Positions 1-64,000 of a stretch of DNA of 64,000 nt are shown here, piece by piece. The position numbers were made by a program, and so were the translations under genes. The notes under the pieces were generated by a model. It made no database searches and was not told the origin of the DNA. It saw only the letters and a program-made list of their open reading frames with translations. Numbering within the stretch: the stretch's first letter is position 1; each line of letters begins with the position of its first letter. Source of the DNA: Acidobacteriota bacterium (GTDB lineage Bacteria > Acidobacteriota > UBA6911 > JACQSX01); assembly GCA_016211105.1 (NCBI GenBank), contig JACQSX010000028.1, forward strand, positions 8,635-72,634. Direction: 5' to 3'.

Positions 1-441
1 AAGGTTGTCAAGGGTGGGAAAAATCTGAGTTTCAGCGCCCTCGTAGTAGTGGGAGATCACAATGGCCATGTCGGATTTGGAGCAGGAAAGGCAAAAGAGG
101 TTCCCCAAGCGATCCGTAAGGCAATCGAGAGAGGCAAGAAGAACTTGATACGAGTGCCTCGCATACGTACAACGATTCCCCATATGGTGGTGGGGCGATT
201 TGGTGCCGGACGCGTGTTGTTGAAACCAGCGAAGGAGGGGACAGGCGTAATCGCCGGGGGGCCGGTACGCGCGGTGATGCAATCTGCGGGCATTTCCGAT
301 GTGGTCACAAAGTCTTTGGGATCGCCGAACCCCCACAACGTGATCAAGGCAACTTTTGAGGGGCTGTGCGCCTTGAAGTGGCCCAAGGAAGCAGCAGCAG
401 AAGAGAGCGGGTTAGAGATGATAGGCAAGATCAATGCCTAG
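1..441 (+). CDS. rpsE: 30S ribosomal protein S5 (5' end outside window)
   Basis: [15 protein letters not shown] and [13 protein letters not shown] motifs; spc operon order. Confidence 0.97.
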
Positions 442-643
442 AAAAAAGCAACAAAAAGGTTTGCAAGAGATGCTGCGCATTAAGTATGTGCGCAGTGCAA
501 TCGGTTTTCCCAGCAAGCAGAAGGAAACTGTGCGTGGCCTGGGTCTGACCCGTTTGAATCAGGTGGTCGAGCGACCGGATACGCCTCAAATACGAGGGAT
601 GGTTGCCAAGATCCCGCATCTGGTCACTATTTTGGAGTCTTAG
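434..643 (+). CDS. rpmD: 50S ribosomal protein L30
   Basis: [29 protein letters not shown]; follows rpsE. Confidence 0.96.
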
Positions 644-646
644 GGA

Positions 647-1099
647 ATGACGTTATCGTTAAACACTCTTGCGGCGCCAGCGGGCGCCAATCGGGAGCGT
701 AAGCGGGTAGGACGAGGCCCGGGATCCGGACTGGGAAAAACAGCCGGGCGCGGCAGCAAGGGCCAGAAGTCACGTTCGGGCTACCGGCATCGGGCAGGTT
801 TTGAAGGTGGTCAAATGCCGCTTCATCGACGTTTGCCCAAGCGTGGGTTCAAGAACATTTTCAGGCGCGATTACGCGGAAGTGAATTTAGATCTGCTCAA
901 CCGTTTTGATGCTGGCGCTACGGTCACACCGGAAATTCTGGTGGAGCGAAGGCTTATCAGCAAGAGTAAGGCAGGAGTGCGTGTGTTGGGAAATGGAAAG
1001 TTGGATCGTGCGCTGACCGTCCGAGCACATCATTTCAGCAAGAATGCGCTGGAGAAGATCAGGCAGGTCGGAGGCACGGCAGAAGTGATCACTGCATGA
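647..1099 (+). CDS. rplO: 50S ribosomal protein L15
   Basis: [26 protein letters not shown]. Confidence 0.97.
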
Positions 1100-2511
1100 G
1101 TGCAAACATAAACCCGATTGTTGATAGCATCAAGAACATTACCAACATCCCGGAGCTGCGTAACCGGATCCTGTTCATGTTAATGATGCTGGCTGTCTAT
1201 CGGGTGGGTTCGTGGGTTCCCACCCCTGGCATCGATAGCGCCGCGCTGGAACAGATGTTTGCTAGCCAGACCAACACGATCTTTGGATTTTTGAATATGT
1301 TTTCTGGCGGCAACCTAAGCCGTCTCAGCGTCTTCGCGCTTGGCATCACCCCCTACATCACCGCTTCGATCATTCTCCAACTGTTGACCGTCGTCTGGCC
1401 CTATCTGGAAAGACTTTCTAAAGAAGGGGAATTGGGTCGGAAGAAGATTACTCAATATACCCGCTATCTGACGGTCGGGCTGAGCATAGTTCAATCCTTT
1501 GCCACGGCCATCGCGTTGGAGCGCACCACTGGCGCAGGCGGCCCTCCTGTGGTCCCACACCCTGGATGGACTTTTCGGTTTATTACTGTGATCACGCTAA
1601 CCACCGGTACCGCTTTTATCATGTGGGTGGGAGAGCAAATCTCCGAGCGAGGGATCGGGAATGGGATTTCCTTGATTATCTTCGCCGGAATCGTGGCTGG
1701 ATTGCCCCACGCGATTTTCGCTTTGTATGAAAACGTCTCGAATCGGACGATGAGTCCTATCACGATCATCATCCTGTTGGCGATGATGGTGGCGGTCGTG
1801 GCCGCCGTGGTTTTCGTGGAACGAGGTCAGAGGCGCATTCCGGTCCAATATGCCAAGCGGGTCGTTGGGCGGAAGATGTACGGAGGCCAGTCCACGCACT
1901 TGCCGCTGCGAGTCAATTCTGGCGGTGTCATCCCGGTAATTTTCGCCGCCTCCATTGTCGCTTTTCCTTCGACGTTGGGGTTGGTCTTCCAGCAATCGTG
2001 GGTGAGAGGCTTCACCCAACAACTGCAGCAAGGATATCCCCTGTACAATCTGTTTTATATCTGCGGCATTATCTTCTTCTGCTTCTTTTATGTCGCAATT
2101 ATTTTCAATCCTGACGAAGTGGCCGATAACATTCGCAAATACGGTGGCTTTATTCCCGGCATTCGTCCTGGCAAACGTACCGCAGAGCAGATCGATCGCA
2201 TATTGACCCGGCTGACCTTCGCCGGTGGAATTTACCTGGTGCTGGTTGCGCTGCTTCCTGAGTTTTTGATTACCGGCTTCAAGGTGCAGCCCATTCCCTG
2301 GATTGGACCAACTCTGGATAACCTATTGAACCGATTTAACCTGGATATTATCACTACGGGTATGGGATTGACCTTTTACTTTGGAGGAACATCTCTGTTG
2401 ATCGTCGTAGGTGTCGCGATGGACACGGTCCAGCAAATCGAGAGCCAGTTGATTATGCGCCACTATGATGGTTTTTTGAAAAAGGGCCGGATCCGAGGTC
2501 GAAGAGGTTAA
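1096..2511 (+). CDS. secY: Preprotein translocase SecY
   Basis: [35 protein letters not shown] motifs; multiple TM segments. Confidence 0.98.
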
Positions 2512-3155
2512 TGTCCAGAGTGATTGTGATGCTGGGCCCGCCGGGATGTGGGAAAGGAACACAGGCAAAAAAATTAGCCTCGCACCTGAACGTGCCACAC
2601 ATTTCCACCGGAGATATGCTGCGCGAAGCGGTGGCGCGGGGCGGCGAGCTGGGGGTGAAAGCAAAGGCAAGCATGGACGCCGGAGTGCTGGTTGCCGATA
2701 GAGTCGTGGATGCTATCGTGCAGGAAAGGGTGGCACAGGCGGACGCTTGCAACGGTTATGTCCTGGACGGGTATCCCAGAACGATGAAGCAGGCGGAGTT
2801 TCTGCAGAGAATATTGGACAAACACGATCTTGTGTCCTTCAACATTCAAGTCGAAGATGAGGAACTAGTCCGTCGGCTTTCCGGCAGGCGCACCTGTACT
2901 GCGGCGGGCCATATTTTTCACCTGCAATTCAATCCCTCGACCAGGGGAAATGTTTGTGACAAGGACGGCTCTCCGCTGATCCAGCGGCCTGACGACGGGG
3001 AGGAAGTTGTCCGGAAGCGTTTAAGCGTATATTATAAAGATACGGCACCGCTCGTTGAGCACTTCCGTTCCAGGCCACGGTTTCATCAGATCGCGGGAAA
3101 TCGGTCGCCCGAAGAAATCTTTAAAGAGTTGCAAAGCATTGTGGATCAAGAATGA
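2511..3155 (+). CDS. adk: Adenylate kinase
   Basis: P-loop GPPGCGKGT, HISTGDMLR, LDGYPRT. Confidence 0.97.
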   Translation: MSRVIVMLGPPGCGKGTQAKKLASHLNVPHISTGDMLREAVARGGELGVKAKASMDAGVLVADRVVDAIVQERVAQADACNGYVLDGYPRTMKQAEFLQRILDKHDLVSFNIQVEDEELVRRLSGRRTCTAAGHIFHLQFNPSTRGNVCDKDGSPLIQRPDDGEEVVRKRLSVYYKDTAPLVEHFRSRPRFHQIAGNRSPEEIFKELQSIVDQE

Positions 3156-3901
3156 TCGTTTGTAAGTCTTCCGAAGAGTTGCAAAAGATGTGGCACAGTG
3201 CGCTGATTGTCGCTGACGTTTTGGAAAAAATTAAGGAGTTCGTGGACGTAGGCGTGAAAACAAAGGATCTGGATGCGATGGCTGAGGAAATCATATTGAA
3301 GACAGGGGCCAAACCCGCTTTTAAGGGATACAACGGTTTTCCCGCGACGCTATGTACTTCGATTAACAGCCAGATTGTGCATGGAATTCCCGGAAATTAC
3401 AAATTGCGAGAAGGCGACATTGTGAGCATTGATTGCGGTGTCTACTGCGACGGCTTTTATGCCGATGCGGCGATCACAGAGCCGGTAGGGAAGGTCGGTG
3501 AAGAAATAAAAACGTTATTGCGTGTAACTGAGGAAGCCCTCTACCAGGGAATTGAACAGGTGCGTGTCGGGAATCGGGTCTCAGATATCTCGGCTGCGGT
3601 CCAGGCACATGTTGAACCGTACGGGTTCTCGGTGGTGAGAGAATTTGTTGGACATGGCATTGGGAAAGAACTGCACGAAGAACCGCAGGTTCCCAATTAC
3701 GGACCGCCAGGCCGCGGACCGAAGCTTGTGGAGGGGATGGTGCTGGCAATCGAGCCGATGGTTAATACCGGCGGCCCCGCGCATCGAACGCTGGAGGATG
3801 GCTGGACAGCAGTAACACTGGATGGGGGTTATTCGGCGCATTTTGAGCATTCAGTTGCTGTGACCGCCAACGGTCCTTGGATTCTCAGCCAGAAAATCTG
3901 A
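3152..3901 (+). CDS. map: Type I methionine aminopeptidase
   Basis: IVHGIP, GHGIG..HEEP, LAIEPM, SAHFEH. Confidence 0.97.
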
Positions 3902-3903
3902 TT

Positions 3904-4122
3904 ATGCCGAAGGAAGACGCAATCGAAGTTGTGGGTACGGTGATTGAGACTCTTCCCAACGCCATGTTCCGGGTAGAATTGGAGAACAAGCACCAAGTGT
4001 TGGCACATATTTCAGGCAAGATGCGGAAGAATTTCATTCGCATCTTACCTGGAGACAAGATTCTCGTGGAATTGTCGCCTTATGACTTGACGCGAGGGAG
4101 GATCATTTACCGTTACAAGTGA
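3904..4122 (+). CDS. infA: Translation initiation factor IF-1
   Basis: [27 protein letters not shown]; ATG at 3904. Confidence 0.97.
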
Positions 4123-4227
4123 AAGGGGCAAGAATCACCAGTTCCCAGTGGGCGTCGAGTTCGCGCCGATGGAGAAGGAGGAAACCCATGCATTGCTTGG
4201 TAATTCTTGCACTTGGTGACCGAAGAC

Positions 4228-4341
4228 ATGAAAGTTAGAGCATCCGTCAAGAAAATTTGTGATAAGTGCAAGATCATACGTCGCCGTGGTGTGATCAGAA
4301 TTGTTTGCGTTAACCCGAAACATAAACAGCGACAGGGATAA
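4228..4341 (+). CDS. rpmJ: 50S ribosomal protein L36 (Zn-binding type; below ORF-track cutoff)
   Basis: Read manually: [37 protein letters not shown]. Confidence 0.97.
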
Positions 4342-4350
4342 CAGGACAAA

Positions 4351-4722
4351 ATGGCCAGAATTGCCGGAGTAAATCTCTCTGAAAACAAAAGAATTGAAAT
4401 TGCGCTGACCTGTATTTATGGCATCGGACGACCTCGGTCCAATCAGATACTGAAACTGGCAAACGTGAATCGAGACTGTAAAGTTCGTGAGCTCACGGAG
4501 GAAGAACTGGCGCGGATTCGTCAGATCATCCAGGATCAGGGAAGCGTCGAGGGCGATCTGCGCAAAGAAGTCCAGCTCAATACAAAAAGATTAATGGATA
4601 TCGGTTGCTATCGTGGACTGCGGCATCGCAAGGGCTTGCCGGTTCGTGGTCAGCGCACTCATACCAATGCACGTACCCGCAAGGGGCCGCGCAAGGTTGG
4701 CGGGTTGAGAAAGAAAGCTTGA
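4351..4722 (+). CDS. rpsM: 30S ribosomal protein S13
   Basis: [25 protein letters not shown]. Confidence 0.98.
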
Positions 4723-4745
4723 GGAAATAAGACAGGAGCCATTGC

Positions 4746-5186
4746 ATGGCAAAAGATCAGCCGGAAGTCCCATCAGGTGGAACCGTCAAGAAAACGGTCG
4801 TCAAGAAGCGAGCGGGTAAGAAGAAGGAACGCCGTATCGTCCCGCACGGGATCGTGTACATCAAGGCAACGTTTAATAACACCGTCGTGACCATCACTGA
4901 TCAAGAAGGGAACTTGGTGGTTGCTTCCAGCGCAGGGGCGATGGGTTTCCGGGGTTCTCGCAAAGGCACGCCGTTTGCGGCGCAGCAGGCAGCGCAGAGG
5001 GCCGCCAATACCGCCAAGGAGAACTTCGGGATGAAATATGTCGATGTGCGCGTTAAAGGGCCGGGGGCAGGCCGAGAGTCCGCGATTCGCGCGCTAGCAG
5101 CCGCCGGCGTTGAAGTCCGTTCCATCAGGGATGTGACGCCGATTCCTCATAACGGCTGTCGACCGCCAAAACGCAGGAGAGTCTAG
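4746..5186 (+). CDS. rpsK: 30S ribosomal protein S11
   Basis: [33 protein letters not shown]. Confidence 0.98.
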
Positions 5187-5308
5187 ACAATGTTAGGTTC
5201 GGATGACAACGTTGAATGAAACTCAATCAGCGACATTCGAAATTCGTCATTCGTTATGGAACAACATGAACGAAAAAATTTCGCCTGAAAGCGGCGGAGG
5301 TAATTAGT

Positions 5309-5938
5309 TTGGCAAGATATCGTGGGTCTGTCTGTCGGCTTTGCCGCCGGGAAGGGATGAAACTCTTCTTGAAGGGGCAAAGGTGTTTCTCAGAAAAGTG
5401 CGCGGTTGAAAAAAGGAGTTGGGCACCCGGAGAACACGGAAAGGATACCCGGAGCAAGACGCTCGGCTACGGGCTGCAACTGCGAGAAAAACAAAAGGTA
5501 AAGCGACTTTACGGCATTCTAGAGAATCAATTCCGCAATTATTTCGAGAAGGCGGTGCAGCAGCGGGGCATTACGGGCGAACGCCTATTGACTTCTCTGG
5601 AACGAAGACTGGATACCGTGGTGTTGCGTGCGGGATTTGGTAGTTCACCTTCCCATGCGCGGCAACTGGTTCGTCACGGTCACGTTTTGGTCAATGAGAA
5701 AAAGGTGAATATCCCGAGCTATCTGGTATCGGCTGGTGATGTGGTCGGCCTGAAACCAAAGCTGCACAGCAATCCACAGGTGCAGATGTCCGTGGACTTA
5801 GCCGCCGGCCAAGCGTTCCCCAAGTGGCTTGAGGTAGACAAGGAGCATCTGAAGGTAACGGTACGCGAGTTGCCGCGTCGTGAAGACATTCGCCTCCCGA
5901 TTGAGGAACAACTGATCGTCGAGTTGTATTCGAAATAG
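5309..5938 (+). CDS. rpsD: 30S ribosomal protein S4
   Basis: CRLCRREG..QLREKQK..LERRLD..IVELYSK; TTG start with GGAGG RBS. Confidence 0.98.
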   Translation: MARYRGSVCRLCRREGMKLFLKGQRCFSEKCAVEKRSWAPGEHGKDTRSKTLGYGLQLREKQKVKRLYGILENQFRNYFEKAVQQRGITGERLLTSLERRLDTVVLRAGFGSSPSHARQLVRHGHVLVNEKKVNIPSYLVSAGDVVGLKPKLHSNPQVQMSVDLAAGQAFPKWLEVDKEHLKVTVRELPRREDIRLPIEEQLIVELYSK

Positions 5939-6098
5939 TTGGGACAGTGGTCTGGTGTTGGTGGTTTATGGTGTCCGGGTCATCAGTGATCGATAAGATT
6001 TGGAGGTTCCGGCCAGTGGTCGCTGTCCACTGACAAGAGACGCAAGGTCTTTACGCGAGAGCGAGAGAAATTTTAAAAAATGGAGTGAAAAAAAAGAA

Positions 6099-7091
6099 AT
6101 GAAAGGTTTTCAAAAACCGAAAAGACTTGCTTGCGATTTCGAAACGCTGACCAATAGTTACGGTCATTTCTATGCGCAGCCATTTGAACGTGGATATGGC
6201 ACAACCATAGGCAACGCTGTGCGTCGGGTTCTACTGTCCAGCATCGAGGGGGCTGCAATCACGGCGGTGAGAATCGAGGGCATTTTGCACGAATTTTCTT
6301 CTATTCCGGGTGTGGTGGAGGATGTGACCGATATCATTATGAACGTGAAAACAGTGCCCATTCGCCTTAATGTGGATCATCCCAAGACATTGTATCTGGA
6401 ATCCAAAGGTCCCGGTGCGGTAACCGCTGCGGATATCAAACCGGATCCGGATGTGGAGATTTTGGATCCATCGATTCATCTGGCTACCGTGGGCGACGGA
6501 AAGCTTTCCATGGAAATGCGGGTAAAAAAGGGTCGCGGCTATGTTTCGTCGGATGAAAATTTCGACCCCGATCTGTCTCTGGGATTCATCCCGGTTGACT
6601 CGGTGCACTCGCCGGTGCGAAAAGTCAACTATTACGTAGAGGCAGCCCGATTGGGCCAGGCCACCGATTACGACCGCCTCAATCTGGAGATCTGGACCAA
6701 TGGGTGCATCACGCCTCAAGATGCCATCGCGCGAGCAGCTAAGTTGATCAAGGACCACATGTTCATATTCATCAACTTCGAAGAGGAACCGGAGCCGGAA
6801 GAGCAGCTTGTGGATACCAAACAGGACCTGATCAACGAGAATTTGCAAAAATCCGTCGAGGAGTTGGAGTTATCCGTACGTTCCTACAACTGCTTGAAAA
6901 ACGCCAACATTAAAACCATCGGTGAACTGGTACAGAAAACAGAAGCCGAAATGCTGAAGACGAAAAACTTCGGCAGGAAGTCTCTAAATGAGATCAAAGA
7001 GATCCTACAGGAAATGGGACTGCACTTTGGAATGAAGCTGGATGAGCATGGTTGTCCCATTCGCGAAGATAGCGTCGGCGCCAGGGGCTAG
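6099..7091 (+). CDS. rpoA: RNA polymerase alpha subunit
   Basis: [33 protein letters not shown]; likely start ATG 6099. Confidence 0.97.
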
Positions 7092-7095
7092 TAAA

Positions 7096-7539
7096 ATGCC
7101 ACACCAAGTAGCGGGAAGAAAACTGGGACGCACCACAGCCCACCGGAAGGCGTTGTTTCGCAACCTGGTGACGGAGCTCTTCGACAAAGAGCATATTGTG
7201 ACCACGCTGTACAAAGCAAAGGAAGTCCGTCCCGTTGCTGAGAGGATGATTACGCTGGGCAAGAGAGAAAATTTGCACGCTCGGCGCCAGGCTCTTTCCT
7301 TCATTAAGAAGAAGGCGGTAGTACAAAAGCTGTTTAGCACGATCGCTCCCAGATTTTCAGACCGTAGCGGTGGATACACCCGCATTATCCGCCTTGGTTT
7401 TCGGAAAGGCGACAGCGCGGAGATGGCTCTGATCGAGCTGTTGGGAAGCGAGTATAAGCCTAAGATTGAGAAGAAGGGCAAAAAGGCCGCCTCTACAAAG
7501 ACCAAGAAGGCGGCGGAACGTGCCGATACAAAATCGTGA
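7096..7539 (+). CDS. rplQ: 50S ribosomal protein L17
   Basis: [24 protein letters not shown]; ATG 7096. Confidence 0.97.
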
Positions 7540-8054
7540 AGTACCGAAAACAAAAAGTATTTGTCGCGATGGTTGTGTTTGCTCTGTCTGGCATCCTGCT
7601 GGCCGCGCAAGACTACCAAGATTACAACGAAAATGAAATTGGGTTTGTTTTCAGCGCGACAAAATTTCGGACAACCACGGAAGTCGGAATGGGTGGCAGA
7701 TTCGTTCGTAATTACACCCGAAATCTCGGATTCGAATTCCATGGAGGCTTTTACCCGAGTAACGACCTTGTAAACTTTTACCAGGCCATTTTCAATTTTC
7801 GGGGAACCTACCGGATGGAGGAACGTCATAAGGTCAACTTTTTGGGCGTCTTTGGCCCTGGCTTTCTGATCGTGGATCCTAAAACTGGAGGTGGCAGAAG
7901 CGCTCACGTTGCGTTCAATGCGGGAGGTGGCTTGGAGGTGGTGCCGTACCCGAATGTGGCCATCCGAGCCGACGTTACGGATTTTGTTTTCTTCTCAGAG
8001 GGCGACGTCTCGAATAACGCCGATTTTAAGCTTGCCGTGATGTATCGCTGGTAG
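7536..8054 (+). CDS. Outer-membrane beta-barrel protein
   Basis: Signal peptide, amphipathic strands ([16 protein letters not shown]), C-terminal aromatic YRW. Confidence 0.75.
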
Positions 8055-8199
8055 GAAATTGTCTCAACGAGGTCGGTGACGCCGAATCTGCCCGCGGGCT
8101 GAATGAGCAAATTTGAAACGGTTGCGGTTTCGGCGATCCTTCGTATAGTCACCTCTTTACGGCGAAGATGCCCGATGTGTGATCCCGGACGAGGAGATC

Positions 8200-9654
8200 C
8201 TATCCTGAAAATATAACGATCTTGTTCCTGCCGGCTTTCTTGGCCTGGTAGAGAGCCTTATCTACGTTCTCCTCCAACTCCTTTACATCTTTGGCATGGT
8301 CCGGGTAAGAGGCAATTCCAACGCTTAGCCCGATTACCCCGAAGGCGGATGGATTCCTCTCCAATTCCTGCATGATGCGCTCCACCAGGCGCTGGGCCTT
8401 GGTCGCGTCAGTCTCGGGCAGGATAAGCGCAAATTCATCGCCACCGTAGCGGGCGACCACGTCGCTGATGCGAGAGCCCTTCTTGAAGACTTGGGCAACA
8501 TAGATCAGCACCTTGTCTCCGCCGGAGTGTCCGTAGTGATCGTTGATGTCCTTGAAGTGGTCCAGATCCATTAGCACCACGGTACACTGTCTTTGCTTTC
8601 GCCGCGAGCGCTCTAGTTCCTCCTCCAGCCTTTCATAAAAATGCCTTCGGTTGGCGATTTGCGTAAGGCTATCCGTTTTGGCCTGACTCTCGATCTTCTT
8701 AAAAAGCTGGGCCATCTGCAAAGCAATCGCGACTTGTGTGCCCAGAAATTCAAACTTCACTTTTTCTTCGTCCGTCCACCGATGGGCGCCTTTGCGAAAA
8801 ATACGCAATTCTCCGAAGTCCTGATTTTCGGACCGGAGCCTTGTCACCATACGCGACTGGAAAGAAAGTTCAGGTGAAGCGACCGGCGCGGCAGAGCTCA
8901 TCGGTTGAGGGCTGTTTGGCTGGTTGGCATCGGACGCTGCCGAACGGTCGGCACAGAAAGCCCCTGAGCGGACGCTGTCGCCCTCCATTAGTAGCAGTTC
9001 CACAGCGTCAGAATGCATAATCTCTTTGACGGTGCGCGGGCATTTTGCGACGATCTGCTCCTCGTCCAAAGAGCGCGTCAGATCGCGGCCGAAGTTAAAA
9101 AGATCTTGCGTGAATTCAAGCGTTCGCTGAGCCCTGTGCTCCTGCTGGCGCTGTTGAAAGAGAAGCAAACCAAAAAATAGGGCAACCACAAAAATGAAAG
9201 GGATCCGGATTAGCAATTCAGGTGAAACGAGGAAACCGGCAGGATCGGTGCTCCACATCAACCATCCGTAAAAGCAGGCGATCAGGAAAGTGGCGATGGC
9301 CAAGAACCTTAGGTTTCTAATGATCGCCGCGAGAATCAGCACTAAGATGAACACCAGGTAAAAATCCGTGCTCGCAAACCCGGTGAAATAAATAACGGCG
9401 ATGATCGCCGCCGTGTCCAATGTAGCCAGCACGATGGAAATCCAGCGTCGAAAACCAACCCTGCCCAGCAGTATGGTCACCAGGCCTGTCGCGATCAGCA
9501 GCAGTGCAGTAAGAACCAGGTTGGCGAAAGCGAACTGCTGCTTTTCGGAGAACTGCAGAAGATAGACAGCAGCCACGACGATCATCCACTGCAATTCCAA
9601 AATGTGTCGATCGCTGGGAAAAGCCTGCTCTTTAATCTGCAAGATTTGCAACAT
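8200..9654 (-). CDS. Membrane sensor/GAF diguanylate cyclase
   Basis: TM N-terminus, TDSLT, DLDHFKDIND, RYGGDEF; start uncertain (ATG 9654 preferred). Confidence 0.92.
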   Translation of the reverse strand: MLQILQIKEQAFPSDRHILELQWMIVVAAVYLLQFSEKQQFAFANLVLTALLLIATGLVTILLGRVGFRRWISIVLATLDTAAIIAVIYFTGFASTDFYLVFILVLILAAIIRNLRFLAIATFLIACFYGWLMWSTDPAGFLVSPELLIRIPFIFVVALFFGLLLFQQRQQEHRAQRTLEFTQDLFNFGRDLTRSLDEEQIVAKCPRTVKEIMHSDAVELLLMEGDSVRSGAFCADRSAASDANQPNSPQPMSSAAPVASPELSFQSRMVTRLRSENQDFGELRIFRKGAHRWTDEEKVKFEFLGTQVAIALQMAQLFKKIESQAKTDSLTQIANRRHFYERLEEELERSRRKQRQCTVVLMDLDHFKDINDHYGHSGGDKVLIYVAQVFKKGSRISDVVARYGGDEFALILPETDATKAQRLVERIMQELERNPSAFGVIGLSVGIASYPDHAKDVKELEENVDKALYQAKKAGRNKIVIFSG

Positions 9655-9904
9655 GTTACAAAGGACAGCGCGTAAATTGCAAGATCTGTTCCAATTTGAC
9701 CCTTTCTTGTAGGCTTGCGGATAAATATCAATAACATTTGCTGCTGGGGCCATTCTTGTCTCATTCATATTTGCATGATGGCAAGACCGGCCGGTCAGAG
9801 ACACGTTTAGTGTTGCAAAATAAAGAGTTATGATGATCGGGTGGGCTGTTGAGCTTGAATTTTCACCCCCCCCAATACGATCGCCTATCTGGTATACTCG
9901 CTTC

Positions 9905-10495
9905 ATGCCTCTGAATGAAAAGAAGGTATCGCGATCAGCGCTGCCCACGGATGTGGGGGCTTTTACGATTTACGGATTTGAGGAATCTACAAGCGGCGAG
10001 GAGGCAGTAGCTTTGGTCCAAGGAACCGTGCCTTGCCCCGATGCTCCCCTGGTTCGCATCCACTCGCAGTGTCTGACTGGGGATGTCTTTGGCTCTCATC
10101 GGTGCGACTGTGGAGCACAACTTAGGGCTGCGCTGCGAAAAATTGCGGCTGAAGCGTCAGGGGTCCTCCTGTATCAAATGCAGGAAGGGCGTGGGATCGG
10201 GCTGATCAACAAGCTAATGGCATACGAGTTGCAAGATCAGGGAGTGGATACAGTGGAGGCCAATGAGAAGCTCGGCTTTGCTGCTGACCAGCGCGAATAC
10301 CAATTTTGCGCGGATATCCTGAAGTATTTGGGCGCTACCGAGATCCGGCTCTTGTCCAATAACCCGGCGAAAAGGGAGGCCTTGGAAAAGGAAGGAATTC
10401 GTGTGCAGGCGATGGTTCCGTTAAAGGTAAGGCACTCCAAGCGAGCCGATACGTACATGAGGACGAAGCGGGACAAGTTGGGACACCTCCTGTAG
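9905..10495 (+). CDS. ribA: GTP cyclohydrolase II
   Basis: VRIHSQCLTGDVFGSHRCDCG, QEGRGIGL, LLSNNP. Confidence 0.95.
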   Translation: MPLNEKKVSRSALPTDVGAFTIYGFEESTSGEEAVALVQGTVPCPDAPLVRIHSQCLTGDVFGSHRCDCGAQLRAALRKIAAEASGVLLYQMQEGRGIGLINKLMAYELQDQGVDTVEANEKLGFAADQREYQFCADILKYLGATEIRLLSNNPAKREALEKEGIRVQAMVPLKVRHSKRADTYMRTKRDKLGHLL

Positions 10496-10569
10496 CAGCG
10501 GGCCAGACGCGGTGTCTGCGTCTGGACAGGCGGCTGACCCGCGATTAGATTTTAGAGCGGTCGAGGGAA

Positions 10570-12045
10570 ATGGGTAGCAGTACGGCTCTTGTATCACCAT
10601 TGATGCGCCAACTTGGATCGATCTTGCTGATTTCTTGCTATGAGCTCGGTCATCAGCCCTTAGGGATCGCCTCTCCGATGGCGTTCTTGCAAAGAGCGGG
10701 ATACCGGCCCAGAGGTCTGGATATCTCCTTCCAGAGTTTGGACACAGATGCGATCGTTCGTGCTCGTTTTATCGGAATCTCGGTCCCGATGCACACCGCA
10801 TTGCGTCTCGGCGTACGCGTCGCCGAGTTTGCCCGCCGCATTAACCCGAATTGCCATGTTTGTTTTTACGGACTCTACGCGTGGCTCAACGCTGATTATT
10901 TGTTGGCGACCGTTGCCGATTCCATTATTGGCGGGGAGTTTGAGGAGCCGCTGGTTGCGCTGGTGCGGGCAATCGAGGTAGAACGCTTCGACGATGTCGA
11001 AGGAGTCAGCCGGCGGGATAGCAAGTCTGGGCCCTTTTTGAAGCGCCTATTTTTTGCGCCGCCGAGCCGGACAATGCTGCCTTCGCTGGAAAGATACGCG
11101 CATCTGGAATACGATGGAGTTCGACGGCCAGCCGGCTATGTGGAAGCAAGCCGGGGTTGCCTGCATCGCTGCCTTCATTGCCCGATATCGCCCGTTTACC
11201 GAGGGCGTTTTTTTGTGGTCCCGGAGAAAATTGTTCTGCAGGATATCCGACAGCAAGTTGCTGTGGGAGCAGCTCATATTACGTTTGGAGACCCTGATTT
11301 TCTTAACGGTCCTGGGCACACGCTCCGAATCGCCCGTCGTATGCATGAAGAGTTCCCGGACTTGACGTTCGACTTGACGACCAAAGTAGAGCACATTGTC
11401 AAGCACCGCTCGCTGTTCGCCGAACTGCGCGCGCTGGGTTGCCTATTCATTGTTTCGGCGGTTGAGTCGTTGAGTGATATGGTTCTGGCATGTCTGGAGA
11501 AGGGCCATATACGGGCCGATGTTTTCGAAGCGCTCAACATTGTCCGGTGTGCGGGGATCTCGTTCCGGCCCACCTGGATTCCATTCACGCCATGGGCCAC
11601 GCTCGCTGACTATACAGACATACTCGATTTTGTGGAGGGTGAAGGGCTGATTAACCATGTGGATCCGGTGCAGTACAGCATCCGGCTGCTGGTCCCACCG
11701 GGCTCTGACCTGCTGTCTCGGCCTGCCATTCAGCCATTTCTGGGAGCGCTTGACTGCGGATCCTTTAGCTATCACTGGACCCATCCAGATCCGCGCATGG
11801 ATACGCTCTATCGAAAAGTTAGAGTGGCAATAGAGGAGGCGGTGCGGAAAGGTGAGAGTCCGGCGGCGATGTTTTATCGGGTACACGGGATTGCCAGTAC
11901 AGAACCTCGTCGCGGAGCGCTAACGACGCAGCGATCCGCTGACGCGCTGCAGAAGGGATCCCCGCGATTGAGTGAGCCATGGTTTTGCTGAGCGGAGCCG
12001 ATGGAGGGCCAGTTCGGCCCTCTTGAGACGCCGGCGATTGTCTAG
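10570..12045 (+). CDS. B12-binding radical SAM protein with C-U-AEP tail (predicted selenoprotein, TGA 11989-11991 = Sec)
   Basis: LLISCYELGHQP N-terminus, CLHRCLHC (CxxxCxxC); reading through TGA gives EPWFC-U-AEPMEGQFGPLETPAIV, TAG at 12043-12045; matches the CUAEP/CCAEP-tail radical SAM family as I recall it. Confidence 0.88.
12004..12022 (+). promoter_or_regulatory. SECIS-like hairpin of the radical SAM gene
   Basis: GAGGGCC-AGUUC-GGCCCUC perfect 7-bp stem; 19 nt between UGA and loop; GU in loop. Confidence 0.75.
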
Positions 12046-12208
12046 TTTTCCGCAACTACAAACGTCATCACAATTGTGAAAAGGGGACACTAGGATGGGA
12101 CGCTTATCCGGTTTAAAATAGTAAAGGATACCTTGTGCGAATCCTAATTCAGCGGCCAAAATAGGAAGTGTCGGCAGCCGCGGATCTCGGATCGAGACAA
12201 AAAGGAGC

Positions 12209-12811
12209 ATGAGCGTGGAGCAGGAAATCAAGATTGTAGCTGAAGTAGATAAAGAGGATATTGCTGTCTGCAGGTTTACGGTTGACCGGCCAGTGTATGC
12301 GGGTCGTGTGGACTTTGCCCGCAGTGGGGGAGCGAAAGGCGTGCCCTTGGCTGAAAAACTTTTCGAGATCGAGGACATTACTCAGGTCTCAATGTTCGGC
12401 CCTGTTGTGGTGGTTAGCAAGCTTGCAGATCGAAGTTGGAGAGAGATCGGAAAACAAGTCGGAGCCGCCATCCGTGAATACCTGAAATCGGGGATGGGCC
12501 CGACCGAAGAGCGGTTCCAGGCTTCTCTAGCGGAGCCCGCCGCGATGCGAAAGAAGATTCAAGAACTTTTCGACGCCCAAATCAACCCCGGCGTAGCGAC
12601 GCATGGGGGGTGGGTGGAACTGATCGATGTCAAGGATAATAACGTTTATCTGCGTATGGGCGGTGGCTGCCAGGGGTGCGGGATGGCCGATGTAACTTTG
12701 AAACAAGGCATCGAGGCATTAATTCGGGAGAAAGTCCCCGAAGTCTGGCAAGTGCTCGACGTAACCGACCACGCAGGGGGCACCAATCCTTACTACGAGC
12801 CGGCCAAGTAA
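12209..12811 (+). CDS. NifU/NfuA-family Fe-S carrier
   Basis: Nfu N-terminal domain plus INPGVATHGG..GGCQGC. Confidence 0.88.
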   Translation: MSVEQEIKIVAEVDKEDIAVCRFTVDRPVYAGRVDFARSGGAKGVPLAEKLFEIEDITQVSMFGPVVVVSKLADRSWREIGKQVGAAIREYLKSGMGPTEERFQASLAEPAAMRKKIQELFDAQINPGVATHGGWVELIDVKDNNVYLRMGGGCQGCGMADVTLKQGIEALIREKVPEVWQVLDVTDHAGGTNPYYEPAK

Positions 12812-12881
12812 GGATGAGGTCAAAAAGTTGACCGCACGATTCATCTGTGTTGTATTCGTTTGCGACTAGAGCGACCGTCCT

Positions 12882-14171
12882 ATGCCGCGTGTCCTGCTAC
12901 TTTTCCCCACGACAACCTACCGCGCAGAAGCGTTTCTCAGGGCAGCGACGCGGTTGGGCGCAGAGATAACGGTCGCCACCGAGGAAGATACCGCGTTGAC
13001 CGGGTTGAATCCTCACCGATTGCTGACGCTTGACTTTGACGATCCTGCTGGAGCCGTGCGCCGAGTAGCAGGATTTGCTCGTGAATATCCCATTGACGCA
13101 GTTGTGCCGGTGGATGAGCAATCGGCTGTAGTTGCCGCCGCTCTTGCTGCGGCCTTATCCCTGCGCCAGAACTCGCTCCAGTCAACCTTGGCGGCGGGAA
13201 ACAAGTACCGGATGCGCGAGATCTTACGACGGGGAGGGATACGCACTCCTTCGTATCAACTCTTTTCGGTGGACGACAATCCTGAGTTCCTGGCTGGTGA
13301 GGTTAAGTACCCTTGTGTTGTCAAACCGTTGATCCTGTCAGGCAGTCGTGGTGTTATCCGCGCCGATACTGAAGAGGACTTTGTGCGCGCTTTCCGGAGA
13401 TTGGCAGCGATCCTTTGTGCCCCCGACGTTGCAAAATGCGGTGCTGCCGCGCGACAGATCCTTGTCGAAGACTTTATAGCGGGGAAGGAGGTAGCCGCCG
13501 AAGGACTCCTCTCCGGTGGCAAGCTCCACGTGTTGGCGATCTTCGACAAGCCGGACCCGCTTGATGGTCCGTTCTTTGAAGAGACTATTTATGTCACCCC
13601 CTCAAGATTGGCGCCGACGGCGCAGGCGGAGATTTCCTCCTGTGTGGCGGCTGCGGCTAAGGCGCTGGGTCTTACAGAAGGTCCGCTGCACGCGGAACTG
13701 CGCGTAAGTGAAGCGGGACCGTGGATCATTGAAGTGGCGGCGCGGTCGATCGGCGGACGTTGTTCTCGGGCTTTGCGCTTCGACGGCGGGGCGTCGCTTG
13801 AAGAAGTCATCTTGCGACATGCTCTCGGTATGGAGATTCAGTCGATCCAACGCGAGCAAGAGGCGGCGGGTGTGATGATGATTCCAATACCGAAGGGCGG
13901 GATACTGAAGGAAATCAACGGCGTGGTGGAGGCAAAGAATGTCGTTGGGATTGAGGAAGTCTCGATCACCGCTCACAAGGGGCAAGAACTAGTGCCTCTT
14001 CCTGAAGGATCGCGTTACTTGGGCTTCATCTTCGCTCGTGGCGCCACTTCGGAGAGCGTCGAGGTAGCGCTGCGTCGGGCCCATTGTCACCTTGACTTCG
14101 TCATTGAAGCGGAGGTGACCAAGGCGCGATGGCACGACGTCGGACTGGTAGGTCCGCCTTGCAGAATGTAG
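12882..14171 (+). CDS. ATP-grasp domain protein
   Basis: YPCVVKPLILSGSRGV, LVEDFIAG, IFDKPDPLDGPFFEET, IEVAARSIGG. Confidence 0.88.
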   Translation: MPRVLLLFPTTTYRAEAFLRAATRLGAEITVATEEDTALTGLNPHRLLTLDFDDPAGAVRRVAGFAREYPIDAVVPVDEQSAVVAAALAAALSLRQNSLQSTLAAGNKYRMREILRRGGIRTPSYQLFSVDDNPEFLAGEVKYPCVVKPLILSGSRGVIRADTEEDFVRAFRRLAAILCAPDVAKCGAAARQILVEDFIAGKEVAAEGLLSGGKLHVLAIFDKPDPLDGPFFEETIYVTPSRLAPTAQAEISSCVAAAAKALGLTEGPLHAELRVSEAGPWIIEVAARSIGGRCSRALRFDGGASLEEVILRHALGMEIQSIQREQEAAGVMMIPIPKGGILKEINGVVEAKNVVGIEEVSITAHKGQELVPLPEGSRYLGFIFARGATSESVEVALRRAHCHLDFVIEAEVTKARWHDVGLVGPPCRM

Positions 14172-14247
14172 ATTTCCCGCGCATTCTCCAGAAAGCTCTG
14201 TTCAGGATTGCGGAGAGGGAATTGCAAATTTCCTGATGGCGACATGG

Positions 14248-14817
14248 TCATCGGATATCATCCGGAGTATCCTCTTTTCCGTCCGGCCCATTCGAAATGA
14301 TTGTCGGTTTCCCGTTGGATATTCTCATCCTGTATTCATGATGCCATCCGTCCACACGGATGACCCGGTTCAAATATTTGGGGCTTAGCTTGTCGATCAG
14401 ATCGACAAAGTCGGATGCGGAGGGGGGCACGCCTTCTTGGACGTTGTATTTTTCGATTGCGTCCAGGATTGACTGCATATCCTGGCGAGTATGCCGCGCT
14501 CGGATATTGTCCAGTGCCTCTTTCAGATCTTGGACACTTTCCCATCCGAGTTCGCCTAAACGCACTTCTTTTAGAACCCATCGATTATTCTCTCTTTGGA
14601 ATCGAAAACCGGTGGTCACGGTGCCTTCAGCGGTAGCCATGGAACCGAAAGAGTTAAAATCGCTGAACAGGATTAAAGGGCTGAGCGATTCAAGCTCGCT
14701 CCCCCGTAGCAGATTCCCGGCTAGTCTTTCTCCCTTGCTTCTGCTCGCGCAGCCCGCGCAACTCAAAATGCAACTGACGGTGAGGAGCGTCCATCCAATG
14801 CTTTTCTTTCCGTACAT
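14248..14817 (-). CDS. Lipoprotein with GspG-like C-terminal domain
   Basis: Lipobox-like CAGC; DGWHHEY..ISNGPDGKEDTPDDI; start uncertain. Confidence 0.65.
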   Translation of the reverse strand: MYGKKSIGWTLLTVSCILSCAGCASRSKGERLAGNLLRGSELESLSPLILFSDFNSFGSMATAEGTVTTGFRFQRENNRWVLKEVRLGELGWESVQDLKEALDNIRARHTRQDMQSILDAIEKYNVQEGVPPSASDFVDLIDKLSPKYLNRVIRVDGWHHEYRMRISNGKPTIISNGPDGKEDTPDDIR

Positions 14818-14963
14818 AGTGTCATCCTTACTAGCGAATTCGCAAACTGATCGCGAAGTTAAGTATAAGTATAGAGAGGAAATGGAAGTATTGTGAAGGC
14901 GAACCAAGGTGCTATCTTCGTAGGCAAGGTGATGGTTATTTTTACGGATCGCTTGCCCTCTGT

Positions 14964-17084
14964 ATGAGCAAGCCGCCTTTGAGATTGGATACGCCAATTC
15001 AGTTTGTCAAGGGAGTGGGCCCCCGCCGGGCCTCTGACCTCTCTAAGGAACGAATCGCAACGGTAGAGGATTTTCTGCTGTATTTGCCGTTCCGTTACGA
15101 GGATCGATCCAAGTTTAAGAAAATTTCGGAGTTGCGGGATGGGGAAGTTGCCGTCGTTCTTGGGCAAGTGGCATTGACCGGTATTCGGCATGCTCAGCGC
15201 AAGAGACTTTCTATTTTGGAAGTGGTAGTCCGCGACGAAAGTGCATTGCTCGGTTTAAAGTTTTTTAATCAACCCTTTCTCAAGAACATCATTCGGCGCG
15301 GAGACTGGGTAGTGGCGTACGGTGAAGTGCGATGGGATCCATTTAAGCCGGGCCGTCTCAGCATGCAGCATGCGGAGTTTGAGATCATCGACAATCCCAT
15401 GCACAAGCAGGTTCATGTAGGGCGGATCACTCCAATTTACAGAAGGATCGGCACAGTTAGTGGAAAAGTCATCCGGCAGATTGAGTGGGACGTGCAGCAG
15501 GAAATCGATGAAAAGGTCCCCGCATGGTTGCCTCGGGCGGTAGAGGCCAAGTTGGGTTTGCCGGACCGAACTACTGCGGTCTTGGGGTTACATGCGCCTC
15601 CCCTTGACTACTCGAAGGCGGAAAGGCTGAAAGAGCTGAACGCGTTTCAGTCTCCATTTCATTTTCGCCTGATCGTTGAAGAATTTTTCCTGTTTCAAAC
15701 CGGATTACTGATCGCGCGGCAAAGGCGAGAGGAGCGGATCAAGGACCGGAAAATAGAAATCACCGATTCCATTCGTGAGCGCCTAAAAAGGATGCTCCCC
15801 TTTCATCCTACCGCAGCCCAGAAGGAGGTTCTGCGGGAAATTGTGGAAGATTTACAAAGCCGTCATCCGATGAATCGACTGCTTCAAGGAGATGTGGGAA
15901 GCGGGAAAACTATCGTTGCGGCCCAGGCGGCACTGGTCGTGGTTGATAACGGGTGGCAGGTGGCAGTCATGGCTCCGACCGAAATCCTGGCGGAGCAGCA
16001 TTATCGGACTTTCAGCAAATTGTTTGCTCCTCTGGGTGTGAACACCGCGTTGCTCTCGCGACCCACTTCAAAGCAAGAGCGGTCCGAAATTCAAAAGGCT
16101 TTAAGCAACCGTTCTCTGAATCTGCTCATCGGAACGCATGCGCTCATTCAGGGTGTAGTGCAATTTTCCAAACTCGGTTTTGTCATCATCGATGAACAGC
16201 ACCGTTTCGGAGTGATGCAACGCTCTGCGCTAATGGGAAAAGGAGAAAACGTTGACACCTTGATCATGACAGCCACCCCGATTCCGCGCTCGCTGGCGAT
16301 GACGGTGTATGGCGATTTGGATGTGTCCGTCATCGATCAGCTTCCACCGGGTAGAAAGCCGATCCGCACCATCCTCAAGTCCCAAGCGAATCGCGAAGAG
16401 GTGTACGAACTGGTGGAGAGAGAGATCGCCGCGCGCCGTCAAGCGTATGTCGTCTACCCGCTCATTGAAGAATCGGAAAAGGTTAATTTGCGCGCAGTTA
16501 AAACGATGGGTGAAGAACTATGCCGCCGTTTTCCCAAGCTTCGCATTGGGGTGCTGCACGGCAGGCTGAAACCTGCAGAAAAAGACAAGTTGATGGGCAA
16601 GTTTGCCGCCGCGCAGATTGATATTCTGGCCGCAACAACCGTAGTTGAGGTGGGCATCGATGTACCCAACGCCACGGTTATGGTGGTGGAACATGCCGAA
16701 AGATTCGGTCTCTCCCAGTTGCATCAGTTGCGCGGCCGCGTCGGGCGGGGCGCGCAAGAGTCCATCTGCGTGCTCCTGGTGGATCGTGTCAGTTCAGAGG
16801 ATGCCTGGGAGCGGTTACAGATTATGAAGAAATCGCAAGACGGATTTTTGATTGCGGAGAAAGATCTAGAAATTCGAGGGCCAGGCGAGTTTGCGGGCAC
16901 GCGCCAGTCTGGGGTTCCGTTATTTCGGCACGGGAATCTGTTGCGTGATCTCAAGCTCATGCAAATCGCCCGCGAGGAAGCCGCTAGCTACCTGCGAAGC
17001 TTAAGTGGCAACGAAAGAGATTTCTATGTTGCGAAAATGGGAAAGGCTTGGCAAGCCAAATTTCAGCTAAGCAGAGTGGGATGA
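14964..17084 (+). CDS. recG: ATP-dependent DNA helicase RecG
   Basis: QGDVGSGKT, DEQHRFG, MTATPIPR, QLRGRVGRG. Confidence 0.97.
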   Translation: MSKPPLRLDTPIQFVKGVGPRRASDLSKERIATVEDFLLYLPFRYEDRSKFKKISELRDGEVAVVLGQVALTGIRHAQRKRLSILEVVVRDESALLGLKFFNQPFLKNIIRRGDWVVAYGEVRWDPFKPGRLSMQHAEFEIIDNPMHKQVHVGRITPIYRRIGTVSGKVIRQIEWDVQQEIDEKVPAWLPRAVEAKLGLPDRTTAVLGLHAPPLDYSKAERLKELNAFQSPFHFRLIVEEFFLFQTGLLIARQRREERIKDRKIEITDSIRERLKRMLPFHPTAAQKEVLREIVEDLQSRHPMNRLLQGDVGSGKTIVAAQAALVVVDNGWQVAVMAPTEILAEQHYRTFSKLFAPLGVNTALLSRPTSKQERSEIQKALSNRSLNLLIGTHALIQGVVQFSKLGFVIIDEQHRFGVMQRSALMGKGENVDTLIMTATPIPRSLAMTVYGDLDVSVIDQLPPGRKPIRTILKSQANREEVYELVEREIAARRQAYVVYPLIEESEKVNLRAVKTMGEELCRRFPKLRIGVLHGRLKPAEKDKLMGKFAAAQIDILAATTVVEVGIDVPNATVMVVEHAERFGLSQLHQLRGRVGRGAQESICVLLVDRVSSEDAWERLQIMKKSQDGFLIAEKDLEIRGPGEFAGTRQSGVPLFRHGNLLRDLKLMQIAREEAASYLRSLSGNERDFYVAKMGKAWQAKFQLSRVG

Positions 17085-17746
17085 TGCGCATCATTGCCGG
17101 AAAATTTAAGGGAAGAATTCTTCACTCCTTTTCCGGACGAAGCGTGCGTCCTACCAGTGACCGGCTCCGCGAAACTCTGTTTGATATCTTGCAAGACGAT
17201 GTGGAAGGCTCTTTGGTATGGGACGCTTTTGCGGGAACCGGAGCGCTTGGGTTGGAAGCCCTCAGCCGGGGCGCAAAGTGGGTGGTATTTACGGAGAAGA
17301 GCCGGCAAGCGTTGAGGCTGCTGCAAAAAAATATTCGTTTGCTGGGTGTTTCTGGCTCGGTTCGACTAGTTCAGGGCGATGCCGTCAGTTGGGCGTCGCG
17401 TCTAGGATATTGCTTTGATCTGGTTTTTTTGGATCCGCCCTACGACTTTCACAGCTATCTGGATCTCGCCTTGGCAATTGGGACGCATCGAGTTTGCCGG
17501 CCGCAGGGGAAAATCATTTTGGAGCATCACAAAAACTCTTCCCATGTCGCGAGGCTATTGAAAAGTTTCAAATCGGCACGACAAGTGCGTCAGGGAGAGT
17601 CCGTGCTTTCTTTTTTTTTCGGAGAAGAGTTCATTCGTGGCTCGGCCGACTGGATGGCACATCGAGTCTCGCTATATACGGCAGATCCCGATATTCTTCC
17701 CCGTAATCCAACCCGTAGCCGATCACGTACTCCTCGCCGATCGTAA
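17081..17746 (+). CDS. rsmD: 16S rRNA m2G966 methyltransferase RsmD
   Basis: MRIIAGK, RPTSDRLRETLF, FAGTGALGLEALSRGA, DPPY. Confidence 0.93.
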   Translation: MMRIIAGKFKGRILHSFSGRSVRPTSDRLRETLFDILQDDVEGSLVWDAFAGTGALGLEALSRGAKWVVFTEKSRQALRLLQKNIRLLGVSGSVRLVQGDAVSWASRLGYCFDLVFLDPPYDFHSYLDLALAIGTHRVCRPQGKIILEHHKNSSHVARLLKSFKSARQVRQGESVLSFFFGEEFIRGSADWMAHRVSLYTADPDILPRNPTRSRSRTPRRS

Positions 17747-18209
17747 AGCCTCGATAGTCGATGGGCACGTCAATAATTCGGATCGATTTACGATCCAGCA
17801 ACGTGCAGATCGAAAGAGATGCAGGGTGGCGTGCCCTCAGGTTTCTCAAGAGGTAGTTGGTGCTGAAGCCCGTATCGATGATGTCTTCGATAATCAGGAT
17901 GTTTCTGGCCTGGACATCGGAGTCAAGATCCTTGAGGATGGCTATTCCGGTAGGGCGCCCGTGCTTCCGAAACTTGGTGATCGACATAAAGTCCAGCTTC
18001 ACGGGCAGGTCAATTTGCCGAATCAAGTCGCAAGTAAATACGACGGCGCCTTTTAACATCGCTACGACCAGGAGATCTCGACCGGAAAAATCGCGGGTGA
18101 TTTCCCGTCCTATCTGCGTAACACGGGCGTCGAGAACTTGTTGGGAAAAGAGCACTTCTCCCAAGCCGAGGTAATTCTTGAAGTTCAGGGTTGTTTCATT
18201 CAATGCCAA
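17631..18209 (-). CDS. hpt: Hypoxanthine phosphoribosyltransferase
   Basis: MLKGAVVF, LIIEDIIDTG, YVIGYGLDY..YRDLP. Confidence 0.94.
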   Translation of the reverse strand: MALNETTLNFKNYLGLGEVLFSQQVLDARVTQIGREITRDFSGRDLLVVAMLKGAVVFTCDLIRQIDLPVKLDFMSITKFRKHGRPTGIAILKDLDSDVQARNILIIEDIIDTGFSTNYLLRNLRARHPASLSICTLLDRKSIRIIDVPIDYRGFTIGEEYVIGYGLDYGEEYRDLPYIARLDVPSSRPSHE

Positions 18210-18561
18210 GTTTGAGCAACAGGCTTTCGAAACTCCTTCGATAAATGATTACCAGGCTCACTTCAGGATAAAGTTGTCGAAATAGACGGATCTTGCGGTT
18301 TTTCTTTGTGACGTGCTTCTGCCGGAGAGTCGTTACTTCTATAAACACGTTGTATTCGGGCAGATAGAAATCCGGAGTGAAACTTTCAGTTACCTTTCCC
18401 TCCGGATCACGCGCCAACGGAAAACAAACCGCTTCGTAAAGCCACTGGATGCGATAGAACGACAAAAGGTCGGAAAAATCCTTTTCGCTAGGATGGGCGA
18501 AAGAGAGAGGCGCGAGTGTGTTGCAGCTAAACTCCTGAGTAGATTCGACCTTGGTTTCCAA
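18196..18561 (-). CDS. Small PD-(D/E)xK nuclease-like protein coupled to hpt
   Basis: FAHPSE..FTPDFYLP..FIEVTT..KKNRK; overlaps hpt start. Confidence 0.6.
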   Translation of the reverse strand: METKVESTQEFSCNTLAPLSFAHPSEKDFSDLLSFYRIQWLYEAVCFPLARDPEGKVTESFTPDFYLPEYNVFIEVTTLRQKHVTKKNRKIRLFRQLYPEVSLVIIYRRSFESLLLKLGIE

Positions 18562-18620
18562 TACTGCGTCCTTCAGGCATAATTTTAGGTCGAGGAACCT
18601 GGCCAGTCAAGAAAAGAATA

Positions 18621-21122
18621 CTATACCTTGGGTTGATAGTGATCTTTGCTACAGTATCTAGTAGTAAGCGTTGCCAGGAGGACGGCGAGAAACGAAAGCC
18701 ACTCGCCACCGCCAGATGGCGGGTGCGGGTAATGCGGCGCAATCAGGATATACGGAGCCCAAAAGTAAGGGTTGGACATAGAAACCGAGTAGACCCCGAC
18801 CTGGAATGAATTTCGGCGGAACTGGAGGCGAGCCCGACGAAAATTTTGAGCCAGTGAAGCCTCGCGCAATGGCAGTCGATAAAACTCAGCTAGCAGCCGT
18901 GTGGAATGTTGGTCGATCGGCCACAGTGTGGCGATGATCTGGCGGGCTCCGGCGGCTTGAAATCCGCTGGATAAACCAAGAAGTCCATTTCCAAATCCGG
19001 AAATCTCACCGGCTGAGTCACAGGAACTCAGCACAATCAAACGATAGGCTAATCGGGTTTGGGCGATCTGGCGAGCAGTAACAACATCTTGAGTGGCCAG
19101 GGTAGACAGCGCCGGGAATGTTTGGTTTGACAGCGAGTGCCCAGCATAATGGAGCATGTCACTCCGGTTTTGACGTACTTCGTCCCAAGTCCCTGCCACG
19201 TGGGTACCCCGAGGTAAGAAGGCCAGATCCTCGACCGGACCGTCCAGCCACGCCGTCAGACTTTCTAAGGTACGCGGTTTGCCTTCAGGAACATGCAGCG
19301 TATCCCAATAGCGAATGGCAGCCTTTTCTAACAGCGGTCTCCCGCTGTTACTTTCAAGTATTTCAAAGGGAACCGCGTGGAGTTTGCCGTCTGGTAGGAT
19401 GGTCCAGCAGCGAGTGCCGGCAAGGTCGCTTTCCAGCGGTTCAATTACCGTGCGGTACAGGAGATTCGCGATTTGCCGATTGTAAAGAGGCGCCAGCAAA
19501 TTGACAGTGTGGCCGAATGGGGCAACTAGAGAGTCGATATGACTTCCCAGGGTTGATTCGGGCGTATTCAGTACAATGCAGTCTAGCGTCTCGCGCCGTA
19601 TGATCCAGACAAAAGTTCGTTGGTCGGTGACACAAAAATCGATGACTGCGCAGTCCGGTCCCAGGCTTTGCTGTAACAAGTGCAGGGCAGGGTGAGGTCT
19701 GCCTCGCGCAAAGCTCTTGCCCATTTCCCAGACGGTCAAGCCCTGGTAGATTTTCCCCTGCTGGACGAAGGCGGATGTCCAGAGTCTGGCTACCTCCAGG
19801 ACCCGCGCGGAGAAATTGAATTCAAAGTCAGTACCCAGCTTGTGTCTCTGCAGATGAAGGAAGGCTTCCCGACAACTTTCCTCGACTCTTTTCAGATTTC
19901 TCTCCCGATAATAGATTTGCGCGCGCAGAAGTTCCATCTGCCAGCGATTTGGGTCGTCTTTGACAAGCAAGGGGGCAGCCTCGGCAAGCAGTCTGGACGC
20001 CTCCGCGCCGGAGGGAGCAACCCGGAGAGCATCACAAAGGGCGTCAGAAATGAATTCTGGATTCTTCGTTTGTTCAGCCTCCCGCAATGACGATGTTGCC
20101 AGGGCCAGTGCTTGATTCGTTTTGCCGATTGAGCGCAGATATTGCTGATGCAGACTGAGACGTTGAAAGTACGCTGCTGACTTCTTCGGCGCCGCCTTGG
20201 CAAGGATGACTCGAGCGTCTTCGGCATGGTGCAGTGCCAATAAACAGTCCGCAATATTGTTCTCCACCGTGGGCACGTCGGGATGCCCCGGGGGAAGAAA
20301 TCTCAGGCACTGACGATAGTATTCAAGGGCCGCCTTGAAATTGCCGCATTCATGGTAAAGCGTAGCCAGGTTGTTGGCGGCGGCAGCGATTCCCTCGCGA
20401 TACTCGATGGCTGCGTGGAGTTCCAGAGCGTGGTAGTAGTGCTGTAAAGCGGGATAAAGATCCCCCTGTTTTTGCGAGTTCATACCCAGGTTTTCCTGGA
20501 CCATGGCGTCAAGATGTGTGGGATTTTCTGAGCGCTGCAATGTCAGGCATTGAGACAACCAGCGATTCGATTCGGGAAATCGGCCTTCATCGGCAAGAGT
20601 GTAGGCGATGAGGAACAAAAGGTGCTGTTGCTGCCACCGCCGGTCGCCTGCCCTGGCAATTTGCAGAGCCTTTTCGAACTGTTCCCTCGCTTGGCGCCAG
20701 TTCCCGTTTTGCTTATCGCGCAGGCCCCTTTCCTTATACCCGTAAATCTCTTTCAGTGAGCTAGCATCCAAGCTGGCGATTTCGCTGAGAGCGTGGTTAC
20801 GCAGTTGTGGTTGCAGCAGTAGCAGGGCATGTCGGTACCTCCGAGCGAATTCCTCGCCGTGCGTCGCCAGCCCCTTTTCGAAGGCTTTGCTTGCCTCGTT
20901 CTGATGGTCGAGAAAGATCGCCTTGGCCCGAGCCAGATCCGCGCGCCGCAAAGCGCGAAGGAAGTCGCCCGCCACATCCGGTTTGACGGGTGAGATAAGC
21001 GCCAGGGATACGATCGGGGCGCAAAGCAGGGTCGAGAGGGGCAAGCCTCTGAGCCGCAATCGCGCACGTCCGGAAACGACCGCAATGTCTTCCATCCTGA
21101 CGTTCCGTTTCTGACTCGACAC
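18621..21122 (-). CDS. TPR + CHAT (caspase-like) domain protein
   Basis: TPR helices; ILPDGKLHAVPFE, LHYAGHS (His), VLSSCDS (Cys), IATLWPI, NPYFWAPY. Confidence 0.9.
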   Translation of the reverse strand: MSSQKRNVRMEDIAVVSGRARLRLRGLPLSTLLCAPIVSLALISPVKPDVAGDFLRALRRADLARAKAIFLDHQNEASKAFEKGLATHGEEFARRYRHALLLLQPQLRNHALSEIASLDASSLKEIYGYKERGLRDKQNGNWRQAREQFEKALQIARAGDRRWQQQHLLFLIAYTLADEGRFPESNRWLSQCLTLQRSENPTHLDAMVQENLGMNSQKQGDLYPALQHYYHALELHAAIEYREGIAAAANNLATLYHECGNFKAALEYYRQCLRFLPPGHPDVPTVENNIADCLLALHHAEDARVILAKAAPKKSAAYFQRLSLHQQYLRSIGKTNQALALATSSLREAEQTKNPEFISDALCDALRVAPSGAEASRLLAEAAPLLVKDDPNRWQMELLRAQIYYRERNLKRVEESCREAFLHLQRHKLGTDFEFNFSARVLEVARLWTSAFVQQGKIYQGLTVWEMGKSFARGRPHPALHLLQQSLGPDCAVIDFCVTDQRTFVWIIRRETLDCIVLNTPESTLGSHIDSLVAPFGHTVNLLAPLYNRQIANLLYRTVIEPLESDLAGTRCWTILPDGKLHAVPFEILESNSGRPLLEKAAIRYWDTLHVPEGKPRTLESLTAWLDGPVEDLAFLPRGTHVAGTWDEVRQNRSDMLHYAGHSLSNQTFPALSTLATQDVVTARQIAQTRLAYRLIVLSSCDSAGEISGFGNGLLGLSSGFQAAGARQIIATLWPIDQHSTRLLAEFYRLPLREASLAQNFRRARLQFRRNSFQVGVYSVSMSNPYFWAPYILIAPHYPHPPSGGGEWLSFLAVLLATLTTRYCSKDHYQPKV

Positions 21123-21175
21123 GTTCGCCTTTCCCGCGACGGCAACTTCTCGAGGGCGTCGGGATTACCCGCCCG

Positions 21176-21847
21176 TCACCTGCGTAATTTACCGAGTAGA
21201 GAGATCGCTTCTTGTTGGAACTCGCCGGCGCTGCGCGCAGCCCTGTCCAAATATTTCTTGGTTCCGGCTTCGTCTCCCTGGCGTAGTCGCAAATTGGCCA
21301 GATACCATTGCACGCGGTTGTCTTGTGGATTCCGTCGGGCCAGCTCGGTGAAGAGTTTTTCAGATTCCACAAGCTGGTTCCGTGCGTAAAGGACATTGGC
21401 TAGATAAAAAACGCCTTCGTAGTCTTCCGGGTGCTGTGCCAAGAATTGTCGAAACTGTCTTTCAGCGCTTGGCCAGTCGTTTTGCGCATAGGCGCGTGCC
21501 GCCGCAATAAAGCCGTCAGGCAGACGGGGGGACCGGAGTTGCGGCGGCACCATCGGATAGGGTGTACTTACGGCTAATTGGGTCACGTCCCTGGGTGTCA
21601 TTGCAAGCCAATATCCGATCAGACCTGCGAGAACAATCCCGGCAGCAATTGGCCAAGTTCGGATGCGCCAGTCCGAAACGGATCGGAGGCGCCTCAGTGC
21701 AACCCGATTCTCGCGTATTTCTAACAGTAGACGCAGGCGGTCGTTGCAGTCGGCACACCGTTCTAAGTGCTCGGTCACCGAAGACGTCTCCGCAGCATCG
21801 AGTTCAGATCTCAAAAACCCGGTTAGGTCGATTTCCTGGCATTGCAT
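21176..21847 (-). CDS. zf-HC2 anti-sigma factor with TPR domain
   Basis: HLERCADC, TM helix, C-terminal TPR. Confidence 0.82.
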   Translation of the reverse strand: MQCQEIDLTGFLRSELDAAETSSVTEHLERCADCNDRLRLLLEIRENRVALRRLRSVSDWRIRTWPIAAGIVLAGLIGYWLAMTPRDVTQLAVSTPYPMVPPQLRSPRLPDGFIAAARAYAQNDWPSAERQFRQFLAQHPEDYEGVFYLANVLYARNQLVESEKLFTELARRNPQDNRVQWYLANLRLRQGDEAGTKKYLDRAARSAGEFQQEAISLLGKLRR

Positions 21848-22398
21848 GACTGCTCAACCTTCCAATATCCTTTTTTATGAAGAGCTTTCCGTATCCGGTC
21901 CAATCCGAGGATCATGCGACTGCGAAGTGTGGAGATGGGAATGCCAGTGGATTGGCTAAGCGCTGTCAGCGTGGGAGGCGATTCCTCCAGCACCAGCATC
22001 TGAATCGCAAATCGCTGTTCTTCGGGCAGTTTCCTCAGTTCCTGCATAATCTGGCGCAATCGCTGGTGATTGAACCTGGCTTCTTCCTTCTGAAGCAATT
22101 GTTGAATGGGAGAGTTCGTGCGCACGTCGGCCACGCGGTCCGCCTCAGCCAGATCTTCTTGAGCATTCTCTTTACGGCGGTGGTGGTAAAAATCAATGGA
22201 GGTATTGGTCACGATGCGCTTCAGATAGAGGAGTGCTTCATCGGGTTGGTCAATGTCAAGGCGCGAACGCAGTGCTCGTCGAAAGGCCTCTTGGATGATC
22301 TCCTCAGTAGTATCCGCGCGACGGACGATGGCGAAAGCGATATGCTTGAAGAGGCGTAGATGGCTCGCCCAGAGCCCTTCCAAAAGGTAAGGATCCAT
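21823..22398 (-). CDS. ECF RNA polymerase sigma factor
   Basis: EEIIQEAF..YLKRIVTN region 2; LPEEQR..GIPISTLRSR region 4. Confidence 0.85.
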   Translation of the reverse strand: MDPYLLEGLWASHLRLFKHIAFAIVRRADTTEEIIQEAFRRALRSRLDIDQPDEALLYLKRIVTNTSIDFYHHRRKENAQEDLAEADRVADVRTNSPIQQLLQKEEARFNHQRLRQIMQELRKLPEEQRFAIQMLVLEESPPTLTALSQSTGIPISTLRSRMILGLDRIRKALHKKGYWKVEQSCNARKST

Positions 22399-22428
22399 TT
22401 TGTCGCCTAACAGGCGGACAAGGCCAGC

Positions 22429-22797
22429 TTACATCCGTTTGACTTTCGCTCTTGTTCCCTGCGTATCTAGTTTGTAGGTCTGCTCGATGAACCGGAGCAT
22501 CAACTGCTTGTGCTCCTCGCTCAAGCCCTTCCAAAGTGCTACTACTTTTTTCAGGTCCTTGTCCAATTTTGGCGGTGTGATCTTGAATTCCGGTTGCGTG
22601 GGCGGAAAGAAATCTCGGACTTCCACCCCCAGGGCGTTCGCTAATCTCTGCAAGGTCGCTAGCGTGGGGTTGATGTGATTATTCTCCAGGCGGGAAACAT
22701 AATAATCGTCAATCTGAAGGCGAGCCGCAATTTCGCGCTGTGTCAGTTCCTTTGCCTCGCGTATTTCTCGGATACGTTCTCCCAATGTCTTCACCAT
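22429..22797 (-). CDS. XRE-family HTH regulator
   Basis: LGERIREIR..LTQREIA..YVSRLE..NPTLATL. Confidence 0.88.
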   Translation of the reverse strand: MVKTLGERIREIREAKELTQREIAARLQIDDYYVSRLENNHINPTLATLQRLANALGVEVRDFFPPTQPEFKITPPKLDKDLKKVVALWKGLSEEHKQLMLRFIEQTYKLDTQGTRAKVKRM

Positions 22798-22922
22798 GCT
22801 TGCTCCTCCAGTGGGATTGGCTGGGCCTTAAAGTGTATTTACCTGGAGCAATACAATAAAAGTACTATTGTGGAAAAGCAACAATTTTAAATTTTGTTCG
22901 CAGGATTCAGCACCGTAGAGTT

Positions 22923-23171
22923 ATGGGAGTTATGAGCCAGGAAATCCATCGGTTAAAAACTGAAGTGGCGGTGCTGCTTGCCTGCGCGCGAACGCGATTG
23001 GACAAGGCAAAATGGGCCTTCATTCAGGGGTTGTTACAGGAGATGGAGGAACGGGTGGGCCCGTCCTCGGAAGACTTGAGCCGGCAGTTACTGCAGGAGC
23101 GGGATCATTTGAGCGCCATTATTGAAAAATGCCGGGGCACCGATGCTGTTATAATGACTCGCCGTAAATGA
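22923..23171 (+). CDS. Hypothetical protein
   Basis: Helical 82-aa ORF with ATGA overlap into coaD. Confidence 0.45.
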   Translation: MGVMSQEIHRLKTEVAVLLACARTRLDKAKWAFIQGLLQEMEERVGPSSEDLSRQLLQERDHLSAIIEKCRGTDAVIMTRRK

Positions 23172-23668
23172 GGAAAGTTTCCAGCGGCGGCATTACGGCA
23201 ATTTATCCGGGTTCCTTTGACCCAATTACCAACGGCCATCTTGATGTAATTAAACGCTGTTGTAATTTATTTGAAAAGGTCATCGTGGCCGTGCTTCTCA
23301 ATGCGGCAAAAACACCGCTGTTCTCCACTGCGGAACGGGTGCGAATGCTTCGCGAGGCAACAGGTCACCTGAAAAACGTTTCGGTTGAGACCTTCGAGGG
23401 CCTGTTAGTCGATTATGCGCGGCGTAAGAGGGCGCGCGTCATTGTGCGGGGGATTCGGGCAGTTTCCGATTATGAGTATGAGCTGCAGATGGCTTTGATG
23501 AACCGACGGCTGGATGACAGCATTGAAACAGTGTTCATGATGCCAGCCGAATCCTATTCCTACCTGAGTTCTCGTCTTGTAAAAGAGGTTTTCCTTCTGG
23601 GCGGGAGTGTAAATGGTTTGGTCCCCCCGACGGTGGAAACTGCGCTGGCGAAAAAGATTAAGCGGTAA
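23168..23668 (+). CDS. coaD: Phosphopantetheine adenylyltransferase
   Basis: YPGSFDPITNGH, VRGIRAVSDYEYE, LSSRLVKE. Confidence 0.97.
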   Translation: MRKVSSGGITAIYPGSFDPITNGHLDVIKRCCNLFEKVIVAVLLNAAKTPLFSTAERVRMLREATGHLKNVSVETFEGLLVDYARRKRARVIVRGIRAVSDYEYELQMALMNRRLDDSIETVFMMPAESYSYLSSRLVKEVFLLGGSVNGLVPPTVETALAKKIKR

Positions 23669-23697
23669 AATCTTCACAGAACTGCCTGAATTCAATC

Positions 23698-23946
23698 ATG
23701 CTCTATGTGGTGGCGTTGTTTCTTTGGGCGGCGTGTCTGGTTTCCGGGATCGCTTTGGCGGCTGATCGCCCTCGGCGCGCCGGAGTGACGAGTGAACCTG
23801 TAGCCAGCGTTTTCGACGCGCTGTACAACCTTGATTATGGAATTGCAATCGCCGATTTCCGCAGGTTCATCGCTCTCAACCTGTCGGATCCCGCAAGTTA
23901 CGTGTATTTAGGGATTGCGTACTGGATGCAGTGTATGTCCCCTTAA
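23698..23946 (+). CDS. Short exported TPR-like protein, probably truncated
   Basis: Signal peptide plus one TPR-like unit (LYNLDY..A..F..DPASYVYLG). Confidence 0.45.
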   Translation: MLYVVALFLWAACLVSGIALAADRPRRAGVTSEPVASVFDALYNLDYGIAIADFRRFIALNLSDPASYVYLGIAYWMQCMSP

Positions 23947-24085
23947 GCTGGTGGATGAATCCGGATTAATTTCCGGTAAGGCGCGAAATCTGTGGAAGGT
24001 GGAGAAGTTTCAGACGGTCCTGTCCCAGTCTGCAAGGAACGGAGACGTTGAACCTTCCAAGTTGTAACCTGTAAGCTGTAATACA

Positions 24086-24628
24086 ATGCGGCGTTCAGCT
24101 CTCCTGATTATCGTCTTCTTGGCAGTAACTGCTACGTTCTCATACGTTCGCTGGAGAACGACGCGATACGATTATCTGATTGCCCAAGGGGCAGCCAAGT
24201 ACGACCTCGATTTTCACTTAGTCAAATCTCTAATTTACGAGGAGAGCTGGTTTAATCATTTTGCCCGCGGAAAAGTAGGCGAAGTAGGGCTAATGCAGAT
24301 CACTCCTATCGCAGCCGACGATTACATGCGGATCAGAAAGATAAAGATTCATCCGGACGACCTATATGACCCTGAACTTAACATTGAAGTCGGTTGTTGG
24401 TATTTGCGCAGTTCCATCGACCGATATAAGGATTTTGAAGATCCCCTGCCTTACGCGCTGGCGCGCTACAATGCGGGTGAATTACGGGTGAACAAGTGGC
24501 TGGAGCCGCCGCCAAGAGACCACTCCGAACCCGCGCAGAATTTTTTGGATCGTGTCGACTACCCTTCCACGCGGCACTATGTGAAAAAGATCTTGCGGCG
24601 GTATGCGCTGCAGAACTACTTTTTCTAA
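24086..24628 (+). CDS. SLT lytic transglycosylase
   Basis: YEES, GLMQI, ARYNAG motifs. Confidence 0.92.
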   Translation: MRRSALLIIVFLAVTATFSYVRWRTTRYDYLIAQGAAKYDLDFHLVKSLIYEESWFNHFARGKVGEVGLMQITPIAADDYMRIRKIKIHPDDLYDPELNIEVGCWYLRSSIDRYKDFEDPLPYALARYNAGELRVNKWLEPPPRDHSEPAQNFLDRVDYPSTRHYVKKILRRYALQNYFF

Positions 24629-24689
24629 TTCGGGCCCCGGTCGGCAGCCGGCCTTTGAGTTTTGGCCTGCGACATTAGATTTTGTTTCA

Positions 24690-25235
24690 CTATTTTGGTT
24701 TCTCCAAGATGGGTTCTTTGCGGCCAAAAAATTCCATCTTCAAGACACGGTAATCCTCTCTCACGTCAGGTGAGTCGAAGTTCATTTTATTGATCCTCTC
24801 GGCGGCGTCGTTAAACCGGGGCTCCGACAAGGAGTCAAGCATGCAGAGCTGGTTTCCTAGCTGGACAGAGACGGATTGAAAGGACTGGATCGAAGCAAAG
24901 CCGCCTTTCAGCACCAGCCCGATAAATGAGTTCGGCAAGATTTTCATGTTCGACGTGAGATAAGGATCCGAGGGGTTGCCCGTCTCAAGGATGATCTTGT
25001 CTACCTTGACGGCCTGGTCCTGCGTGTCCGTTAGGAGGATGTCCTGAGGACGGAGATAGTAGGTCTTATCGGTAAAGTTGACGACGTTCAAGATCGCTTC
25101 TTTTTGAGCTGTTAGTTCGAAGGTCAAGATAAAATCGTACTGGGCGTAAATGAAATGGCGACCGCTGGTCTCCGCACGCAGACCCGCTATGGAGAGGAGC
25201 GAAACAAGAAGGGGATAGACGATCCGAGTTTTCAT
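24690..25235 (-). CDS. Exported hypothetical protein
   Basis: Signal peptide, 181-aa ORF. Confidence 0.65.
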   Translation of the reverse strand: MKTRIVYPLLVSLLSIAGLRAETSGRHFIYAQYDFILTFELTAQKEAILNVVNFTDKTYYLRPQDILLTDTQDQAVKVDKIILETGNPSDPYLTSNMKILPNSFIGLVLKGGFASIQSFQSVSVQLGNQLCMLDSLSEPRFNDAAERINKMNFDSPDVREDYRVLKMEFFGRKEPILEKPK

Positions 25236-25341
25236 AGCAGTCTCAGTTTATCGTAATTTGTCAGCGCCGGGGTGATGGGGAAGGGATTCGCGCCCGTGTG
25301 CTGCCTGTGCGCGGGTTGCGCTTTCCAAATGCGTCGTTGAT

Positions 25342-26055
25342 CTAGAATTGCTTCATTGCGACTTCTATTTCTTCGCGTATTTTCCGGGCGGCCTGCGAGG
25401 GATCCAGCGCCCGAGTGATCGGCCGGCCCACCACAAGATAATCCGCTCCTGCAGAAATAGCTTCTGCAGGCGTCATGATCCGCCGTTGATCGTTGGCGGT
25501 ACTGGCAGAGGGCCGAATTCCGGGCACGATCTTCTTCAACTTCACGCCAGCGAGCCGTTTTAGCTCCCATGGTGAGCAGACCAATCCGTCTACACCGGCA
25601 GCGCAAGCGGCTTCCGCCAAGCGGATCACCGCCTCTTCGATGGAATCCCGCGGAAAGATTTGTCTCCATAATTCTGTAGAAAAACTGGTCAGAACGGTCA
25701 CCCCCAACAACAGCGGGCGGTCCGCCTGGGGGAAGTCACGGATTGCGGTGACGGCGGATCTCATCATTTCCACCCCGCCTGAAGCATGGAGCGTGACCAT
25801 TGCTGGCCGCAGCCGGGCTGCATTATGCACGGCTGCAGCCACAACCTCGGGAATATCGTAAAATTTCAAGTCGAGAAATACACGACTTCCTTTTTCCACC
25901 AGCCGCTGAATCAACGTCGGACCTTCCAAAGTAAACAGGTGGCTGCCTACCTTAAAAGAATGAGTAATTGGAGCCAAAAGTTCCGCCAGTTGGAGAGCCT
26001 GAGCGCCAGAGGTGACATCCAGGGCTACGATTAAGCGATCATTGGAAGTTGGCAT
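25342..26055 (-). CDS. pyrF: Orotidine-5'-phosphate decarboxylase
   Basis: LIVALD, FLDLKFYDIP, VPGIRP, LVVGRPI. Confidence 0.96.
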   Translation of the reverse strand: MPTSNDRLIVALDVTSGAQALQLAELLAPITHSFKVGSHLFTLEGPTLIQRLVEKGSRVFLDLKFYDIPEVVAAAVHNAARLRPAMVTLHASGGVEMMRSAVTAIRDFPQADRPLLLGVTVLTSFSTELWRQIFPRDSIEEAVIRLAEAACAAGVDGLVCSPWELKRLAGVKLKKIVPGIRPSASTANDQRRIMTPAEAISAGADYLVVGRPITRALDPSQAARKIREEIEVAMKQF

Positions 26056-26394
26056 CGCTGACCCTTCAATCTCGACTGCCGTGAGTCATTGGAACATTGC
26101 CAGTCAAGGGCAATGGCGCTGTTCTTTTCATCGAAAATATTCCGGATCGAGTTGCTGTCGCTTGGCCAGTGCGGCACTGAAATCCTTCATCATGATGTTC
26201 TTACCACATGACGGTCGGCTTTACGGAAAAAAATGACTTGCATATTAAGATTTGCCCGTCCGGAACGTTGCGCAATTGCTTCGGGCCGTTGCACATCGAT
26301 TGGGCGCAGTCTGTCGCCGATGGTCCATAGTAAACAATTGCCCATTCCCTTTTAAAAAGACATCGGGTATTGTACCAAGGCATTAACGCTGCTT

Positions 26395-26961
26395 ATGGAA
26401 CGTCAAATCATGTCCGCCAGACAGATGGAGTTGGTGCTGGCTCGTATTGCCGCCGAGATCGTCGAGAAACACCCGGATCTGGATAATCTACTTCTAATAG
26501 GTATTCGCCGCCGGGGAATTCCGCTGGCCGGACGCCTTCAGAAGCACATTCAGGGTCTGACGCAGAAAAACATACCGCTAGGCATTCTGGATATTACGCT
26601 CTATCGCGATGATCTGACCACAGTGGCCGCGCAGCCGGTGGTGGAAAGCACGCGGATCGACATTCCCGTGGAGGGGAGGAAGGTGATTCTAGTCGACGAT
26701 GTTCTTTATACTGGCAGAACCGTGCGTGCGGCCTTGGATTTGCTGGTGGATTTTGGACGGCCCAGGCAGGTGGAATTGGCTGTGCTGATCGATCGGGGCC
26801 ATCGCGAGCTGCCGATTCAGGCCGATTATATTGGCCAAGCCATTCAAACTGCGGATGAGGAAGTCGTGGAAGTACAGTTGCTTGAAGTTGACAAGGCAGA
26901 AAGAGTGCTGCTGACGAACCGAGAACTCGTTCGCAAGAAAAGGAAAATTTCTACAAAGTGA
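26395..26961 (+). CDS. pyrR: PyrR regulator/UPRTase
   Basis: LDITLYRDD, LVDDVLYTGRT, DRGHRELPI. Confidence 0.96.
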   Translation: MERQIMSARQMELVLARIAAEIVEKHPDLDNLLLIGIRRRGIPLAGRLQKHIQGLTQKNIPLGILDITLYRDDLTTVAAQPVVESTRIDIPVEGRKVILVDDVLYTGRTVRAALDLLVDFGRPRQVELAVLIDRGHRELPIQADYIGQAIQTADEEVVEVQLLEVDKAERVLLTNRELVRKKRKISTK

Positions 26962-26981
26962 GTTAGTCTCTCCTACGGGAA

Positions 26982-27926
26982 ATGCCGCTGAACCGCCGCC
27001 ACCTTCTCGGAATTGAAGATCTGGATCCGGTAGAAATTGAGTTGATCCTGAAAACGGGAGAGTCGTTCCGTGAAATTTCTGCCCGTCCCATCAAAAAGGT
27101 TCCAGCCCTGCGTGGGAAGACCATTATTAACCTGTTCTTTGAGCCGTCTACGCGAACCCGCTCCTCATTTGAGATCGCCGCCAAGCGCCTCAGTGCGGAC
27201 ACGGTAAATTTTTCCCATTCCAGCAGCAGTGCGCTTAAGGGAGAAACCATCATTGACACGGTCAAAAACCTGCAATCAATGGCGCCCGACGCCTTGGTGG
27301 TGCGCCACCCAGCGAGCGGAATTCCCCTGGTACTTTCCAAGCACGTGAAATGTTGCGTGATCAATGCCGGCGACGGCATGCACGAGCATCCCACCCAGGC
27401 ATTGCTGGACATGATGACCATCCGCGAGCACAAACAGAAACTGAAAGGCTTGAAAGTAGCTATTATTGGAGACATCCGTCACAGTCGGGTGGCCCGCTCC
27501 AACATCTATGGACTGACGAAAATGGGAGCCAAGGTCTGGTTATGCGGGCCTCCCACGTTGTTGCCCCGGGAGTTTGAACAATTCGATGTCAGATTAACCT
27601 GGGACATTCGCGAGGCATTGGAGAAGGCCGATGTCGCCATCATGTTGCGTATCCAGTTGGAGCGACAAGGCGAGAATTTTTTCCCCTCTGTAAAGGAGTA
27701 CTTTGATCGTTTTGGACTCGATCGCGACAAATTGCGGCTTGCCAAGCCCGATGTTTTGGTGATGCATCCAGGTCCGATTAATCGCGGCGTGGAGATTTCT
27801 TCTGAGGTAGCGGACGGAGAATTTTCGGTGATTTTGGAGCAGGTGGCCAACGGAATTGCGGTGCGCATGGCCTTGCTTTATTTGTTGTTACTGCCGGGTG
27901 CATCTACGCAAGTGGTGTGGGACTGA
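26982..27926 (+). CDS. pyrB: Aspartate carbamoyltransferase catalytic subunit
   Basis: [23 protein letters not shown]. Confidence 0.97.
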
Positions 27927-28008
27927 TATCGATTCTACGTTTGGCTCGATTGCTCTTTGCATGTTGGGTGCGGCGTGTGAACAGAAAAGGTCTTCAAGAG
28001 ACGGCAAC

Positions 28009-29304
28009 ATGACAATTCTATTTCGGGGCGCGCACATTGTGGATCCCGGCAGCAACTGGGATGGTCTCGGTGATTTACTTGTGGAGAATGGCAGAATTGC
28101 GGAAGTAAGAAAGTCGCTGCCACCCGAGAAAGGTTGGGAAATCATTGATGCCGCGGGATTGATCTTGACTCCCGGCCTGATTGATATGCATGTGCATTTG
28201 CGGGAGCCGGGCCGAGAGGATGAGGAAACGATTGAATCCGGCTGCCGCAGTGCGGTCGTGGGGGGGTTTTCTTCGGTTGCCTGTATGCCGAACACCGATC
28301 CGGTCAATGATTCGGAGACGGTCACACGGTTTATCCTCGAGAAAGCGCGCGCCGCGGGCACGGCGAATGTATATCCGGTGGGAGCCATCAGTAAAGGGAG
28401 TCGAGGCGAGCAACTCGCAGAGATCGGCGAAATGGTCAAGGCGGGGGCCCGGGCGATCAGTGATGACGGGCACCCGATCATGAACGCACAGTTGATGCGT
28501 CGCGCCATGGAATATGCATCGATGTTTGATATCGCAGTTATTGATCACTGCGAAGATACGTATCTGGCGGCTGCGGGATCTATGAATGAGGGCCGGGCGA
28601 GCGTGAGGCTTGGCTTGTCAGGAATGCACAGTTGCGCCGAAGATGTACAGGTGGCGCGCGACGTGATTTTGGCCGAGGTTACGGGCGCTCGAGTCCATAT
28701 CGCGCACCTCTCCTCTGCGCGCTCCCTGTCGATGGTTTCCAGGGCCAAAGAAAAATCGGCGCCGGTGACGTGTGAAGTGACTCCCCATCACCTGATACTG
28801 ACGGACGAGGACATTGTTGACTACGACACGAATTTTAAGATGTATCCCCCGCTGCGCTCGCGTGCCGATCGAAAGGCGCTGTTGGCAGGGTTGGCCGACG
28901 GCACGATTGACGCGATTGCTTCGGATCACGCCCCACATAATGCCGATGAAAAAATGCTTGATTTCCAAAACGCGCCGTTTGGCATTTTGGGACTCGAGAC
29001 GACGTTACCGCTCGCTGTGACGCATCTGGTGCGCAAAAAGGTCATCGATTGGTCTCGACTGGTCGAGCTCTTGTCACGTAACCCGGCCCGCATTCTTAAG
29101 TTGGAAAGCAAGGGAAGTCTTAAGACAGGAAGCGACGCCGATATTACCCTGATTGATCCTCGGATATCGTGGACGATTGAACGGCCGAAGTTACGTTCTC
29201 GGAGTCGCAACACTCCATTTGAAGGGTGGAAAGTCTATGGGCGCTGCGTGGGAACCATGGTCGGTGGTCGCTGGGTGTTCCAGGAACTAAACGTTGCTCG
29301 TTAA
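28009..29304 (+). CDS. pyrC: Dihydroorotase
   Basis: DMHVHLREPG, CEVTPHH, IASDHAPH; likely start ATG 28009. Confidence 0.95.
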   Translation: MTILFRGAHIVDPGSNWDGLGDLLVENGRIAEVRKSLPPEKGWEIIDAAGLILTPGLIDMHVHLREPGREDEETIESGCRSAVVGGFSSVACMPNTDPVNDSETVTRFILEKARAAGTANVYPVGAISKGSRGEQLAEIGEMVKAGARAISDDGHPIMNAQLMRRAMEYASMFDIAVIDHCEDTYLAAAGSMNEGRASVRLGLSGMHSCAEDVQVARDVILAEVTGARVHIAHLSSARSLSMVSRAKEKSAPVTCEVTPHHLILTDEDIVDYDTNFKMYPPLRSRADRKALLAGLADGTIDAIASDHAPHNADEKMLDFQNAPFGILGLETTLPLAVTHLVRKKVIDWSRLVELLSRNPARILKLESKGSLKTGSDADITLIDPRISWTIERPKLRSRSRNTPFEGWKVYGRCVGTMVGGRWVFQELNVAR

Positions 29305-29395
29305 CACGTTGGCAAGTCAGCAGGTTGGCTAGTGTCTCGGTGGCAAAAATACGCTTATTTATGCGCCAAGACACCAGACTGCATTCGAGGTCCAG

Positions 29396-29692
29396 TCATT
29401 TGTCAGGCAGCGCCACAATAATATCGCCGGGACGCGCAAAGTTGAAATCTTCGCGCGCAACTTTCTCGATCGCGTTCGGGTCGGACTTCAGCTGTTTAAT
29501 ATTCTTCAGCAGGCTTTCATTTTCCGTCCGCAGTCGGCTGTTTTCCACACTGAGCGCTTCAAACTGCTTTCGGTACTCGCGCAGCTTGCGATATCCTCCC
29601 TTTCCAAGGATACAGAAATAAAGCAAAGCCATGACAGACAGCAGGAGCAAAATAAAGAAACTTTCCCGGCGTAATCGATCGGTGGCACTCAT
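29396..29692 (-). CDS. Septum formation initiator (FtsB/DivIC family)
   Basis: TM plus coiled coil, IEKVAREDFNFARPGD. Confidence 0.85.
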   Translation of the reverse strand: MSATDRLRRESFFILLLLSVMALLYFCILGKGGYRKLREYRKQFEALSVENSRLRTENESLLKNIKQLKSDPNAIEKVAREDFNFARPGDIIVALPDK

Positions 29693-29776
29693 GATATTTT
29701 TCTCATCGGGAATTGAAGTTTATCGGTTCCCCATGCAGAGGCGCCATGGATCGACGTCTTCAGTCGGAAAACACCC

Positions 29777-30145
29777 ATGACGGACTTTTCGGTGGTCCTT
29801 ACTACAGTAAGCTCAGAGGAGGAGGCTCGCAGACTGGCCAGATCTTTGGTCCAATCTCGCCTTGCGGCCTGCGTTAACATTATTTCAAACGTGACATCCA
29901 TTTACAACTGGAAAGATCAGATGCAGGAGGATAGGGAATTTTTACTTTTGATCAAGACCCGATCCAGCCTGGTCACGGCCATGAAAGCGCACTTTGTCGG
30001 CAGGCATCCGTACGAGGTTCCGGAATTCATCGCGATCGATATTGGGGAAGGGTCGGATGCCTACCTTGGGTGGATGGGGGACTGGCTAAAGGTGAAGGCA
30101 AAAAGGTCGAAGGTCGAAAGTCGCAAGTCGGGCCGGAGATCGTAG
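29777..30145 (+). CDS. cutA: Divalent-cation tolerance protein CutA
   Basis: LAACVN, SIYNW, HPYEVPE. Confidence 0.92.
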   Translation: MTDFSVVLTTVSSEEEARRLARSLVQSRLAACVNIISNVTSIYNWKDQMQEDREFLLLIKTRSSLVTAMKAHFVGRHPYEVPEFIAIDIGEGSDAYLGWMGDWLKVKAKRSKVESRKSGRRS

Positions 30146-30204
30146 GTCAGAGATCACAACTTAAAGCCGAATTTCGCCCTGCGACTTGCGACTTACAGCT
30201 ACCA

Positions 30205-30861
30205 ATGTTGAAAAAGTTTGGGGAAGAGAAATTGAATTTTCTGTTGCGCCAGCATTTTGCCGGCTCCGTCGCGTTGTTTCTGGAGCGCTGGAACGTGCAG
30301 CCAGGAACCGATGGCGAGATGTTGCTGGACGGCTTTTTTGATGAGCTGAGTTGTAGGGGGCTTGAGGAGTCAGAGACCTTTCATGTTCGTCTCTTGCCTC
30401 ATCGATGGAAAGCGAAAGGAGCCAAGGGGGCGGCGCTCCTGTTGAGCTTATATGAGCCCGAATTGCGATTTCAAAAAGCGATTCTATTTCGGGCGCGTGC
30501 CAGTATGAATCGGGCCCTTACCGAAGAAGGCAACTTGTTCGACATGGATCACATCAAGGAAGAAGCGGCCGAACTGCTAGAGATCAGCCAGTCTTCCTGT
30601 TTCGCAAGCTTTGCTCCGCAGGGAATCCACGTGATCTCAGCCAGCAGTGTGTTGGGAAACAATGCAAGCGATGCCTACCTGTTGAAGAATTTTTACTACC
30701 TAAACATTGCAGACTTCGTGGGCAATCTTTTTTTCAAGTGCTTTCTCGGGGATAGCCGTCCCAGCTTTATCGCCGCGCTTCAGGGGGGCGCCTACTGCCG
30801 AAACTTGCTGGAGATCCGGATCACTGGAATGCCGCAGGTCTCGCAACCTCAGCTCTTTTAA
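30205..30861 (+). CDS. Hypothetical protein
   Basis: Long ORF; likely start ATG 30205 after a heptamer-repeat stretch. Confidence 0.6.
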   Translation: MLKKFGEEKLNFLLRQHFAGSVALFLERWNVQPGTDGEMLLDGFFDELSCRGLEESETFHVRLLPHRWKAKGAKGAALLLSLYEPELRFQKAILFRARASMNRALTEEGNLFDMDHIKEEAAELLEISQSSCFASFAPQGIHVISASSVLGNNASDAYLLKNFYYLNIADFVGNLFFKCFLGDSRPSFIAALQGGAYCRNLLEIRITGMPQVSQPQLF

Positions 30862-31088
30862 AGGTAAAGGGCGCTGCCAGATCTGCTTGGCGGTCAGTCC
30901 TCTTCCGATTCCGGTATGGGGGTCTGACGACAGCTAGGAAACGACCTCTGCAGACAGGGAGCGAGGTACTAAGATACCCGCCACCGATCCGAGTTGCGCC
31001 TAGCTGCCCAAGATCGGACGCACATACGGATACCCGCCCACGAGCTCTTGAGCACACGATTGAAAAGCCAAGGAATCTCAATGAACTC

Positions 31089-31117
31089 ATGGTAGGAAGG
31101 AGTGAACGAAATGTCAA
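31089..31117 (-). promoter_or_regulatory. Sigma70-type promoter with no convincing downstream CDS
   Basis: Minus strand TTGACA-17 nt-TACCAT. Confidence 0.5.
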
Positions 31118-31205
31118 ATCCAGCCAACTGCAGATGTCGCGGCCGAGGCGACAAATATCTACGTATTTATGAGTCGAGTACTTAGGCCGAAGCTCGCGCT
31201 TCGGC

Positions 31206-31991
31206 TCAGGCAGAAATTGATTCGCCGCCTTGGGTTTCTTGCGCGAAGGCTCTTTCCAGAGCTTGGATAATTCCGTCTGTTGACGCATCGGCGGCCATCC
31301 AGTCGACGCTTAACCCCAACTCCCGCATCCTCTGGGCGGTTGCCGGCCCAACAGCGCAATATTTCAGAGGACTGCGAACCGCCTCTACCGGGCGTTTCGA
31401 GGCGAAAACCTCGGCCGCCGAACCGCTCATGAACACGACTGCGTCGATCTCGCTCCAGGGAGCAACTTGCAGGACCGCGATTCCACCAGGGTCGGGGGTA
31501 GTGCGGTAGAGTGGCACCTCAGTTATCCGCGCTCCCATGCGTGACAGAGCGCCGCGCAGGAGATCGCGTGTTTTCTCCGCTAAGAAAAGTCCAAATCTTT
31601 TCCCGGTGAGGTCGAGCTGTCCCAAAGCCTGGATCAAGCCTTCCGAACTGGCGGTTTCGGGAACCAGAGATATCTTCCAATTGCATTGCTTTACTGCCGC
31701 TGCTGTCGCAGACCCGATGACCGCGATCTGCATGCGCTCCGGCATGCTGGCTCTCATTCTCCGGAAGTGCTGGCAAAAGTAGTCCACTCCGTTGGCGCTC
31801 GTGAATACAAGCCAATCGAAATCCTCCAGCTTGGAAATCACCAATCTCGTCCCTTCTGGATTGATGGATTCCGTCCGGATTAACGGTGCCACATACACGA
31901 TCGCCTGTCGTTTTTCCAGTTCTTGTTGTAATCCGGCGGACTGCCGCGCCGGGCGCGTCAGGAGAATGTGTTTGTTCTGCAAATGGCTCAT
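31206..31991 (-). CDS. hemD: Uroporphyrinogen-III synthase
   Basis: ILLTRP, WLVFTSANGV, VPLYRT, FMSGSA, AVGPATA. Confidence 0.92.
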   Translation of the reverse strand: MSHLQNKHILLTRPARQSAGLQQELEKRQAIVYVAPLIRTESINPEGTRLVISKLEDFDWLVFTSANGVDYFCQHFRRMRASMPERMQIAVIGSATAAAVKQCNWKISLVPETASSEGLIQALGQLDLTGKRFGLFLAEKTRDLLRGALSRMGARITEVPLYRTTPDPGGIAVLQVAPWSEIDAVVFMSGSAAEVFASKRPVEAVRSPLKYCAVGPATAQRMRELGLSVDWMAADASTDGIIQALERAFAQETQGGESISA

Positions 31992-32329
31992 GGCAAATTC
32001 AGGCCTCGGCGACTCCTTTGATCAGTTTTTGGCGAGGGCAAAAGCGAGCGCATGTGCCGGCACGGATTTCCGCGATGTAGAAAGTCATTTCCTCATTGTA
32101 GGATGGTAGGTGAGCTTGTGACAAATCTCCATTGTGCAACGTTGTGCTCCCTTGGCGGCGGATCGTAAATTGAGACTCTCAAAGTTACGATTTCAAATTG
32201 CGGATCTCGGATTGCGGATGGTTGCAGTTACACGGCCGTATATTTTGGGTCGGGAAGCGTTTCGGTTTTTTTGTGTCGACCTGATTTTGGGGGAGAGGTA
32301 AATCTTATATTGTCGTCCTGTTTGATTTA

Positions 32330-33310
32330 ATGAGCAATTCAAGGTTTGCAATGCGAGATCGCCGTTCGGATAATCTGCAATCCGCAATCCGAAATCTGCA
32401 ATTTGAAATTGGGACTTCCACACTCCGCAATCCGCATTCGGCCCGGCCGATTGTTGCCATGATTCTGACTGCGCTCCTCTGGAGTACCAGCGGTTGGTTG
32501 ATCAAGGTGATTTCAATGGACGCAGTTTCCATGGCGGGATGGCGTTCCGGCATTGCCGGCCTTACATTGCTTCTCATTGCGCGTGCCTGTAAGATCCCGG
32601 TGGGTCTCCCAAGAGATGGTCTCTGCTGGCTCGCTGCCGTTTTCTACGCCGTAATCCTGTTCCTGTTTGTGGCCGCGACCAAGGTCACGGCTGCTGCCAA
32701 TGTTATTTTCTTGCAATATACCGCTCCCATTTACGTGTTGCTGCTGGAGCCGATTTTTCTGAAGACTCGCTTTCGGTTTCGAGATGCGGGCTTTGTGGGT
32801 CTGGCGGTTGTTGGCATGTCGCTTTTCTTTCTGGGGCGGATCGAGGTAGGGGACTGGCGCGGAAACGCTATGGCGCTGGGCAGCGGGATGGCCTTTGGCG
32901 CGTTTGCCCTGATTGCGCGGTCGCAGCACGAGAATGATCGGGCGCGCTGGCAGGCAGTGATTCTTGGAAACTTCGTTTTGTTTGCTGCAATGCTGCTGTT
33001 CTTTCTCTGCAGTCCGGCGCGCATGTCCTGGCCGGGCGGCAAACTTCAGACGGCAGGGCTGCTCTTCCTGGGTCTGTTTCAGATTGGCTGCGCCTATGCC
33101 CTGTTTACCTATGCCATCTCAAAAATATCCGCGTTGGAAACGATGCTTTTAGCGATGCTTGAACCGATATTAAATCCGGTGTGGGTTTATCTCGGCACTA
33201 GAGAAATCCCCTCGCCATGGGCGTTCTGGGGCGGAGCGCTGATCCTTGGGGCCGTCGTGGGACGGACATGGCTTGAAGCTCGCGTGTCTAAGTTTCACGG
33301 CAATGGGTAG
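32330..33310 (+). CDS. EamA/DMT transporter
   Basis: About 10 TM, LQYTAP, LEPILNPVWV; true start probably near 32440-32460. Confidence 0.88.
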   Translation: MSNSRFAMRDRRSDNLQSAIRNLQFEIGTSTLRNPHSARPIVAMILTALLWSTSGWLIKVISMDAVSMAGWRSGIAGLTLLLIARACKIPVGLPRDGLCWLAAVFYAVILFLFVAATKVTAAANVIFLQYTAPIYVLLLEPIFLKTRFRFRDAGFVGLAVVGMSLFFLGRIEVGDWRGNAMALGSGMAFGAFALIARSQHENDRARWQAVILGNFVLFAAMLLFFLCSPARMSWPGGKLQTAGLLFLGLFQIGCAYALFTYAISKISALETMLLAMLEPILNPVWVYLGTREIPSPWAFWGGALILGAVVGRTWLEARVSKFHGNG

Positions 33311-33486
33311 AACAGGATTCCCCCAATCCTGCTTTCCCGCGGCAGGCGCTTTTGCGCTCCCCTGGTTTGTCCGGAGCGTAGTGCGGGTTTCCTAAATTGA
33401 AATGATCGAGGTCGACCCAATCGAGGTACGTAGGCCTTTTACACAGCTTGACGTGGTTATCGCCCTCGTCGTGTCGTGCTCCCAAG

Positions 33487-33515
33487 TTGACAGATGCCAA
33501 ACGGCACAGTAATAT
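33487..33515 (+). promoter_or_regulatory. Sigma70 promoter of tRNA
   Basis: TTGACA-17 nt-TAATAT, 12 nt before the tRNA. Confidence 0.75.
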
Positions 33516-33527
33516 CAATGGACGTGG

Positions 33528-33604
<77 letters not shown>

Positions 33605-33620
33605 ACCTTCTATCTTCGCT

Positions 33621-33643
33621 GGCCACTGCAAAGTGGCTTTTTT
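33621..33643 (+). terminator. Intrinsic terminator after tRNA
   Basis: GCCACT-GCAA-AGTGGC followed by T run. Confidence 0.7.
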
Positions 33644-33685
33644 GTTGGATTTGCAGGGCTGAGCGACCATTTTTCATTTCCCAAA

Positions 33686-33960
33686 TTAGTGTACCTTTTC
33701 GGTGCTTGACGCCTTTTCTACAACATTTCTACAACAAAAACTTCCGAGAGCATCTCCCAGAATTGAAGCTGCCTGGTCGATATCGTCCTCATCCAGGTGG
33801 GTGTAAATATCCGCCGTGGTCGAAACGGTAGCGTAACCAAGCTGCCTCTGTGCGATCTTAATACTGCCTGTCTCGCTGTGAAGAATGGAGCCAGCCAGAT
33901 GCCTGAAAGCGTGGCAACCGGACGCTCTGGCGATCCGTCGAATGCCGGCCAGTGCCGGCC
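33686..33960 (-). pseudogene. Tyrosine integrase C-terminal remnant
   Basis: Manual translation ..ARASGCHAFRHLAGSILH..AQRQLGYATVSTTADIYTH..; HxxR box and catalytic Tyr present, N-terminal part absent. Confidence 0.85.
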
Positions 33961-34451
33961 CACTTTTTGTCTGTGAAAAAATGGACGAAGGCCTTCTCGA
34001 TCAGTGCGAACACAATCAAGACTGGCAGGAACGATATCTGCATGTCTTCGCGTCGGCTTTGGATCAAGTGTTCAACTCCTTTGAGTCCAGTCATTGCGCA
34101 TCCTGTTCGCCTCAGTTGCGGCGGCTGCCAGCGGCAGCCGGTACGCTCGATCGGGAGTATGAAATCACTGAGGATACCGGGGAAATTGAAGATCTCTTGC
34201 GAGTGGAGGAACCACCGAAAACCAAGTACCAATCTCTAGCAATGCAGGTGCAGGCTCCATGGAGAACGCGGGGACGAGCGATCCCGGAGCCGTCAAGCCC
34301 TCCGGTGCAGCCAAGCAGGGCAAAAGACGGGTTTGCCAGTACCAAGGACCCAATGCCTTTGGCCAGGACAACTATACAGAGAGCTCCTTGATTGTGCGGC
34401 AGGATTAGGAAGGCTTTGAGGTCAAGGACATCAGCGCTGGCAAGACCTATC

Positions 34452-34572
34452 GGGTCCAAATTGATCAAGGCGAGATGGGTGGGGCCCTGCAACTGCGGTC
34501 TGGACGCCGGCCCTCCACCGCCTTATCAATGCTCGCACCAGATCGCCGTGCGCGGGCTACTGTTTAATCGCT
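34452..34572 (+). repeat. About 120-bp imperfect direct repeat, copy 1 (SWIM-like Zn-finger coding fragment)
   Basis: Matches 37777-37896; encodes WVGPCNCGLDAGPPPPYQCSHQIAVRGLLFNR. Confidence 0.85.
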
Positions 34573-34792
34573 GGTGGTTCGGAAAGCCGTATCCGCGAAG
34601 GTGGCGCGGGTGTCGTTGAATGTCGGGAAAGCGCCTGCCAGGCTCATTCCAGCCTGGCAGGCGCACCTTACTAAGGCAGCAACCCGAGTCAAGGTGGTCC
34701 CAATAAATTGTTTACATGCGCGTGCCGGTAATGATACTTTTATGGCAAAAGATATCATAGTTCAGGGTTGACGAGATTAAAGTATCACTGAA

Positions 34793-35965
34793 ATGCAACT
34801 AACTGATTTTACAAAGGATATGTGGGGAGAGGTGGGTTGGAGCACAACCGGATACCACTATTTTGTTCCCGGTCCGCTTCCGCCACTCCTAATTGCTAGC
34901 TGGGAGCTGACGCAAAGGCTTTCACAAGCAGATCGAGCGGTGAGTGAATTGTCAGGGACCGCGCGAAACCTCCCGAATCCGCATCTTCTTATCGGGCCCT
35001 TTATCCGGCGTGAAGCCGTTCTGTCCAGCCGCATCGAGGGAACAGAGGCATCGCTTTCGGATTTGTTTTTCTTTGAAGCGGCGGGTCCGGCGTGGCCGAC
35101 GGGGGAGCGTCCTGCCGACGTTGTTGAAGTCGCCAACTATGTGCGCGCCATGGAATATGGCCTCAAGCGGCTTAAGGAACTTCCTCTTAGCCTTAGATTG
35201 ATACGTGAGCTACACGGGAAACTCATGGAAGGGGTGCGCGGGGATCGCCTCACACCTGGCCAGTTCAGAAGGTCTCAGAACTGGATCGGCCCGGCTGGCT
35301 GTACGTTGGCAGATGCAACCTATGTGCCGCCGCCGGTGAGAGAAATGAACGAGGCACTCGATAGGTTTGAGAAGTATCTTCATCAAGAATCACCCTTGCC
35401 GCCGCTGATTCGGATGGCTCTGGTGCACTATCAGTTTGAAGCGATTCATCCTTTTCTGGACGGCAACGGGCGGATTGGAAGGTTGCTGATTTCGCTGCTT
35501 TTATGTCATGAAGGACTGCTCGCCCAACCACTCCTTTACCTGAGCGCCTACTTTGAACAAAACCGCCAGGAGTACTACCGCCGGCTGCTGGCTGTGAGCC
35601 AATCAGGTCAATGGTCGGAATGGATTCACTTTTTCCTGACGGGTGTGGCCCGGCAGTCTCGAGATGCGATTTGGAGGACCGGGAAACTTCTGGATTTATG
35701 GCAGTCCTATCGGAGGAAGTTCCAGTTGGCTAGATCCTCGGCGCTGCTGATGCGGTTAGTCGATGGTTTATTTGAATCCCCGGTGATCAGCATCTCCCGG
35801 GCCGCCGCCCGCCTTGGAGTCACTCATCGCTCTGCCACTCTGAATATCCAAAAAATGGTCGACACCGGCATCTTGACGGAGGTGACCGGACGAGAGCGAT
35901 ACAGGCTGTTCTTGGCGCGCGGAATTCTCAGTGTTATTGAAGAAGAAAGGAAAGAGGGAGGATAA
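34793..35965 (+). CDS. Fic family protein (class III-like architecture)
   Basis: EAVLSSRIEG, HPFLDGNGRIGR, C-terminal wHTH. Confidence 0.94.
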   Translation: MQLTDFTKDMWGEVGWSTTGYHYFVPGPLPPLLIASWELTQRLSQADRAVSELSGTARNLPNPHLLIGPFIRREAVLSSRIEGTEASLSDLFFFEAAGPAWPTGERPADVVEVANYVRAMEYGLKRLKELPLSLRLIRELHGKLMEGVRGDRLTPGQFRRSQNWIGPAGCTLADATYVPPPVREMNEALDRFEKYLHQESPLPPLIRMALVHYQFEAIHPFLDGNGRIGRLLISLLLCHEGLLAQPLLYLSAYFEQNRQEYYRRLLAVSQSGQWSEWIHFFLTGVARQSRDAIWRTGKLLDLWQSYRRKFQLARSSALLMRLVDGLFESPVISISRAAARLGVTHRSATLNIQKMVDTGILTEVTGRERYRLFLARGILSVIEEERKEGG

Positions 35966-36454
35966 CATCCTTGGTCGCCGACGTATCGATATCCCGAACA
36001 GAGTTTTGCGCGACTGGAGATGGATAGGGAGTTGCATTGGCAGAAATTCACGAGCGGCGTAGCCTATCCCCTGTGAGAGACTGATAACCTGCCTGCATGG
36101 CTTCCGCGGCGCGCGACAAAGGCTTTCGACACCGAGAAGCAGAGCGCTGGAAACGTGAATGCTGATGTGTCGTCGGAAACCACAACACACACTGGGGCCG
36201 AATGGGAGACTGGAAGTTCTTCGATCGGAATTTGGATTCGGGGGAATTCTTAAGCGATCCAGCGGTGAAGTAAGAAGTCAGAAACCCCGGATGAATCCCG
36301 TGTTGCGTATAATATCGCTCTACATCTCCAGACCAGAGCGCCTTTTTGCAACCAAGCCAGTTTAAGAAGCCAGGTTTTCTGGAGATAGCCAAAAGTCGCG
36401 GAACAGTAATACGAAAATGTAACGTGCAACAACAGCTTTTGTTTTAATGAAAGA

Positions 36455-36751
36455 GTGACAATGACGGTTTTGGAACTGCTTCAGGACAAACGCGAAGAGA
36501 TTCTCCGGATCGCTGAAAAGCACGGCGTGCGCAATGTGCGTGTTTTCGGATCTGCCGCGTGCGGGGAGGCAACCGATAAAAGTGACATTGACCTTCTAGT
36601 GCGGGCGGCGAATCAGACAAGTGCATGGTTTCCGGCCGGATTTGTGGAAGAGCTGGAGAACCTGCTTGGCTGCCGGGTTGAGGTGGTTACGGAGGATGGA
36701 CTCTATTGGCTTTTGCGCCGGCGTATCCTCAAGGAAGCTAGGCCGCTGTGA
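36455..36751 (+). CDS. Minimal nucleotidyltransferase (MNT antitoxin)
   Basis: VRVFGSAACGE..SDIDLLV. Confidence 0.88.
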   Translation: MTMTVLELLQDKREEILRIAEKHGVRNVRVFGSAACGEATDKSDIDLLVRAANQTSAWFPAGFVEELENLLGCRVEVVTEDGLYWLLRRRILKEARPL

Positions 36752-36798
36752 AGAAGGATCCGCGCGTCTATCTTGCAACGATTGCCGTTCATCGATAA
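36748..36798 (+). pseudogene. Truncated HEPN/DUF86 toxin start
   Basis: GTGA overlap with MNT; MKKDPRVYLA then unrelated sequence and an early stop. Confidence 0.6.
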
Positions 36799-37071
36799 TT
36801 CGTTGTACTTGTCTTTAGAGCTATAAGATCGATCAGTGCCTTCTCGCGCATCGCCAAGTATTGTTCAAAGTTATTGGAGAGTAGGGGAGAGGCGATACCC
36901 ACTCTCGCCATTCTTGATAAGCCGTCAGAACGTCGTTTAAACTACAGAAAACTTGTAAGTAGATTTCGGATAAGTTTGGTTTTTCGGGTTTGCACCTGCT
37001 CTTAACCCGGCCTATCGAAAAGCAGCACAGACTGGTTGCAGTGGGGCACAGGAACGCATAGACTTTAGAAT

Positions 37072-37287
37072 ATGGCACGCATGATTCCTGTGGACGACTT
37101 GACCGCGGAAGAACGTATCGAGCTCATCGCCAGGCTGTGGGATAGTCTCGACCCCGCGGTGGCTGCGCCGATCACGCCTGCGCTGTCCGCCGAATTGGAT
37201 CGCCGCGAAGCAGAGGCTAACGGGGCGCCGGATGCAGGTAATGCCTGGTCAGACATCAGGAGTGAACTCCGCAAAAGGCTTGAGTAG
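37072..37287 (+). CDS. Addiction module antitoxin component
   Basis: LTAEERIELIARLWDSL..ELDRR..W pattern. Confidence 0.85.
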   Translation: MARMIPVDDLTAEERIELIARLWDSLDPAVAAPITPALSAELDRREAEANGAPDAGNAWSDIRSELRKRLE

Positions 37288-37587
37288 GTGCGTCGGCTCC
37301 GTGTTCGCAAGATCGCTGGGGCCGAAATTGTTGCTGCCTTCGAGTGGTATCTCAAGCGATCACCGGCTGCGGCGCGGCGGTTCCTTGACGCGGTTGACGA
37401 AGCGATGACTGCTATCGAGGAAGCGCCAGAGCGTCACACAATAATTCAGAGCCGCCTTCATCGGATTCTATTACGACGCTTCCCGTACGCCGTTTACTAC
37501 AAGGTGTTTCCATCGACGATCAGCGTTGTGGGCGTGATTCACGGGCACCGCCACCTGGACACGTGGTTGCGGCGTGCTGCGCCCTGA
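37288..37587 (+). CDS. RelE/ParE-family toxin
   Basis: A..EI..AFEWY, RRFPYAVYY, VIHGHR; follows the antitoxin. Confidence 0.85.
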   Translation: MRRLRVRKIAGAEIVAAFEWYLKRSPAAARRFLDAVDEAMTAIEEAPERHTIIQSRLHRILLRRFPYAVYYKVFPSTISVVGVIHGHRHLDTWLRRAAP

Positions 37588-37776
37588 AGAGCAAATGCTG
37601 CTGCCGGGCGCGCAAGTTCTCAAGGAAGTCATAGAACGAAATTTATTCCGTTACATCGGTTCGCCTGGAACGGGAACGGAAGACCTTGAGGATTGCTTAC
37701 GGCTTGAGGTCTCTGGTGTGGATGCGGGCGATTCCACAATTTTGAACAGCCGACTTCAATCCAAGGTCAAGCGCGG

Positions 37777-37896
37777 GGGTCCAACGGATCAAGGGAAGAT
37801 GGATAGGGCCCTGCAACTGCGGCCTGGATAAGGGGCCTCCGCCTTCGTATCAATGCTCCCACCAGATCGCCGTCCGCGGGCTGCTGTTTAATCGCT
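37777..37896 (+). repeat. About 120-bp imperfect direct repeat, copy 2
   Basis: Encodes WIGPCNCGLDKGPPPSYQCSHQIAVRGLLFNR. Confidence 0.85.
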
Positions 37897-38008
37897 ATCG
37901 CTGTGTTGCATTTGGCCGATAGCGGTGGCGGTATTGGGCGCTGGCATTTCTTACGTTTCCCTACTATTCGAGGTTTTTAGTTTGAACTTTTCATTTTGAG
38001 GAGAGTTT

Positions 38009-38347
38009 ATGAAACAACCGAAGACTGTAATTTTTTTGATTCTTTCACTATTCGTTATCGCAGGGTGGGTCGCAACACGGCGGAGCACGATTTCCGCCGA
38101 CGACAAGGCCGCGCAGCCGGCGCAGCTTGAGAAAATAACTTTTAAGGTTCAGGGGATGACCTGTGGAGGTTGCGCCCTGGCAGTAAAGAAGACTCTGGAA
38201 AAACAGCAGGGAGTCCGCAAAGCGGAAGTCTCACTGGAAAAAGGAGAAGCGATTGCCGAAGTAAAAAGAGGCAATGTCAGGCCTGAGGACCTGGCTGATG
38301 CGGTCACCAAGGTCGGGTACAAAACGACGGTGGTAAGGCTCAATTAG
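38009..38347 (+). CDS. Exported HMA-domain metal-binding protein (MerP/CopZ-like, CxxC)
   Basis: Signal/anchor helix; GMTCGGC. Confidence 0.9.
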   Translation: MKQPKTVIFLILSLFVIAGWVATRRSTISADDKAAQPAQLEKITFKVQGMTCGGCALAVKKTLEKQQGVRKAEVSLEKGEAIAEVKRGNVRPEDLADAVTKVGYKTTVVRLN

Positions 38348-38363
38348 TGGAGGATTCGACAAA

Positions 38364-38892
38364 ATGTCTCAGTGCTGTCCTACTGCAGCATCCTCGTGTT
38401 CAAACACTCAAGCGATGGAACGCCGCCTGGGAATTTGTCCCGAGTGCGGCAACAAGGGAACGAAAGTCCAACCGATTACGGTGCAAAGCCTGGTCCGGCC
38501 GGACCGCCACGTGGGAATCCAGGAAACCCAGTATCACTACTGCGCTACCCCTGAATGCGATGTCGTGTACTACTCGAATAGAGCCGATCTCGTTTTTCAG
38601 AAAAGAGATCTCACCGTCCGCATAGGAGCTAAGGAAAACGTTGATCCCATCCCTGTGTGCTATTGTTTTGGACACACGGAGCGATCCATCCAGGACGAAA
38701 TTGAAAGCACAGGCAGTTCCTCTGCCGAGGAAAAGATACGCGCCGAAATAAAGGGGGGGCAACTGCGCCTGTGAAAGGACCAATCCTGCGGGAACCTGTT
38801 GTCTGGGAGACGTGCGAGCCGTGACCCGACGTTTGCTTCACAGGAAAGCGGCCGCAGAAGATCGTTGCACTATTACGTGTGCGAAGATGTAA
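38364..38892 (+). pseudogene. CopZ N-terminal-like Zn/2Fe-2S protein, frameshifted at a G7 run
   Basis: CPEC, YCATPECDVVY, VCYCFG; after G7 (38753-38759) the shifted frame gives NCACERTNPAGTCCLGDV, matching paralog 52642. Confidence 0.82.
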
Positions 38893-38967
38893 ACGGAACC
38901 TGTCTGTCTCAGGGGTGTCTTTCGTGCTTCTCCTGTTCCGTCTTCTGCATTTGCCAAAACATCGGAT

Positions 38968-39531
38968 CTAACCATCGCCGTGGAATTTACGCACGTTTGT
39001 CTTGTCGGCTTTGCGCGCCCAACCCCGGTCCCGTGCCCAGTCCAAGAGTTTTTCGCTCAACCGGTTCCTGCCCCGGTGCAAACGCGACATCACGGTACCG
39101 ACCGGACAGTGAAGCACTTCGGCAATCTCCTGATAGGTCATCTCTTCTACGTCCCGGAGCAGGACTACCTCGCGGAAATCCTCGGGAAGAGCCCGTACGG
39201 CTCGGACAACCTCCTCGTCTGGCACTTTCGCCAACAACTCGTCTTCAAAGCTCGCCGTCGATGGCTCTGGCGCCGGTGTTTCGGAAATCTCGACGGTCAG
39301 ACGGAGGTTGCTTTTTCTCATCCAGTCCCGGTATGCATTGTGAGCTATTTTTAGTAACCAGGACTTGAGCGAGAAGTCTGCGTTGTAAGAGCTGCGGTAT
39401 CGAAGCGCGCGCAGAAAGGTTTCCTGCGTAAGATCCTCGGCTGTCTGCAGATCGTCGCACAGGTGGCACAGGAAACGGTGAACATCTTCCAGAAACGTGG
39501 GTACCGCCTTCTCAAATTCCCTGCGATTCAT
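38968..39531 (-). CDS. ECF sigma factor
   Basis: AEDLTQETFLRA, WLLKIAHN, YQEIAEVL..GTVMSRLHRGR. Confidence 0.93.
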   Translation of the reverse strand: MNRREFEKAVPTFLEDVHRFLCHLCDDLQTAEDLTQETFLRALRYRSSYNADFSLKSWLLKIAHNAYRDWMRKSNLRLTVEISETPAPEPSTASFEDELLAKVPDEEVVRAVRALPEDFREVVLLRDVEEMTYQEIAEVLHCPVGTVMSRLHRGRNRLSEKLLDWARDRGWARKADKTNVRKFHGDG

Positions 39532-39626
39532 TTACAGTCCAAAAGAGCACTTTTTTGGTTCACAAGTCAAGGCGGGAACCGACTTGCCCTCCCCCAGTTT
39601 TTATACGGCCCGGCTGTGTTGCCTTG

Positions 39627-39676
39627 GAGTGCGGCGACGCGTCGCCGCACTCTTTTGGGCGCGACATGTCGCGCCC
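39627..39676. repeat. Two adjacent perfect palindromes (REP-like)
   Basis: GAGTGCGGCGACGCGTCGCCGCACTC (26 bp) and GGGCGCGACATGTCGCGCCC (20 bp). Confidence 0.8.
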
Positions 39677-39789
39677 TCCCAAAGCGGCCTCGTGCGACCG
39701 CACTCCAAAGCCCATGCCGAAGCGGCAGGCGGCCTGGGGAATAAATGGTTGCCCGGCCCGGTAGTTATTCATAGACGTGAAGGAATCTA

Positions 39790-40455
39790 ATGATGAAAAC
39801 TGAAGCAACTGATTGTCACAAATTTGAGCCGATTCTCGATCTTTATCTGGACAGCCAGCTTAGCCCGGAGTCCCGATCTGATTTCGAGCGACACGTTTCT
39901 ACCTGCGCGCGCTGCTTGCAAAGATTGCGCTCACGGCAGACTCTTCTGGAGCGGGTTCGCCGGTCAGGGCGGGAGGTGAAGATCCCGCCGCAGGTGGCGG
40001 CAAGGATATTGAACAGCGCCCGCCGTGAGCTTAAGTGGCACTCTCACGTTGGTTGGAGGTGGGGCGGCGCGGTCGCAGCTCTCTGCCTGCTGTCTGTTCT
40101 GAGCGTTTGGCTTTTTACCGGCCCCTTCCTTTGGAAAGCGGGCCAGATCGAGACGCTGGAAGGCAGATTGGTGTGCATGGGTAAGATGCTTGGGGAACGG
40201 TATCGGGCCCACTGGGATTGCGCCAACTACGGCCACCTTCCGGTGATCGAAACCAACAGCGGCCAGTTGTGGCACCTGGTGAATAATCGGGCGGCTCACG
40301 ACCTAGCCGTCAACATGGATGATGACAGTCAATCGCGAGTCCGGATTGTGGCCTATGTCTACCCGAAGGAGCACTTTCTGGAAATTAGAAGCTATCAGCT
40401 ACTTCGATCAGAATTTCAGGAAAAGAAGGGAGCAAAGCAAAATGAGAATATCTAA
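39790..40455 (+). CDS. zf-HC2 anti-sigma factor
   Basis: HVSTCARC, TM, Cys/His-containing external domain; divergent from ECF gene. Confidence 0.85.
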   Translation: MMKTEATDCHKFEPILDLYLDSQLSPESRSDFERHVSTCARCLQRLRSRQTLLERVRRSGREVKIPPQVAARILNSARRELKWHSHVGWRWGGAVAALCLLSVLSVWLFTGPFLWKAGQIETLEGRLVCMGKMLGERYRAHWDCANYGHLPVIETNSGQLWHLVNNRAAHDLAVNMDDDSQSRVRIVAYVYPKEHFLEIRSYQLLRSEFQEKKGAKQNENI

Positions 40456-40834
40456 GCGTTTCAATCTCTTGATCATGTCATCCCTGATGACGGCCGCAAG
40501 CTTACTCGTGTTGGCCCAACAGAGCGTCTCGCCACAGCAGAAGGCCGCCGTAAGCAAGGCAATCACCGACTATGTACAAAGGGACCAGCAGTTAAAAGGG
40601 GCTTTCCTGGTTAAGGATAAGAAAGCGGGAGCCGTGCGGGAGTTGAAATTCGATCACGTACATTCAGGTGTTGATAAAACGGCAGACGGCCGATATGTGG
40701 CGTGTGTAGATTTCAAGCAGGGAAACAAAGTGCTGGATGTGGACTTCTATCTGAAGCCCGCTACGTCTGGGGAGTTGCAGCTATCAGACATTCGTATCCA
40801 CAAGATTGATGGCAAGGATGTCTCCGGGGAATGA
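40442..40834 (+). CDS. Exported hypothetical protein
   Basis: ATG 40442, signal peptide; YVACVDF..LDVDFY. Confidence 0.7.
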
Positions 40835-43140
40835 GAAAACCGAAGTACCTGAGAATCACAGGCGTCGTCATCCTAGCTGGAGCCCTTGCGCTGGCCGTTG
40901 GATTATTTCTGCGCCAGAGGGTTGTGGGACAGGAAAAACCCCTGACACAGCCCGGCGCAGTGGCATCCTCTGGGTACCAGAGCACTGAGGTAGGTGCTGG
41001 CAAACCAAATCGGCTCATTGATGAGAAGAGCCCCTATCTGTTGCAGCATGCCTACAATCCGGTGGATTGGTATCCGTGGGGTAGCGCCGCCTTTGAGAAG
41101 GCGCGCAAAGAGAATAAGCCGATCTTTCTGTCGGTGGGCTACTCCACTTGTCATTGGTGTCACGTGATGGAACGCGAGTCGTTCTCCAATCCCAAAATCG
41201 CCGTCATCATGAACAAACATTTCATCAGTATCAAGGTGGACCGCGAGGAAAGACCGGATATCGATCACGTTTATATGACTTTCGTGCAGGCCACAACCGG
41301 GGGCGGTGGTTGGCCTATGTCCGTTTTCCTGACTCCCGAACTGAAACCTTTCTGGGGCGGGACCTATTTTCCCCCCGATGCGCGAAACGGAATGCCCGGA
41401 TTTCGCCAGATTCTGTTGAAGGTGGCGGAACAATGGGAGAGCAATCGGGGGGCCGTCGTCGCTTCGGCCGGGAGAGTTACCGAAGCGCTGAAAAATTTGC
41501 GCGACGCCCCCGGGGACGAGAATGTGAAGCTGGGAAGAGAACTGTTGGACAGGACCTACCAGTGGTACGTTTCGACCTACGGCGCGCGAAATGGAGGTTT
41601 TGAAGCAGCCCCGAAGTTTCCACGGCCCGTCAATTTCAATTTCCTGCTGCGCTACCATGCCCGGACCGGGCAGAAGAAGGCTCTGGAGATGGCAACTCAT
41701 ACCCTGCGCAAGATGGCCGACGGCGGGATCCATGACCCCATTGGTGGAGGATTCCATCGTTACTCTACCGACGAGCGTTGGTTTGCTCCTCATTTTGAAA
41801 AGATGCTGTACGACCAGGCGCAACTGGCCATCTCCTATCTGGAAACTTATCAACTCACCAAGGAGCCTTTCTTCGCAGCCGTAGCTCGAGACATTTTCGA
41901 ATATGTCCTGCGGGACATGACGGACCAAGAGGGTGGTTTCTACTCGGCCGAAGATGCCGACAGCCCTGTCAGCTCCAGCAATCGCGACCAGCAGGCAGAA
42001 GGGGCCTTTTACGTCTGGACCCATCAGGAGATCGCTGCCCTTCTCGGCAATGATGCGGCGATTTTCGAGCACCATTATGGAGTAAGGGAGAGCGGAAACG
42101 TCGAGCGGGATCCTTTTGGAGAATTCAAGAATAAGAGCATTCTTCATGTTGCTTCCGGACTGGAACAGACGGCGCAAAGGTTCAAAAAGCCGGCGAGCCA
42201 GATCAAAGAGATTCTGACCCGGGGCCGGCAGACACTGTTTCAGGCCCGGGCAAAGCGCCCGCGTCCTCATCCGGACGATAAGGTTCTTACCGCCTGGAAT
42301 GGCCTGATGATTTCAGCCTTGAGCAGGGGTTATCAGGTCCTGCGAGAAGACAGGTATCTCAAGGCTGCTGAAAGAGCTGCGTCCTTTGTCACCGGCAGGC
42401 TCTATGACCAGCAATCAAAGCTTCTCAAGAGGCGCTACCGAAAAGGTGAGGCGGCTATCGCGGGGATGTTCGACGACTATGCCTTCTTCACCCAGGGACT
42501 GCTTGACCTGTATGAGACGTCGCTCGACGGGCGCTGGCTGATAGTTGCGATGGAATTGACGGAAACACAGAACCGGCTTTTCTGGGACGCTGGAAAGGGT
42601 GGGTTTTACAACACGACGGAAAAAGATCCTTCCATTCTGATTCGTCTGAAAGAGGACTACGACGGGGCTGAGCCTTCGCCCAATTCCGTGGCAGTATCGA
42701 ACCTGTTGCGCCTGTCTCAAATGTCCGACAACAGGAAATGGCGAGAGGTGGCGGATAGATCGATCAAGGCTTTTGGAAAACGCCTGTTCGAGAGCCCGCA
42801 GGCAATGCCGCAGATGATGGTGGCGGTAGATTTCCACCTAGACAAACCCCGACAGATTCTCATTGCCGGCGACAGAAACGCGCCCGACACGAAGGCCATT
42901 GTGCGTGAGATACACAGGCGATTTATTCCCAACAAGATCTTGGTTCTCGCAGACGGTGGAGCAGGCCAGCAGCGGCTGGCCGCAACTCTTGACATCTTGA
43001 ACAGCCTACGCCGCATTGACGGCAAAGCCACCGCTTACATTTGCGAGAACTATGTCTGCCACCGGCCTACCAACGAGTTGGCTGTGGTCGTCCAATTGCT
43101 CGATGGAAAGGGCACCATACGGAAACGAGGTGAGGACTGA
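40831..43140 (+). CDS. YyaL/SPATA20-like thioredoxin-domain protein (exported)
   Basis: [43 protein letters not shown]. Confidence 0.93.
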
Positions 43141-43208
43141 GCCAGTGCTGGTCGCCAAAAGATGAAAATACTCTCCGAGAACACGATCGAGTTCATAGAG
43201 GAAATCTT

Positions 43209-44279
43209 ATGCAGAACTTGGAACACAGAAGGGGTGTTCTTCAGAGGCCCTATCTCATTATTCTGGGCGCCGCTGTGGGACTCACCATGGTCCTTGAGGG
43301 TTGGGCTCTCATGCAGGAGGACAGGCTGGTAATCAATCAGGCATTGCTAGCAGCTCTCCCGCTGCTTCCGCTTCTGGTGGGCCTGACCCTTTGGGCTGTC
43401 TCGCCGCTCACTCCAGGCGGCAAGCGTAGAAAATGGTGGAACTGGCTTCTGCATTGGATAGGGGGAACCGCTGCTGTACTTGTTGCCGTCGTCGTGGTCC
43501 ACCTGGCATGGGTTTTCATGTTTCCTTACCACACTGCTGTGGCTTCCAATCGGCAGACGCTCTCAGTCGCCGACGCCTATAATTATCGCCACTTTGGCTA
43601 CTCCTTCTATGTCCGCGGAAAACAGCGCCGCGTCGCGGAGGGTCAACACGTACTGGACGAGACATTGACCAACCTTCAAGGTAACAGAATTCAGCTTTCC
43701 AGCCTTTGGCAGGAAAGGCCAATCGTGGTGGAGTTTGGCAGCATTACCTGTCCCGTGTTTTGCGGCAAGATTGCGTCGATGGAGGAACTGGCCCGCAAGT
43801 ACGCAGGAAAAGCAAATTTCTACGTGTTGTACGTCAGGGAAGCCCATCCGGGACAGAATTACCCAGCGCACCGAAGCTTCACACAAAAGTTAAACTACGC
43901 TCACGCTCTGGAACGTCTGGAAAAGGTCGAGCGCACGATCTTGATCTATGATCTGGAAGGAACAATGAACCGGGATTACGGCGCGATGCCCAATTCTGTG
44001 TACGTCATTGGAAAGGATGGAATAATCGCCTACCGCGCGGACTGGAACGATCTTGCCCAAGTCGAAAGAACACTTGAGGCTGTCTTGGGAAGTGGCGGCA
44101 ATGCGGCCGGCATTTGGCCGACCGGGATGCAGGACAACTTCGTGAAAGTAGATACTGGAGTTTTGGGTGGGTCTTTCAGGGTCCTGAGACGTTCGGGGTT
44201 TGCCGCCGTTGCAGACTTTGTCATGTCCTTTCCGAGTATGTCGATGGGGCGTGTGCAGGGAGGACGGTCCAGGAATTGA
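43209..44279 (+). CDS. Membrane-anchored deiodinase-like thioredoxin-fold protein (Cys form)
   Basis: 3 TM; PIVVEFGSITCP, YVREAHP, YGAMPN resemble iodothyronine deiodinase motifs. Confidence 0.8.
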   Translation: MQNLEHRRGVLQRPYLIILGAAVGLTMVLEGWALMQEDRLVINQALLAALPLLPLLVGLTLWAVSPLTPGGKRRKWWNWLLHWIGGTAAVLVAVVVVHLAWVFMFPYHTAVASNRQTLSVADAYNYRHFGYSFYVRGKQRRVAEGQHVLDETLTNLQGNRIQLSSLWQERPIVVEFGSITCPVFCGKIASMEELARKYAGKANFYVLYVREAHPGQNYPAHRSFTQKLNYAHALERLEKVERTILIYDLEGTMNRDYGAMPNSVYVIGKDGIIAYRADWNDLAQVERTLEAVLGSGGNAAGIWPTGMQDNFVKVDTGVLGGSFRVLRRSGFAAVADFVMSFPSMSMGRVQGGRSRN

Positions 44280-44324
44280 ACCTATACGTCGATTTATTAC
44301 GCCAAGCATGAGGAGGGAACCAAG

Positions 44325-44657
44325 ATGAAACGAAGGGATGTACTGTATTTTATGGGTCTTTCAGTAACAGGGCTTCTAACTCTTCGAGGGTTTGCCCAGG
44401 AAGAATCGGGTAAAGAGAAGAAAGAAGAGGTTGTAACGTTGGCTATCACCGGCATGACTTGAGATTCCTGTGTCCAAACGGTGCAGTCTGCACTGGAATC
44501 GGTTAAGGGGGTCAAAGAAGCCAAGGTATCGCTGGAGGATAATGAGGCGGTGGTGAAATTTGACCCGAGCATGGCAAAGGTCGAGGATCTCATTAAAGCC
44601 GTCAAAGATGCCAAGGGGATGAACCGCTACGACGCTGAGGTCAAAAAGAAAAAATAA
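44325..44657 (+). CDS. Predicted selenoprotein: Tat-type exported HMA protein, GMT-U-DS-C (110 aa)
   Basis: AGGAGG RBS, MKRRDVL leader, in-frame TGA 44460-44462 at first Cys of the HMA motif, intact HMA domain to TAA; not in ORF track. Confidence 0.88.
44463..44500 (+). promoter_or_regulatory. SECIS-like hairpin
   Basis: Upper stem CGGUGCA/UGCACUG with GUC loop, 23 nt between UGA and loop; lower GAUUC/GAAUC. Confidence 0.7.
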
Positions 44658-44731
44658 ACTCCAGCACCGCTCTCGGGGCCCCGAATACAGCCAAAGGCGG
44701 CGCAAAATATACAGCCGCCTGATGAGTCTCA

Positions 44732-44972
44732 TTATCCCTTCTTCTCTGTGAGCATACGGTCCAGCGACCAAGCGCCGCCCCCTTTGATGAGCAGCGCGAT
44801 GACAATCGCCAGAGCCAGCAGGTGGTACTCAAAACCCTCGCCCTGCTGCGCGCCTGTCCAATTCATGAAGAATCCGTTCGAGAGATGCACGGCGAAAATG
44901 GCGACAAGCATCACGCACCCGATCCCGAGTGCGGCCACCCGGCTCAGCAAGCCGACGATGAGCCCCAGCGCG
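44732..44972 (-). pseudogene. DoxX-family C-terminal fragment
   Basis: GLIVGLLSRVAAL..VHLSNGFFMNW..GEGFEYHLL..GGGAWSLD; N-terminus missing. Confidence 0.8.
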
Positions 44973-45115
44973 CCGCCTGGCGAAGGTACGGGGTTGGGGC
45001 TCACCATTTGCTATGGGATTGTCAAGCGGTACCAGGGGAAAATCTGGGCACAGAAGTCCTCCCTTGGCGGCGCCGAATTCGTGGTGGAACTTCCAACTGC
45101 CCGATCCGCTTGCCC
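44970..45115 (+). pseudogene. Histidine kinase HATPase C-terminal fragment
   Basis: GEGTGLGLTICYGIVKRYQGKI..GGAEFVVELP. Confidence 0.78.
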
Positions 45116-45219
45116 GGCGGCAGACCCACCTTCTACTTCCAGCGAGAAAGTGGAAATCGGGTTGACAGCCGGCGCTGTACGGGTGGACTGGCGACGCATT
45201 AGCAATCCGAGGATAACCC

Positions 45220-45390
45220 ATGTCGAAAATCCTAGTGGTAGATGATGAGCCGGCAGTTACTCATTTGCTGAGGTGGTTCTTAGAGAAAAAGGGCCATGAA
45301 GTGGTCACGGCTGCCGACGGAGTTGAGGCGCTGGCCAGCGTGCAACAGGAAAATCCTAAAGTTGTGCTTCTTGATATCTCCATGCCCCTA
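45220..45390 (+). pseudogene. Response-regulator receiver N-terminal fragment, in frame with the next gene
   Basis: KILVVDDE..VVLLDISMP then breaks off. Confidence 0.75.
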
Positions 45391-45417
45391 GCCACGGCGG
45401 TAACAGGGGGAAACACC

Positions 45418-45801
45418 TTGAGCCATAGTCATGCGGATAAATGGGGACCGTTGGGCAGCATTTTTGCCGCTCTCTGCTGCTTGGGAGCGGCGCCTGCCTT
45501 AGCCGCGGTCTCCGCGTTGGGCTTGGGTTTTTTAATTAACGACATTATTCTGATTCCGCTCCTGGTGGTCTTTCTTGGCGCGACGATCTGGGCTCTCCGG
45601 AGAGATCGCAGCCGCCACGGGCGCACGGGACCGCAACGGCTTGCTTGGCTGGCGTCGCTTTTTACCGTGAGCGGTCTCTGGGTTTCCGGCGTGGTCGTGA
45701 GTTTGGGACTCATTCTGCTGGTGGCGGCCTCGATTTGGAATGTCGTTGTTACCTGGCAAACAAAATTCCCCCTTGACTCCGTACCTAAGTCCAGGGTTTA
45801 G
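45418..45801 (+). CDS. MerC-like membrane mercury transport protein
   Basis: TTG start with RBS; ADKWGPLGSIFAALCCLG; near-identical paralog at 53346. Confidence 0.75.
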   Translation: MSHSHADKWGPLGSIFAALCCLGAAPALAAVSALGLGFLINDIILIPLLVVFLGATIWALRRDRSRHGRTGPQRLAWLASLFTVSGLWVSGVVVSLGLILLVAASIWNVVVTWQTKFPLDSVPKSRV

Positions 45802-45804
45802 ACT
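45773..45804 (+). promoter_or_regulatory. MerR-type promoter/operator
   Basis: TTGACT-CCGTACCTAAGTCCAGGGTT(20 nt)-TAGACT; left half resembles the mer operator TTGACTCCGTAC. Confidence 0.8.
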
Positions 45805-45825
45805 CAGTTTGAAAGGAGAACGAGG

Positions 45826-46257
45826 GTGAACGGGCTGACTATTGGACATGTAGCCAAGCAAGCGGAGGTCCACGTTGAGACGGTCCGCTATTACGAGCGA
45901 CGCGGAATCCTGCCGGAGCCAGCGAGGAGCCCATCTGGCTACCGTCAGTACGACACAGAAACGGTGCGGCTTATTCGGTTCATCAAGCGCGCGCAGGACC
46001 TCGGCTTCACACTTGGCGAGATCAAGCAGTTAATTGAGCTTCGGAGAAACTCCAGGCGGAACAGATCCGCCGTAAGCGCACTTGCGACGGCAAAGCTCAG
46101 TGACATCGACAAGAAGATTCTCCAGTTGCAGGCGATGCGAAAAGCACTCGAACTTCTTGTTGATGCTTGCGCTTGCAAAGATCATAAGCTGGACTGTCCG
46201 ATCATCGAAGCGCTCAACGACGACGAAAAGGGAATGATCATCAAAAAGGAGAAATAA
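45826..46257 (+). CDS. MerR-family metal-responsive regulator 1
   Basis: VETVRYYERRG, FIKRAQDLGFTL, loop CACKDHKLDCPII. Confidence 0.93.
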   Translation: MNGLTIGHVAKQAEVHVETVRYYERRGILPEPARSPSGYRQYDTETVRLIRFIKRAQDLGFTLGEIKQLIELRRNSRRNRSAVSALATAKLSDIDKKILQLQAMRKALELLVDACACKDHKLDCPIIEALNDDEKGMIIKKEK

Positions 46258-46259
46258 CA

Positions 46260-46526
46260 ATGAAAAAACGAAGTGTTGAATTATTTACAGCAGCATGTCC
46301 CTGTTGTGACGAGACGATAAAGCTCGTCCAGGGCATGGTTTGTCCTAGCTGTGACGTTCAGATCCATGACATGCGTTCTGACAAGGCTGCTCAGGAGAAG
46401 GCAAAACAATACGGCATCGGCAGCGTTCCGGCGGTCGTGGTCGACGGACGACTGGCTGACTGCTGCTTGGGCCGGGGTGTCAGGGAAGCATCCCTGCGCG
46501 CCGCCGGCGTCGGCGTCCCCCTGTAG
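46260..46526 (+). CDS. Small Cys-rich thioredoxin-fold protein
   Basis: ELFTAACPCC, CPSC, YGIGSVPAVVVDG, CC. Confidence 0.82.
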   Translation: MKKRSVELFTAACPCCDETIKLVQGMVCPSCDVQIHDMRSDKAAQEKAKQYGIGSVPAVVVDGRLADCCLGRGVREASLRAAGVGVPL

Positions 46527-46606
46527 AAAACTGACAAATGAAGAAAATCTTGCACTGCGGACCGCCGCAGGGTCGAGGCGGCAGTGATCAATAGGGCTTT
46601 TTTACC

Positions 46607-47098
46607 ATGAGGAGTGATGTGAAAATGAATACCAGGACATTTCGACAGGACCTCGGCGCTACCTTAAGCGGCGGCTTGCGGCGGGCCACGGTGAGTGAAA
46701 TTCTCTCGGTCTACGGCGCCCTTCTTAGCTCGTTCGCCACCCTGGTTTGTTGCGCGCTGCCGGCACTGTTGGTTTTGCTCGGATTTGGAGTGACAAGCGT
46801 TCTGACTTTTTTAACGGCGATCCCAGGGTGGCAAGACTTCTCCAGCTACGAAATTTGGCTGTTTCCGCTGAGCGGAATCTTGTTGGCTGCGGGCTTTTAT
46901 TTCGCTTACTTTCGCCAAAACCCAGCCCAAGGTGAGGTTTGCGAAATTGCAGGGGGAGGCCAGGAAAGCGCCTGCTCTACCACCACACGCTGGAATCGCC
47001 GGCTTCTTTGGTTCTCAGTTTTCCTCTATAGCCTAGCCTTGGTAACAAACTTTTGGGGAATCGGTTGGATGAAAGCTCACGGGTACTTTGATCGCTAA
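46607..47098 (+). CDS. MerT-like membrane transporter
   Basis: TLVCCALP in TM1, CEI..SAC loop, 3 TM. Confidence 0.75.
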   Translation: MRSDVKMNTRTFRQDLGATLSGGLRRATVSEILSVYGALLSSFATLVCCALPALLVLLGFGVTSVLTFLTAIPGWQDFSSYEIWLFPLSGILLAAGFYFAYFRQNPAQGEVCEIAGGGQESACSTTTRWNRRLLWFSVFLYSLALVTNFWGIGWMKAHGYFDR

Positions 47099-47116
47099 GT
47101 ACCTCGAGGAGACCAC

Positions 47117-48031
47117 TTGAAAACAAAAAGATGGGTTATGTCTTTTCTGCTTTTGGGTTGCGTCGGACTTGCAGACCCAGGGCTGCGGGCCCAGGCGATC
47201 ATGGCGCCGAGTGGTAGAACGCTATTTAGCGGCGCGACTTTGGTGCGCTCGTTTGCTCAAGTCAACCACTTTGCCCTTCGCTCCGATGGAGATTCAAAGG
47301 AGATCACCCAGTACATTACGCCCCTTGCTGTTGTTTATGGGTTTCATCCTAAATGGACGGTCGTCGTGGCTCAGCCGTATGTAACCGTAGACATTACCAG
47401 CCACAGGGGGGATGAAACGCGACGAGAAAACATAAACGGTCTCGGCGATTCGCAGATGTTTATTCAATATGATGGGATTTATAGCCGCAACACCCCGGGA
47501 GGGCTGACCCGGCTCTCCGGTATTCTTGGTCTCCAGGCGCCCACGGGCGCACGACGGTTCTCCACCGGCGCTTTCGAATACACCGGGGGGCTAATTTTCG
47601 AAAAGCAGGCGAACTTGAAATATGTTTTCACTGCTGATTTTGAATACACCTTCGCTACTGAGAATGATCGCGGATTAACAGTGGGCGACCGAGCCAGGTT
47701 TGATGCCGTGCCAGGGTACTTTGTTATTTCTCGGGAGAAACCTCTTCCGGATGCGAGCTGGCTCCGGAAGGTCTATGATCGGGCGTTTCGCGACGGGGCA
47801 TATTTCATTTTGGAATTCAATGGCGCCTGGCAGGCCCATGCTCGTAGCCAGGGGACTGGGGTTGCCAACTCCGGCGGAACCACACTTTCGATTTCACCCG
47901 GCATCCAGTATTTTCCAGGCCGCAGCTTCTTGATCGAGTTTTCTTACGCGATTCCGGTGGCCAGGGAGCTAAATGGGACACAGCCCGAGCTGGAATCAAC
48001 TTTTCTCTTTGGTTTCCGCTATCTGTTTTAG
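47117..48031 (+). CDS. Outer-membrane transporter-like protein (MetA-pathway/SphA-type barrel)
   Basis: Signal peptide, GLGD, LQAPTG, NSGGTTLSISPGIQY, C-terminal YLF. Confidence 0.75.
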   Translation: MKTKRWVMSFLLLGCVGLADPGLRAQAIMAPSGRTLFSGATLVRSFAQVNHFALRSDGDSKEITQYITPLAVVYGFHPKWTVVVAQPYVTVDITSHRGDETRRENINGLGDSQMFIQYDGIYSRNTPGGLTRLSGILGLQAPTGARRFSTGAFEYTGGLIFEKQANLKYVFTADFEYTFATENDRGLTVGDRARFDAVPGYFVISREKPLPDASWLRKVYDRAFRDGAYFILEFNGAWQAHARSQGTGVANSGGTTLSISPGIQYFPGRSFLIEFSYAIPVARELNGTQPELESTFLFGFRYLF

Positions 48032-48085
48032 GTTCTGAATGAAACTCAGGGATGAGACAAGCAAGTCTTTTAGGAGGGTTTAATC

Positions 48086-48598
48086 ATGCGAAAGATAATC
48101 AGCCTGTGGCTTCTATTCGTGTCTATAAGCTTTCTTTCCACAGTGCCGGCCGCGGCCCAGGTGGTGAAGGCTATGGTCAAAATCAACGGCATGATATGAG
48201 GCCTCTGAGCTAAAGGGGCTCAGAAGGCCCTCGAACGCCTGGATGGCGTTGATCACGCAGAAGTGAATTTGGTAAAGGGAGAGGCGCAGGTCGTTCCCAA
48301 ACAGCGACAATCCTTCGATCCCATCCTAATTCCCAAAGCGGTCAGTGAAGCGGGCTTCACAGCACCTGAGGTCGTTGTGACCGTTGACGGGACTCTGATC
48401 AAGGGTGAGGAATTTCCCGAGCTGAATGTACCTGGGCTCGAACACTCATTTATGCTTGCTGGCGGAAAACAGGCCGCGGTGCTCGGAAAGCGCACCGACC
48501 TTACCGGGAAGAGAGTCCGTATAAGTGGCAAACTCCATCCCAGCCACGGCGACGCCCTACCAGGTCTAACAGTTGAAAACTTCCAGGTGGCGCCATGA
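48086..48598 (+). CDS. Predicted double-selenocysteine exported HMA protein, GMI-U-GL-U (170 aa)
   Basis: AGGAGG RBS, signal peptide (AAA-Q), in-frame TGAs at 48197 and 48206 at both Cys positions of GMxCxxC; same frame as ORF 48263-48598. Confidence 0.85.
48200..48252 (+). promoter_or_regulatory. Tandem hairpins (candidate SECIS elements) after the UxxU codons
   Basis: 12-bp stem 48200-48229 enclosing the second UGA; AACGCC-UGGAU-GGCGUU with 31 nt between second UGA and loop. Confidence 0.55.
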
Positions 48599-48741
48599 CT
48601 GCAAGGACTAAAAAATCTGAGAGTCAAGGTAGCAGGGACGTGCCTGCTATCCAGAAGCTCGAGGAATCTTTGCGTAGCCTGCATTTCTCGCAAGATTTGA
48701 ATGCGACTGGAAGCTGCTACATCCCCGCTCGTTGGCTGGTG

Positions 48742-48851
48742 GTAGAGACGCCCCGGCGGGGCGTCTCTACGATATCGACATCGCCAAGTGAGTTTTCACA
48801 GAGTAAACACCCTGGCATTCGCTCCAACAGGAAATGTTTTGTGAGAAATGC
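48742..48851 (+). repeat. About 110-bp REP-containing repeat, copy A (inverted copy at 61624-61732)
   Basis: GTAGAGACGCCCCGGCGGGGCGTCTCTAC hairpin plus about 80 bp of shared flank. Confidence 0.85.
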
Positions 48852-48854
48852 GGC

Positions 48855-49250
48855 CTAGCGAGGCAGCAGAGGCCGGATCAGCTCGACCGGGACACCAAAA
48901 TTACTCCCCGCAAAACCAGCCAAGATAGCGAAGTTGATACCAATGACTTCCCCCCGAGAGTTGAAGATCGGTCCGCCGCTGCCTCCCTGTGTCGTCTGGG
49001 CGTCGTAGACCAGCCGGTCGGGGAGCACATCTCCAAGGTGTCCTTGAGTGGCGATAGGACGAATCAAGTTGCGGCGAGCCAGCGCCTGCGCCAGTTGTTC
49101 CAGACTGGAAGGTCCTTAGGAAATGACACTATCGATGGTTTGCTTGCTGTAGCGGGCCAGCATAGCTTCATAGCCGGCTGGATACCCCAACAGCAGGATC
49201 GGTTCCCCGGACCTTGGTTTAGCCCCGGACAAACTCAATACGGTTCGACG
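48855..49250 (-). pseudogene. Trypsin-like serine protease C-terminal fragment with in-frame TAA
   Basis: LLGYP..YDAQTTQGGSGGPIFNSRGEVIGIN; stop at 49116-49118. Confidence 0.78.
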
Positions 49251-49251
49251 G

Positions 49252-49617
49252 GCGCCCGTTACGTTTGAACTCAAGAACTGGCTGGACCATCCCTTCGAGT
49301 CCTTATTGCATGGGGGTTGGCATGCTCCTGTAATCGTGGTCAACGGCAAGCTTTTCAGTCAGGGAGTGGTTCCGAAACCGGATCGCCTTGAACACAGGAT
49401 TCGCGAGGCGTTGGCAGAACGGCACTCTCGCTGCCCGGTTTGCGGCAACGTTGTATTTGGCGAGGACTATTCGAGCCATCGAAGAGAGGAAACGAAACGG
49501 CGCGTTATCAAGCTTATTCAGGCAGAGCACCCCGAATGGGTGGGTGCGGACGGCATGTGCCCCCAATGCCTGGCTGCCTATGAACGACGGCTGGAGCGGG
49601 GAGAGCTCGTTGTTTAG
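49252..49617 (+). pseudogene. 5'-truncated thioredoxin-fold protein with Zn-finger-like tail
   Basis: FELKNWLDHPFESLLHGGWHAPVIVVNGKLFSQG..CPVC..CPQC; N-terminus replaced by the protease fragment. Confidence 0.6.
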
Positions 49618-49660
49618 GAATGAAGAATGAAGCGTGTCTTAATTCTCCGGAGGGACCAAC

Positions 49661-49981
49661 GTGACATACATATGGGCATTGTTTACGGTACTGTTTTTGC
49701 TAGGACTTTACCTCTCCATACCTTCGGCCATATTAGTGAACAGGCTGCGCCATCGGAGAGTTTTGAATAGGGGAGGCGGGCAACAGGCACAAACGGTGAA
49801 GAGATTTGTAGATAAGCTCGAAGACTGTTGGACTTGCACATCGAAATTCTGGTTTCAGTTGGAGCCCAAAGCAGTGGCGGCAAACAAAGAGCCAATCGAG
49901 ACGCCAGAGCAGATAAGTTCTGCAGAGGCTTCCTGTCCTGTGAAAAGCAAAGCGCCGACTATGCCCGATCCATGCTGCTGA
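49661..49981 (+). CDS. Small membrane protein, Cys-rich
   Basis: GGAGG RBS, N-terminal TM, CWTC, terminal CC. Confidence 0.55.
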   Translation: MTYIWALFTVLFLLGLYLSIPSAILVNRLRHRRVLNRGGGQQAQTVKRFVDKLEDCWTCTSKFWFQLEPKAVAANKEPIETPEQISSAEASCPVKSKAPTMPDPCC

Positions 49982-50061
49982 GGTCCGTGATGACGCCGGC
50001 GTCGCATTCGCTAAAGGTTGGCCTCGCGCTCTTCTGTGGCAGCAGTCGGGGCGCCGTGGAA

Positions 50062-50966
50062 ATGGGCTTTTACATTTTTATCGCGGCGTCCGTGTGCAGC
50101 CTCGTCATGAGCGCCGATACCAGGCCAGATATCCACGCCGCACAACGGTCTCCCGTCTTCCGCACCAATGTGGAAATGGTGGTGATCCGGGCGGCGGTGA
50201 CTGATCCTCTTGACCGCTATGTAGTGGGGTTGGAGAGGGAGCACTTTAAGGTATTTGATAATAAGGTGGAACAGCTTATCACCCACTTTTCTGACCATAA
50301 CGCCCCGTTGAGCGTGGGAATTGTCTTGGACACCAGCGACAGCATGTCAGAGAAACTGGTGAGCGCGAAGAATTCCACAATGCGGTTCCTAAAACAAGGT
50401 ACTCCGAGGATGAGTATTGTCTGCTGAGATTTAACGATCGGGTGATGCTGGTCCAGGACTTTACACCGAGAAACGACGACATCCGCAAGCGGATGTCTTT
50501 CCTCAACACCAAGGGGCGCACAGCACTTTATGATGCCGTTTACGCCGGTTTGCAGAAGCTGTCAGAAGGGCGCAACGACAAGAAGGCTTTGATTGTTATT
50601 ACCGACGGGGAAGCCAACAACAGTCGTTACACGTTTGCCGACGTAAAGGAATTTGCCAAGGAAACCGGCGCCCAAATTTATGTCATCGGAGAAAGGGGCA
50701 ACCAAGGTTACGGTCCCGCTGTGATCAGTGAAATCGTAAGCCTCACCGGCGGGCGCGCTTTTTTCCCCGACAATCTAAAGTCACTGGACTATTACGTTGA
50801 CCTGATCCACACCGAACTGCGAAACCAGTATGTTCTCGGCTATATCCCCACCAACGCCTCCCATGATGGCAAATGGCACAAGGTGCAGGTCCGGCTGGAA
50901 CCCCCTGAAGGCGTTCCCAAATTGAGCGTACGCGCCAAATCGGGCTATTTTGCGTCGAAACAGTGA
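50062..50966 (+). pseudogene. Acidobacterial-type VWA domain protein, frameshift near 50400
   Basis: FRTNVEMV..LDTSDSM then, in another frame, EDEYCLLRFND..TALYDA..ITDG..LRNQYVLGY. Confidence 0.82.
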
Positions 50967-51378
50967 TCGACCCATCCACAACAAAGAGAGAATTCCCACG
51001 AACACTTCGGTCTGCATGCCGGCCCACTGATTGCACACCTCATTCGTTGCGAACTCAGAGCGCCACTCCAGCCTGTACAGATGATGTCGTGCCCGAATCG
51101 CTAGACCAAAGTCCTTTGTTAATCACGGTCATCATAAATCTGTAAGCGACAAGCTATAACTTCGACTCACATGTCGCACTGAGACCGGCGGGAATGGAGA
51201 TGCGATGGAGAAAAACATAAAGACTCTGGCCTTGGTGTGCCGCCGGGACTTCTGTCGGCATACTCCACCACGTGTTACGCCACGAGGGCCTGAACGATTT
51301 TCTACATGAAGAGCGCAACCGGTGAAGAGCAAGTAGCGACGATGCCTGATCCGAGCAGCGCCCAGGAACATTTTTCGC

Positions 51379-51410
51379 TTGACTCTAAAGTCGACTGTAG
51401 GGCCTACGCT
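51379..51410 (+). promoter_or_regulatory. ZntR/CadR-type promoter/operator
   Basis: TTGACT-CTAAAGTCGACTGTAGGGCC(20 nt)-TACGCT; dyad CTCTAAAGTC/GACTGTAGGG. Confidence 0.82.
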
Positions 51411-51415
51411 AGCAG

Positions 51416-51904
51416 ATGAAGACAGAAAGGGCTATGAGACAAGGGGTATATCGCATCGGAGACGTTGCCAAGGAACTGGGTCTGACGCCCCAGGCGCTTC
51501 GCTACTACGAACAGGAGGGGCTTATTCCTAAACCTCAGCGAACGCCATCGGGCTATCGAATCTTTTCCGAAGACGCTCGCGCGCGATTGTTGTTTTTGAA
51601 ACGTGCCCAGCAGTTCGGCTTCAAACTCGACGAGATCAAGACTTTATTGGGAGTGAAGGCCAACCGCCGTGGCTCCTGTGCACAGGTCAAATCGCTGCTG
51701 GATGCCAAGCTGGTTGAGCTGGAGGAGCGATTCAAGCAGATAAAACAATTGCAAACCGATTTGCTGCGATTGCGAAAGGAGTGTGAAGCAGCCTTTTCCG
51801 TCGATGCCTCCTGTCCGGTGATCATAGATTTTGCCAAAGACGTTTCCGGCAGTGTCAGCGCGCAAAACATTCCCAAGAGACGGCGAGAGATTTCGTCTCT
51901 ATGA
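51416..51904 (+). CDS. MerR-family metal-responsive regulator 2
   Basis: ALRYYEQEGL, GSCAQV (third Cys present), CEAAFSVDASCPVI; start 51416 or 51434. Confidence 0.93.
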   Translation: MKTERAMRQGVYRIGDVAKELGLTPQALRYYEQEGLIPKPQRTPSGYRIFSEDARARLLFLKRAQQFGFKLDEIKTLLGVKANRRGSCAQVKSLLDAKLVELEERFKQIKQLQTDLLRLRKECEAAFSVDASCPVIIDFAKDVSGSVSAQNIPKRRREISSL

Positions 51905-52236
51905 GCGATAAGCCTATTTTGTTTGGAGCATTAATCGCATCCTTTACCGCCTCGCTCTGTTGCGTTTTGCCGGTCGCCGTAGCGGTGCTGGGAATCGGTA
52001 GTGTCAGCGCCGCGGCGATCTTTGAGGGCTTCCGCCTGCCACTGTCGCTGCTGACCTTTGCATTGCTGGGAGTTGGGTTTTATTTTAACTATCGTCCGGC
52101 GAAGGAAAAGTGCGAGCCAGGAAGTGCCTGCGCCGTTCCCGCCCACCGAAGGCGCACCCGGATAATTCTGTGGCTGATCACATTGGCGGCACTGGCGTTT
52201 CTTGCATTTCCCGACTACTCAAGGTTCTTGGTCTAA
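51901..52236 (+). CDS. merT: MerT-family transporter
   Basis: ASLCCVLP, CEPGSACAVP, 3 TM. Confidence 0.82.
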   Translation: MSDKPILFGALIASFTASLCCVLPVAVAVLGIGSVSAAAIFEGFRLPLSLLTFALLGVGFYFNYRPAKEKCEPGSACAVPAHRRRTRIILWLITLAALAFLAFPDYSRFLV

Positions 52237-52260
52237 GACTTCGTTTTGAGGAGAGCGTTT

Positions 52261-52596
52261 ATGAAAGGACTCAGTATTAGCATTTTCCTGTTACTGGTGT
52301 TGGGGCTGGCGGCCTGGGTGACTCTGCGACCCACCCCGGCGTCCAGCGACGACAAAGCCGCGGGTTCTCCGCAGTTGGAAAAAGTGGTTTTTAAGGTGGA
52401 AGGGATGACTTGTGGTGGCTGCGCTATGGGAGTGAAAAGGACCCTGGAGAAGCAGACGGGAGTGCAGAAGGCGGAAGTTTCCCTTGAAAAGGGCGAGGCG
52501 ATTGCCGAAGTGGAAAAAGGTAGGGTCAATCCCACAGCCTTGGCCGCTGCGGTAACTCGGTTCGGATACAAGACCACAGTGCTGAAAGTCAACTAG
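52261..52596 (+). CDS. Exported HMA protein (MerP-like, CxxC)
   Basis: GMTCGGC; paralog of 38009-38347. Confidence 0.9.
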   Translation: MKGLSISIFLLLVLGLAAWVTLRPTPASSDDKAAGSPQLEKVVFKVEGMTCGGCAMGVKRTLEKQTGVQKAEVSLEKGEAIAEVEKGRVNPTALAAAVTRFGYKTTVLKVN

Positions 52597-52641
52597 TGTC
52601 CCGGGACACTAGCGGTCGTCTTGTAAAGAGGAGAAGAAGAA

Positions 52642-53196
52642 ATGTCAGATTGCTGTTCTACCGCTTCGCCGGCTGCGAGCCGCTCAGCGAGGATTTGTCC
52701 CGCCTGCCAAAACAAGGGAAAACCAGTGCAGCTCATTACCGTGCGGAGCCTGGTGCGGCCGGAACGTAGGCCAGAAATTCAAGAAATCCAGCACTACTAT
52801 TGTCCCACGCCCACTTGTGACATTGTGTACTTCTCGGCCGCCACAACTTCTCGCTTTCATAAGGACAATCTCACCGTCCGCGTGGGCGCCAAGGAAACTG
52901 TCGACCCCATCCCAGTCTGCTACTGCTTTGGACATACGGAGGGATCGATCCATCAGGAAATCGAGGCCACGGGAAAGTCGTCTGCTGAGGAAAGCATACG
53001 GGCCGCCATTAAGGCGGGAGAGTGTACCTGCGAGACAAGCAATCCAGCAGGCGCCTGCTGCTTGGGCGACGTTCGAGCTGCGATCGACCTTTGGCTTCGT
53101 AAGATAAATGCTCGCTACCAGAGCGAGGAAGTGATGACAGCAGTGGACAACAGAACCAGCGCCGCATGTTGTGAACCAACACAATGCAGCCGGTGA
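52642..53196 (+). CDS. CopZ N-terminal-like Zn/2Fe-2S protein
   Basis: CPAC, YCPTPTCDIVYF, VCYCFG, CTCETSNPAGACC. Confidence 0.85.
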   Translation: MSDCCSTASPAASRSARICPACQNKGKPVQLITVRSLVRPERRPEIQEIQHYYCPTPTCDIVYFSAATTSRFHKDNLTVRVGAKETVDPIPVCYCFGHTEGSIHQEIEATGKSSAEESIRAAIKAGECTCETSNPAGACCLGDVRAAIDLWLRKINARYQSEEVMTAVDNRTSAACCEPTQCSR

Positions 53197-53345
53197 CAGT
53201 TCTTGCTCGGTGGTCCTCGGTTGGCTTCAATCGAGTGGGCAGGGTAGCCGCACAAAGGTCGACGAAGCGACAATTAGGGACAAAGCTGAAATACGTTCGT
53301 CCCCGGCTTGCCTGCTAAGCTGCAAAAAGGAAGGGGAGAAATGAT

Positions 53346-53717
53346 ATGAGCGAAGTTCACGCAGATAAGTGGGGACCCCTGGGCAGTATCTTCGCCGGCC
53401 TCTGTTGCCTGGGAGCGGCGCCTCTTCTGGCGGGCCTGTCAGCCTTGGGATTGGAGTTTTTGATTCATGATACAATTCTGATTCCTCTGTTAATCTTCTT
53501 TCTCGGCGTGACGATTTGGGCACTGCATCGAAATCGAAGCCGCTGCGGCACTGCTGGGCCCCTGTGGCTGGTGTGGCTCGCGGCTGTTCTTACGCTGGGG
53601 AGCCTCTGGATCTCTGGTGTGGCAGTAGGCCTGGGACTGCTTCTTTTGGTATCGGCTTCGATCTGGAACGCAATAGCAACCAAGCGTTGTGAACCAACGA
53701 GAGGAATGATCAGCTAA
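53346..53717 (+). CDS. MerC-like membrane mercury transport protein
   Basis: ADKWGPLGSIFAGLCCLG, 4 TM. Confidence 0.78.
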   Translation: MSEVHADKWGPLGSIFAGLCCLGAAPLLAGLSALGLEFLIHDTILIPLLIFFLGVTIWALHRNRSRCGTAGPLWLVWLAAVLTLGSLWISGVAVGLGLLLLVSASIWNAIATKRCEPTRGMIS

Positions 53718-53767
53718 GCGGGTTAGCAGGCTCATGCCGACAATGATTTAGGATTTAGGAAGAACCG

Positions 53768-54351
53768 ATGAGCCCTGAAGAAGTCAGTACCACACAGGCG
53801 CCGAGGTATGGCCCGAGCACCATTCACGCGGGTCTAGTGCTGTTTGCTATCGTGGGAGCCCTGGTTGTGTACAAGTGGGAAACAGCTGTTGGGATCCTTC
53901 AAAATGTTAGCGCCACAGGCGTGATGCCGACGCGGGCTGATGTTATTCCACTTGGTCGTGCTTCCGACAGTCTCGATCGATGAATTATTTCGCTGTCATC
54001 TGGCCCGCATTGCTCTTTGGTATCCTCATTGGTGGGAGTGTTCACGCATTTGTTTCTCCGCACTGGTTGACACGGGCACTGAGTGGCAGTCCGGGCCGAG
54101 CCCAGCTTGCCGCTGGGCTCGCTGGAACGCCGCTGATGCTTTGTTCCTGCTGTGTCGCTCCAATTTTCACAAGTGTATACGAGAGAACGTGGCGTTACGG
54201 TCCATCGTTGGCAGTGATGCTGGCCGCTCCTTCGCTAAATCCTGCGGCGCTCACCCTTACATTCATGCTTTTTGGACTCCGCATTGGGACTATGCGTGTG
54301 GCAATGGGGATCGCAGCCGTCTTCTTGATGGGAACGGTGTTAGATCGATAG
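53768..54351 (+). pseudogene. DUF318/ArsP-like permease, frameshifted and truncated
   Basis: Frame change near 53975; GTPLMLCSCC, LAAPSLNP; ends after about half the usual length. Confidence 0.7.
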
Positions 54352-54494
54352 GAGAATTCCAGAAATCCGCTTTACTCCCCCATTCCGTTTGTGAATGGTA
54401 GTTTGTGGACAGTATCCGGAATGACAACTCGCACCGGGCCAGGAAGTGTCACCTTCAAGATGGAGGTGAAATAACTCAACCGAGGGGAAGGCCA

Positions 54495-54626
54495 ATGATT
54501 CTTGCGCAGATGGAACCAATGGGCGGAATGAGGGGCATGATGTGGGGCATGTCTATCTACTGGGTCTTAGGCTTAGTCGTATTAGTTCTGCTGATCGTTT
54601 TGCTCGTGAAGATGATTCGGAAATAA
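54495..54626 (+). CDS. Small Met/Gly-rich single-TM protein
   Basis: RBS; MILAQMEPMGGMRGMMWGMSIYWVLGLVVLVLLIVLLVKMIRK. Confidence 0.55.
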   Translation: MILAQMEPMGGMRGMMWGMSIYWVLGLVVLVLLIVLLVKMIRK

Positions 54627-54825
54627 AGCGGCGATCTGTGGTTAGGTCGACTCTTTGGTGGAGCGGTTGCGCTATCACAATATGGCTGCCGGCGGTCTGT
54701 GGGTCGGCTCCGGCGGACCTCACGGCGGATAACAGCCGTGTGAGTTGTGGTCCAAAGCAGCGAAAAAATCGCCTGGGCAGAATCCTGAGTCCTCCAATGG
54801 TATTTAAAAGGAAGGAGATAGCCAC

Positions 54826-56487
54826 ATGAGGAATCGCAAACATAGTACTCTGCGAATCGAAGGTATGACCTGCGACGGCTGCGGGCGCCACGTCATAGCC
54901 GCGCTTAAAGCTGTGCAGGGAGTCGAAGAAGCGCAGGTTGGAAACTGGCGCTCCGGACGAGCTACGGTTATTTCCGACGAGAGCGCCGAGAGCAGAGCGC
55001 TCGTGGGAGCGGTGGAGAAGGCAGGCTATCGGGCCGTGCTCGAGGAACATCGTCCCCTGGAGGGGCAGAGTCGCGTGCCTTCTAGTAAGGAAGAATTTGA
55101 TCTGATGATTGTCGGTGGAGGGTCTGCGGCCTTTGCAGCCGCCATCAAAGGCGCAGAACTGGGCGCCAAGATCGCTATCGTTGAAAAGGGAACCATTGGC
55201 GGTACCTGCGTCAACATCGGTTGTGTTCCATCCAAGACACTCATCCAGGCGGCCGAAATCTGCTATCACTCGTCCTATTCCGATTTTGAAGGGCTCACGG
55301 CCTGCCCGCCTCCGTCAGATTGGCAGCGGGTGGTGCGGCAAAAGGATGAACTCGTTGCTGCTCTACGTGAGGAGAAATACGTTCATGTTGCCGAGTCTTA
55401 CCCCAATATCAAGATCATCAAGGGACGCGCGAAACTGCTGGGCGGGCGTCAGCTTGTTGTGGATGGCCGCACCTACACCTCGGAGAAAATTCTGCTTGCC
55501 ACTGGATCGCAACCGTGGGCGCCGGATATTCCGGGTTTGAAAGAGGCAGGATTTCTGGACAGCACCGACGCTTTGAGCTTAACCGCGCTTCCTCAATCCA
55601 TGTTGGTGATAGGAGGGGGCTCCATTGGATTGGAGCTGGCCCAATTATTTTCCCGTTTTGGCGTGCGCGTCATGGTGATGGAAAGCGGTCCGCGCGTCGC
55701 AATGACTGAAGAACCCGAGATCGGCGACGCGCTAGTGAGATATTTGGAAAGTGAAAAAATTCGCATTTGTGCCGATGTGAAGATCGAAAGCGTTGAGTAC
55801 AAGAATGGCGACTATCGCGTTCATGCAGTTATCGATGGTCACGACGAAGAATGTGTGGCCGAGCAGTTGCTGGTCGCAACTGGCCGTCGCCCTGTGACGG
55901 CTGGGTTAGGTCTCGAACCGGCCGGCGTAAAGGTCGGGGTTAAAGGGGAAATCCAAGTGGACGAACATTTGCAGACCAGCAATTCAGACATCTACGCCGC
56001 AGGCGATTGCATCGGCGATCCTATGTATGTCTATGTGGCTGCTTACGGTGGAGGACTAGCGGCTGAAAACGCGCTCAATGGAGCCGGCAAGGTTTACGAC
56101 CTGTTTGCGCTTCCTCATGTCACCTTCACCGACCCGCAGGTCTCCAGCGTCGGTTTGACGGAAAAGCGGGCAAAGGATTCAGGTTTCAAAGTGAAAACTT
56201 CCACGCTGCCGTTGAAGCATGTGCCCCGAGCACTTGCTTCCCGTAACATCAAGGGGCTGATTAAACTCGTGGCCGAAGAAGACACGCAACGGATCCTGGG
56301 CGCCCATGCGATGGCCGCCAGTGCCGGCGAGATCATCCAGGAAATGACGCTGGCCATACGATTTGGTCTGACCGTGAAAGATGTTGTGGAGACATTCCAC
56401 CCCTACTTGACTATGGTGGAAGGGATCAAGTTGGCAGCGCTCACCTTCAGTCGTGACGTGGCAAAGCTTTCCTGCTGCGCAGGCTAA
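54826..56487 (+). CDS. merA: Mercuric reductase with N-terminal HMA domain
   Basis: GMTCDGC; GGTCVNIGCVPSK; FHPYLTMVEG; C-terminal LSCCAG. Confidence 0.96.
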   Translation: MRNRKHSTLRIEGMTCDGCGRHVIAALKAVQGVEEAQVGNWRSGRATVISDESAESRALVGAVEKAGYRAVLEEHRPLEGQSRVPSSKEEFDLMIVGGGSAAFAAAIKGAELGAKIAIVEKGTIGGTCVNIGCVPSKTLIQAAEICYHSSYSDFEGLTACPPPSDWQRVVRQKDELVAALREEKYVHVAESYPNIKIIKGRAKLLGGRQLVVDGRTYTSEKILLATGSQPWAPDIPGLKEAGFLDSTDALSLTALPQSMLVIGGGSIGLELAQLFSRFGVRVMVMESGPRVAMTEEPEIGDALVRYLESEKIRICADVKIESVEYKNGDYRVHAVIDGHDEECVAEQLLVATGRRPVTAGLGLEPAGVKVGVKGEIQVDEHLQTSNSDIYAAGDCIGDPMYVYVAAYGGGLAAENALNGAGKVYDLFALPHVTFTDPQVSSVGLTEKRAKDSGFKVKTSTLPLKHVPRALASRNIKGLIKLVAEEDTQRILGAHAMAASAGEIIQEMTLAIRFGLTVKDVVETFHPYLTMVEGIKLAALTFSRDVAKLSCCAG

Positions 56488-56744
56488 ATGCTGACTGTTC
56501 TGGCAGTCCCTTGGGGAAGATCTCTTGCCGGCGCGCAGGCGCTTGTGGCGACATGCCGGAAAACTGGAAGCTAACGGGTTAAGCGAATTCGAGGAGAATG
56601 CCGATGAAGACCACCCAATAGCCGTAAGACTCGAATAGATACACCAGCTTCTCCGTGGGTGTCAGGAGATGGTTACCTTTGGATCTTCCGGCATGATGCC
56701 TACTCCTTCAGCGGGGCTTTCCTGCAGAGGGTATCGCGGTCGGA

Positions 56745-57389
56745 TCACGACATCAAGCCCCAGCCGACAGCCCCAGCCGACGTTGGACCGCCGGCAGCAG
56801 CTTTACTGGTATTTCGCTTGAAGACGTGTTCTTCAATTCTCTTGCGAATCACAAGGCGCGCGGCATGGACCCGGTTTTTCATAGCCGGTTTGGTGACGCC
56901 TAGAATTTCGCAGACATGGTCTTCTGAAAGCTTTTCGACATCTTTCAGGATGTAGGCTAGACGGTAATCCCCTGGTAATTCTTGGATGCACTTTTCAAAG
57001 AAATCGGTCAGCTCTTGCGTCTCCAGCGTAGAATCAGGCGCGCTAGACCAGTCCAAAATTGGGTCCACGTGCTGTCCCTGCTCGAAACGTGGAAGATACG
57101 GTTCAATGGGAACGACCTTGTGCTGGCTTTGATGCCTGAGCTTCATCAGGGATTGATTGCACGCAATGCGGTACAGCCATGTGTACAGTGAAGATTCTTC
57201 GCGAAAATCCTCGATTGTTTGGAAAGCCTTCAGGAAGGTCTCTTGCACTGCGTCTTGAGGGTTTCTCAAGATTTGGATGCTCACATAATAAAGGCGGCGG
57301 GCATAGCCAGCCACCAATTCTTCGAAAGCCTCTGTAGACTTCCGTTTTAGACCCTGGATCAGATCCTGTTCAGGTAGCGGCTGTATCAT
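56745..57389 (-). CDS. ECF sigma factor
   Basis: VQETFLKAF..FREESSLYTWLYRIA, LPGDYR..KNRVHAAR. Confidence 0.9.
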   Translation of the reverse strand: MIQPLPEQDLIQGLKRKSTEAFEELVAGYARRLYYVSIQILRNPQDAVQETFLKAFQTIEDFREESSLYTWLYRIACNQSLMKLRHQSQHKVVPIEPYLPRFEQGQHVDPILDWSSAPDSTLETQELTDFFEKCIQELPGDYRLAYILKDVEKLSEDHVCEILGVTKPAMKNRVHAARLVIRKRIEEHVFKRNTSKAAAGGPTSAGAVGWGLMS

Positions 57390-57487
57390 TCTCGGACGAC
57401 CCTTAAGTCAGGTTCAACGGTCCAACAAATCTATACTAGTTGTCTGTAACAGAGGAATTGATAGCGTGCCGGCAATGGCGCGCATTT

Positions 57488-57515
57488 GTCGAGACGCGAC
57501 ATGTCGCGTCTCGAC
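57488..57515. repeat. 28-bp perfect palindrome (REP-like)
   Basis: GTCGAGACGCGACATGTCGCGTCTCGAC. Confidence 0.8.
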
Positions 57516-57544
57516 CGTGCTGCCAATTTCAACGTTGCAGTCCA

Positions 57545-57823
57545 CTAGTGGTTCTCCCGGAGGTACTGCACCACCCGGCTCTCAAAGCAAGGATCAAGGG
57601 GAATCTTTTGCAGGAGTCTCTCCGGGCGGGCGACCTGGCGATAAGTGTGGATGAACCGCTGGCAGTTGCGGCAACCCCGCAGATGCCGTTCGAACTTCCT
57701 CTTCTGCTCCAATTGCAGCTCCTCCTCCAGGTAAGAGTAGGCGAACTGCTCGATTTCTTCGCAGGTAGGCAAGCCCATCAACTTCATCATCCAAGTTCTT
57801 GAAGAACGAATCATTCTCTTCAA
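57545..57823 (-). CDS. Soluble zf-HC2 anti-sigma factor
   Basis: TCEE..YLEEEL..FERHLRGCRNC. Confidence 0.82.
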   Translation of the reverse strand: MKRMIRSSRTWMMKLMGLPTCEEIEQFAYSYLEEELQLEQKRKFERHLRGCRNCQRFIHTYRQVARPERLLQKIPLDPCFESRVVQYLRENH

Positions 57824-58160
57824 TCCCTGTCTATCTCCTTTCCCAGACTATGGCCTCTTCCCAATCTCTTGGCCTGTCGAGGTTGATATTTAGATGCTGC
57901 AAAGGTACCGAACGTCTGTGAAAAAGTCTAGCAAACAGCGGGCAAGTGGTTTGGACAGAGGTTTCCAAGCCGCCGGGTCGATCCGACTCTGTTTGTAACC
58001 GCCTTAAGTGCCGGCTTTCCAGAAAGAATGCCAAGTTGGAGCAATTCTTTTCAGACGTTTCGCTTTCGGTGGCATCCAACTAGCATTCCGGCGTGTGATC
58101 GGGACATTTGCTAGACGTGTGGTTCGCGGGTACTGGAAGGCCAGAGGAGGAGCTGGGTTG

Positions 58161-60797
58161 ATGAGAGCAAGAATTTTCTCAGTATTGAAGTCTCTGCTGG
58201 ACATCCGGCCTGGGGAGTGGCGGGTCGCGCTGCTTATGGTCCTGTCCCTCTTCTTGGTTATCTCTACCTTTGCGGTTGTCAAGCCAGTTCGTAGCAGCCT
58301 GTTTCTGCAGCATTTCGGCGCCCGCAATCTCCCGTACGTCTACCTGGCCACGGCCTTGCTGGCTGGCGCCATAACATGGATCCATTCCAAGCTGCTAGAT
58401 CGCTTCAACCTTTTGACCGTTCAGGTGCTGGCCCACCTTTTCTTTATTTCCAACCTCATCCTTTTCTGGTTCGCATTTCGCAGCGACAGTCCGTGGCTCT
58501 CGGCTGCCTTCTTTTTATGGGTCAACGTCTTTACCGTCACAGCAAACGCCCTGTTCTGGACGTTTGCGAACCACTATTACAATGCGCGGGAAGCAAAACG
58601 GCTGTATGGGTTTATCAGTGCCGGTGGCACCTTAGGCGGCATCGCCAGCGGTTTCTCCGTGGCTGCCATCGCGCAGGACATCGGGACTGACAACATGCTG
58701 CTTATCTGTTGCGGAGTGCTGGGCGTTTATATACTGCTCACCCGCCTGGTCTGGAGACTGGGCAAAGAGCGTTTCGCCGCCGCGCAGATATCCTATGTAG
58801 AGGCGACACCGCAGGTTAGCAATTTGGCCGGAAAGGAGCAGGAGAGGCCGCCGCTACGGAACCTGTTCCAATCCGCCTATCCGAAATATATTGCGGCAGC
58901 AATGGGGTTGTCTCTGATCATTTCGACTCTCATCGACTACCAATTCAACGTGGCCGTCGAGGGGGCGTATCCTGACGAGAACGCAAAAACTGCCTTCTTT
59001 AGCAGTTTTATCGCCGCTGTTAGCGCACTCTCCTTTTTTATGCAGATCTTCCTGACGAGCAAACTCTTGCGAGGGTTAGGCATCGGTTTTGCTCTGATGC
59101 TGCTCCCGGTGACGCTTTTGGGTGGATCGTTCTGGCTCGCCTTCTATCCCGTTTTGAGCTCGGCTATCTTTGTCAAGATTGCGGACCAGAGCGTGCGCTA
59201 TTCGGTTGAACAGTCGACTCGAGACGTGCTGTATCTGCCGATTCCAGACCGGGTGATGGGTAAATTGAAGACCTTCGTGGACGTGTTTGTCCAACGGTTC
59301 GCCAAGGGGATTGGTTCTCTGCTGATCCTTGCGCTGACTGTCTGGTGGACCCTTGGCTTCCAGATTCTCAGCTACGTCGCTATCGTCCTGGCCCTTCTAT
59401 GGGTGACCTGCTCTCTACTGCTGAGGAAAGAATATCGCGAGCAGCTAAAAAACTTTCTGGCACGTGAGAATCTGGTTGGGGAACCAAAGTTTGTACGCGT
59501 CCTTGATCAGATCACCGGTGCGGAACTACTCAGGGTTGCAGAGTCTGGGAACGAAGAAAAGGCCCTTTACTCACTGGAACTTCTGGCAGGAAGCCAGGAT
59601 CCGAAATTCGTCTCTGCTCTTCGAAAGATCGTACGGCAAGGCTCGGTTCGACTGAAGGCGAGAGCGCTCCATCTTCTGGCCGAACTCGGCGATACGTCGA
59701 TGATTGACGAGGCGGAGCATGCCCTCAACAGCCAGTGGACGGAGGTCCAGGAGGAAGCCATTCACTACCTGTGCGCCAGTTCGCAATTGGGCGTCAAAGA
59801 AAAGATGAAACAGTTTCTGATGGTGGAAGATCCAGGGCTTCGAGCGGGAGCGCTCGCATGTATGGCAAGTTGCGGAGGCAGCGAGGGAGAGCAGATGGCC
59901 CACTCGTTGTTTGAAAAAATGCTTGCGGAAAAAGGAGAAGAACGAGTCGCTGCGCGCACGCTGCTTGCCAGGACCCTACGGCACATCAAGCCTCCCTGTT
60001 TTCTTCACTCTCATCTCCGGCCGCTCCTTCAGGAGGCCTCCTCTGAAGTTGTCCGCGAGGCTCTGCTGACTGTCAGGCGCATCCTGCGCCGGGATTTTGT
60101 TCCTTTAGTGATCGAAAAGCTGGCCGACCCGGAAGTATCGCCCCAGGCGCTGGAGACGCTGCAAGCCTACGGCGAAAGAGTCCTGGGGACTCTGCGCGAC
60201 TACATGGAAGATGAGGCGACTTCAATCGATATTCGGCGCTTGCTACCTGCTGTCTTTGCCAAAGTGGGAACGGACACAGCGGTCCGGGACCTGGTCGCCA
60301 GTTTGTATCACCACGACGCGAGGCTGAGGTACGAAGTCATTAAAGCGCTTAACAAGATCAGGGACAGGAATCCCGCGCTAAAGATTGATGGGAACCCTGT
60401 CGAAGGAGTGCTGCAGGAAGAGATCCGGGAGGCCTACGGCTTGCTCAAGGAGCTTTGCCTGCGTACGTCCGTAGAACCTCAGGACGAAGGCAGTGAGCAG
60501 CAAATCGCCGCAATCGGTAGGGTGGCGGAAGACTATCGACACTCGCTCGAAAGGATCTTTCGCCTGCTAGGACTCCTTTTCAGCCAGCGCGACATCTACA
60601 CGGCGTACCGGGGGCTCAACAGCCCGCGTCTGGAGTTGAAGATGAACGCCGTGGAGCTGCTCGACAATCTGCTGCCAAGCCAGTTCAAGAGGGTTCTGCT
60701 CCCCTTAGTGGATGACGAAGTTCCAGTTCAAGAGAAACTGAAAGTGGCAGAGATGCTCCTGCGCGAGCCTGCCCCGGCTGCCGCGGCCAAGGCTTGA
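58161..60797 (+). CDS. Npt1/Npt2 (TLC)-like MFS transporter fused to HEAT repeats
   Basis: KPVRSSLFL, REAKRLYG, LIDYQF, then HEAT-repeat region; likely start 58158/58161. Confidence 0.85.
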   Translation: MRARIFSVLKSLLDIRPGEWRVALLMVLSLFLVISTFAVVKPVRSSLFLQHFGARNLPYVYLATALLAGAITWIHSKLLDRFNLLTVQVLAHLFFISNLILFWFAFRSDSPWLSAAFFLWVNVFTVTANALFWTFANHYYNAREAKRLYGFISAGGTLGGIASGFSVAAIAQDIGTDNMLLICCGVLGVYILLTRLVWRLGKERFAAAQISYVEATPQVSNLAGKEQERPPLRNLFQSAYPKYIAAAMGLSLIISTLIDYQFNVAVEGAYPDENAKTAFFSSFIAAVSALSFFMQIFLTSKLLRGLGIGFALMLLPVTLLGGSFWLAFYPVLSSAIFVKIADQSVRYSVEQSTRDVLYLPIPDRVMGKLKTFVDVFVQRFAKGIGSLLILALTVWWTLGFQILSYVAIVLALLWVTCSLLLRKEYREQLKNFLARENLVGEPKFVRVLDQITGAELLRVAESGNEEKALYSLELLAGSQDPKFVSALRKIVRQGSVRLKARALHLLAELGDTSMIDEAEHALNSQWTEVQEEAIHYLCASSQLGVKEKMKQFLMVEDPGLRAGALACMASCGGSEGEQMAHSLFEKMLAEKGEERVAARTLLARTLRHIKPPCFLHSHLRPLLQEASSEVVREALLTVRRILRRDFVPLVIEKLADPEVSPQALETLQAYGERVLGTLRDYMEDEATSIDIRRLLPAVFAKVGTDTAVRDLVASLYHHDARLRYEVIKALNKIRDRNPALKIDGNPVEGVLQEEIREAYGLLKELCLRTSVEPQDEGSEQQIAAIGRVAEDYRHSLERIFRLLGLLFSQRDIYTAYRGLNSPRLELKMNAVELLDNLLPSQFKRVLLPLVDDEVPVQEKLKVAEMLLREPAPAAAAKA

Positions 60798-60843
60798 AGG
60801 GAACAAAGGGAACATATCCAGACGGGATTATCCCGCTGGCTTA

Positions 60844-61031
60844 GGGTCTGTGAGGAAATAATGTTTACACTTTGCTGCTGGTCCGCAGCCCGAAGGGGCG
60901 CGGCGGCGTGTGGGCATCTGCTTTGTTGCCGCTCCTCGACGATGCACACCGGCATCGCCTGCGTCGCGGCGTCTCGCATCTGCCCGCACGGCGCTCGCGC
61001 CAAAGTGTAAACATTATTTCTTCACAGACCC
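60844..61031. mobile_element. 188-bp MITE with 31-bp terminal inverted repeats and TTA target duplication
   Basis: GGGTCTGTGAGGAAATAATGTTTACACTTTG vs reverse complement at right end (1 mismatch); TTA at 60841-60843 and 61032-61034. Confidence 0.88.
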
Positions 61032-61604
61032 TTACTCCTGGAAACAGCGAAATGGTGTGACGGAGCTGCCGCGCATCGCCCACCGCCATTCGGCGAATTC
61101 GTAGAGCTGCCTTTTCAACCCTCGATACCACCACCGCATACCGAGTTTTCGCGCTTCCTCATAAGCATCAGTGGCATCCCAACCCTGGAAGGTGATGCGG
61201 TACAAGCCAATCATGATTCCGGTTCGATCCGCTCCCCGCCGGCAATGCACGAAGACGGGATAGCTGGCAGGATCACACAACACACGTAAAAAAGTCCGCA
61301 CCGCGTCCGCCGGAAGCCGCTCCCAGGCATCCAGAGGTATGTGGACATACTTCATTCCAAGTCTGTGGACGGTTGTCTGCTCCCGGTCGCCATCCGAACG
61401 AAGATTTATGATCGTCTTCACGCCGAGTTCCTTGAGCGCGCTCAAACCGCTGGCCGTCGGCTGCCCACCGCGATAAAGGTCTTTGGCAACTTCATGGAAA
61501 TTCCGGATGTCCCCAACCAAGGGAGCCGCGTGCCCAGCGTGGCCGGCGAGGACCAGTGACAAGGTAAGAAGGTAGGCGCAATTGGTTATGCAGAACTGCT
61601 TCAT
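61032..61604 (-). CDS. Exported Cys-based (PTP/DSP-like) phosphatase
   Basis: NFHEV..LYRGGQP, VFVHCRRGADRTG. Confidence 0.9.
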   Translation of the reverse strand: MKQFCITNCAYLLTLSLVLAGHAGHAAPLVGDIRNFHEVAKDLYRGGQPTASGLSALKELGVKTIINLRSDGDREQTTVHRLGMKYVHIPLDAWERLPADAVRTFLRVLCDPASYPVFVHCRRGADRTGIMIGLYRITFQGWDATDAYEEARKLGMRWWYRGLKRQLYEFAEWRWAMRGSSVTPFRCFQE

Positions 61605-61623
61605 GACAGCACCATGTTAGTTT

Positions 61624-61732
61624 GCATTTCTACCAAAACATTTCCTGTTGGAGGGAATCCCGGCGCGTTTACTGTGTGAAACACACTTGGCGATGTCGAT
61701 ATTGTAGAGACGCCCCGCCGGGGCGTCTCTAC
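61624..61732 (-). repeat. About 110-bp REP-containing repeat, copy B
   Basis: Reverse-complement match to 48742-48851. Confidence 0.85.
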
Positions 61733-61769
61733 GCGTCTCTACCAGCTGGTTAGGCGGCCTGGCGTTGCT

Positions 61770-63119
61770 TCACCCACTTTTTCGCCCGAAGCGCCGCCCG
61801 GCATAAACACCGCAAAGAGCCATCAGAATCACAGAAGGTATGCTGACCAGACTCAAATATCGAACATTGAGGCCCTCAATTCCAAGCGCGATCGGAATCA
61901 GGATCCCCACTCCTTTTGCCAGTCGCTGGACGAACATATTGGTAAAGGCGCGCGCCTTGTACTTCTCGTCCAGACTGGCTGGAACGTAGAGGGTCTCGCG
62001 GGCGGTCTGTTGGATGGAATAGTTAAGGCCGTTGTCAGAAACGATCAGGAGACTGGACACATAGAGCGTCGGCAAAGCTAGAAAGGCCGCCGAACTGCCC
62101 AGAGCGGCGATCGGAAGAATCAGAAGGGCCACGGCCAGGCCGAACTTTCTCATGATCAGGCTAACCAGGAAAAACTGGACCAACACGGAAAGCGTGTTGG
62201 CATAGAAGTAAACGTTGGCCATGAACTGCTGGGTCTGCTCCACACCCTGGAGTTGTTCAGCGAGAGTGCTCCACTGGTAATCCATGAGCTGCGAGGTGAC
62301 TTCGTAAAATGCCATGACCCCCAGGATGGCGGCCAGGTATTTTGATCGGGTCACCAGACGCGCGCCTTCGATGACTGCACTCATTTTAAAGGCGCCGCTT
62401 GGCGCGGGATTCTGTAACGGCGCCACGGGTGAATAGATCCTGAAAGTTTTGGATCTGCTGATCAGGAACTCGGTGATAAAAATGGTGGCGATCACTCCTG
62501 CGATGGCGGCCGCTGACACAAACAGCAACCCTTTCATCCCGAGCATTTGGCGCAACATCTTCGCCACACTGACACCGACCCATCCTCCGATCACCCCTCC
62601 CACTCCGATGACTCCAAACAGCCGCTTTGCCTGGTCCGCCGTGGAGATGTCGGTTAGATAGGCCCAGAAGGCGGCGACCATCACCGTCGAGACCAAGTCA
62701 CCAATGAGGTAAAAGACCCAGATGGCTGCAGGCCGGGCTCCTGCCAGGGCATTAGGGAGGAGCAGGAAGCAGACAATGAAAAACAGCGAGACGATGTAAA
62801 TGAGCCACTTCCTTCCCAGCCTGTTGTACAAAAGGGTAAAAATCACCACCGCGACGGCGGCCACAAGGATGTTTGCAAGCTTGGCATACAGCTCCGCGTG
62901 CGCCCCATAGCTGGCTATAAAAAGACCCTTTTTGAGCGGCTTCAGAATTTGAAATACCGCAATTACCAGGAAGAAAAATGAAAACTGGAGCACAACGACA
63001 GGAAGCTCGCCCTGCCTGCAGTCGCAAATCTCTCGCATCACTCTTTTCATCGCAGCTAATCCCCTTAAAGGTTCATCGTTCTCCGCATCAGCGACCGACG
63101 ATAATGGGTGGCGGTTCAA
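61770..63119 (-). CDS. Npt1/Npt2 (TLC)-like MFS transporter
   Basis: ILKPLKKGLF, QAKRLFG, LMDYQW, YSIQQTARETLY; start may be 63050. Confidence 0.85.
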   Translation of the reverse strand: MNRHPLSSVADAENDEPLRGLAAMKRVMREICDCRQGELPVVVLQFSFFFLVIAVFQILKPLKKGLFIASYGAHAELYAKLANILVAAVAVVIFTLLYNRLGRKWLIYIVSLFFIVCFLLLPNALAGARPAAIWVFYLIGDLVSTVMVAAFWAYLTDISTADQAKRLFGVIGVGGVIGGWVGVSVAKMLRQMLGMKGLLFVSAAAIAGVIATIFITEFLISRSKTFRIYSPVAPLQNPAPSGAFKMSAVIEGARLVTRSKYLAAILGVMAFYEVTSQLMDYQWSTLAEQLQGVEQTQQFMANVYFYANTLSVLVQFFLVSLIMRKFGLAVALLILPIAALGSSAAFLALPTLYVSSLLIVSDNGLNYSIQQTARETLYVPASLDEKYKARAFTNMFVQRLAKGVGILIPIALGIEGLNVRYLSLVSIPSVILMALCGVYAGRRFGRKSG

Positions 63120-64000
63120 GGTTCACGGTCAATCCCTACAATAGACTTATGTGACCCGTTGCGAATGAAGACGTCCACCCGTTTTCCCCACTGTGGCTGA
63201 TTGCGACTCAGAGTTCGGATCCGTACCATGAGATACGGCGCCTGATGACGCACGACAGGCAGAGATGGGACCTTTGCGGTCTGCACTCCTTCCAGTGGAT
63301 CCTGGCCGAGCGTCTCGTTGTCGAAACGGAACCACTGGTACTGATAAGAATCAACTTCTCCAACTCCTGCCTCCGCGCCCAGGTTCTTGAAATCCAGTTT
63401 CAGGACCTCTTCTGTGCCAGTGATGTGAAAGGCGTCCAGCGGGTTGAGCTGGGCCAGGTAATAGCGCACTATCTTGTCTCGTCGTCTGATGAGCGTGTCT
63501 GCAAGGTAACCCTCCGCCTGCGGATCTGAAATCAGGCCGGTCTTGACAACGGCGCGTATCATTTCATCGGTAAAACGCATCAATATGCGTGTGGCCCAGA
63601 AAGCGTCATCGTTACGCATTCGTTCAAATGCCGGATTGGGGTACTCTGGCTTCCACCGCGCCGGATGAAAGAAATCGGACTCGAAGCGTCCCACCGCCGG
63701 GTACTCCGGGTAGCGGACATGGCGCCAGGGACGGTCCCACAGCCCGAGCGTGAGAGCTGATTTTAAGATTGGGCCCCATTCCAGGATGTATTCATTTCCG
63801 GCACGCCTGCTCTGAACCCTAACGCTACCGCTGCCCAGAGAGGATCCGAAGTCGAGCAAATAGTGTTTGACGGAGCCCTGATCCCCTGCCTTTACGTAGA
63901 AATCATCTGTGTTGATGCTGCGCGCATCGTCATGGTTAAGCCAGGCGGCGAAAATGCGGAGTCCTCTAAGCTCGCGACGGTCTTCGTGCGGAAAGATATC
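63116..64000 (-). CDS. Hypothetical protein, possible kinase-like fold (5' end outside window)
   Basis: Open from the window edge: HEDRRELRGLRIFAAWLNHDDARSINT..HYLLDFGS. Confidence 0.7.
   Translation of the reverse strand, partial: DIFPHEDRRELRGLRIFAAWLNHDDARSINTDDFYVKAGDQGSVKHYLLDFGSSLGSGSVRVQSRRAGNEYILEWGPILKSALTLGLWDRPWRHVRYPEYPAVGRFESDFFHPARWKPEYPNPAFERMRNDDAFWATRILMRFTDEMIRAVVKTGLISDPQAEGYLADTLIRRRDKIVRYYLAQLNPLDAFHITGTEEVLKLDFKNLGAEAGVGEVDSYQYQWFRFDNETLGQDPLEGVQTAKVPSLPVVRHQAPYLMVRIRTLSRNQPQWGKRVDVFIRNGSHKSIVGIDREP

Follow-up and report, generated by a model that had tools for sequence, protein, structure and literature searches.

A five-gene operon with an outer-membrane barrel and a putative di-selenocysteine HMA protein: a candidate accessory to mercury resistance in a groundwater Acidobacterium

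The window (the whole 64,000-nucleotide stretch of DNA analysed here) contains an operon of five genes that appears to be a so far undescribed supplement to mercury resistance in a groundwater Acidobacterium. With a probability of about 0.55, the operon encodes an accessory relay for capture and uptake of Hg(II)-type metal that feeds MerA, within a mercury-type resistance island. The stretch occurs in four DNA runs, all from one groundwater study, and no RNA run is listed among those that contain it. The features of the operon are as follows.

45773..45804, + strand: MerR-type promoter/operator (hexamer and dyad sequence; annotated merT operator region 28/34 identical; kept in locus L039)
45826..46257, + strand: MerR-family metal-sensor regulator, 143 aa (Pfam MerR_1, NCBIfam, PDB alignments)
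46260..46526, + strand: thioredoxin-fold Cys-rich protein, 88 aa (PF13192 Thioredoxin_3)
46607..47098, + strand: remote MerT-family inner-membrane protein, 163 aa (BLASTP match to the PF02411-positive MerT of the window)
47117..48031, + strand: outer-membrane beta-barrel, 304 aa (PF13557, AF2 model, Foldseek)
48086..48598, + strand: exported HMA and OB-fold selenoprotein (HMA-OB), putative, 170 aa (Pfam HMA, AF2, conserved TGA pair)
48215..48231, + strand: conserved hairpin A, GGGGC...GCCCU (alignment, covariation)
48234..48250, + strand: conserved hairpin B, AACGCC UGGAU GGCGUU (alignment, covariation, control on Cys-type homologues)
48742..48851, no strand assigned: repeat element with a 29-nt palindrome at 48742-48770 (depth 748-1049 versus about 32-46)

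The original prediction of five co-directional, closely spaced genes is borne out, as all five orfs lie on the + strand with intergenic gaps of 2, 80, 18 and 54 nt. A consensus scan of the operon found no internal sigma-70-like promoter (1.6 expected), and terminator-like sites were not enriched (6 versus 4.3 +/- 2.6 expected), every one of them being intragenic; the five genes presumably form a single transcript, the end of which is possibly marked by the repeat element that begins 144 nt past the operon's stop codon. An 87-aa orf that overlaps the HMA-OB stop codon (48595-48858) matches no family, tblastn found no counterpart of it in the related loci, and it is unlikely to be a gene. As had been pointed out, the regulator gene heads the operon instead of being transcribed divergently, but here such an arrangement is nothing exceptional: in the second mer operon of the window, merR likewise comes first.

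The promoter consists of TTGACT (45773-45778) and TAGACT (45799-45804) separated by 20 nt, followed by GGAG and a GTG start codon at 45826; a promoter scan with the standard spacer of 16-18 nt misses it. Hexamers 19-20 nt apart with a dyad between them are the criterion for a MerR-family activator promoter, and 45773-45804 is a candidate by its sequence. The dyad is imperfect, with arms ACTCCGTAC (45776-45784) and GTCCAGGGT (45789-45797) that match at 6/9 positions on either side of CTAA. The window's element agrees at 28 of 34 positions with the promoter/operator of merT at an annotated locus of Ralstonia plasmid CP059377.1 in which merR and merT-merP diverge; the left half-site TCCGTAC is identical, in keeping with the initial claim of a 20-bp-spacer promoter whose left half matches the mer operator, and the right half-site is identical at five of seven positions. 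Nearly the same element precedes the regulator of the distant Acidobacteriota locus L039. The operator of three sister modules (L027, L028 and L030) is of another kind, the perfect palindrome ACCTTGCAG N4 CTGCAAGGT, which we take to be CueR-like.

The regulator matches Pfam MerR_1 (68.2 bits) and falls below the cut-offs of both the MerR model (TIGR02051, 135.6 bits versus 150.85) and the CueR model (TIGR02044, 128.3 bits versus 147.4) of NCBIfam; PDB alignments give 89 and 87 bits with MerR (4ua1 and 5crl) and 73 bits with CueR. Three metal-binding cysteines, one before the dimerisation helix and two in the C-terminal loop, characterize TIGR02051, while TIGR02044 has two loop cysteines and a serine replacing the third. 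The C-terminal loop of the window's regulator reads C-A-C-x6-C-P with its cysteines at MerR spacing, there is no cysteine at the third-ligand position of MerR, and alignment to CueR places a serine one column away from that of CueR, with the loop cysteines present. All three cysteines occur in the regulators of L019, L039 and L040, which are sister modules. The nearest annotated plasmid regulators (48-51% identity) are named Hg(II)-responsive merR, and the closest of them stands ahead of a P-type ATPase.

If the sensor were of the CueR type, the operon might handle Cu(I), Ag(I) or Au(I): a periplasmic diselenolate chaperone would buffer the ions or hand them over to the barrel, which would release them through the outer membrane, with the MerT-like and thioredoxin-like proteins serving as buffers on the cytoplasmic side. 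The closeness of the CueR and MerR scores, the presence of two or three loop cysteines with none at the third-ligand position, the palindromic operator of the three sister modules, the P-type ATPase after the closest plasmid "merR" and another P-type ATPase directly 5′ of the barrel gene in genome G007, where the barrel-HMA pair follows it, all speak for such a function. This alternative is nevertheless unlikely, given that the module includes a homologue of MerT-family importers, its neighbours are mer genes, its operator resembles the mer operator, and no ATPase or RND pump was found in or beside the operon in the window.

The 88-aa protein encoded next is assigned to Thioredoxin_3 by PF13192 (27.9 bits, cut-off 24.8) and by Atlas clusters (0.97). 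It contains CPCC (residues 13-16), CPSC and CC motifs, the first of which is CPLC or CPIC in homologues, and inspection found no signal peptide; thioredoxin-like homologues are encoded in modules L027, L031, L039 and L052. The MerT-like protein carries a CC pair in the first of its predicted helices and C-x10-C in the loop that leads to the last one. It has no match in Pfam (including PF02411 at E <= 0.01) or NCBIfam, but BLASTP aligns both cysteine pairs with those of the window's PF02411-positive MerT (34% identity, 58.7 bits, E 1e-11), and it belongs to Atlas "MerT" clusters at 0.95. Orthologues with 58-68% identity are found in L029, L031, L152 and L155-157, and in the HR08 and HR10 sister modules the position of the MerT-like gene is occupied by that of a W-C-U membrane protein. 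Pfam/NCBIfam, BLASTP and Foldseek agree with the gene identities first proposed (regulator, Cys-rich thioredoxin, MerT-like protein, barrel and HMA protein).

The barrel has a signal peptide, a C-terminus of ...FRYLF and a PF13557 score of 35.7 bits (cut-off 22). Its AF2 model (pLDDT 80.8) is matched by Foldseek to FapF (5o67, E 8.6e-11, TM 0.66/0.69) and to the COG4313 channel 4rl8 (E 5.1e-10, TM 0.63/0.71), with the next fold class at E > 1e-6; its score above the Pfam gathering threshold and its modelled 4rl8-like fold place it among the COG4313/PF13557 outer-membrane channels. Homologues number 183 at E <= 1e-10. A sequence profile of the barrel found nothing in the PDB at E <= 1, and a single-protein scan of genome contigs returned only a weak, unrelated match (Blautia, 29% over 103 residues). 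A prediction of the complex of barrel residues 27-304 with the OB domain alone scored 0.00, which speaks neither for nor against a contact.

Polypeptide transporters of the FapF type being the best structural matches, the barrel could be a dedicated translocator instead of a channel for small molecules, and would carry or anchor HMA-OB at the cell surface as an external trap for soft metals. Strict pairing of the barrel with HMA-OB, whatever the companion genes, and the extra OB domain, which has no role in classical MerP, are consistent with this. A diselenolate is also expected to hold Hg(II) more tightly than the thiols of MerT, which on general chemistry argues for a trap and capture rather than a relay and hand-off. 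The COG4313 structure is an equally good match, though, and the MerT-like and MerF-like genes carried by mer-type sister modules indicate onward transport; a surface trap is distinctly improbable.

An open frame for HMA-OB requires read-through of the TGA codons at 48197-48199 and 48206-48208; the true stop codon is TGA at 48596-48598. The read-through product (...INGMIUGLUAKGAQKAL...) has a signal peptide, an HMA domain (42.7 bits with Pfam HMA) with the metal loop G-M-I-U-G-L-U, and an OB-fold tail that was missing from the original prediction, which had correctly read the protein as a UxxU HMA protein. In the AF2 model (pLDDT 91.2 overall), the HMA domain has a fold match with Z 11.2, and Z 8.0 to MerP 1afi, and residues 96-170 match OB folds (Z 7-8.4). 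The protein is below every curated model cut-off: 43.4 bits with NF041115 UxxU_metal_bind (cut-off 95), 32.3 bits with MerP TIGR02052 (cut-off 92.55) and 48 bits with the CopZ model (cut-off 85), the last being the best NCBIfam match of the HMA domain and a further point for copper-type metals. By comparison with the definition of MerP (a signal peptide and just one HMA domain, which carries GMxCxxC), the HMA fold is present, and the Sec loop and OB domain depart from it.

Decoding of both UGA codons as selenocysteine is supported by the sequence evidence. The host genome encodes SelA (522.8 bits), SelB (361.9 bits), SelD (360 bits) and tRNA-Sec with a TCA anticodon (72.7 bits), all above curated cut-offs; a second Rfam match to tRNA-Sec turned out to be a plain tRNA-Ser whose anticodon is TGA. 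The TGA pair recurs in 25 related loci, with UxxU retained by 12 loci fetched from genomes and by 13 of 14 from metagenomes, while the same columns contain CxxU in HR10, UxxC in two loci and CxxC in six fetched loci. The family has 333 representatives, and the best 150 of these include 43 with CxxC, 105 with no loop (median length 111 aa) and one with W at both positions. Since in-frame UGA codons occur where homologues, including some with CPFC, have cysteine, the gene qualifies as a putative selenoprotein gene, and the predicted di-Sec binder gains from the Sec machinery, the recurrent TGA pair, the Cys homologues and the conserved covarying hairpins described below.

The operon is surrounded by a mosaic of gene fragments, and the gene callers of public databases end at these TGA codons, as if the genes were chance neighbours in a scrambled island or the codons true stops in a broken or split HMA gene. 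That is very improbable: the neighbourhood is kept in several gene orders across many genomes, and the reading of the TGA codons as stops in a pseudogene is contradicted by the conservation of the TGA pair with an open frame on both sides, the confident fold of the read-through protein (pLDDT 98 across the loop region), the Cys homologues and the full Sec machinery.

Hairpin A begins 18 nt past UGA1 and in the window extends to 48198-48231, taking in UGA2; hairpin B begins 28 nt past UGA2. In 22 distinct sequences, 97.2% of cells in the two hairpins pair, versus 29-48% when the partners are slid, and four pairs have changed on both sides (12 cells), which none of 500 shuffles reached. The stem of hairpin B pairs in 98.7% of cells with covariation at two pairs, its CGCC/GGCG core is invariant, and both G residues of its U-G-G-A-U loop are present in 22/22 sequences. 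Cys-type homologues retain just 3-8 of the 12 hairpin pairs; one of them (L044) has the same R-L-D-G-V residues with different codons. According to the accessible part of a 2026 paper on UxxU hydrogenases (PMC13582414), a SECIS is a stem-loop shortly 3′ of UGA with G at the first or second apical-loop position, and whether one SECIS serves both codons was left as an open question. Hairpin B has such a G and may be a SelB-binding element; at gathering thresholds, Rfam matched nothing in the window but a tRNA-Met, so no SECIS family was detected. One or both hairpins would help to decode two UGA codons 9 nt apart, possibly as tandem SECIS elements that each serve their own codon; no description of such an arrangement in bacteria was found in the literature searched.

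The barrel gene adjoins the HMA-OB gene in 5/5, 14/20 and 12/14 fetched loci of three sets, mostly from Acidobacteriota (the locus query was the narrower alignment, A2; alignment A1 was without a conserved stretch). MerT-like genes recur among these loci, so the synteny of barrel, HMA and MerT that was proposed as a check on the prediction does exist, and the refuting condition of a barrel that never accompanies HMA or MerT elsewhere does not hold. The pair is frequently beside MerT-like, MerR-like or merA genes. The flanks of L028-L031, L145, L147, L150 and L155-157 contain merA, merT, merP or merC genes, and in relatives the module is bordered by MerA-like genes or remnants of MerA. At six loci, the pair accompanies an NHL propeller without a MerT-like gene, indicating that the core barrel-HMA pair is not tied to import.

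A complete merR-T-P-C-A operon is located 3 kb downstream of the module in the same window. Its MerA (TIGR02053, 568 bits versus a cut-off of 454) is 6.2 kb downstream; the earlier claim of no reductase therefore holds for the five-gene operon itself but not for its surroundings. A search for MerB (PF03243) in the genome, which is 93.6% complete, came up empty, but this carries little weight because the control matched no genome either. At the island borders there is neither a repeat of the tRNA-Met 3′ end nor a G+C step.

In the proposed mercury relay, the module's own MerR-family sensor would switch it on at the over-spaced (20-nt) promoter. A soft-metal species would cross the outer membrane through the COG4313/FapF-fold barrel, be captured in the periplasm by a MerP analogue with a diselenolate (U-x-x-U) loop and an OB domain, and be moved inward by the remote MerT homologue with its membrane CC and cytoplasmic-loop cysteine pair; the cytoplasmic thioredoxin-fold CPCC protein would then receive it for reduction by MerA. 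We infer Hg(II) as the metal, the inward direction, the barrel-HMA contact and the physical hand-offs. The MerT homology, the 28/34 match to a merT operator, the Hg(II)-responsive merR names, the flanking mer genes, the MerA of the window and the full set of three cysteines in the regulators of L019, L039 and L040 favour mercury. Against this relay are the regulator's lack of the third MerR cysteine and its scores under both cut-offs, the differing operators of L027, L028 and L030, the ATPase ahead of the G007 pair, the six NHL-propeller loci, the full merT-merP-merC set already present in the window, and a link between COG4313 channels and uptake of hydrophobic molecules (PMC4493636, accessible part).

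A wider proposal, more tentative than the relay, is that the barrel and the diselenolate HMA-OB protein constitute a conserved, unannotated outer-envelope device of Acidobacteriota that might pull soft metals, above all mercury, off strong external ligands and plug into varied handlers (in the window a MerT-like protein, thioredoxin and MerA; at other loci NHL propellers), with an mRNA that carries tandem SECIS hairpins, one per UGA. If the interpretation is true, the textbook mer pathway would gain an outer-membrane step and a selenium-based binding site, in a phylum that abounds in soils and groundwater. The module would offer a natural metal site with two adjacent selenocysteines and Cys-type sister proteins for comparison, as well as a test bed for bacterial decoding of closely spaced UGA codons. 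Because gene callers truncate the family at the TGA codons to fragments of about 110 aa, listed in databases as "hypothetical proteins", surveys of mer genes and selenoproteomes miss it.

No description of the barrel and UxxU-HMA module was found in the literature searched, some of which was accessible in part and which had subscription journals outside its coverage. The closest known system is the MerP-MerT relay (TIGR02052, PF02411), which also pairs an HMA protein bearing a signal peptide with a three-helix membrane protein bearing CC and loop cysteine pairs; the metal loop is C-x-x-C in mer and U-x-x-U in the window, where the HMA protein has an added OB fold. The mer locus of CP059377.1 likewise has a MerR-family sensor at an over-spaced promoter, and merA is near the window's operon. 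In contrast to classical mer operons, the window's operon adds genes for an outer-membrane barrel and a thioredoxin-fold protein, and its regulator is the first gene, not divergent; its MerP-, MerT- and MerR-type proteins are all below the cut-offs of the curated mer models. The barrel shares PF13557 with the COG4313 channel Pput2725 (4rl8; PMC4493636) and FapF (5o65/5o67), which are its best structural matches at about 15% identity; known members function in uptake of hydrophobic compounds or secretion of amyloid subunits, with no metal context found in the accessible portions of the literature searched. NF041115, listed as "putative mercuric reductase, UxxU" (PMC9312934, PMC13188914), also describes an HMA domain with two Sec residues in its metal-binding loop, but this 74-position model lacks an OB domain, and neither its description nor the accessible parts of those papers mention a barrel partner. 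Selenium in mer-type transport proteins has a precedent in the MerT-family selenoproteins with a C-U pair and in the MerT/CopZ fusion selenoprotein NF045683 (bioRxiv 10.1101/2022.07.06.499078, accessible part); in the window, by contrast, the MerT-like protein has CC and the putative selenoprotein is its soluble HMA-OB partner, not a fusion.

The operon comprises five orfs, all on the + strand and separated by short gaps, as the original prediction had it:

45773-45804, + strand: promoter (TTGACT 45773-45778, 20-nt spacer, TAGACT 45799-45804), then GGAG and a GTG start
45826-46257, + strand: regulator
46260-46526, + strand: thioredoxin-fold protein
46607-47098, + strand: MerT-like membrane protein
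47117-48031, + strand: barrel
48086-48598, + strand: HMA-OB, an exported selenoprotein with an HMA domain and an OB-fold tail, open only with readthrough of TGA 48197-48199 (UGA1) and TGA 48206-48208 (UGA2)

The left half of the promoter had been likened to a mer operator, and its half-site is indeed identical to that of the merT promoter in an annotated divergent merR/merT-merP locus on a Ralstonia plasmid; the two promoters share both hexamers and the 20-nt spacing and agree at 28 of 34 positions (5/7 in the right operator half-site). A near-identical element occurs in a distant Acidobacteriota locus (L039) despite differing flanks, its regulator being 49.6% identical. Inside the operon, a consensus scan found no ordinary promoters (0 versus 1.6 expected), and terminator-like sites are not in excess (6 versus 4.3 +/- 2.6 expected), every one of them lying within a gene.

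The readthrough product of the HMA-OB gene is 170 residues long; its N-terminus resembles a signal peptide, and its Pfam HMA domain contains the loop G-M-I-U-G-L-U. The genome to which the window belongs (93.6% complete) encodes SelB (361.9 bits), SelA (522.8), SelD (360.1) and a tRNA-Sec with anticodon TCA. The SelD gene (contig C12, 36750-37670) has one in-frame TGA; SelD is probably itself a selenoprotein. Twelve loci of other genomes have the TGA pair at identical columns, as do 13 of 14 metagenome contigs; variants of the loop are C-x-x-U in HR10, U-x-x-C in two loci and C-P-F-C in six. When the C-terminal 111 residues of HMA-OB were used to search for homologues, 38 proteins were found, and 35 of the 36 inspected start 3′ of the metal loop, the sole full-length record having W at both positions. 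At E <= 0.001, a profile matched 333 proteins among 1.84 billion representatives; the best 150 of these include 43 full-length CxxC proteins (all weaker than E 8e-11), 105 proteins (median 111 aa) without the loop and a single W-x-x-W protein.

Two hairpins, A (48215-48231) and B (48234-48250), were predicted 3′ of the UGA pair by RNAalifold without any structure supplied. Their pairing holds in 97.2% of cells across 22 distinct sequences, versus 29-48% after a shift of the 3′ partners by 1-3 columns, and four pairs are altered on both sides (12 cells), a covariation reached by none of 500 shuffles. The CGCC/GGCG core of the hairpin B stem does not vary, nor do two G in the loop of five bases; hairpin A in the window stretches back to the base after UGA1, enclosing UGA2 (-22 kcal/mol, z -3.4). 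Judged by distance, hairpin A would suit UGA1 and hairpin B would suit UGA2; the expected spacing from a UGA to the apical loop is 16-37 nt. Six Cys-type homologues retain just 3-8 of 12 pairs at the hairpin columns; in one Cys-type locus (L044), the residues R-L-D-G-V are the same and their codons different. A second gene of this kind lies upstream of the operon:

44326-44657, + strand: exported HMA selenoprotein, loop G-M-T-U-D-S-C, TGA 44460-44462

Its product scores 66.8 bits against NF041115 (NCBIfam 'UxxU_metal_bind'), under the cut-off of 95, and a small hairpin (44481-44493, stem GUGCA/UGCAC, loop GUC) follows about 20 nt 3′ of its UGA.

The regulator is a MerR-family metal sensor scoring 135.6 with the MerR model (cut-off 150.85) and 128.3 with the CueR model (cut-off 147.4). 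Aligned to solved MerR and CueR, it has the two loop cysteines at MerR spacing and one extra cysteine, with none at the third-ligand position; all three ligand cysteines are present in the regulators of three sister modules, as equivalents in related loci are called here (L019, L039, L040). The regulators of L027, L028 and L030 are without loop cysteines, and their operator differs, being perfectly palindromic and presumably CueR-like. The 88-aa thioredoxin-fold protein (Thioredoxin_3, 27.9 versus a cut-off of 24.8) has CPCC at the usual active-site position. The 163-aa MerT-like protein matches no family; it is homologous to the bona fide MerT of the window (E 1e-11), and both cysteine pairs align. 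In the model of HMA-OB (pLDDT 91.2), a classical HMA domain (Z 11.2) precedes an OB-type barrel of five strands (residues 96-170), which resembles NigD-like/DUF1344 proteins (Z 8.1-8.4) and PriB/SSB (about 7.2), middling values that hold at fold level only. No other barrel came close to FapF and the COG4313 channel as a match for the outer-membrane barrel (PF13557, model pLDDT 80.8). It is unlikely that a FapF-like translocator displays the selenoprotein as a trap at the cell surface, in an operon that also encodes a MerT homologue.

The proposed synteny of barrel and HMA was upheld: the pair recurs in 5/5 genome-contig loci (Blastocatellia, HR08, HR10 and two Acidobacteria MAGs), the barrel being directly 5′ of the HMA-OB gene in each, in 14/20 foreign loci of a phylum sample and in 12/14 metagenome loci, three sets that partly overlap and include related, non-independent genomes. 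None of the claims made here depends on G015, a genome not yet published. The HMA-OB profile is present in 19 of the 401 genomes of the phylum sample, including that of the window; the barrel matches within about 1.5 kb in 13 loci, L044 is counted for a PF13557 orf, and one of the six loci without a barrel (L051) stops at a contig edge. In the metagenome set, where the barrel is upstream, one of the two remaining contigs ends too early and the other has none. Gene order is not fixed, examples being regulator-Trx-HMA-barrel, HMA-MerT-like-barrel and barrel-NHL-HMA. A CC MerT-like protein takes the inner-membrane slot in L029, L031, L152 and L155-157, and a small W-C-U protein does so in HR08 and HR10. 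This two-helix membrane protein is encoded between regulator and barrel (L028 5080-5900, L030 4990-5800), with W-C-U in its first helix, a TGA at the end of its gene and a short exported Cys-rich peptide preceding; in its place, L027 and L029 have a protein of about 47 aa with C-P-D-P-x-C-G-C-E and C-C-C-G motifs. An NHL propeller accompanies the pair in six cases (L034, L036, L037, L043, and genomes G006 and G007), and in G007 the pair is also 3′ of a P-type ATPase. In L037 (1306-3069), UxxU HMA-OB runs without a stop into a BNR-like propeller domain of about 400 aa, the NHL propeller gene being just upstream.

The operon is part of a metal island, ahead of which is a region that looks like an island, although it yielded neither an integrase nor a repeated tRNA end, and no shift in G+C was seen:

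33528-33604 to about 37600: tRNA-Met, then Fic, nucleotidyltransferase and ParE-toxin genes
38009-38774: HMA and zf_CopZ genes
40831-44279: DUF255 thioredoxin and deiodinase-like gene
44326-44657, + strand: second exported HMA selenoprotein gene
48742-48851 and 61624-61733: inverted 110-bp repeat, 90% identical, beginning with a 29-nt palindrome
51416-56487, + strand: complete mer operon 3 kb downstream (merR-merT-merP-like-CopZ_Nterm_CC-merC-merA)

The mer operon begins with merR and encodes MerT (PF02411), a MerP-like HMA protein, a 2Fe-2S-type CopZ_Nterm_CC metallochaperone (134 bits versus 100), MerC, MerA with an N-terminal HMA domain (568.4 bits versus 454.45) and a 153-aa orf of unknown kind. 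The SecY of the window is closest to those of Acidobacteria MAGs (77% and 75%). The DNA of the window was found in four metagenome runs, all from groundwater and from a single study; a contig of run X1, possibly the source sample, spans 43000-47325 with zero differences. Immediately upstream of the operon (44732-45801), several genes are present only in pieces. DoxX is represented by its C-terminal part (- strand) and a histidine kinase by the final third of its HATPase_c domain; 57 aa from the N-terminus of a response regulator run in frame into a MerC that lacks its first codons, and the stop codon of this fusion falls within the -10 element of the operon. All of these junctions are bridged by a contig of X1, which may again be the source. 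The downstream flank has fragments of a trypsin-like protease, and the depth of the 110-bp repeat is about 20-30 times that of its flanks in the four runs, with many contigs terminating at 48740 or 48770, which suggests a high-copy REP/MITE-like element. Mer genes flank the related loci L028-L031, L145, L147, L150 and L155-157. In L029 and L031, only remnants of merA are directly 5′ of the module: the last 58 residues in L029 (4331-4504), and an N-terminal HMA continuing into the final 110 residues in L031 (4282-4677); in these two loci, as in the window, the module is at rearrangement scars. Such scars notwithstanding, with the pair recurring across loci it is highly improbable that these are chance neighbours or a pseudogene.

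The reading preferred, with a probability of roughly 0.55, is a relay for capture and uptake that supplies MerA, favored because the operon has a MerT homologue, a mer-like operator and mer neighbors, and because selenium has an affinity for mercury. An Hg(II)-type metal would be captured, taken up and then fed to MerA. Against this, the ligand set of the regulator is incomplete, operators of sister modules are presumed to be CueR-like, no importer accompanies the pair in its NHL and ATPase contexts, and a diselenolate may bind Hg too tightly for hand-on. A module for Cu, Ag or Au, to be weighed against the same mer-like features, is a possible but doubtful alternative.

A literature search found no paper on the pairing of barrel with HMA-OB, on the OB domain of the latter or on the hairpin pair. 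In the parts seen of a survey of mer diversity (PMC8261052), the word selenocysteine is absent and the outer membrane is mentioned once, in a figure legend. Of the components, UxxU HMA selenoproteins have a catalogue entry (NF041115) and are listed in tables of PMC9312934 and PMC13188914, and bioRxiv 10.1101/2022.07.06.499078 refers to selenoproteins of the MerT family.

What the first reader, a model, noticed from the sequence alone, without database searches (positions are those of the whole stretch)
48086..48598. Hidden exported HMA protein with both metal-binding cysteines encoded by TGA (UxxU double selenoprotein)
Seen: RBS plus ATG 48086, a signal peptide, then VKINGMI-TGA-GL-TGA-AKGAQKALERLDGVDHAEVNLVKGEA..AVSEAGF, an otherwise intact HMA fold followed by a beta-rich C-terminal domain. 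The TGAs (48197, 48206) fall exactly on the two Cys of GMxCxxC. Known: bacterial UGA plus a 3' SECIS encodes Sec, and selenolates bind Hg(II) more tightly than thiolates. Inference: two independent nonsense mutations at just these codons is unlikely, so this is probably a di-Sec metal chelator or diselenide redox protein. It is the last gene of a MerR-type operon, and standard gene callers cut it to a meaningless 111-aa ORF.
Basis: partly seen in the sequence, partly recalled or inferred. Interest (0 to 1): 0.95.

Follow-up and report, generated by a model that had tools for sequence, protein, structure and literature searches.

The report
Exported two-selenocysteine metal-binding protein gene
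This is a real gene for a secreted mercury-type metal-binding protein whose two metal-holding residues are both selenocysteine, a known kind of protein in a widespread, routinely mis-annotated form that also hints how bacteria read two closely spaced UGA codons.

Summary
Observation confirmed. ATG 48086 opens a 170-codon frame with in-frame TGAs at 48197 and 48206, exactly on the two Cys positions of the HMA motif (GMIUGLU). It ends at TGA 48596.

It is not a pseudogene. The genome has selA, selB, a Sec-containing selD and one tRNA-Sec. I inspected the same TGA..TGA motif in 24 genomes. Relatives with UxxC, CxxU and CxxC occur in the same family. dN/dS downstream of the TGAs is 0.20-0.49. Contigs of public runs carry both TGAs.

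Two hairpins follow the second TGA (48215-48231, 48234-48250). They are conserved with compensatory changes in UxxU genes and absent from Cys forms.

The protein has a signal peptide, an HMA domain and a ~75-residue C-terminal domain, probably an OB fold. It closes a MerR / Trx-like / MerT-like / outer-membrane-channel cluster, 3 kb upstream of a full mer operon.

UxxU HMA selenoproteins are already catalogued (NCBIfam NF041115), but this protein scores below that cut-off. The exported two-domain form, its outer-membrane-channel and TlpA-like neighbours, and the tandem hairpins were not found in print.

Verdict: a new variant of a known kind. The metal is unproven; Hg(II) is my best guess. Selenium insertion is inferred.

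The parts
48072..48077 (+). Shine-Dalgarno-like AGGAGG, 8 nt before the ATG
   Evidence: read directly
48086..48598 (+). coding sequence of the UxxU HMA protein: 170 codons plus the TGA stop at 48596-48598
   Evidence: homologues end at the same place
48086..48157 (+). signal peptide, residues 1-24 (MRK + hydrophobic core + AAA/Q); no lipobox Cys
   Evidence: my reading; N-termini of the same type in all homologues; no predictor run
48176..48358 (+). HMA domain, residues 31-91
   Evidence: Pfam PF00403 E 7.9e-11; PDB profile matches to CopZ, MerP and ATPase HMA domains only in this part (run on homologues)
48197..48199 (+). UGA 1, first ligand position of GMxCxxC
48206..48208 (+). UGA 2, second ligand position
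48215..48231 (+). hairpin 1: GGGGCU / loop CAGAA / GGCCCU. The loop starts 21 nt after UGA1 and 12 nt after UGA2
   Evidence: Conserved position in 24 of 24 UxxU genes with 5 of 6 pairs showing double changes. Present in 66 of 66 distinct sequences of a set not selected for it
48234..48250 (+). hairpin 2: AACGCC / loop UGGAU / GGCGUU. The loop starts 31 nt after UGA2 and 40 nt after UGA1
   Evidence: (z -3.73). 94% of cells paired in UxxU genes against 34.5% in UxxC and 43.8% in CxxC genes
48368..48595 (+). C-terminal domain (~76 residues) with an H-x-x-H loop (LHPSHGD); probably an OB fold
   Evidence: no Pfam family above cut-off. Its profile hits an OB-repeat protein. Best PDB hit is the AspRS OB domain, E 0.078, not significant
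48742..48770 (.). REP-like perfect palindrome just after the gene, with no T-run
   Evidence: about 42 sites in the genome, 20 exact, 0 for the reversed control pattern
47117..48031 (+). outer-membrane beta-barrel gene (Phenol_MetA_deg type), immediately upstream
   Evidence: PF13557 E 1.3e-8. The same kind of gene lies next to the HMA gene in 14 of 23 other UxxU loci and in 56 of 75 named loci
46607..47098 (+). MerT-like membrane protein (CC in the first helix, a Cys pair in the loop)
   Evidence: 34% identity, E 1e-11, to the window's MerT at 51901-52236, which matches PF02411
46260..46526 (+). small Cys-rich thioredoxin-fold protein (CPCC, CPSC, CC)
45826..46257 (+). MerR-family metal-sensing regulator (Cys115, Cys117, Cys124)
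   Evidence: Pfam. NCBIfam best is MerR TIGR02051 at 135.6 bits against a cut-off of 150.85; CueR 128.3 against 147.4
45220..45801 (+). MerC-like protein fused in frame to the first 57 residues of a response regulator

Best explanation
48086-48598 is a working gene for an exported, MerP-like heavy-metal-binding protein. Both metal-ligand positions (GMxCxxC) are encoded by UGA and are most likely read as selenocysteine by the genome's SelA/SelB/SelD/tRNA-Sec system.

Two short hairpins follow the second UGA. The loop of hairpin 1 lies 21 nt after UGA1. The loop of hairpin 2 lies 31 nt after UGA2. I read them as tandem SECIS elements, one for each UGA (inferred).

The protein is then exported by its signal peptide (inferred). 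Its HMA domain holds a soft metal ion between two selenolates, as MerP does between two thiolates (inferred by homology). Hg(II) is the best guess for this copy, because the cluster holds MerR-, MerT- and MerC-like genes and a complete mer operon with MerA lies 3 kb downstream. Cu(I), Ag(I) or Au are not excluded.

The extra C-terminal domain is probably an OB fold. The conserved outer-membrane channel gene next door suggests that the protein works at or with that channel (inferred). In many relatives a TlpA-like periplasmic reductase would keep the Sec pair reduced (inferred).

Shown: the sequence, its conservation with TGA or Cys at both sites, the Sec machinery, the conserved hairpins and the gene neighbourhoods. 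Not shown: selenium in the protein, the metal, the fold and any contact.
For: Sec machinery. selB scores 361.9 bits (cut-off 242.25) and selA 522.8 (cut-off 267.9). selD scores 360.1 (cut-off 125) and has one in-frame TGA of its own. tRNA-Sec scores 72.7 bits, anticodon tca. It is the only tRNA with a UCA anticodon among 44 tRNAs.

TGA is an ordinary stop in this genome: it ends 828 of 1663 stop-to-stop ORFs of 300 codons or more.

Sec/Cys pairs. Among family loci inspected I counted 24 UxxU, 12 UxxC, 2 CxxU and 15 CxxC. In the protein collection, four full-length relatives carry W at both sites, that is TGA read by another code. About a hundred are ORFs of 111-135 aa that start just after the second TGA. 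P0032 is a Cys form with the same C-terminal domain.

Selection. dN/dS downstream of TGA2 is 0.20-0.49 in 6 pairs; 2 further pairs were saturated.

Hairpins. On 24 UxxU genes, 88.5% of cells pair against 37-51% when the partners are slid. 7 of 13 pairs show changes on both sides. The covariation score is 0.320 against 0.187 for shuffles, reached by 0 of 500. Hairpins 1 and 2 pair in 81.9% and 94.0% of cells in UxxU genes, 51.4% and 34.5% in UxxC genes, and 45.6% and 43.8% in CxxC genes. UxxC genes have their own single hairpin, 94.4% paired, with its loop 17 nt after the UGA. The hairpin 2 loop has G in its first two positions in 24 of 24 genes. Hairpin 1 is present in 66 of 66 distinct sequences of an independent set. 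Both spacings fall within the published 16-37 nt rule (PMC13188914, passage seen).

Context.

Contigs of three runs carry both TGAs unchanged.
Against: No experiment or RNA data: no RNA run holds the stretch.

In the window the loop of hairpin 1 (CAGAA) lacks the G expected in the first two loop positions. That G is present in 18 of 24 genes and in 35 of 66.

Hairpin 2 lies 40 nt from UGA1, outside the 16-37 nt rule. Hairpin 1 lies only 12 nt from UGA2. A single SECIS serving both UGAs, as proposed for UxxU hydrogenases (PMC13582414), is therefore not excluded.

The hairpin 2 stem overlaps the conserved peptide R-L/Q-x-G-V, so part of its conservation may be protein-driven.

The regulator is below the curated cut-off of every metal class.

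Other UxxU loci rarely hold mer genes. MerT-like genes are found in 0 of 23 loci and in 1-2 of 75, MerA in 6 of 75. Hg may therefore be special to this island.

Hg-Se bonds are stronger than Hg-S bonds (general chemistry, recalled), which argues against easy hand-off to a thiol-based MerT.

The frequent TlpA-like neighbour fits a redox role as well. The fold of the C-terminal domain was not predicted.
Confidence: 0.7

Rival explanations
1. Same selenoprotein, but its job is redox, not metal carriage. A periplasmic diselenide/diselenol oxidoreductase would cycle with a TlpA-like thioredoxin, with the HMA fold used as a scaffold.
For: A TlpA-like thioredoxin gene (ATWCxPC) follows the gene in 37 of 75 named UxxU loci and occurs in 41 of 75. 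The window's island also holds DUF255-thioredoxin, deiodinase/AhpC-like and Trx-fold genes. Most catalogued bacterial selenoproteins are redox proteins with UxxC or CxxU motifs (PMC13188914 and PMC9312934, passages seen).
Against: All sequence matches of the Sec-bearing domain are to metal-binding HMA proteins: CopZ, MerP, P-type ATPase domains, MerA N-terminus. The window's cluster is MerR/MerT/MerC-like. From recall, TlpA-type proteins are known as reductants of periplasmic copper chaperones, so the neighbour fits a metallochaperone too.
Confidence: 0.17
2. The UGAs are decoded, but one or both as cysteine (by a SelC*-type tRNA-ReC) or by near-cognate read-through. The product would then be CxxC, UxxC or CxxU rather than UxxU.
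For: tRNA-ReC-like tRNAs were reported enriched in genomes with UxxU hydrogenases (PMC13582414, passage seen). The loop of hairpin 1 in the window departs from the G rule.
Against: aragorn finds one tRNA-SeC(tca), one ordinary tRNA-Cys(gca) and no further tRNA with a UCA anticodon among 44 tRNAs. The only other Rfam tRNA-Sec match over the cut-off is a tRNA-Ser(tga). The genome is 93.6% complete, so absence is not proven.
Confidence: 0.06
3. One SECIS (hairpin 2) serves both UGAs. Hairpin 1 would be a spacer, a pausing element or a fold without SelB binding.
For: Hairpin 2 meets the published stem, loop and G criteria in 24 of 24 genes, hairpin 1 only in 18 of 24. A single-SECIS reading was proposed for UxxU hydrogenases.
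Against: Hairpin 1 is kept at one position through at least four unrelated stem sequences. It lies where the only hairpin of the UxxC relatives lies. Hairpin 2 appears only when the second codon is UGA.
Confidence: 0.3
4. Pseudogene: two nonsense mutations in a decaying MerP-like gene, or a sequencing or assembly error.
For: Table-11 gene calling gives only a 111-aa fragment.
Against: The same two TGAs were inspected in 24 genomes and in 75 further loci. dN/dS is 0.20-0.49 downstream. The frame is intact to the family's usual end. Contigs of three runs carry both TGAs.
Confidence: 0.02

Closest known systems
NCBIfam NF041115 'UxxU_metal_bind', metal-binding (seleno)protein. [quoted passage not shown]
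   Same: HMA fold with both ligand positions of GMxCxxC as Sec. Catalogued as a predicted selenoprotein.
   Different: The model is a 74-position single domain. This protein scores 43.4 bits against a cut-off of 95. It also has a signal peptide, a ~75-residue C-terminal domain and an outer-membrane-channel partner. No NCBIfam model covers its full length.
MerP (TIGR02052), periplasmic Hg(II)-binding protein of mer operons
   Same: Signal peptide plus HMA domain in a cluster with MerR-, MerT- and MerC-like genes. An ordinary MerP (CGGC) lies at 52246-52596 in the same window.
   Different: MerP has Cys, not Sec, and no C-terminal domain. This protein scores 32.3 bits against a cut-off of 92.55. 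A 'MerP' selenoprotein with 2 sequences is listed for the GOS data (PMC2398784) but is not described in the passages I saw.
[quoted passage not shown]
   Same: Two UGA codons 9 nt apart on a metal-binding CxxC motif. UxxU, CxxU, UxxC and CxxC relatives are interleaved, and the same question of how both UGAs are decoded arises.
   Different: An unrelated protein. In the passages I saw, the authors describe one downstream SECIS and suggest it may serve both codons. Here two conserved hairpins are present.
NF045683 MerT/CopZ fusion-like heavy metal transport selenoprotein, and MerT-family selenoproteins
   Same: Sec in mercury-type transport proteins.
   Different: This protein scores 27 bits against a cut-off of 375, matches only in the HMA part, and has no membrane domain.
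CusF and BOF-type periplasmic OB-fold proteins (recalled, not tested)
   Same: A small periplasmic beta-barrel domain next to metal handling. The C-terminal domain here gives weak OB-fold signals.
   Different: No significant sequence match, and no Met/Trp metal site. The comparison rests on recall and an unproven fold.

Membership tests
Bacterial selenoprotein (UGA decoded as Sec) | In-frame UGA aligned with Cys in homologues | tested here: met
   Both positions: 24 UxxU, 12 UxxC, 2 CxxU and 15 CxxC family loci
Bacterial selenoprotein (UGA decoded as Sec) | selA, selB, selC and selD in the genome | tested here: met
   all over their curated cut-offs
Bacterial selenoprotein (UGA decoded as Sec) | SECIS: 4-16 bp stem, 3-9 nt loop, G in the first two loop positions, 16-37 nt from the UGA (rule as quoted in PMC13188914) | tested here: inconclusive
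   Hairpin 2 meets all points for UGA2 (31 nt; loop UGGAU). [quoted passage not shown] Both are conserved with covariation
Bacterial selenoprotein (UGA decoded as Sec) | Coding constraint continues past the UGA | tested here: met
   dN/dS 0.20-0.49 in 6 pairs; the C-terminal domain is conserved
Bacterial selenoprotein (UGA decoded as Sec) | Selenium found in the polypeptide | not testable with these tools
   needs 75Se labelling or mass spectrometry
HMA domain (Pfam PF00403) | Score over the gathering cut-off and a GMxCxxC loop | tested here: met
   42.6 bits against 24.8; GMIUGLU with U read as C
NF041115 UxxU_metal_bind (equivalog) | Score of at least 95 bits over a ~74-residue single-domain protein | tested here: not met
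   43.4 bits, or 31.1 bits on the DNA. The protein is 170 aa with two extra parts
MerP (TIGR02052) | Score of at least 92.55 bits | tested here: not met
   32.3 bits
MerP (TIGR02052) | Periplasmic HMA protein encoded with merR, merT and merA | tested here: inconclusive
   MerR-like, MerT-like and MerC-like genes are in the cluster; MerA is only in the neighbouring operon. The regulator is below the MerR cut-off
OB fold (C-terminal domain) | Five-stranded barrel, beta1-3 / helix / beta4-5 | tested here: inconclusive
   hhalign probability 78% to an OB-repeat protein. PDB best hit is the AspRS OB domain at E 0.078. No Pfam family.

The most novel reading that the evidence does not exclude
Each of the two UGA codons, only 9 nt apart, has its own SECIS. 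A tandem pair of SelB-binding hairpins is packed into 36 nt of coding sequence (48215-48250). Hairpin 1 would act while UGA1 is decoded and melt as the ribosome advances. Hairpin 2 would then serve UGA2. This would be a natural rule for inserting two neighbouring selenocysteines in bacteria. The product would be a widespread periplasmic diselenolate metal trap working with an outer-membrane channel.
Probability: 0.35. Interest if true: 0.75.

Novelty: new variant of a known kind. Interest (0 to 1): 0.6.

Why it matters
Three reasons.

1. Annotation. A whole family of exported Sec proteins is stored in public collections as 111-135-aa 'hypothetical' or 'HMA domain' fragments. The family is common in Acidobacteriota and is also seen in records labelled Planctomycetota, Methylomirabilis, Nitrospiraceae, Armatimonadota and others. 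Selenium use and metal handling in soil and groundwater bacteria are therefore under-counted.

2. Mechanism. How bacteria decode two UGAs 9 nt apart is an open point; a 2026 paper leaves it at 'possibly one SECIS'. This family offers a clean test case, with two conserved hairpins and natural UxxC, CxxU and CxxC controls.

3. Chemistry. A diselenolate site in the periplasm would be an extreme soft-metal binder. It bears on mercury-selenium antagonism and could be used as a capture module.

Tried and rejected
**Other genetic code.** Rejected. TGA is the commonest stop of long ORFs (828 of 1663). The gene itself ends in TGA. Only tRNA-SeC reads UCA. The W in P0002-P0005 is a gene caller's code choice.

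**Pseudogene or error.** Rejected; see the rival explanations.

**Rfam.** Nothing but a tRNA-Met in the window, and nothing at 48100-48350 even at E 10. I found no bacterial SECIS family match there.

**Promoter and terminator scan of 45000-49300.** 0 promoter-like sites; 9 terminator-like sites against 5.2 expected, none at the operon's ends. Uninformative.

**RNA evidence.** No RNA holder is listed; nothing can be said about expression.

**C-terminal domain.**
- No Pfam family. DUF4431 and DUF5818 hit at E 0.016 and 0.038 in the window; DUF5818 hits 3 of 37 homologues.
- No PDB sequence match below E 0.078.
- No longer proteins found with it by word search: 879 candidates, none scored (weak evidence).
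- A profile search of 1.84 billion representatives gave 320 hits at E<=0.001. Most are the family's own fragments. A few are giant Ig-repeat proteins, which I take as low-complexity strand matches. One is an OB-repeat protein.

**Outer-membrane protein.** No PDB relative at E<=1 and no useful paper.

**The search for related loci with A4.** Failed for lack of a conserved stretch. I replaced it by a DNA pattern scan. That pattern contains hairpin 2, so that set says nothing about how often hairpin 2 occurs.

**Tree (quick method, 40 rows, short protein).** Six state changes. One origin of UxxU is not excluded. No direction can be given.

**Literature.** Searches found no description of an exported two-domain UxxU HMA protein, of its outer-membrane-channel or TlpA-like partners, or of tandem bacterial SECIS elements. 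The 24 listed hits concern eukaryotic or archaeal systems as far as the listing shows. For that call I saw the listing only. The supplementary SECIS figures of PMC13582414 and the sequence lists behind the reviews may bear on this.

**Genomes marked unpublished.** They gave only generic HMA matches, which I did not use.

**Papers.** I saw passages only (find mode) of PMC13188914, PMC9312934, PMC2398784, PMC13582414 and bioRxiv 10.1101/2022.07.06.499078. The following are recalled and were not seen:
- the 2007 Olavius symbiont selenoproteome paper;
- the MerP Cys-Hg-Cys site;
- TlpA as reductant of copper chaperones;
- CusF as an OB fold;
- the E. coli fdhF SECIS spacing;
- the Cys pattern of metal-sensing MerR regulators.
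Full report
**1. What is in the sequence.**
- A Shine-Dalgarno-like AGGAGG (48072-48077) precedes ATG 48086.
- Read with TGA as U, the frame runs 170 codons to TGA 48596. It gives a signal-peptide-like N-terminus (MRKIISLWLLFVSISFLSTVPAAA/Q), then VKINGMIUGLUAKGAQKALERLDGV....
- The two in-frame TGAs are at 48197-48199 and 48206-48208.
- Pfam places an HMA domain on residues 31-91 (E 7.9e-11, 42.6 bits, cut-off 24.8). The TGAs therefore sit on the two ligand positions of GMxCxxC.
- Under table 11 only a 111-aa ORF (48263-48598) is listed. That fragment is what the protein collection holds for this window (P0012).

**2. Is the genome able to read UGA as Sec, and only there?**
- selB (361.9 bits, cut-off 242.25), selA (522.8, cut-off 267.9) and selD (360.1, cut-off 125) are present. 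selD has an in-frame TGA of its own.
- One tRNA-Sec is present (Rfam 72.7 bits; aragorn anticodon tca).
- A whole-genome aragorn run finds 44 tRNAs: one tRNA-SeC, one ordinary tRNA-Cys, one tRNA-Trp(cca), and no other reader of UGA.
- TGA ends 828 of 1663 long stop-to-stop ORFs, so there is no genome-wide reassignment.

**3. Relatives.**
- A six-frame search of 61 related genomes found 8 genomes whose best full-length match has TGA at both positions, the window's own among them.
- A profile search of 401 genomes of the phylum listed 21 rows with two TGAs. It also listed rows with one TGA or none (150 rows were listed and 70 were not).
- I read the loci one by one. All share the signal peptide, the HMA domain and a ~75-residue C-terminal domain. 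The motif is UxxU in 24 genomes, UxxC in 12 loci, CxxU in 2 and CxxC in 15.
- The UxxU genes fall into sequence-distinct groups: GMxUxLUAYGAEKAL (the window's group), GMTUNFUAYGV, GMTUGLUAYGI and GATUATUGYSL.
- In the 5.8-billion-protein collection the family appears in three guises. Four full-length proteins have W at both sites. About a hundred ORFs of 111-135 aa start just after the second TGA; some are named 'HMA domain-containing protein' from Acidobacteria or Angelobacter MAGs. A few are true Cys forms, such as P0032.
- The ESM Atlas holds clusters of 60-277 such fragments.
- dN/dS downstream of the second TGA is 0.20-0.49 in six pairs; two more pairs were saturated.
- Contigs of four public groundwater-metagenome runs of one study cover the gene. 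Three carry both TGAs with no differing letter. The fourth differs in 4 letters; the only one listed is a synonymous C>G at 48232.
- A pseudogene or an error is excluded.

**4. RNA structure.**
- A gapless alignment of the 24 UxxU genes (A2) shows two hairpins after the second TGA. In the window they are GGGGCU-CAGAA-GGCCCU (48215-48231) and AACGCC-UGGAU-GGCGUU (48234-48250).
- Across the 24 genes 88.5% of cells pair, against 37-51% with slid partners. 7 of 13 pairs change on both sides. The covariation score (0.320) is reached by 0 of 500 shuffles. The structure was derived from these same sequences, which favours it somewhat.
- Cross-controls help. Hairpins 1 and 2 pair in 81.9% and 94.0% of cells in UxxU genes, 51.4% and 34.5% in UxxC genes, and 45.6% and 43.8% in CxxC genes.
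- The UxxC genes have one hairpin of their own (CACGC-CGUGM-GCGUG). It is 94.4% paired with 4 of 6 pairs compensated. It pairs in only 37.5% of cells in UxxU genes and 33.3% in CxxC genes.
- The hairpin 1 loop starts 20-22 nt after UGA1. The hairpin 2 loop starts 31-32 nt after UGA2. Both lie within the published 16-37 nt window (rule quoted in PMC13188914).
- Hairpin 2 always has G in the first two loop positions (24 of 24). Hairpin 1 has it in 18 of 24, and not in the window.
- A DNA pattern made of the UxxU frame plus hairpin 2 found at least 119 places in 185,579 species genomes; I expected about 4 by chance, my own estimate. Of the 80 loci returned, 75 are signal-peptide HMA UxxU genes, and 72 of those have at least 105 residues after the motif.
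- That set was not selected for hairpin 1, yet hairpin 1 is present in 66 of 66 distinct sequences, with many different stems. Mean folding energy is -10.0 against -3.5 kcal/mol for shuffles. The G rule is met in 35 of 66.
- In the window the lowest-energy fold of 48197-48256 extends hairpin 1 into a long stem that includes both UGAs (-31.5 kcal/mol, z -4.89). This extension is not shared by the other genes.
- The pattern occurs once in the window's genome.

**5. Reading of the hairpins.**
- The simplest account is one SECIS per UGA, packed in tandem.
- Hairpin 1 sits where the only hairpin of the UxxC relatives sits. Hairpin 2 is present only when the second codon is UGA. In the two CxxU genes a CGUGA-loop hairpin lies about 20 nt after their single UGA (by eye, two close relatives only).
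- A 2026 paper on UxxU hydrogenases leaves open whether one SECIS serves both codons, and reports more tRNA-ReC in such genomes (PMC13582414). No such tRNA was found here.
- The single-SECIS reading, with hairpin 2 alone, stays possible.

**6. Gene context.**
- The cluster, all on the + strand, reads as follows:
  - a MerC-like protein fused to a response-regulator stub (45220-45801);
  - a MerR-family regulator (45826-46257);
  - a Cys-rich Trx-fold protein (46260-46526; CPCC, CPSC, CC);
  - a MerT-like membrane protein (46607-47098; 34% identical to the window's true MerT);
  - an outer-membrane barrel of the Phenol_MetA_deg type (47117-48031);
  - the UxxU gene.
- The regulator is nearest to MerR (135.6 bits) and CueR (128.3), but below both cut-offs.
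- Downstream come a REP-like palindrome (48742-48770; about 42 copies in the genome) and ORFs without family. A complete mer operon follows at 51416-56487, with MerA at 568 bits.
- Among the other UxxU loci of the phylum sample, the outer-membrane gene is adjacent in 14 of 23 and MerT-like genes in 0 of 23. The UxxC clade instead sits beside MerT-like genes in 6 of 12.
- In the 75 named loci an outer-membrane gene of this kind is present in 56, a TlpA-like thioredoxin in 41 (37 just downstream on the same strand), both in 36 and neither in 14.
- The conserved core is therefore channel + UxxU protein, often followed by a periplasmic reductase. The mer-like setting is particular to this island.

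**7. The C-terminal domain.**
- No Pfam or NCBIfam model covers it, and PDB sequence matches stop at the HMA domain.
- Its pattern of strands reads as beta1-3 / helix / beta4-5. That is my reading of the alignment.
- Its profile hits a protein made of OB-fold repeats (hhalign probability 78%). Its best PDB match, not significant, is the OB domain of an aspartyl-tRNA synthetase (E 0.078).
- I call it a probable OB fold. The window's clade has an H-x-x-H loop (LHPSHGD) before the last strand.

**8. Comparison with what is known.**
- NCBIfam NF041115 'UxxU_metal_bind, metal-binding (seleno)protein' and two reviews list a UxxU HMA selenoprotein with two Sec. Selenoprotein forms of MerT, a P-type ATPase and 'MerP' are also listed. 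The kind is therefore known.
- This protein fails the NF041115 cut-off (43.4 against 95 bits) and the MerP cut-off (32.3 against 92.55).
- It also differs by export, by the second domain and by its partners.
- My literature searches found no description of this subfamily or of tandem bacterial SECIS elements.

**9. Verdict.**
- This is a genuine, conserved, routinely mis-called di-Sec gene.
- It is a new variant of a known kind, not a new kind.
- The most interesting product of the follow-up is the pair of conserved hairpins. With the natural UxxC, CxxU and CxxC controls, they make the decoding of two neighbouring UGAs directly testable.
- Function is most likely a periplasmic soft-metal binder. 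Hg(II) is the best guess for this island. The protein probably works with the neighbouring outer-membrane channel. A redox role is the main rival.

Noticed in passing
window 44325-44657 (+): A second HMA selenoprotein gene. It has a Tat-like signal (RRDVL), the motif GMTUDSC with TGA at 44460-44462, and a 7-bp hairpin with loop GUC starting 23 nt after the UGA. It scores PF00403 E 6.7e-17 and NF041115 66.7 bits, below the cut-off of 95.
   Followed up: partly
window 48742-48770 and 61704-61732: A REP-like 29-nt perfect palindrome (GTAGAGACGCCCC-GGC-GGGGCGTCTCTAC). It has about 42 sites in the genome, 20 of them exact, and none for the reversed control. Word depth is 3500-5000x in two of the four groundwater runs.
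   Followed up: partly
window 44732-45801: A mosaic of gene pieces. On the + strand there is only the C-terminal end of a histidine kinase (HATPase_c). On the - strand there is a DoxX-like piece. The first 57 residues of a response regulator are fused in frame to a MerC-like protein that lacks its own start. The mer-like cassette seems to have been inserted into a two-component operon.
   Followed up: no
window 38364 to about 38780 (+): A paralogue of the CopZ-N-terminal/2Fe-2S-type gene at 52642-53190 (NF047645, 134 bits). It loses similarity after 'IKGG' and meets a TGA near 38769. This is either a frameshift or a Sec-containing form (related NF045877 'CU' selenoproteins exist); I did not resolve it.
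   Followed up: no
window 51416-56487 (+): A complete mercury-resistance operon: MerR, MerT, MerP (CGGC), a CopZ-N-terminal Fe-S protein, MerC, a piece of an ArsP-type permease, and MerA (568 bits, cut-off 454). A further MerP-like gene lies at about 38009-38347.
   Followed up: partly
L035, L060 and 39 other loci of L109-L188: A TlpA-like thioredoxin (ATWCxPC) follows the UxxU gene on the same strand in 37 of 75 named loci and occurs in 41 of 75. With the upstream outer-membrane barrel it forms a three-gene cassette in 36 of 75. The window's genome has its nearest such gene outside the window (contig C16:74756-75235).
   Followed up: partly
L033 (G005): An HMA domain with GMTUAGC is fused to a thioredoxin-like domain that carries another in-frame TGA (SPTUSMC). 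This is a two-Sec fusion protein of a different architecture.
   Followed up: no
L064 / L175 (G424; a Vicinamibacterales record): A UxxU HMA plus C-terminal domain continues into a further ~400 residues in the same frame. This is a longer fused form.
   Followed up: no
window 48216-48259: Word depth in two groundwater runs rises three- to four-fold exactly over the two hairpins, and contigs break there. This is as expected if other community members share this conserved stretch.
   Followed up: no
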